Below, one piece after another: positions 1 to 64,000 of a stretch of DNA of 64,000 nt (positions are counted from its first letter, which is position 1; each line of letters begins with the position of its first letter). The translations under genes and the position numbers were made by a program. The notes under the pieces were generated by a model. The model saw only the letters and a program-made list of their open reading frames with translations. It did not search any database and was not told the DNA's origin. The stretch is from Eledone cirrhosa. Lineage: Eukaryota. The stretch is from NCBI GenBank assembly GCA_964016885.1, contig OZ024743.1, forward strand, positions 88,784,001 to 88,848,000. Reading direction: 5' to 3'.

Positions 1-159
1 ATGACATGCCAATCTTCTGTGATGGACACAGTCAAACATTTAAAGTGGCAGCCCAATGACTGGCTGCACTAGTTATGGGAACTTGATCATCAATTGACAT
101 TGGGGAGATTGATGTGGTTAATATTTGAATTTCTAGGCCTCAGTGAAATAATCTTATTT

Positions 160-290
160 CTAATTCAAGGAGGGTTCCATAAAAATAGTTGATAGCTTTT
201 GTTACTTAGGTGATGTAATTAGCAGCGGAGAAGGTTGCTTTGAGATTAATTGTAGCTTGAACAAAAATAGTATGGAAAAGATTCATCTCT
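160..290 (+). pseudogene. Decayed RTE LINE reverse transcriptase fragment
   Basis: Reads ...IKIVDSFCYLGDVISSGEGCFE..., homologous to IEIVDSFRYLGDKISSGGGCSE of the RTE copy at 34853-37351. Confidence 0.75.
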
Positions 291-359
291 TTTATGTGTA
301 TATTTCTGTGTAGTATGAGTTCAAATCCCACCAAGGTAAACTTTACCTTTTATCCTTCT

Positions 360-765
360 GTCCTGAACCCAGAGGCCCATCAGGCCAGTGTGTATCCCAG
401 TTTCCATGGTGTTAAGCAACTGAGAGTACAAGACTCTCCCCTGGACAGGATGCCAGTCCATTGCAAGGTTAAATCCCCAGCTGCTATTGGTACTTTATCT
501 TGCTTTTTATAATAGGTACACTGTAACCCTGCATGCTGTATATCTAAATATCTAAAGTCTGTCTCATGCCAGGAGGCATGTCAGGCTGGTGCTTATCCCA
601 ATTAAACCCCCAGCTATTGCTGGTACTCATTTTCAGCTGGGTGTACTGGAGCAACATGAAATTAAGTGTTTTTCTCAAAAAACACAACACATAACCCTGT
701 CCAGGAATCGAACCTATGGAATTATGATCGTAAGTCCAATGCCCTTACCACTAGGCCATGGACCT
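360..765 (-). mobile_element. tRNA-derived SINE family C, rearranged copy
   Basis: Reverse complement matches the 53401-53690 SINE (actctcccctggacaggatgccagtcca; actggagcaacatgaaattaagtgttttt). Confidence 0.7.
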
Positions 766-1160
766 TCACTTTTATCCTTCTGAGGTCGATAAAATAAAGT
801 AATTGTTTAATACTGGGGTCAATATAATTGACTTTCATAGTCTCCCAAATTGATGGTCTTGTGCCAATGTTAGAAAGAATTATTTCTGTGAAGTATTTTC
901 TGATATCACAATCTAAGTCTCGTGTCACATGAACTATTTATAATGGTTCCTATAGTCTGTCAATTATATTGATTTATTGACCAGTAGAGAGTTATAAATA
1001 ATATCATTTTGTTTATCATGGGTTGAGTTTATAATTAACTAGTTGTAGCTTGGATATTCCTTATGATACACACACGTTTTTTTCCACACGTGTTGACAGA
1101 CTTGCACTGAAAATTCTCACGTTTTCAATGAAAAACTCGTTAATTACTATGGTGACAACA

Positions 1161-1197
<37 letters not shown>

Positions 1198-1282
1198 ATA
1201 CACTCTCTCTCTCTCATTGTATTTCTTTCTCAACAACAACATGTTGTTTTTTCTTGAAACAAATTTTAATTCTATCTATCGT

Positions 1283-1336
<54 letters not shown>

Positions 1337-1854
1337 TCTCTCTTTCACTTTATTCTCTGTCAATAACAACAGCAACCTGTCATTTTACCGAAAGTCTTTT
1401 TTTGAAGTCTGTGTTGCATTGTCTATATGTTGAAGGACGTACAGAACCCCCCCCCCACAGAAATAGAGAGAGGGGGAGAAATACATCCTCCCCACCCCAA
1501 AAAACTATATGTATTATATATAAACCTATAAGTGTGATGGACAGACAGATGGAGAAACAGCTTTTCTTTTATGATATAGATTTACAAGCAAGAAGCAATG
1601 TAGTAGTGGTAGAATAGGTGAGAGTGGACACAGCACACCTGTGAACTAGTATTTGTAATGTATTGGTGAGTGAAGGGGTTATCAATCAGACAGATGTACC
1701 TTAGCAGTAATAGCAGTATAAACATCAGAGGGAGGACACATAATGTTAGTGTGTGCGTGATTGAAGTGTATTGGTGAACAAGGGGTTAATAACCAAGTGA
1801 ATAGACCTTATTTAAAAACCATTGATGATTACATAAATATGAAAAAGAAAGATA

Positions 1855-2460
1855 GAAGCAAAATTAAGTAATGAGAAAAAGGGGAAGGGGTAAAGAATGG
1901 CAGATGTGGTTGTATGGGAAAGTAGAGGAAAGGATTATAAATACCATAAATGAGAGAAAAAGGAGGGAAAAGGAAAGGACTCTAGGGCCACATAAGAAAG
2001 GGAGGGGAAGGGGAGAGGGTGATGGGCTCTGTGCCTTGGGTGGGGTGGTGTTTGGGCTGTGCTTCATGGACAAAACTGCAAAGGCATTTCTATGGAGAAT
2101 GGCCAGTGACACTTGCTGTAACATCCACCCCACATCACAAGTTTTCTTCTTCAGATGGGCTGCTGATGATCCGGTTTTATGGAGGAGCCTGGCACTATGG
2201 AGTCTGGGGATATCTGAGGACTCGATGGCAAACGGTGCAATGAGGAAGTGGCTGGACAATCCCTAGTATTTGTTGGTCTTCCTTTCCTCTGCATGGTGGG
2301 CCGCAGTACCAGGGTTTGTGGCCGAAGTGACTAAATTGGAGGCGGAGAATGTGTCACAACATGTGGCATCCCAGATGAAGGATCTACCTCTTTCGAATGA
2401 GAAGAGGGAAATTCCATTGGGGAACTTGCCATCTCCGTAGTTGAGACCTGCTGGCTCCAG
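1855..2460 (-). pseudogene. CRE-like non-LTR retrotransposon 3' end (restriction-like endonuclease domain plus 3' UTR)
   Basis: Minus strand reads LEPAGLNYGDGKFPNGISLFSFERGRSFIWDATCCDTFSASNL...AAHHAEERKTNKY*GLSSHFLIAPFAIES...LQQVSLAILHRNA. This matches the EPxGL..DGKRPDG...WDATC.DT...AE..K..KY...AVE...QRISLAIQRGNA pattern of RLE-type elements. One in-frame stop. Confidence 0.75.
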
Positions 2461-3434
2461 TTGTGATGGGAAGACATCTGCATCATTTTGTATGTGGTTT
2501 ACAATATTTGTATTCTATTCACAGACAGTCAAATTGGCAGAGTTGTTAGAGTGCTGGATATTTGTTCCAGCTCTCTGAGTTCAAGTCTTACCACATTGCC
2601 TTTCATTTTTTCAGGATCAGTAAAGACAGTACCAGTTCAATGCAGGGTGTAGGTGCAGATTTCTCTCCTTCCTGCTGTTATATCCTGGGTGTTCTGCTGG
2701 ATCAAATGGAGAGATAAGGTCGAAAGTGTACCTGTGTCTGTTCATGACCTCATGGGGCACCTAAAACAATTAGTGAAAGTTTGATACATAGTTACACTCA
2801 ATTGTGAGCGATGGCTGTAGTTTGTTTCTTACAAAACACATTATTCTAGATTACTTTCATAAAGAAACTATGTATCTAATATATAACCAACAAATATCCA
2901 ACAACACAGTTTACAGCAGTTTCTACCCAGGGCTGGTGTTACTCTTCAGGTCAAATAGGCTGCCACTAGAGGGGTACATTACTGGATCTTAAAAGATCAC
3001 AGTTTTATACAATTAAATGAAATATATAATAATTTCTTGTAATCAACAAATTAATTGTTAAATATTTTTGCCTCATAGCAGCTTTGTTGAAAGAGTTGTA
3101 TGGTGTTATGACCTATTATATGATTTGGCATGGGTGAGTGTGGATTGTGTAGTGTAACATGCAAGCTTAGTAATTATCTTAGTGTGGTCAGGTTGCCAAA
3201 CTCTAATTTGAAATTATTTTATTTTGGAGAATGGGGGCACATACTTGAGAGGAAGGGTGCATACCCGGGATAGTTGGGCACCTAATTGGGAGAATGGGAG
3301 TTCATAACTTGTAGAACGGGGGTGCATAACTGGGAGAAGGGACCACATTACTGGCAGAAGTGGGATACATTATAGGTGTAAGATTGGTAATTTTTCTAGG
3401 TCGTCTCTGTTGATTTTTTAAAGAACAGAATTAA

Positions 3435-3755
3435 TCATACTGCCAAGTTCCTCTGCAAGATTGGGATATCAACAACCTGGCCTAGAAAGGAGCTCCAAAA
3501 TTGGGGTGGCTGTTGCAGCGGGTGTTGCTGGCCATTGTCCATGGAAATGCCTTTGCAGCCCACACACCGCCCCACCCTAGACCTAGAGCCCATCACCCTC
3601 TCCCTTTCCCCCTCTTTTTCTTCAGTGAACCTAGAGTCTTTGCTTTTTCCTTCACTTTCCTCTCATTTATGACTTTCCCAGTCCTTTCCCCTATTTTCCC
3701 ATACAACCAGATCTTCCCTTCTTTACCCCTTCCCCATTTTCTTTTTACTTAAAAT
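3435..3755 (+). mobile_element. Second, shorter CRE-like 3' end, inverted relative to 1855-2460
   Basis: GWLLQRVLLAIVHGNAFA followed by the same pyrimidine-rich 3' UTR (cctagagtc...tttcccatacaacca...cccttccc). Confidence 0.7.
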
Positions 3756-4289
3756 TAATAAGCAGGGCGGGGACGATTATTCAAGGCCCGAGAGTATAAT
3801 GGGCAACCTTGTGTCGCAACCTTATAAGTCAATATTGTCGCTAGAAGGCTTTTGCCAGTTTTTATAATCTCTCATAATTTGTTGTTATTGATGAGTTATC
3901 TCCCATGGACTATAAACAGAGTTAATGTTTCTTGAGTGAGAAAGAGAAAGAGGGAGAGAAAAAGAAAGATAAAGAGAGTGAAAGGAAGAGAGGGAGAGAG
4001 AAAGAAAGATAGAAACATAGCGAGTAAGAAAAAGAGAGAGAAAGAGGGGGGAGCTGTTAAGTAAAAATGACTAAACAGATTGTTCGGTCTCATTATCAAA
4101 GTGTTGTTGATAACTCGTTGCTGTTGTTGTTAACTGCTGTTACTGTTATTGTTGTTACTATTGTTCATCATCACCATCATCATCATAATAACCTTTTGAC
4201 GCCTGTTTCCCTTACTGACATGATGGGTTGTCACGTTCTGAGATTAACAGAGGTCGAGTGACCAGGTCGTGTTCATATATTCCAGTTGA

Positions 4290-4845
4290 CATGCTTTCTA
4301 CCATTGAATGCTCTTACTGTTGTTGTTACTGTTGGTGTTGTTACTGTTGTTGTTACTGTTGTTGTTATTGTGGTTGTTATTGTTACTGTCTTTATTTTTG
4401 CTACTGTTGTTACTGTTGTTATTGTTATTACTGATGTTGTAATCATTATTGTAGCTTTCTAGCACAGTTACGTCCCTTTACGGTCTGAGTTCAAATCCCG
4501 CCGAGGTTAACTTTGCCTTTCAACCTTACGGGGTCGATAAAATAAAGTACCAGTAATACACTGGGTTTGCTGGCCTTGTGCCAAAAGTAGAAACAATTAT
4601 TGTAGTTACTACTGTTATTGTTACTGTTGTTGTTACTGTTGTTGTTACTGTTGTTGTTACTGTTGTTATTACTGTTGTTGTTACTGTTGTTATTACTGTT
4701 ATTGTTACTGTTGTTACTGTTGTTATTACTGTTGTTATTACTGTTGTTGTTACTGTTGTTATTACTGTTGTTATTACTGCTGTTACTGTTACTGTTGTTA
4801 CTGTTGTTATTACTGTTGTTGTTGTTACTGTTGTTGCTGTTGTAT
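4290..4845. repeat. (TGT/TAC)n low-complexity repeat interrupted by a partial SINE A (about 4470-4600)
   Basis: Visible tandem tgttgttac units; SINE body ctgagttcaaatcccgccgaggttaactttgcc. Confidence 0.9.
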
Positions 4846-5219
4846 ATATTCTTGGCAGTAGATGTGGGAGTGAGTCTTGCTATCATTTAAATGAATTTTT
4901 AAAAGATCAATCAATTTATTCATTCATTTATTAAATCTCTTCTCACACAGACTGACACAAAGCCCTCCCCCTCCTTTAGTCAGCATAGTTAACAGCTCAT
5001 CCTCAACCTAGTTGATCAAATAAGACACTAACTGATTGCTAGAAATAGCAGTCAAATCGTCCCCAAATGACACCCTACTGCCCGTAAAAGAAAAGAAAAG
5101 AACAAAATAGGACACAGTGGATAATGTAACTTTAGGTGGCAAATTGAGGAGTGAAAATCGATATTCAATAAATTTCTATTAAATTATATAATGTTTGCAA
5201 TAAAAATAAAGAAAATTTA

Positions 5220-5515
5220 AATAATGATTTCTACTTTAGGCACAACAATTTGATTAGAGGGGAAAGACGATTAAATCGATCCCAGTGCATTATTGGTAAT
5301 TTATTTTGTTGACCTCGTGAGGATGAAAAACAAAGATAACCTTGGCGAGATTTGAACACAGAATGTAAAGGGGCGTAACTCTAGAAAATTAAATAATTGT
5401 TTCTATTTTAGGCACAAGGTCAGCAATTACCCAGTACATTACTGGTACTTTATTTTATCGACCCCGTAAGGATGAAAGGCAAAGTTAACCTTGGCGGGAT
5501 TTGAACTCAGATCTA
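5220..5515 (-). mobile_element. SINE family A copies
   Basis: Reverse complement of the SINE A core (ttactggtactttattttatcgaccccgtaaggatgaaaggcaaagttaacc...gatttgaactcag). Confidence 0.85.
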
Positions 5516-5639
5516 GAAAATTAAATAATGAAAGTAAGGGAAAGTGGAATGGAGTGGCAGATTCTACACCCTAGTCTGGGTGATATATCTCAGCTGTATC
5601 ACGTGGACAAGATGGCGAAAGCATTGCTGCAGAGAACAT

Positions 5640-6070
5640 AGCCGCCACTACTACCACTACTGCCTTCATCACCACATGCTGACGCAATCTCCACCACCAC
5701 CACCACCACCACTATAACTGCCACCACCACATACACTACCATCACCACCACAAACACCGTCAACATCACCACCGCCACCACAATTACCACCAATATCATC
5801 ACTAATACCACATCTACCACCACTGCCACCACCACCACCACCACCGCCATCACAATCACCGCCAACATCACCACTAACACAATGAGCTCATCACCACCAC
5901 CATCACCTCCACCACTTCTACCACTGTCGTCAGCACCATCACCACAATCACCACCAATATCACCACTAACACAATGGACTCATATCACCATCACCTCCAC
6001 CACTGTCGTCAGCACCATCACCCCCCCCCCCCTGCCGCGCGCCACCATAACCACCACCACCACCACACAA
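5640..6070. repeat. (CAC/ACC)n low-complexity tract
   Basis: Degenerate caccac runs. Confidence 0.85.
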
Positions 6071-6329
6071 TGTTGTATTGGTGTTCACATCTGTTTGAGT
6101 CCATCAGCAATTAATGTCTTTATAATTACTGAAATACAATTAACAAAACTGGAAATTAATTAATGATGTAACGAAAATGGAAATTAAATGATTTAATGAA
6201 AGTTGAAATATATTTGGTCAACTCAGCTATGGGATAGAGGAAAAGAGAGAAGTGAGGCCCATATGGCATTTCAGGGTCTTTCTCTTGGAAAGAAATCTTC
6301 AAATATACAAACATCATGTTGATATAATA

Positions 6330-6680
6330 ATGGTATCTACTTTAGGCACAAGGCCAGCAATTACCTAGTGCATTACTGGTACTTTATTTTATCGACCCCG
6401 TAAGGATGAAAAGCAAGGTTAACCTCGGCAGGATTTGAACTCAGATCATAAAGGGACGTAACTATGCTGGAAAGCATGGCGTCCGACCCTCTACCGATAA
6501 TGGTTTCTTATATAGGCACAAGGCCAGCAATTATCCCAGTGTATTACTGGTACTTTATTTTATCGACCCCTGTAAGGATGAAAGGCAAGGTTAAACTCGG
6601 CGGGATTTGAAATCAGACCATAAAGGGCTCTAACTCTTTGCTGCAAAGTATGGCGTCCGACCCTCTACTGCCAATCCACC
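6330..6680 (-). mobile_element. Two tandem SINE family A copies
   Basis: Two successive copies of the SINE A reverse complement, each ending ggcgtccgaccctctac. Confidence 0.9.
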
Positions 6681-7000
6681 AATGTCAGAAAAGAGTCGTG
6701 ATATACACACAGACATACACACACATGCATGAGTGTGTATGGAGAGGGAATATCAGGTGTAGTGTTGGTAAATTTCGAGACACATGGAAGTTTTGAAGGA
6801 TACAGTGTTCCGACAGCTAACAACTGATGCAGGTATTTTGTTCCATGCTTCAGCAACTCTAAGCATGAAAAAATGTTTCTGAAAGTCATGGGAGCTGCAC
6901 CATTTTCTGATTTTGTACACATGTCCACTGGTGTTAGACTTATAGAATTCAAAAAGGTGCCCAGGTTTGTTGGAAAGATGGTAAATAATCTTGTGAGGGG
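6681..7000 (-). mobile_element. CR1-clade LINE 3' end fragment
   Basis: Homologous to 51045-51670 (WNKLPASVVSC region and 3' UTR). Confidence 0.8.
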
Positions 7001-7574
7001 AACGAATTGTTAGAACATCAAATAGAATACTTTGGGGTATCCATTCCAGCTCTCTCTGCGCTCTAAATCCAAATTCAGCTCAGGTCAACTTTGCCTTTCA
7101 TCTTTCTAAACTCAATAAAAAAAAAAACCAGTTCGGTTCTAAGGTCAATCTTTCCTCTCTTTCACTTCCATTCTCTCTCTCTTTCTCACTTCCACTCTCT
7201 CTCTCTTTCTTACTTTCTCTCTCTCACTTCCACTCTCTCTTTCTCACTTTCACTCTCTCTTTATGTAGTAGATGAGATGAGATGGGCTCTACCAGGTTTG
7301 AAATGCCCAACACATGCTGCATGTCACTATGGTGCCACTATAACTCCACATGTCACTATGTCATTATGGTACCACTATAACTCCACATGGTGTGAGGAAT
7401 CAATACATACACATGTTATGGTAAGACAGCAATCAAAGAAGTTCAGTCCTACATGAGCTGTCTAATGTAGTACATGCTTTATCAACTTACCACATAATTT
7501 GGCTGTTGTTCTCGGGTTGATGAAATAAAGTACTAGTCAACTGTTGGGATTGATTTAATAAGCCTTGCCCTTCT

Positions 7575-7900
7575 TCTTCTTCTACCCTCCCCCCTCCCTG
7601 TCCTCATCCCCTCTCACTTATTCCTGAGAGTGTCATGGAGGAAGAGTCCTTAAACACTCCTTCCAGCAGGTCTTGTCAGAAGCAATCTTCTCTAACTCAT
7701 CTGGTTGGATCCCCAAGCAAGACCAGCCAAGCTCATGGATGTTGTCCAACCATCTTGCTCAGGGTCTACCACTGGGTCTCCTGCCAGTTGGTTTTGCCCA
7801 TAAAATCTGTCCAACAATTCTTTCCTGAGACATTCTAACCACATGCCCATAGTATCAATTCAGAGAAGTAGCGGCTCTACCTGGAGTGACTCTCTCATCT
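7575..7900 (-). mobile_element. RTE (Expander/Rex3-like) 3' fragment
   Basis: Reverse complement of 15810-16125 (ccagttggttttgcccataaaatctgtcc...cattctaaccacatgcccatagta). Confidence 0.75.
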
Positions 7901-8350
7901 CCTTGCCCTTCCACTAAAATTTGCTGACCTTGTACCTAAGATACTGTAGATAAAATGCCACTGTTGTATTTATTCTGGCCCTTTATGATCTGAGTTTGAA
8001 TCCCACTGAGGTCAGTTCTTTCTTTCATCTTTCTTGGGGGTGTGAGCTTCACGAGCTGGAATGGCTCTTCTAATGCATCTCCCTCACTATCTTCTGGAGA
8101 AATGCCTTCTCTATTCTATCTGTCGGGGCCGTGGGGCACATGGGCTCCAATTTACTTATAATAGTGAAAGATGAGGAGAGTGAGAGAGACAGAGGCAGTG
8201 ACCAGAATTGCTGAAATATTTTGTAGAGTTAATAGTTAAGTGATTTTCTCCTGCAGCATTTCTATAGTTAAACATATATTAGACATAGAATTTGATTTTT
8301 CACTCTAACATATCAGATTACATACATGTAAATTTGGGTTATGTCGAATA

Positions 8351-8512
8351 ATAATAATTGTTTCTATTTTTGGCACAAAGCCAGCAGTTACCCCAGTGTA
8401 TTACTGGTACTTTATTTTATCAACCCTGTAAGGATGAAAGGCAAAGTTAACCTGGCGGGATTTGAACTCAAACCTTAAAGGGCTGTAACTCTATGCTGCA
8501 ATATTGCCAATC
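8351..8512 (-). mobile_element. SINE family A
   Basis: Reverse complement of the SINE A consensus. Confidence 0.9.
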
Positions 8513-8605
8513 CTCGATTCGTTTGCAAGCAAACAGCCTCATAGATGACAATAGTCATCAAAACAAAGCATAGCATAGTGAGGCCGTTTGCTTGCAAATG
8601 AATCG

Positions 8606-8636
<31 letters not shown>

Positions 8637-8815
8637 GGTGGATTGGCAGTATCGGTAGCGGGTCAGATGCAGCAAAGAGTTATGGCCCTTTCTGGTCTGA
8701 GTTCAAATCCCGCCGAGGTTAACTTTGCCTTTAATCCTTACGGGGTCGATAAAATAAAGTACCAGTAATGCACTGGGTAACTGCTGGCTTTGTGCCAAAA
8801 GTAGAAACAGTTATT
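8637..8815 (+). mobile_element. SINE family A, full length, tRNA-derived
   Basis: A-box-like TGGCAGTATCGG, B-box GAGTTCAAATCC, central tttgcctttaatccttacggggtcgataaaataaagtaccag, and an ATT tail. Confidence 0.9.
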
Positions 8816-10423
8816 ATTCAGTGGTTTGGCAGTATCAGTAGAGTATCAGACACCATGCTTTGCAGTATAGAGATGCAGTATGTTCTGAGTTCAAATCCTG
8901 CTGAGTTTTCATACCTCATAGCGATCAATGGCAACTTTATTTTCAGTCTTTAAAGTGTTATTATAAGCTATTTTATAGAATCTCTGCACATCAGCCATTT
9001 ATATTATTATTAATAATAATTGTTGAGTTCAAATCCCACCGAGGTTAACTTTGCCTTTCATCCTTACAGGGTTAATAAAATAAAACACCAGTAATGCACT
9101 GGGGTAATTGCTGGCCTTATTTGATATAACCGATATTTACATTTATGTATTAGTTACTATCTTGGAGATAAAGTGGCTAATAACTTTGGTGGATCCCTCA
9201 AGGTTGATAAAATAAAGTACCAGTCATATATTGGGTTGATTTAATCAGCGTTTCCCTTTACTCCAAACTTACTGGCATTATGCTTACTTTAGAAATCAAT
9301 ATTATGTTGTGGTTTATTCATGTTCAATGGAACTACAAGCATTAATGGACATTTCCTGAATTATATATTCATTGCCATTCTTCTGTCTGACACTCAGCTA
9401 ATAAAAAAACATGCTTCCGTTTATTGCTTCCTGTAATATTTTCTGCCTGAATATAACTTTTTTTATTCATTAACAGACCTGCTCCATTCAGCTCCATTCA
9501 GCAAATCTATTTTAGATCTGAACTTTACAACAAATCCACTAGCTATTATGTTTAGTATTTAGAATGTAGAGGTCTCATTTTTTGTATGTATGAACTTGTA
9601 ATTCTAACTCCCGATGGAGTTATGTAGTCTTGGGCATTTTAAAACCTGTGAGAGCCTACCCCCTCTGTAGGATTGAACACAGCTGATTTATTGCAGAGAA
9701 GGAGAGCAAGAGAGAGAGAGAGAGAGAGAGAGGAAGAGAGAGAGGAGAGGAAGAGAGAGAGGGAGGGAGAGAGTGATAGATAGAAAGTAAGAAATAAATA
9801 TAAAAAAAGAAATAGATATAAAAAAAGAATCGGCCTCTGTACTGGTACTTTTTTATTGACCTCGAAAAGATGTAAGGCAAAGTTGACCTCAATGGGTTTT
9901 GAACTCAGAAAGCAGAAAAATGGAACAAATAATACAAAGTACTTTATTCAAGTGTTTACCACTTCACTGCCTATCTCCTCTTAAACTGACATTACTTATT
10001 CATAAATTCCACTAAAAAATCAATCACATTGTTTGGATCAACTAAAATTACAGATCAATAGTCATATTCCTTCTCCTTTATATTGATAAATTTCAAATTC
10101 AATTGTAACTAAAATATTTGTTGGGAATTTTGGTAGATTTATCAATTGGCAGAACTGATGGAACACTATCAGGGTTTAAGAATGTCTCTTTGATCTTATT
10201 TCAAATCAATAGTGTGGTTAATATAATTGACTATACTTATTCTCCCCAAAGTCAACTTTGCCTTTCATCCATTTTAGGTCGATAAAAAAAGTACCAGTCC
10301 AGTACTAGGGTCAATTCTTCCTCTATATCTCTTTCTCACTTTCTTTCTCTCATTTTCTATCCTTCTCTGGAAGCAATCTGCTGTATTCAGACATGAAGAG
10401 AAGATGGACTCCGACAGGGTTAA

Positions 10424-10644
10424 TCCTTTAGCATTTACATTACTCTATATTTACTATTATATTTTCACGGTAAAGGCTTTACCTCACATAATTATCTCAC
10501 ATAATATCAAAGCTACGAGATATTGATATTATTTATTTTGAGAACAATACCTTAACATCAGTATGAGTGGCTGGTTACAACCATTTTGAACAGAAAGAGG
10601 TGAGAGAATTCTGGCTGGATACAGCCAGTTTAAATGCTAAAGGG
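10424..10644. mobile_element. piggyBac-type MITE
   Basis: TTAA at 10420-10423 and 10645-10648; TIR (t/c)cctttagcattta...taaatgctaaaggg; homologous copies at 51860-52282. Confidence 0.85.
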
Positions 10645-10704
10645 TTAAAAATGTTCTAGAAACACCTTATGTCATTATGGTGCTCCTATGACAGCCTCAG
10701 GTGT

Positions 10705-10975
10705 TATGGGTGATGTGTTGTTTCCTTGAGCAAGACACTTTATTTCACATTGCTCCAGTTTACTTAGCTGTAGAAGTGAGATGATAGGGACTGGGGTCCA
10801 TATTCCACTGCAAAGTGGTCGTGGAGGTGCCACGGCAAAAAAGCACCCAGCACTCACTGTAAATGAGGTTGGTGTTAGGAAGGGCATCCAGCTGTAGAAA
10901 TCAAGCCAGCATCATTTCCCGTCCCACCCTTGCAAAAAGCGGACGTAAAATGAAATGATGATGATGATGATGATA
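10705..10975 (+). mobile_element. SINE family B, 5'-truncated, with RTE-like 3' tail
   Basis: ccttgagcaagacactt core; ggttggtgttaggaagggcatccag; ends gcggacgtaaaatgaaatgatgatg. Confidence 0.85.
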
Positions 10976-11239
10976 CTCATCCTCCATTACAAACACTGCA
11001 ATACAGAAAGTAAGCATGGTGAGATACCAGAGGCTAAAGTATTTGGCAATTAAATGGAGACAATATGGGGTTTGAGAGGACTTTTCAATCTGACAGAACA
11101 TGACAACACCCTCCTTAACCATGTTGTTTTCTTTAACAATGGACCTTTAACAGCCAAACCTGTCTATCAATTGCATCCACCTCATTCCATTATCTCATCC
11201 TTCCACCAAGTCTAGGAATGACTGTAGAAGTTCACAGGC

Positions 11240-11575
11240 ATTGTAGAAACCCCTCCCTTCACTAAGGCCATGACTGGCCATGGGCTTGCACCTAGAAAGT
11301 TCCTCTGCAAGGTCCATACCTGGGTAAAGTATTTTGTCGAAGACCAGCAGCCAACCATGCATACCAGTCACCCTTCTCCACTTCACCAATGTTGTCTGAG
11401 GGAAAGACTGACTGATATTGCTTGGCACTAATGTCCTCACAACCCCTTTTTTAAACTAAGTGAACTAGAGCAACATGAAATGAAGTGTCTTGCTCAAGGT
11501 CACAATGTGCCCCTCCGTCGGACATTGAACTCATGATATTACAATCGTGAACCCAACACTTCAACAACTGCCTTC
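11240..11575 (-). mobile_element. SINE family D, older copy
   Basis: Homologous to 55420-55763 (cctagaaagttc...gaagaccagcag...catgcataccagtc...aagtgtcttgctcaagg). Confidence 0.7.
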
Positions 11576-12399
11576 CCATAGATACTAGACCTCCACCATC
11601 ACCACCACGACCACACACCCACCACCAGCACAGCCAACCCCCAGTAACAACAACAACAACAATCTCAGATTAACTGGCAAAGAATTATTGCCTATTTGAG
11701 GAAGTGCTTGCTGCTTACAGTACACACTGCTTAGAGGATTATCATCTTATATATATATATACATACATATATATATATGTATGTATATATATATGTTTAA
11801 GTATATGTACATGCACACACACACACACACATAACCCATCTGTGAAATCTCTCTTCCTTTAAGTAAAACTAATCTCAATAATATGTTGTTAATCTGCTCA
11901 ACAAGAAGTTCTTAGGTCTGTTTCTGTATTAGTATCAACCTAGTATCAACCCAGTACACTGACCAGTCGCTGAACAGAACTTCAACCTTATAATTATATT
12001 TTCTTGTTAAAATATATGGGATATTAACAACATAGATTATGATGTCACAACTACCAACGGCTTTTGTGGGCGGGTGTAGGGTTAAGGTGGATGTGGGCTA
12101 GGTGTGAGGGTTGGGGTGGGGGTATAGGTATTGGATGAAGCTTAATATCTTAATTATATAGTTTTAAGAAATGTATTTATGAATTAAACATTAATTAATT
12201 CATGATAAAGGGCTGAATTGTAAATAGTGATGATGATGATGATGATGATGATCATCATCATCATCATCACCATCACCATCATCATCATCATCATCATCAT
12301 CATTGTGTGTAGGCGTGTGTATGTTTGCAAGCATCATTGTCATAATAATGCTTGCAAACATACACACGCCTACACACACACAAATGACTACAAATAATA

Positions 12400-12796
12400 G
12401 GGTGGAGTGGGGTCGGAATAAGCAGGGTGGGGGGATATGTGGGGGTGGGATTGGAAAATCGATAATTTTTCTAGGTTATCTCTGTTGGTTTTTTAAAAAC
12501 CAGAATTAGTCGTTTAGTTTACATATTGAGACCTCAACCCATCCTATTTATTTTATAACATATGGGATTTCTAGTAATGTACTTTTGTCATGTATAATGT
12601 TTTTTAATGTCTAAAGAAAATTAATTGTTGCAGGAATGCTACCACTTAAAATAAAATTTTGTCTGAGATAGATTAGCAAAATTTAATAAGCAGGGGCAAG
12701 GGTGGGGGCTGGTATAAGAGTGAAGTTGGGGGTTGGAAAAAATCTGAAAAATGAATAAACTGGGGTTGGTGGACGATTATTCAAGACCTGGCAGTA
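12400..12796. mobile_element. Non-autonomous DNA-transposon-like dispersed repeat
   Basis: Shares blocks with 3385-3440, 3755-3796 and 18525-18665 (ggacgattattcaag...agta end; tctaaagaaaattaatt.ttgcaggaatgctaccacttaaaa). Confidence 0.55.
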
Positions 12797-13054
12797 CACA
12801 TATACACACACACACACATACATACACACACACATACACATATACACACAGCGAAGCAATCTAATTTATTATGACAGTTAGCAGGGTCATTATAACACAT
12901 GGCTTTTAAATATGTTGTAACCCCTATTTTAACCATTGGGAGCCCTGAGGCACAGGTAACAGTGACTCAGCAGAAAAAACAAATACACTTAATCACTGCA
13001 GGGAATCTAGGCTTCTCTCTGATGAATAATACATCCCTGACAGTTATCATAATA

Positions 13055-13249
13055 TGAAGGTTGGCTGAAAAGTTCATAGGCTGTCCATGAAGGAGTGATG
13101 GTAGGGCTTTGAAATCTTGCATGCATTCATTTCAACTCTTATTAATAACTGCATTGTTTTTTTCTAGGGACTATGTTGAAAAATAAACCTCATTTGGCCA
13201 TTCCATGAGAGTATCTTGGTCAGCCTATGAACTTTTCAGTCGACCCTCA
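13055..13249. mobile_element. Tc1/mariner MITE
   Basis: TA on both sides; about 29 bp imperfect TIR tgaaggttggctgaaaagttcataggctg / cagcctatgaacttttcagtcgaccctca. Confidence 0.85.
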
Positions 13250-13329
13250 TAGTACCTTTAGCTCCTTGTTATATTCCTCAGATATTCTGTATGGAACATT
13301 TTAGAAATTTCAAGCTAATAACCTTTGAT

Positions 13330-27389: not shown

Positions 27390-28085
27390 TGACATACAGG
27401 CACATACAGACACATATACACTTATATAGACACATACAGACACACAGGCATACACATAGATACAGACACAGACATATACAGACACACTGACACACTGACA
27501 CACAGGCATACACACAGATACAGACACATACATACACACTGACACACAGACATACGCAGACACAAAGAGACACAAAGAAACACACACAGACACAGAGAAA
27601 CACACACACAGACACATAGAGACATACACGCACACAGAGAGACACACACACAGACACACAGACACAGACACACAGACACAGAGAGACACACAAACACATA
27701 GAGACACACACACAGACACATAGAGACAGACACACACAGACACACAGAAACATAGAGACACACACAGACACACTGATACATACATATGTATACAGACACA
27801 CTGACACACAGACACATACTGACATGCACAGACACATACAGAAACATACAGAAAGGCATACACAGACATATGGACACACAGATACAGGGATACATAAACA
27901 TACACAGGGACCCACAGATATTGATATACAGACACTCTGACACAGAGACATACAGACACAAGCACTCAAAGGCAGACATACATAGACACACATTCAGAGA
28001 CACACAGACTGACACACACAGGCAAACACATAGACACGCACACAGCCACATAGACACACACACACACGCACACACAGATACACAG
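27390..28085. repeat. Degenerate (CA/GACA)n microsatellite
   Basis: Direct inspection. Confidence 0.9.
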
Positions 28086-28829
28086 TTACCTAGGCACATA
28101 AGAGATACACTTGGAGCCATGGATGACCTGAAAACAGTTTGGTGGAAAAATTTGGGGTTTCTCTCTCAGAGTGAAGACCAGATGGTGGCAGTAATGGTGG
28201 TGAATTGTATGGTGTAGTCTAGTTATAAACAATCTGAAAGTTAAAGTAATAAATAATAAATAAAATAAAAAAATATTTGTGTACAAAATGTGGTGGGGTA
28301 TGGTCATGGTTGGATTTAGACCTTGGTGGGGGTCTGAGGTACTTCAGATTTGGAGGGCATCTCATACACAAAAAATTAGAATACACAGCAAACCCGTAAT
28401 TTTACATATCAAAGTTAGCTTGGCACAAGTAATTAAAATTGAAAAGTTATACATACAGGTATTGAATTAAAAAAAATCTAACTCTCCTAAAACTAAAAAG
28501 ACCAGATGAGGGCACAAATAAATTGCTACGGCCATTGCTTGTGCCCCCTCCTCACTACAGGGGATTGGGGTAATTTCTCCCTTTGCCCCTTCCCCATTAA
28601 ATCCAGCCTTGGTGATGTGTTTGGAAGATGCTAGTTGTAGACAGGAGCACTGAGAACTTGTAGATGAGAGAAACCAAGGAGGACATGATATGATGGGGTG
28701 ACGAAGACTTAGCTAAAAAAGCTGAATTTCATGATGGAGATGAGAAAGTACCATAATGATGGGGGCACATGGTGTTAGAGAAGGCCTGTTCACCAGTACA
28801 AGCAAAACAAAACTGTCACCCAGTATACT

Positions 28830-29300
28830 CGAAGCATGGAATAAACTACCTGCATCAGTTGTTAGCTGTCGGGACACTGCATCCTTCAAAATGTCCATGC
28901 TTCCTGAAATTTGCCAACACTTCACCCGATATTCCTCCTCCATACACACGCACACATGTATGTGTGTGTATGTGTGTGTATATCATGACTCATTCACTGT
29001 TCACTTTCCTGACATTTGTACATTATTCCATGTACTAAGGGGTGGTGAATTGGCAGTATCGGTAGGGGGTCAGACACCATGCTTTGCAGCATAGGGTTAC
29101 GGCCTTTGCCATTCTGAGCACAAATCCCGCCGAGGTTAACTTTGCCTTTCATCCTTACGGGGTCGATAAAATAAAGTACCAGTAATGCACTGGGTAATTG
29201 CTGGCCTTGTGCCAAAAGTAGAAACAATTATTCCATGTACTATATATGCACCTTTGATGAGTTGCAGTGCACCTGAGTACTGTACACAATAATTATATAT
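28830..29300 (+). mobile_element. CR1 3' end interrupted by SINE A
   Basis: EAWNKLPASVVSCRDTASFK followed by the 3' UTR, which resumes after the SINE. Confidence 0.85.
29038..29226 (+). mobile_element. SINE family A with 16 bp TSD
   Basis: TSD attattccatgtacta at 29022-29037 and 29227-29242. Confidence 0.92.
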
Positions 29301-29769
29301 CATATATTAATGGCATTCAGTTAAGTGCACAACTAAATGTTCATAGTTCCAGGAGAGTCCATCATATATTTGGATGAAAGAAATGGAATGGAAATTGGTT
29401 CTGACCAAATATAAAACAAGTTTGATTGACAACAATTGAAGAGAAGGTTATACAAAGTTGTTGTTGTTGGTAGTAGTGGTTGTGGTGGTGGTGGTAGTAT
29501 TGTTGGTGATGGCAGTGGTGGTAGTGGTGGTAGTAGTGGTAGTGTTGTTGTTGATGGTAGCTGTGGTGGTAGTGCTGGTGGTGGTATTAGTGGTAGTGTT
29601 GGTGGGTATAGGTGTGGTGTTGGTGATGGTATTGGTGGTAGTAGTATTGATGAGGCTGGTAGTGGTTGTAGTGGTGGTAGTGGTGATGGTAATGGTGGTA
29701 GTGGTGAGTGGTAATGTCATAGTAGATGTGGTGGGGGCAGTGGTAGTAGTGTGTGAGATATATTTTCAG

Positions 29770-29845
29770 AAAGGTAACACAACTGACAGCTGATGGTAAA
29801 CTGGGTCTCATTAAAGAGAGGCAAATAAAAGTAACAAATGATTTG
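29770..29845 (+). CDS. Candidate host-gene micro-exon, product unknown
   Basis: tattttcag acceptor; TTG|gtatgt donor; single open frame KVTQLTADGKLGLIKERQIKVTNDL; phase-compatible with the 16878-16938 exon. Confidence 0.3.
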
Positions 29846-30071
29846 GTATGTAAAATATTTAGTCACATATAATCTGGCTGTGTTAGTACCACATGCCAAA
29901 ACTGTGAGACTGAAGAAGAACGGAGTTGCCAAATTCTCCCCAAATTAAGGAAATAAGGGCAAATTAGAAAGGAAGGTAAACAGACTTACTGAAGCAGAGG
30001 ATTTAAAGAGATTAATTATTAACTGGACATTCAACTGGTTGGCACGGACAGAACACTGTTTAACTACTATG

Positions 30072-30110
<39 letters not shown>

Positions 30111-30163
30111 TGTGTGTGTGTGTGTATGTATATGTATATATATATGCGTGTGTGTGTGTATAT

Positions 30164-30266
<103 letters not shown>

Positions 30267-31088
30267 AGTACATATGCATGTATGTATATAAATATATATA
30301 TATATATACATGGACACACATATATATCTATATCTATATATATATTTATTCATATTTATATAAGAATATATGTATGTATATATATACTTGGACACACACA
30401 CACACACATACACACACATATACATATATATATATATATATATATTAACACTGTTTTATGTCTATTTTCCATGCTTGTATGGATTAGATGGGTTATCATG
30501 TTCTGAGGCCAGACAATTCAGAGGAACATGTTTCACTCATTTATTCCAAGAGATCAAAGGTTGGACAGGTTACAAATCAAGTCAGTACTCAGCCAGAACT
30601 ACTGACCTCTCAGAAGGACCAACGTCTCATTTCATTTACATATCTCCCTGTGTTCTACATGGCATGGCACCAACTCTAGAATCATCCTAGCCCTTCATTT
30701 GGCAGGCTTTCTATGCCTGAATGCTCTTCCTATCACCAACTGCACCCACACACACTTATACTCACACACACGCGCGCGCATGCACACGCACATATTAACA
30801 TATTAACATCATCATTATCGTTTTTACATTGACTTTTGCATATTGGCATGTGTTGAATGGGATTTTTGTAGGGCAAAGTATTCCAGTCAGATGCTCTTCC
30901 TGACACCAATCCTTATAGTCACCTTTTACAACACAGAGATATGGTGTACCTATTCTAAACCAGATACATGTGTTACTAGCAAAGCTTCAGAGTCATTAGA
31001 ATGTTAGACAGAAGCCAGTCATGTTCCTGTGTCATCTTCATGAGATTTAGTTTCTCTGGAATAATACTATTACATTAAAGAAATTGAT

Positions 31089-31292
31089 AATAATAATAAT
31101 GAAATTATTGTGTACAGTGCTCAGGTGCACCACAACTCGTCAAAGGTGCCTGTATAGTACATAGAATAATATACAAATGTCAGGGAAGTGAATAGTGTGA
31201 GTCATGATATACATGTGTGCGTGTTTATGGAGGGGGAACATTAGGTGTAGTGTTGGCAAATCTCGGGAAGCATGGAGGTTTTAAAGGATGCG
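31089..31292 (-). mobile_element. CR1 3' UTR fragment
   Basis: aataatgaaattattgtgtacagtgctcaggtgcac... is the reverse complement of the 51470-51670 tail. Confidence 0.85.
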
Positions 31293-31326
31293 ATGATAGC
31301 AACAATTACAGTATTAGTTGTTAAAG

Positions 31327-31653
31327 TAGAAGTTCTCAAAATGGGTGCTACTACCCCCAGTGGGCATTGAGAAGGTCTGGGGGGGGGGTCTAGGGGATGG
31401 TGGGGGCGTGGTAGAGATGATATAATAGTATATTAAATATCAAATGATACATATTTATATAAATATAGTAAAATAAAAAACATATATTTATTTATTCATA
31501 GTATATATTATATTATTTGTTATATATAAATGAACGATTTTATTTATTATATATTATTTACAATTTGCATGTAGGCAGTTGTCCCTGGAAATAGGGGTGA
31601 ATTGGGGCTGAGGGTATTACATGGGTGTCAGGGGGGCAGTTTGAGAACCTCTG
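31327..31653. mobile_element. hAT (Charlie-like) MITE
   Basis: TIR tagaagttctcaaa / tttgagaacctctg; exact 8 bp TSD tgttaaag. Confidence 0.8.
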
Positions 31654-31910
31654 TGTTAAAGCAACAACTAGAGTAATGCTTTACAGTATTAATTCCAGCT
31701 CTCTAAGTTCACATCCTGCTGAGGTCAACTTTGCTTGTCATCCTTTGAGGTCAATAAAAGAAGTACCAGTCCATTGCTGGGATTCTTCCTCTTTATATCT
31801 TTCTCACTTCCTCTCTATTGCTCTCTCTCTCATTCTCTGGAAGAAATTAGCTGTGTTTAGACTTGAAGTGGGATAGGTTCTGCAAGGTTTAAAATACTTA
31901 TGAAACACTG

Positions 31911-32094
<184 letters not shown>

Positions 32095-32171
32095 ATATAT
32101 ATATATATCCATGTGTGGTTGATGGCTGAAAGAAAAGAGTATTCAATACCAGAATTAAGTTTTAGTATTCG

Positions 32172-32302
32172 TTTTATTAAAGCTAAATAATGAGTCTTGT
32201 TACTCTGGAGTTTCGCCTGTTTATCACAGGGTCATCTGATGACCCTGAGATAAACAGATGAAACTCCAGAGTAACAAGACTCACTATTTAGCCTTAATAA
32301 AA
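32172..32302. repeat. Fold-back inverted repeat of a hammerhead-bearing Penelope-like terminus
   Basis: CTGATGA 32236-32242, stem II ctg/cag, GAAACTCCAGAGTA; mirrored in the left arm. Confidence 0.8.
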
Positions 32303-32477
32303 TGTAATATTTACTCTACGAGTGTATTTAAAATAAGGATTTCATTCAAATAGAACTGTATGTGGCCTTCTGAGTAGTTTACTGTAATAAATCTCATATT
32401 TTGAACTGTAATAACTCCTTCACCTACCCTTATCTGTTTTCTTATTCGAAAACGTTTTATTCTAAACTATATGTATA

Positions 32478-33866
32478 TCATCATCATCATCATCATCAAC
32501 GTTTAACGTCCGTGTTCCACGCTTGCATGGGTTTGGACGGGGGTAGTCCCACTTGAGGCAAGAGTGATTGTCTTGCTCGCATAGGACTGTCTGGCAGGTT
32601 TTCTACAGTTGGATGCCCTTCCTAACACCAACCACATTTACAGTGTGGGTCTGGGAGGTTTTTACCGTGTTGCCTACACGGCCACATTACAGCGTGGACT
32701 GTGTGTTTTTTTGTCGTGACACCTACACGATCTCATTTGTTTCGGCCTCGATGGCGCGGCACCAACATAACTTTACATAGAACGGGGTGGTGTGGATCGG
32801 GTGGGGGTGGTGGTGGTGGGACGGGGTGTATTTTGTTAGAGATGCCTACTGGCTGGAGTAGGTTTTACTATATATTTAGGTAAGGCGGGTCTTCTCTGTT
32901 ACTGAGTACCGCCAAAGGTCTCGGTCCAGTGACATTGTCTTGGAGAGGTGTAAGTGTGTGATGTCGGAGTTTATCAGCTCGTCCCAGGTTTTTCTAGGTC
33001 TGCCTATTCCGTGACTACCGTCTATCTTTATTGCCCTGCACTTTGTTATACAGCTATCGACTTTCATGCGCATCACGTGTCCATACCAACGTAGCCTTCT
33101 CTCGAGTAAACAACATCTGATCCCTCTTATCTCTAATTTTTTCCTTAGTTCGTTTATGCTTTGCCGTTCACGTATATTACTGTTACACATCCAGCGGAGC
33201 ATGCAAGCTTCGTTCCTCTCTAGTCTGCGTATATCCTCTGCACACAATGCCCAGGTCTCACTGCCATGCAGCATTGCTGTTCGTATGCAGGCATCGTACA
33301 ACCTGCCTTTCATTTTTAGTGAGAACCCTTTAGCAGCTAATAGTGGTATAAGCTCTCTGAACTTTTTCCTACCAGTTCTGACTCTAGCTACAGTACTTTC
33401 AGAGCACCCTCCCCCACTGCTGATTTTATCGCCCAGGTAACGGAAGCTGTCCACTATTTCTATAGAACCCTCTGCGCAATTGAAAGAGCTAGTAGTTTGT
33501 GGGCACTTGCTGCTACTTATTGCACCAGAGCACCGGCCACATGTAAAATCTATGTTCTTAGTTAGCTTACCTGTGATCCCACTACATCTTTTATGCACCC
33601 ATACTTTGCATTTAGGACATAAAATGGAGTTTCTACCTACGCCTTTCCTACACACCGAGCACGACCATTTCCCAGAAGGGACCGCCGCCTTGTTTTCTTT
33701 CCTACAAACTAGTACTTTGGTCTTAGCCAGGTTAATTTTAAGTCCTTTTGACTCTAGGCCGTGCTTCCATGTTTGGAATTTCTTCTCTAGCTCGGCCATT
33801 GATTCCGCTATGAGTGTCAGGTCGTCTGCGTATAGGAGTTCCCATGGGCAGCCTGTCTTGAACTCC
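32478..33866 (-). mobile_element. Young 5'-truncated RTE family 1 copy (open ORF 32876-33868)
   Basis: YADD motif, PHD finger, C-terminal domain, 3' UTR and (ATG)n tail; near-identical to 34453-35843. Confidence 0.95.
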
Positions 33867-34047
33867 ATATATATATATAGTTATGTAATAAACAACATAA
33901 GGCAATTATTATATTTACCAAAGGATTCACAAAGACAGACGATCTCGGCACAGACTTCTGAAATCCCTCATTCCTACGGAAGCGCTTAATAATGTATATA
34001 TAACCTCAATGTATATATCCCCTCAATCTATCTTATTTCTCATTCTT

Positions 34048-34083
34048 TCTTCTGATGAAGGACTAGCATCCGAAACGTTAAGA
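34048..34083 (+). ncRNA. Minimal type I hammerhead motif, Penelope type
   Basis: TCTT-CTGATGA-A-GGA-ctagca-TCC-GAAA-CG-TT-AAGA; palindromic stem III AACGTT. Confidence 0.75.
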
Positions 34084-34272
34084 CCCTCTTCCTGCTATAT
34101 CAAGCATTAACCTAATATATATCTTCCATATACTGTACCGATTGTGTTGTTATTTCTGTTTACCTTTTACATACATATATCTCTCTCTCTCTATATATAT
34201 ATAAAGTATTTCTGTAGAAAAGGTAAAGGAAAGAAGAGTGCTCAATGTATAGTACAGAGCTATTTAATTATG

Positions 34273-34444
34273 TAATAAACAATACTATACAATTATTCCA
34301 TTTACCCAAGGTTTCAAGAGGCATCCGAAGTTGTTCATCAGAAAGGAAAGTTAAAATAAGGATTTCATTAAATTTTCCTTTCTGAGGTCACCTGCCTTCG
34401 TGAAACCTTGGGTAAATGGAATAATTGTATTGTGTTGTTTATTA
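34273..34444. repeat. Inverted repeat with a hammerhead motif on the minus strand of the left arm
   Basis: Left arm reverse complement reads ttccttt-CTGATGA-...-GAAA-ccttgg-GTA-aatggaa; the right arm has a degenerate core. Confidence 0.7.
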
Positions 34445-34452
34445 TATATATA

Positions 34453-37346
34453 CATCATCATCATCATCATCATCAACGTTTAACGTCCGTGTTCCACGCT
34501 TGCATGGGTTTGGACGGGGGTAGTCCCACTTGAGGCAAGAGTGATTGTCTTGCTCGCATAGGACTGTCTGGCAGGTTTTCTACAGTTGGATGCCCTTCCT
34601 AACACCAACCACATTTACAGTGTGGGTCTGGGAGGTTTTTACCGTGTTGCCTACACGGCCACATTACAGCGTGGACTGTGTGTTTTTTTGTCGTGACACC
34701 TACACGATCTCATTTGTTTCGGCCTCGATGGCGCGGCACCAACATAACTTTACATAGAACGGGGTGGTGTGGATGGGGTGGGGGCGGGGGTGGTGGGACG
34801 GGGTGGATTTTGTTAGAGATGCCTACTGGCTGGAGTAGGTTTTACTATATATTTAGGTAAGGCGGGTCTTCTCTGTTACTGAGTACCGCCAAAGGTCTCG
34901 GTCCAGTGACATTGTCTTGGAGAGGTGTAAGTGTGTGATGTCGGAGTTTATCAGCTCGTCCCAGGTTTTCCTAGGTCTGCCTATTCCGTGACTACCGTCT
35001 ATCTTTATTGCCCTGCACTTTGTTATACAGCTATCGACTTTCATGCGCATCACGTGTCCATACCAACGTAGCCTTCTCTCGAGTAAACAACATCTGATCC
35101 CTCTTATCTCTAATTTTTTCCTTAGTTCGTTTATGCTTTGCTGTTCACGTATATTACTGTTACACATCCAGCGGAGCATGCAAGCTTCGTTCCTCTCTAG
35201 TCTGCGTATATCCTCTGCACACAATGCCCAGGTCTCACTGCCGTGCAGCATTGCTGTTCGTATGCAGGCATCGTACAACCTGCCTTTCATTTTTAGTGAG
35301 AACCCTTTAGCAGCTAATAGTGGTATAAGCTCTCTGAACTTTTTCCAACCAGTTCTGACTCTAGCTACAGTACTTTCAGAGCACCCTCCCCCACTGCTGA
35401 TTTTATCGCCCAGGTAACGGAAGCTGTCCACTATTTCTATAGAACCCTCTGCGCAATTGAAAGAGCTAGTAGTTTGTGGGCACTTGCTGCTACTTATTGC
35501 ACCAGAGCACCGGCCACATGTAAAATCTATGTTCTTAGTTAGCTTACCTGTGATCCCACTACATCTTTTATGCACCCATACTTTGCATTTAGGACATAAA
35601 ATGGAGTTTCTACCTACGCCTTTCCTACACACCGAGCACGACCATTTCCCAGAAGGGACCGCCGCCTTGTTTTCTTTCCTACAAACTAGTACTTTGGTCT
35701 TAGCCAGGTTAATTTTAAGTCCTTTTGACTCTAGGCCGTGCTTCCATGTTTGGAATTTCTTCTCTAGCTCGGCCATTGATTCCGCTATGAGTGTCAGGTC
35801 GTCTGCGTATAGGAGTTCCCATGGGCAGCCTGTCTTGAACTCCTCTGTTATAGCCTGAAGGGCAATAATAAATAGTAGTGGGCTGAGAACAGAGCCCTGA
35901 TGGACGCCAACTTTTACGCTAAACTCTTCACTATATTCGTTGTTAATTCTAACCTTGCTGACTGTTTCTTTATACATGGCTTGTATAGCCCTCACAAGCC
36001 ATTCGTCAACGCCTAGTTTTCTAAGAGCCCACCAGATAATGGAGCGGGGGACTCTGTCGAAGGCTTTCTCCAAGTCGACAAAAGCTAAGTAGAGGGGTTT
36101 ACCTTTAGCTAGGTACTTCTCCTGTAGTTGTCGTACTATGAAAAGAGCGTCTGTGGTACTTTTGCCTGACACAAACCCGAACTGCATTTCATCTAGGTCA
36201 ATTCTCTCTCTGATTAGTTGCGCTATTACTTTTTCCGTGACCTTCATGACCTGGTCGATTAATTTAATGCCTCTATAGTTACTCCTATCTAGGGCGTCTC
36301 CTTTACCCTTATAACAGTTAACGATGATGCTGCTATGCCAGTCCTTCGGAACAACCCCATTCTGTACGACTTGGTTAACTATGCGGGTGACCATGGTGTG
36401 TCCCACCGTGCCAGATGCCTTCAGCATCTCAGCAACTATTTCCGAAGGCCCAGCCGCCTTACCCGTCTTCATATCCTTGATTGCCTTACTTATTATACTC
36501 CCCTCGACTAACACTGCTGGTCCCTCTATTGGGTCGATATGGGGGAGACTGCCTTTCTCCCAATTATTCTCCTCATTTAGTAGCCTTTCATAGTGACACT
36601 TCCAAGCTACCTTCTTATCAGCGTCGGTGATGGCAAGTGTGCCATCGTCGTTTAGTACACACTTCTCCCCGACAATATCACGGTTTTCCTTGACGCATTG
36701 CCTAGCAATCCTGAACACCTCACGTTTTTGGTCATCGCGTTGTAGAACATGCTTGAACTTTCTTTCCTCAGCTTCCCTTCTTGCTAAGTACACTTGTCTC
36801 CTAGCTTCCCTCCTGGCCACTTGATAGTCCTCTCTACTTCCCCCATCCCGCCATACTTTCCAAGCCTGCTTTTTGGCCTTAATTGACCCCTCCACCTTAC
36901 TGTTCCACCACCATGTTACTCTCCTCCTGCCTACAGGCCTGCTCCAGCCACAGACTTCGTCTGTCGCCAACAGCAGGTTTGCTTTCAGAAATTCCCACTC
37001 TCCCTCTATATTGTCCGACTCTAAATGTTCTTCCTTACTGTCGAAAGCATCAAGTAATATGTTTTGAAATTTATTCCTGGCTGTGGGGTCCTTTAGCTTC
37101 CATATTTTCCTCCTGAGGATAGTCCTCTTCTGTTGTCGAGTACGTCTCGTCCTGACTATGAGGTCGCTAATTATCAGTCTATGTTGGGAGGTGCATTCTT
37201 CATGGGGGAGGGATTTAGTGTTAACAACAGACACTCTGTCACGTCTTCTGGTAAGGATATAATCTACCTGGCTTGTGTGTTCCCCGGATCTATAGGTGAT
37301 CAGGTGATTGTCACGTTTTTTGAAGTTAGTGTTACAGATAGTTAGG

Positions 37347-37351
<5 letters not shown>
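34453..37351 (-). mobile_element. RTE-clade LINE family 1, 5'-truncated, young
   Basis: Uninterrupted ORF, about 380 nt 3' UTR, terminal stem-loop and (ATG)n tail; 5' end abuts (TA)n. Confidence 0.95.
34853..37351 (-). CDS. RTE ORF: C-terminal part of APE endonuclease, reverse transcriptase, and embedded PHD finger
   Basis: TYRSG...VDYIL...SQHRL (APE end); KGKGD...NYRGIKL; QFGF; FVDLEKAFDRV; GVHQGSVLSPLLF; YADD; CSVC-CPKC-H-C-CGRC; FRYLG. The first ~43 aa of the listed 875 aa ORF are SINE/(TA)n read-through. Confidence 0.93.
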
Positions 37352-37435
<84 letters not shown>

Positions 37436-37439
<4 letters not shown>

Positions 37440-37765
37440 GTTAGAGCATTGGTCTTGCATTCGAAAGGTTGTGAGTTCAATTCTCAGACCAGGTGATGTG
37501 TTGTTTCCTTGAGCAAGACACTTTATTTCACATTGCTCCAGTTCACTCAGCTGTAGAAATGAGATGATAGGGACTGGGGTCCCTATCATTCCACTGTAAA
37601 AGTGGTCGTGGAGGTGCCACGGCAAAAAAGCACCCACTGTAAATGAGGTTGGTGTTAGGAAGGGCATCCAGCTGAAGAAATCAAGCCAGAACCAATTCCC
37701 GTTCCACCCTTGTAAGCAGGGAAAAGCGGATGTAAAATGAAATGATGATGATGAAATGATGATGA
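37436..37765 (+). mobile_element. SINE family B
   Basis: Near-identical to 19274-19612. Confidence 0.9.
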
Positions 37766-38128
37766 TATATATAATTGTTCTAGAATACTTAAAAAATATT
37801 CTCACAATACACAGATTTATGTATTTAGGGTAGAAGTGCATATGTATATATATATATATTATATGCTTGTAAGAGTGTGTAGATCAATAGAAGCTGGCAA
37901 TATGCCATAGTACATTACTAAACATAGTCTCCTAAAAAAATTAGGACTATAGACTATATATGAAGTAATTGACATTATATTATCAATGTCAGCTAATTAC
38001 TTAAGCAATAAAAACACCTGTTTCATTCATAGTTGTTTTTAATTCTCTTTCTATCTTTCTCTACCTCTTTCTATTTCTTTGTCAATAGACATCTACCTAC
38101 CTACCTACCTACCTACCTACCTATCTAC

Positions 38129-38167
<39 letters not shown>

Positions 38168-38214
38168 CTCACACTACCTTAAGTTTGAAAATCATAGGCA
38201 GTGTTCTTCATTAG

Positions 38215-38278
38215 AAATATGCTAAAGAAACAGCAAATTTATGAAGAACAGATGGCAGCACTAGCATGGACATGTGAT
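38215..38278 (+). CDS. Candidate host-gene micro-exon, product unknown
   Basis: gtgttcttcattag acceptor; GAT|gtaact donor; open frame NMLKKQQIYEEQMAALAWTCD in a unique island. Confidence 0.25.
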
Positions 38279-38649
38279 GTAACTTAATTATGAATGAACA
38301 TAGAGCCGGATTAGAATATGATGAGGCCTTACACTGTATAAAGCTTGGTACTAAAAAAATAGCATCAGAAGGTGATATAAAAGGGGACTAAAAAGGTGTG
38401 CCTTAAGGAGTTTATCTAGCTCTAAAACATTGTCTTAAAACATCATGTCCAACCCATTTCAGCATAAAGAAGTCGACATAAAAACATTGATGATGTTGAT
38501 AATGATGAAGGTCCCACAAAATATGAAAACATTTATGCCTTTTTATTATTTTGAAGCCCTAATTTGTATAAAACTTGAAGGCCTTTCATTAAGAAAATTA
38601 CCCCAGAAGGCCTCACAAAAATTGAAAATGTGTATGCCTTTTTATCATT

Positions 38650-39141
38650 TGCTTGGCAATATCAGTAGAGCATTGGGCTTCAAGCTATGAGGCATAAAGT
38701 TATGGCCCTTTACGTTCCGAGTTCAAATTTCACCGAGGTTAGCTTTGCCTTTCATCCTTACGAGGTCAATAAAATAAAGTACCATGGCAGAATTTAACTG
38801 ATAAAGTTGTGGGTAGAAGAATTGCTGAGATTTGGTTTGTAGAGAGTGACACTCACAAGGGAAGATAATACAGGATGACCTGGTGTGATGATTTCTTGTG
38901 ACAGAATAGACACATTGAAATCATGATAGCATGGGAATATAGATAGTATAGTAATGATAATTGTTTCTACTTTTGGCACAAGGCCAGCAATTATCCCAGT
39001 GTATTACTCGTACTTTATTATATCGACCCCGCAAGGATGAAAGGCAAAGTTAACCTCGGCGGGGTTTGAACTCAGACCATAAAGGGCCATAACTCTTTGC
39101 TGCAAAGCATGGCGTCCGACCCTCTAGCGATACTGCCAATC
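38650..39141. mobile_element. Inverted pair of SINE A copies (38650-38785 +, 38955-39141 -)
   Basis: SINE A consensus in both orientations. Confidence 0.85.
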
Positions 39142-39299
39142 GATGATAATGATGTATAAATTATTATGTGTGTATGTATGTGAGTATGTATAGTATATAT
39201 ATATATATATATTATTATAATAATAATAATAATTGTTTCTACTTTTGGCACAAGGCCAGCAATCATCTCAGTGTATTACTGGTACTTTATTTAATAATG

Positions 39300-53119: not shown

Positions 53120-53400
53120 TGAAACTGTTGTACAATTCATTGCCTCTTCATTAAAATAGAAAACAAACAACAGTGAAAATTGTTTGTTTACAATTTTACA
53201 ACTTTGGAAGTCTCACAAATGATCTTCATGCCAATAACTGAATTCTAATTAGCTGTATTCTAAGTAATTAATAGTCTAAAGACAGATAAATTAGAAATAA
53301 TAAACAACAACGACAAAACAAAAAACAAACCAATGAAAACAAAATTATCTAACCTTACCCTTGATTGATCTAATCATAATAGATTATATATTGTATATTT

Positions 53401-53690
53401 GGAGGCGTGTGGCCTAGTGGTAAGGGTGTTGCATTTACAATCATAATATTGTGGGTTTGATTCCTGGGCTGGGTTGTGCGTTGTGTTCTTGAGGAAAACA
53501 CTTCATTTCACATTGCTCCAGTATACTCAGCTGAAAATGAATACCAGTAATAGCTGGGAGTTTAACCCTGTGATGGACTGGCATCCTGTCCAGGGGAGTC
53601 TTGTACTCTCCATCGCTTTGCTTCACACCACGTAACCAGGATAAGCACCAGCCCTGATGAGCCTCCTGGCTAGAGACAGAATTTAATAAT
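53401..53690 (+). mobile_element. tRNA-derived SINE family C
   Basis: TGGCCTAGTGG A box; GGTTTGATTCC B box; shared core; distinct tail aaccctgtgatggactggcatcctgtccagggg. Confidence 0.85.
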
Positions 53691-53950
53691 AATAATAATA
53701 ATGAAATTATTGTGTACAGGGCTCAGGTGCACTACAACTCATCAAAGGTGCATGTATAGTACATAGAATAATATACAAATGTCAGGGAAGTGAATAGTGT
53801 GAGTCATGATATACATGTGTGCATGTATATGGAGGGGGAATATTAGGTGTAGTGTTGGCAAATCTCAGGAAGCATGGAGGTTTTAAAGGATACAGTGTCT
53901 TGGCAGCTAATAACTGATGCAGGTAGTTTGTTCCATGCTTCAGCAACTCT
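53690..53950 (-). mobile_element. CR1 3' end fragment
   Basis: Reverse complement of 51410-51670. Confidence 0.88.
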
Positions 53951-53959
53951 TTAGATATA

Positions 53960-54240
53960 GTGAAGGCAGATGGCTTAATAGTTAAGCCATCTGATTGATT
54001 GACAAGTTGTGATTTTGATTCCCAAACTGGGCAACACATTCTGTCCTTGAACCAGACACTTTATTTCACATTGCTCCAATCCACTCGGCTGGAGAAAATG
54101 AGTTGTAGCTGTAATTCAAAGGGCCACCATTGTTACACAGAATGTACCTGAGAATTACATTGAGGGTAAACATGTCTGTGGAATACTCGGCCATATGTGT
54201 GTTTATTTCTTGAGCAGGCTAGTTCGTTGTTCAAGCAACT
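53960..54240 (+). mobile_element. tRNA-derived SINE with the same head/core and another tail
   Basis: gtgaaggcagatggcttaatagttaag...tgtccttgaaccagacactttatttcacattgctcca. Confidence 0.65.
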
Positions 54241-54265
54241 TGTCAGAGGTCATCAACCACATCAC

Positions 54266-54306
<41 letters not shown>

Positions 54307-55419
54307 ACATCATCTCCGTTTAACACCCATTTTTCCATGCTGAGATGGGTTTATATAAACTTTTATATATACAACCCTTGTCAAGTCCTCTCTAGATTTT
54401 GGTCTTTGTATTATACATTTTATTAAGGCTAAATATTTAGCCTTAATAAAATGAATATTTAAACTTTACTTCAGTATTGAGTACTCTTTTCTCTCAGCTG
54501 TCAGCTACATATGGATACACACACACACATACGGGGGCAAACAGTGCTCAAGGAGCAGCCATTTTATTCACAGAGTTGGTCATGAGAAGAATCTTTGAGA
54601 GAACTGTATTGGCTTTTGAAGAGACCATACTTAAGTCCTATCACCTCTGTGCTGATCAAGCCCACACTATTTACCCATGGATACACTCCTTTTATTGTTA
54701 TTGGTCTGGCCCATGGTCTGGCCTATGCAAATATGGAAAATAGACATGGTATGATGATGATGATGATGATGATATATATCATCATCATTATCATCATCAT
54801 CATTACCGTTTATTGTCCATTTTTCCACGCTAGCAAGGGTTAGACGAGTTGTCCTGTTGTGAGACAAGCCAGATAAGATGACCGTGTCTTGCTCATACTG
54901 ATTTTGGTTTGCTTTCTATGGCTGGATGCCCTTCCTAACACCAGTGTATATATATATATACAAACCCATGCAAGCGTGGAACACGGACGTTAAACGTTGA
55001 TGATAATGATGATGATGACACATTGTAGAGTCTCCCATATTAAATATAATGAGTGCAAAATCTTCAATTTGCTCATTTTCATAATTTGAAGAGACAGACT
55101 CCTCATTAAGTTGTTTAAATCTAAAAGTAAAAGCAAGTGAGATAACTCTTTGAATACCAATTAACACAAATTTTTGGGAAAAATTTAGACAATCTATACA
55201 CACACACATACAAGTCCATACATACATAGTATCTCTCTCACAATAACACACACACACACACATATACACACAGGAGAGCATAGTCATCCAAGGTGAGTGG
55301 GTACGGAGTGACCAGCTAAATGGTCAGTGACTAGCTGAGAGGTCAATAGTGTGTGTCCAGTCAATTATGCCAGGTTGCATGAGTGCCAAGGTATTTAATG
55401 CCCGAGTCCAATTAGCTGT

Positions 55420-55763
55420 AACTAGGTACCACCCCTGTTGGTCACAAATGACCATGGAATTTGTACCTAGAAAGTTCCCCACCGAAGCACAAGTCCAGAC
55501 AAGGCTGTTTGTGGAAGACCAGCAGTCGTCCATGCATACCAGTCTTTCCTCTCCACACCACTGGTGATGTCCAAGGGAAAGGCAATGGCCGATACAGCTT
55601 GGCATCAGTGACGTCACAACTCATTTCTACAGCTGAGTAAACTGGAGCAATATGTAATAAAGTGTCTTGCTGAAGGACACAACACATCACCCAGTCCGGG
55701 AATTGAACTCACAACCTTTCGATTACAAGCCCAATGCTCTAACCATTAAGCCATGCACCTTCA
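55420..55763 (-). mobile_element. tRNA-derived SINE family D
   Basis: Head and core nearly identical to SINE B; different 3' part. Confidence 0.8.
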
Positions 55764-56298
55764 CAAATTAGAGATACAACCCATTTTTTCCAGTTGAATG
55801 AACTGAACTAATATGAATTAAATTTCCCTCACAAGGCATTGGTCAATACTGGTTATAGTAGATGACCGTTACCTATTGTATCACACAGTGGGACTGAAGC
55901 CAGAACTATCTAGTTATGAATCAATCTCCTTCCCAATACAGCCATGTCTGCACCTATCTTTTTAAATCAGCTCAACTAGAATATTCTGTAGAACAAACTG
56001 TATTTCTAGAGAGATTTTTAACAAAATGAGCTGAAAGTAAATTAGTTAATTAGTAGTATAATTAATTAATAGTCATTGAAAGTCTGTATGTACAGTCAGT
56101 CTACAAGCTGCTTCTCTGGCATCACATTATTTCCTCTTGGTATTAATTGACACACCACACCATAGTTTGTGTTATATAAACATCAATAAGACTCTCACTC
56201 ACTCATTGTACATTGTCATACATTATATATATATTTATATATACACATAATATTCATGTCTGATTATACAAGTATGCAGTTGTATGTGTGTGTATATA

Positions 56299-58212
56299 TG
56301 TAACGAAGGATAACAAAAGTTGTTTAGATGAATAACAAGAATAACTGAATTACTTTATATATAAAAAAGGTTTACTTCACTTCAGTCAAAAAGAACAATA
56401 AACAAGTTACCACGAGTTGCAAAAGTTGACGATGTATTTTTGTTGTTAGTTCATGAGGCTGGTGTAGTCTAAGACCAGGAGAAAGAGTGAGTAATGGTCT
56501 GTGGTTGTCTGTGGTCCTCTGTGGCCTGTAGGTAGCGGTGAATCTTTACATAGCTAGAACTATAGAGTACGGCTCTGATCTCTCTGCTGGTAAACGTGGG
56601 AAAATATAGGCTTTATATACCTGTCGCTTTCTGTCTCGCTGCCTCGAGGGATCGCCCACGCATGAAAAAGATGGTGACCTAGAATTTGACTTTTAGGTGT
56701 CACCCAAGGTTCAAGGCGTGGACAGATTTCGCTACATTAGTTCCCTACCCAGATCGATGCAGGAGCAGCGATCGATTAGAAAAGGGGTAGCGAAATCTCA
56801 TTCTAAAAGCGTGTCCCAAAACACACAAAATCTGGGTACTGCGCCCGCATTTCGAGTGCAGAGAAATTTGGAGAGAGGAAAAAAAAAATATTGTATAACT
56901 GTATGCATGTGTGGGTGTAACATTTAGAAGAAACTGTAAATATACAAAGTTGTGATCATGTATTTTGAACTGTTGTGTATGGATGGCTGAACGTTCGGGG
57001 TTGCAGTATCAGATTACGATATGATACAACACACGACTATTTCTCTCGATGTATCATCATACGTAAGAGTCTCTTCCAGTGAGTCGAGGTTTATGCTAAG
57101 ACATGAGTGTGTGCAATTTTGAGTTGCGTGCCTGAGTGAGTCCAGGCGTGTAGTACCTGTATGTTGTTACTCATGTGTTTAATAGCTGTTGCCGAACCTC
57201 GACCAGTTGAAAAGTGATCTCGCAGAAACCCAACCGAATCCAGAACATACCATAGACAAAAACATGTTGGTGTATGACAAAGAAAATGATGTGTGTTTGA
57301 TGCAAAACGTGTATGTTCATACAGGCATATAATACAGTAAAAAAAATAAAAAAATAAAATGAACGTTTATATATAACCTGTAAAAAAAATATATATATTT
57401 ATATAATTGTTCTTTACAAAAAGTTCAGCTTTCTCTTCTTTATGTGATCGTTTTCTTGCTAGGAAGCTAGTAGTATTGTCTGTTGTTGTTGAAGCACGTG
57501 GTGAAGTGTTTGGTAATGAATCGAAACATAAAAGCAAAGTCACTGTAAATATTCTGCAGAATGGAAGTCCGGCAAACAATTTGAAAAAATGAAGTCTTAT
57601 CATATCGTAGAATATAGATGAGAAGCTTGGTAAGAGAAAGTTGTTGACATTGGCAATGGAAGCCATGATCAGAAAAAAAAGTTGCGTGTTTTCGTTTTTT
57701 AAAATACCACTTCATATTTTTTTTATTTTTTATCTTTTATCTCTTCGAGTTCACCATTGTAACGAAGGGTATTAGTAGTGGTTGTTAGAAGAAATAACAA
57801 GAATAGCTGAATTACTTTATATATAAAAAAGGTTTACTTCACTTCAGTCAAAAAGAACAATAAACAAGTTACCACGAGTTGCGAAAGTTGACGATGTATT
57901 TTTGTTGTTGGTTCATGAGGCTGGTGTAGTCTGAGACCCGGAGAAAGAGTGAGTAATGGTCTGTGGTTGTCTGTGGTCCTCTGTGGCCTGTAGGTAGCGG
58001 TGAATCTTTACATAGTTTTTCTATAGAGTATGGCTCCGATCTCTCTGTTGTTAAACATGGGAAAATATAGGCTTTATATACCTGTCGCTTTCTGTCTCCC
58101 TGCCTCGAGGGATCGCCCACATATGAACCTGTCCACACCGAAAAGGATGGTGACCTAGAATTTGACTTTTAGGTGTCACCCAAAGTTCAAGGCATGGACA
58201 GATTTCGCTACA
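56299..58212 (-). mobile_element. Non-autonomous LTR retrotransposon (LTRs 56299-56736 and 57758-58212)
   Basis: Direct repeats of about 440-455 bp, TGTAACGAA...TTCGCTACA; minus-strand PBS TGGTGAACTCGAAGAGAT next to 57758; PPT GGGTAGGGAACTAA next to 56736; TATA on both flanks; no pol in the 1 kb interior. Confidence 0.9.
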
Positions 58213-59839
58213 TATATATGTATGTATATATATATATATATCATCATCATCATCATCATCATTTTACGTCCGCTTTTCCCTGCTTGCAAGGATATATATA
58301 TATTTAGCAGTGAGGTATATAATAGTAATAGCGCCACAAGTAACCATTTTAGCAGAAAGATATGCTAGTAATATCGACAACGAGTAACATAATAATGATG
58401 TCAACAAGAGAATTAAGAGATGAGATGTATGTTTATTTGTTGTAGCACAAAGTAATGTTTGTTTAATTGGATAGTTAAAGTTAAACATAAAAGGGTTATA
58501 AAAGGAATGTGGCATTGTGCCAAGCCCAAGGAAGGCCGACAGGCCAAAGTGCAAATCTCACCGTTACATATTGTTTGTGCTTGCGGAGCAAAAGAAGAAG
58601 TGGTCTTTACCTTAGCATGGTCAAACTGCAAGAGAGAGATTTCTGAGCTGATGCGGGAAATTTTGCTTCAGGGCGTGTCGAGATACATTCTCCTATGCTG
58701 GTGGCGATTGGCTGGGCTGAGCCAAATAATGCACAGAGAATGTATCTATGAGCCCAAGGAACGTAGGTCACTACATATATATATATATATAAGACAGTAT
58801 ATAGTGAAAAATACACAAAGACGTATGTGTTCAATTATAGGGGATTGAACACACCTCTTTGTGTATTTTTCTCTATATACTGTCTTATAAAGACCCGGAA
58901 TCAATTCATTGAGCTTATTAAATTATAGGGATTAACATGAGTCTTTCACTTTTTTAATTTGTTATATATATGATTATACAAGTATGTGAATATCTATATA
59001 TGATTATAGTACAAATATATATATATTTAAATATACAATAATAAAATGGACGAGGTGTTAAATTTTTATTACATTTATTAAGGTGTTATGTGCATTTCGC
59101 GATTGATCAGCTCAAAGTTTGATCTGTATTGATCAGGCCCAACTCTGGAATCAAAAGCTTATCAGACTTCTGTTATGGTAATGTTATATATATAGTAGTG
59201 AAAAAAATGGGAGGTTGTATACAAAGGATTCTAAAGGGTTATCACAAGAACGCTATAACCATACATGAGTTGGATAACCCTTTGGGTGAAACACATCTTC
59301 AACTATAGCTTGTTAATTTGTTGTGGAATTAACTCTCTCTCTCTCTTTCTTTGTATATATATACTCCATGTCAGCATGGAAAAACAGATTTTAAATGATG
59401 ATGATGTGATGGTATTGATGATACATGTGTATATAAGTACTGGAGTTGATATGACCAACTAAATCCCTTCAATGTGGTACCCTAGCACGGCTGCAGTCTA
59501 ATGACTAAAGCCAGTAAAATATTAAAAGAATGTCTCCGTGACATTCATATATAACTATGTCTATATTTATATAAATGTAATCTGAGTTTTTCGAATATTA
59601 ATAATAACATTCGAATGTAAATATTTATATATATTTACATTTATTAGGAGCATAAATATTGCTTATGTTAATGAAGAGAAGGGACCACAGATTGTTTTAA
59701 GGTTTGTGAGGGTGCAGGGCTGTTTCTTACCGTTATAAAGTGGAGTATCTGCAGCTGGGGATTGGAATTAAGTTACAGAATGAACTTTGCTCTTGTCTAA
59801 AAATAATACATACAAATAGACATATATGCATATAAATAT

Positions 59840-60345
59840 ATATCATCATCATCATCTCTGTTTAACGTCCATGCTAACATGGGTTAGATGAGTTGTCCCA
59901 TTGTGAGTCAAGCCAGGTCAGATGACCGTGTCTTGCTCATAGAACTGTTTCTGGCTTGGTTTCTATGGCCGGATATCCTTCCTAATGCCAACCACATTTG
60001 CAGCGTTGACTGGGTTCCTTTTATCATGTCACTAACACAACCACTTTACAGTGTGGACAGAGTGTTTTTTGTTGTAGCACCAAAGTGACAACTTTACAGT
60101 TTGGACTGGCACCAAAACGGTCAATTTTTGTTGTCATCATCACAAACCCATTACAAATTGGACTGGGTACTTTTGTCGTGTCAGCAGCCCATGTACACCA
60201 TAGGACAGGCCGTGTGTCTCCAACATGACCACCTTAATGAGTAGACTAGAGGCTTTTATTATGTCACCAGCATGATCACTTTACAGGGTGGACTAGAGGC
60301 TTTTGTTGTGTCACCAACATGACCACCTTACAGGGTGGACTGAGA
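59840..60345 (-). mobile_element. RTE/SINE 3' tail with several degenerate ~45 bp internal repeats
   Basis: (CAT)n, terminal stem-loop and repeated ccactttacagtgtggac units. Confidence 0.7.
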
Positions 60346-60559
60346 GATATCAGCCATTGGCCACTTCAACATTGTGGGAGAACGTGTTCATCTTTCCAAG
60401 CTTGTTGGTCAAGAGAGGTGGTCAGATGTGGAAAGTGGGGGTGGAATTAGAGATGTAGGTCTATTGTAGGGGTGCTTAGCTGGTGAAGGGGGAGGTTTAG
60501 GATGTGGGAGGTGTAAGGAAGAGGGAAGGGGAGAAGTGGTGCATACAAGCAATTGCTAG

Positions 60560-61576
60560 ATGTTACTTCAACCCATGCACATGGAAAGGTGGGTCTTCTG
60601 CAGTACTATATGGTGAGGTGGGGAGAGATGTGATGCATACTTGAGCCCACTAGATGTTGCTACATCCCATGCCCCTGGGAGGGTGAGTCTTCTGCAGTAC
60701 TACTTCACACCAGAGATCTTGATCCTGTGTCATCGACTTTAAGAGGTGAAATTGTATGAGAGCATCTTTTATCACCTCACCCTAAAGTTTCCTAGGTCTA
60801 CCTCTTTCATAGCTTCCATTAACTTTGAGCACCCTGCACTTTTTTATGCAGCTGTCATCCTTCATATGCATTACATGTCCATACCACCACAATTTCCTAT
60901 CCTGCACACTGCATCTAATCCCTCTTATGCCCAGTTTCTCTCTCTGTTAATTTATGCTTTGCCGTTCATGAATATTACTATCACACATCCATCAGAGTAT
61001 GCAAGTTTCATTTCTTTCCAGTTTTTGTAGGTCCTTTGCACACAGCACCCAGGTTTCACTACCATGCAGCATTGCTGTTCATATACATGCATCATACAAT
61101 CTGCCCTTTATTTTGAGAGAAAAACCTATTATAGTTAGCAGTGGTAGTAGCTCCCTGAACTTTTTCCATCCCATTCTCACTCTGGCTACAGTACTCTCAG
61201 AACACACTCCTCCACTGCTAATTTGGTCACCTAGGTAACAGAAATTATCGGCTACTTTTACAAAGCCCTCTGAGTATCTAAAAGAGCTAGTATCCTATGG
61301 GCTCTTGTTACTTATTGCACCTGTGCATCAACCACATATAAAACCTATATTCTTTGCTAGCCTGCCTGAGATCCCACTACATTCCTTGTGTACTCATAGT
61401 TTGCATTTGGGACATAGGATGGAATTTCTACCTACTCCTTTCCTGCACACTGAGCAAGGCCATTTCCCTCAGGGAATCTGGGCCCTGTTTTCCTTCTACA
61501 TAGTAGAACTTTAGTCTTTGACAAGTTAACTTTAAGACCTTTTGATCCTAGGCCATGCTTCCAGGTTTGAAATTTG
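60560..61576 (-). pseudogene. Decayed RTE family 1-related copy, including the PHD region
   Basis: Homologous to 34860-35760, with stops and frameshifts. Confidence 0.85.
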
Positions 61577-61597
61577 TATATATATATATATATATCT

Positions 61598-62170
61598 CAT
61601 CATCATCATCATCGATTAACGTCTATCTTCCATGCTAGTATGGGTTAGACGGTCCCCATTTACAGGCAAGTTGGGTCAGGTAACTGTGTCTCACTCATAT
61701 AGGGGTGTTGCTGGCTGGTTTTCTATGGCTGGATGCCCTTCCTAACACCAATCACATTGACAGTGTGGGCTAGGTGCTTTTTGCCGTGTCTTTTACATGT
61801 CCACTTTACAGTGTGGGCTGGGTGTTTTTTGCCGTGTCTTTTAAAATGTGGGCTGAGGGGTGGGGATACTGTATATATGCTCAGCTTGTGCTTGTGGGAA
61901 GTTGGGTCTTCTGTGTTTCTGCATATCGCCAGAGATCCCGGTTGTGTGTCATCGCCTTTGGTGCAGTTGGGCAGGGTTGACTTTTATCACTTCATCTCAA
62001 GTCTTCCTGGCTCTCCCCACTCCCAGGCTTTCAACGACTTTGAGCGCTCTGCACTTTTTTATGCAACTGTCATCCTTCATATGCAACACATGTCCATACC
62101 AACGCAATCTCCTCTCCTGCACACAGCATTTGATTCCTCTTATGATTTGATTCCTCATATGATTCCTCTT
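61598..62170 (-). pseudogene. Decayed RTE 3' end
   Basis: IRGIKCCVQERRLRWYGHVLHMKDDSCIKKCRA plus 3' UTR. Confidence 0.85.
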
Positions 62171-62177
62171 ATATATA

Positions 62178-62247
<70 letters not shown>

Positions 62248-62473
62248 TTGTTGTTCCTATTTGCTGCTGTGCTGATAAGCGTTTTGGCATTGATACACTG
62301 GTTGGATGCCCTTCCTAACACCAGCGCCACTTTACACCATGGACTAGGTGCTTTTATTTGTGCCACCAGCACTAGAGAGGATGTCTTACTAGGCTCAAGG
62401 GCCCTCTCTACCCCTCCATTTTACACCATGGTCATAAAAAAAAAAAAAAAAAATTGATAGACACATTTTTCAA

Positions 62474-63127
62474 ATGCAGGAGGGTGCTATAGAAGTGGTG
62501 GATAGCTTTCGGTACCTAGGAGATCAGATTAGCATGGGAGGAGGCTGTTCCGAGGCCATAGTATCTAGAATAAGGACGGGTTGGAAGAAGTTTAGGGAGC
62601 TGCTTCCTCTGCTGATGAAGAAGGGTTTCTCCCTGCGTACGAAAGGCCGATTGTATGATGCCCGTGTGAGGAGCGCGATGCTGCATGGTAGTGAGACATG
62701 GGCAGCAACTGCAGAGGATATGCGACGGTTGGAGAGAAATGAGGCAAGCATGCTCCGTTGGATGTGCAGTATAAATGTGCGTGAACGACCCAGCATGAAT
62801 GTGTTGAGAGAGAAACTGTGTCTAGGAGGGATAGAATGTAGTGTACGGGAGAGGAGACTGAGGTGGTATGGACATGTGATGCACATGGAGGATGACCGAT
62901 GGGTGAAGAAGTGCCAGGAAATGCCAGTTGAAGGAAGACGTGGTAGAGGTAGACCACGAAAAACATGGGCGGAGGTGGTGAGAACAGATCTCAGATCATT
63001 AAAGCTCACGGTGGAGATGACGAAGGACCGTGACGAGTGGAGAGATGCTGTGCTGAATAAGACCCGTCCCACCCTTGCGAGCAGGGAAGAGCGGACGTAA
63101 AATGATGATGATGATGATGATGATGAT
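62474..63127 (+). mobile_element. 5'-truncated RTE family 2 copy; ORF 62474-63100 runs directly into the (ATG)n tail
   Basis: IEVVDSFRYLGD...LHGSETW...RLRWYGHV...RGRPRKTW...KTRPTLASREERT*. Confidence 0.92.
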
Positions 63128-63339
63128 ATATATATATATTTATAAACATATATATCACTAGATATACAAAATAAACATACTTATATATCATCATCATCAT
63201 CATTTAACGTCTATCTTCCAGGCTAGCATGGGTTAGACAGGTTTATATATATATAAACACCATGCACACTATACAACACCATACAAAAACAACACAGCAA
63301 CATTCAACACCATATAGTGCTAAGCCCTACCATACCCAA

Positions 63340-63540
63340 TATAATTATTGTGTACAGTGCTCAGGTGCACTACAACTCATCAAAGGTGCATGTATAGTAC
63401 ATAAAATAATGTACAAATGTCAGGAAAGTGAACAGTGCATGAGTCATGATACACACAGACACACACATGCACATGCGTGCGTGTGTATGGAGGGGGAATA
63501 TCAGGTATAGTGTTGCTGCATTTCGGGAAGCATGGAAGCT
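63340..63540 (-). mobile_element. CR1 3' UTR fragment
   Basis: aattattgtgtacagtgctcaggtgcactacaactc... Confidence 0.85.
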
Positions 63541-63675
63541 CTATCATAGCTGCCATACAACACTATACACTGCTCCACCATACAACCTAACATTACCCAA
63601 TATACCACACTAACCAACAACTATATATAACATAATACGTATGTATATATATATAGTATATATATACATAACATG

Positions 63676-63782
<107 letters not shown>

Positions 63783-63941
63783 TAAGAATATTTTCGAAAC
63801 AGCGAGTTTGAAATTAGAAATATAAGCTATCGCCGTGTTTTGACTAAAAAAATGATTTAGCCTGATAGTGGGGTTAAGAACCCTCGGAGAAATGGAAAAA
63901 GATGAGTATTGACTCCCGTGTACATCAATACTCATCTTTTT

Positions 63942-64000
63942 CTGTGCTGAATAAGACCCGTCCCACCCTTGCAGGGAAGAGCGGACGTAAAATGATGATG
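63942..64000 (+). mobile_element. Very short RTE family 2 3' terminus
   Basis: Nearly identical to 63048-63110. Confidence 0.85.

Follow-up and report, generated by a model that had tools for sequence, protein, structure and literature searches.

A PHD finger within the reverse transcriptase of an RTE-clade LINE in Eledone cirrhosa

A LINE of the RTE clade in Eledone cirrhosa was confirmed to encode, within its reverse transcriptase (RT), a PHD finger of the canonical C4HC3 type. The finger was found in a window of 64,000 nucleotides (the whole stretch of DNA that was analysed), in which the element is present as a young, 5'-truncated copy (Table 1). The RT-internal PHD finger is real, defines a clade and is under selection, and no description in print was found in the literature searched. 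Where LINEs insert is generally attributed to their endonuclease; for the finger we infer a role in target selection.

Identity of the finger and of its element

From the letters of the DNA alone, the original prediction had placed a C4HC3 PHD finger between RT motifs of an RTE LINE, and this proved correct. The minus-strand translation has the exact C4HC3 spacing (WSCSVC-RKGVGRNSIL-CPKC-KVWVH-KRC-SGITGKLTKNIDFT-CGRC), and the finger lies in frame inside an 831-aa open frame, between RT motifs 6 and 7. The HMMER check that had been proposed gave 31.4 bits for PF00628 (PHD) on a 100-aa piece and 33.5 bits on a 55-aa piece (cut-off 24), whereas the whole 831-aa ORF scored 23.6 bits, slightly below the cut-off. 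All 24 of 24 finger members matched PF00628 at E<0.01. A C1 or RING identity was ruled out by the far higher PHD scores, although C1_2 came to 25.6 for the 55-aa piece (cut-off 26). Judging from its ligands, the finger would coordinate two zinc ions.

Table 1. Positions in the window of the PHD-bearing element, its motifs and related copies
Feature	Position	Strand	Remarks
C4HC3 PHD finger, Pygopus/TAF3-like	35507..35644	-	translation, Pfam, profile match, predicted fold
RT motif 6 (GLKINLAKTKVL)	35687..35722	-	
RT motif 7	35408..35422 (FRYLG); 35408-35440 (IEIVDSFRYLG)	-	
RT catalytic motif 5 (YADD)	35798..35809	-	finger downstream of YADD
88-aa segment, RT motif 6 (KTKVL) to motif 7 (FRYLG)	35423..35686	-	exceeds the segment of PHD-less RTEs by about 63 aa
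Open frame of 5'-truncated young RTE copy	34853..37348	-	APE endonuclease end, RT with PHD, thumb, C-terminus
3' UTR	34456..34852	-	terminal (GAT)7 tail, then TA repeats
(TA)n array	37349..37436	.	at 5' truncation junction
Second young copy, 5'-truncated	32479..33866	-	99.3% identical; PHD intact at 33530-33667
Older subfamily copy, truncated within finger	20193..21261	+	last two Cys at 20217-20228
Decayed third-subfamily copy	60686..61575	-	finger 61325-61462, eight ligands plus stops
PHD-less RTE from a different lineage, decayed, with GAA tail	15456..16130	+	in-genome control

The finger had been said to be intact in two young copies, and the two fingers indeed show 0 nucleotide differences. 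An artefact of tandem duplication was rejected as an explanation for the two copies, as their flanks differ and the divergence of 0.7% corresponds to the within-family spread. For the decayed copies, in which the finger had been called recognisable, this held for the third-subfamily copy, where all eight ligands are retained and one stop falls on the cage tryptophan, but not for the older subfamily copy, whose 5' truncation falls within the finger, so that just the final two cysteines remain. The short linker noted in the PHD-less RTE (given there as 15455) was found as well.

In the genome (3.0 Gb; 56,918 first-look candidates), the 100-aa region was identical in 150 of 150 scored candidates, a lower bound of at least 150 identical copies, and all 20 copies fetched for long frames hold the finger region in an open frame. 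In many of these 20, one frame codes for a 1056-aa protein that comprises the APE endonuclease, the RT with its PHD, the thumb and a short C-terminus. The genome contains the PHD-bearing RTE family in abundance, and the family is very young. Family-A copies that were examined are 98-100% identical, often 5'-truncated and carry a GAT tail at the end. At least two further PHD subfamilies are present, a young one (L037, stop-free frame, 77% amino-acid identity) and a decayed one. Traits of the RTE clade found here are a single ORF with APE and RT, 5' truncations and a microsatellite 3' tail, the last being shared with RTEs of the plant, fish and nematode branch (PMC6007223).

Near-identical sequence was encountered under 16 organism labels; no RNA data set was among those listed with it, an outcome that speaks neither for nor against expression. 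Horizontal transfer was not accepted as the cause, since depth was below about 21 in the two labels compared (X4 and X7), against up to 10^6 in X1. Nor was there a sign of a spliced-out cassette among the 15 of 47 joints listed from a very deep-coverage run, none of which removes the finger.

Distribution, conservation and predicted fold

Non-conservation of the Cys/His ligands had been named as an observation that would speak against the original prediction; the contrary was seen, with 8/8 ligands invariant across 103 aligned homologues. When proteins were searched by the insert region, the eight ligands were complete in 114 of 117 parsed proteins (121 examined; this set is biased towards the insert). 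Selection by the RT core only (n=120) gave 90 proteins with the strict pattern, 16 non-matching and 14 unparsed ones, most of the 16 being truncated, frameshifted or altered in spacing, with the start of the finger still visible. RT motifs picked out 79 metagenome loci; the site is covered in 48 of them, and 47 of the 48 carry the finger, L097 being ambiguous. Named hosts include Hydractinia, Octopus, Mercenaria and the catfish Neoarius, thus a cnidarian, molluscs and a catfish, and Octopus bimaculoides supplies the closest named homologue (63% over residues 500-700). In clusters of a protein atlas, with few taxa recorded, RVT_1 and PHD are paired in 42-68% of members.

The spacer between motifs 6 and 7 falls into two classes among 150 representatives (50% identity), one of 23-27 aa and one of 84-93 aa. 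RTEs of plants, fish and nematodes (Orobanche, Quillaja, Hemibagrus, Plectus) have the same single ORF with APE and RT and 42-50% identity in the RT core, but the short spacer, whereas in the PHD clade the long spacer holds the PHD finger. In a quick maximum likelihood tree of 50 chosen proteins with a hand-set root, from which the insert columns, P0144 and the long-branch P0356 were left out and which contained no curated RTE reference set, all 37 PHD-bearing rows and the PHD-less P0271 formed one branch with an SH-aLRT of 98 (99 in an earlier version). The PHD-less sister group, with its 23-27 aa spacer, includes plant, fish and nematode LINE proteins, the nearest PHD-less relatives, which we take to be RTE. 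The PHD finger marks a whole RTE subclade, and a single gain with rare loss would be the simplest reading of its distribution. The Branchiostoma protein P0144 groups with the PHD-bearing RTs, but the match of its protein model ends at motif 6. P0271, P0233 and P0169, proteins of the PHD clade without all or part of the insert, are either dead copies with deletions or cases of rare, genuine loss.

The finger is supported to be under purifying selection. The dN/dS analysis that had been proposed gave 0.085 for the finger, 0.032 for the RT core and 0.071 overall, values from a single pair (one family-A and one family-B copy) with dS near saturation (1.5-2.8). In the same pair, the linkers flanking the finger share only 50-55% identity. 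Column conservation among 101 homologues was 0.67 for the finger, 0.63 for the thumb and 0.62 for the endonuclease.

AlphaFold modelling, also proposed beforehand, predicted a cross-brace PHD fold with a core pLDDT of about 90. Nearly all structural neighbours among the matches listed are PHD-containing chains, with the PHDs of Pygo2, TAF3 and fly Pygo ranked on top, at weak fold-match scores (no Foldseek E below 0.001; best Z 4.9). A profile of 24 fingers compared with the PDB ranked Pygo1/2 first (E 1e-7). The full-length protein model (pLDDT 88, pTM 0.83; 88-90 within the finger blocks) resembles L1 ORF2p (Z 27), and R2 was absent among the best 50 structural matches listed. The motif-6 strand and the downstream hairpin stay intact around the finger in this model, and the finger is predicted to be a separate module on a loop, with an RT core that remains L1-like.

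Possible ligands and competing explanations

For Pygo1, sections of PMC2726290 describe a K4me2 cavity formed by W366, Y341 and D352 on a base of V350 and A356, and place I357 at T3. According to the same sections, W366E, V350E and A356E as well as mutations of I357 and E360 abolished binding or nearly so, and E360 is needed for H3K4me3 binding. The RTE finger shares the C4HC3 fold with Pygopus and TAF3 and keeps four of the five Pygopus K4-methyl cage positions: among 103 fingers, an aromatic residue stands for Y341 in 101, V for V350 in 101, S for A356 in 101 and W for W366 in 100, and the T3 position (I357) is I or V in 102. In two RT-selected sets the cage tryptophan was present in 82/82 and 17/17, and A or S at the A356 position in 80/82 of the former. 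In contrast to Pygopus and TAF3, the finger lacks the acids D352 and E360 (an acid occurs in the D352 loop in 5/82 and 0/17; the E360 position is mostly G, S or T), has shorter loops and no BCL9-binding extension, and is net basic, with a median charge of +8 (range +1 to +13) compared with -6 for Pygo1 by hand count.

Excerpts of PMC3241642 name an invariant W as hallmark of K4me3 readers and an acidic cluster without aromatic cage for K4me0 readers. The finger does not resemble the H3K4me0 readers of the BHC80/AIRE type, as the acidic cluster ahead of the first cysteine is absent (K at -3 in 80/103, an aromatic residue at -2) and the cage is present. It also differs by its canonical C4HC3 pattern and cage from atypical DNA-binding PHDs (BRPF2 PHD2, PHF6), which have unusual ligands, an extra sheet and no histone residues; this difference is compatible with DNA binding. 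Compared with H3K4me2/3 readers, it has the cage W and the aromatic wall and lacks the acidic residues. The proposal that the finger may read chromatin gains new sequence support from the near-invariant Pygo-type cage. The acids typical of H3 readers are missing, and the finger is strongly basic.

The position within the RT was compared with R2 elements. The alignment pairs R2Bm residues 424-671 with profile positions 497-737, which puts the beginning of the 6a loop (672-677) at the beginning of the insert, about 11 positions ahead of the finger's first cysteine; the same motif 6-7 insertion with the same aligned start is found for R2Bm (8GH6), R2Tg and R2Pm. On this alignment, the finger site appears equivalent to the 6a loop. 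In R2Bm, the loop lies between motifs 6 and 7, reads an upstream target motif, is required for nicking and is called unique to R2, as described in parts of PMC10499050, and vertebrate R2 employs it likewise according to a portion of PMC11601368. However, R2 6a is a short loop reading a fixed rDNA motif, whereas here a folded 46-aa zinc domain sits in an APE-type element with dispersed insertions.

The 3' junctions of family A, collected by exact match to a 25-base anchor after dropping five refetched duplicates, end in (GAT)6-9 in 45 of 46 cases. An (A[TC])3 motif continues 27 of the 46, against a background of about 2% of window positions and about 2% after any GAT. By eye, the motif was seen in 7 of 12 readable junctions of family B and in 4 of 30 of the PHD-less GAA-tailed family, two of these four looking like one duplicated site. 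The insertion preference of family A for TA repeats is real, but it is not assignable to the finger because tail homology, endonuclease and age all differ between the families. The TA-repeat flanks make any target site duplications unreadable. Site choice of RTEs has been linked with the tail repeat as well as with binding of protein at a T stretch (PMC6007223). Several young PHD-RTE copies (L011, L015, L036, L037, L049) adjoin each other or copies of family B, as would be expected if the same TA arrays had received insertions repeatedly. At L041 (C2 near 25.62 Mb), a TA array followed by an identical unique 15-base stretch on both flanks suggests an unusually long target site duplication.

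The reading preferred here, which has about an even chance of being right, is that the finger reads methyl-lysine (most likely H3K4me2/3) together with DNA and docks the RT on chromatin. The pocket of aromatic, V, S and W residues would bind methyl-lysine, probably K4me3 rather than K4me2 because Pygo D352 is missing, and the basic surface would contact DNA. By analogy with R2 6a, the finger would face the flanking target duplex and serve docking or site choice. The RT would thereby be docked on nucleosomal target DNA during target-primed reverse transcription (TPRT), and the endonuclease and the (GAT)n tail would set the exact TA-rich nick site. Confidence is highest for the methyl-lysine pocket, lower for the DNA-contacting surface and lowest for an orientation towards the target duplex. 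Against docking speak the absent D352 and E360 acids, the median charge of +8, a poor match for a basic H3 tail, the weak fold-match scores and a 6a equivalence drawn from sequence alignment. PHD-less sister RTEs, moreover, have proliferated in plants, fish and nematodes, so that RTE retrotransposition in general does not need the finger. The site bias seen concerns DNA sequence (TA repeats), for which histone reading is not needed. The wider proposition, that the RT palm of a widespread animal LINE subclade carries an H3K4-methyl reader at the DNA-reading loop of R2 and directs TPRT towards TA-rich DNA next to nucleosomes with the mark, is tentative and on balance somewhat doubtful.

The missing acids and the strong positive charge would fit a finger that is a nucleic-acid anchor only, replacing the R2 6a loop and gripping flanking target DNA (possibly TA repeats) or element RNA. 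A DNA-binding role at this site is a serious rival, although the anchor as sole function is rather unlikely. It draws on the aligned 6a position, on the (A[TC])3 contrast of families A and B with the PHD-less family, and on precedents: the cross-brace finger of piggyBac binds DNA sequence-specifically (portions of PMC5861402), and BRPF2 PHD2 and PHF6 ePHD2 bind DNA and not histones (portions of PMC6222470). However, the latter source in the same portions describes DNA-only PHDs as atypical and without histone-binding residues, whereas the RTE finger is canonical with a near-invariant cage. Differences in tail (GAT versus GAA), endonuclease and age also confound the TA contrast, and other PHD-RTEs have varied 3' repeats. 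Cage conservation implies a ligand without naming which, and some PHD fingers bind non-histone proteins according to passages of PMC3241642. The finger might bind a methylated or unmodified host protein or tether the RNP to chromatin before integration, with no part in site choice; in an element with a single ORF, accessory functions must reside in the RT protein. This appears distinctly unlikely, as the 6a-equivalent position points towards the target duplex and the conserved isoleucine of the T3 pocket fits an H3-like ligand.

That PHD-less RTEs function, that P0271 is nested in the clade and that the insert is absent or incomplete in P0233 and P0169 could also indicate that it is a passenger which the RT tolerates, or a zinc module with a purely structural role. 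This is very improbable in view of the dN/dS of the finger, the conservation of PHD columns about like thumb and endonuclease, the conserved cage, the retention at 47 of 48 loci and the lack of a finger-removing joint among the 15 of 47 joints listed.

If a methyl-lysine reader in the RT is true, it would offer a direct, mutable handle on whether LINEs read chromatin at insertion, and the motif 6-7 loop would have been used twice as a targeting port, in R2 and in RTE. The loop would then tolerate a whole folded domain, which is relevant to gene insertion tools based on retrotransposons. As the family is young and abundant in the genome, insertion maps can test the idea.

Known systems and further observations

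LINE-encoded PHD fingers are known from CR1/L2 elements. The original prediction had named them in ORF1 of some CR1/L2, which parts of PMC4120745 bear out: the PHD lies in ORF1 or upstream of the endonuclease, and two CR1 subgroups match Pygo structures (PDB 3zpv, 2vpb). Here, in contrast, it lies inside the RT and in a different superfamily; the same parts term the LINE ORF2 structure highly constrained. RTE-2_OV of Octopus vulgaris, from the genus of the nearest named homologue, is likewise a single-ORF RTE with a microsatellite 3' end, but is set apart by its description, with a C2H2 finger, 1109 aa and no PHD mentioned in the available portion of PMC9115989. The C-terminal cross-brace finger of piggyBac is PHD/RING-like, belongs to a transposon enzyme and binds DNA, but to the ends of its own element, with C5HC2 ligands and in a DNA transposase (sections of PMC5861402).

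A full-text literature search, with Repbase, Dfam, subscription journals and supplements outside its scope, returned in the texts available no description of a PHD inside the RT of an RTE. A search by term in the accessible text of papers on gastropod LINEs (PMC11203168), a shrimp element (PMC3849965) and trematode CR1 (PMC8392823) found no RT-internal PHD. Automated Pfam annotation already pairs RVT_1 with PHD in many records, and an unpublicised database note is therefore plausible.

Some database entries were conspicuous. The P0141 cluster holds a LINE protein deposited under the name of a bacterial symbiont MAG and is probably host DNA in the bin. RTE ORFs are fused into host gene models in P0020 and P0144 (slc22a21 in catfish, kif22 in amphioxus), probably as annotation artefacts. 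A distant PHD-RTE (L077, 47% protein identity) has a 3'-terminal motif before its ATG/GAT tail in common with window positions 34470-34495, a candidate recognition signal for the RT.

The window contains further related sequences. A copy of another RTE subfamily at 62438-63100 (+), 63% identical, is truncated just downstream of the finger and has an open thumb frame. A 322-aa frame with a CCHC motif at 39687-40655 (-) presumably resembles the C-terminal half of an L1/Tx1-type LINE ORF2. Short repeats that share the 3' UTR of the element occur at 10808, 19446, 37594, 43043, 54761 and 59830, among others, and are probably SINE-like partners or heavily truncated copies.
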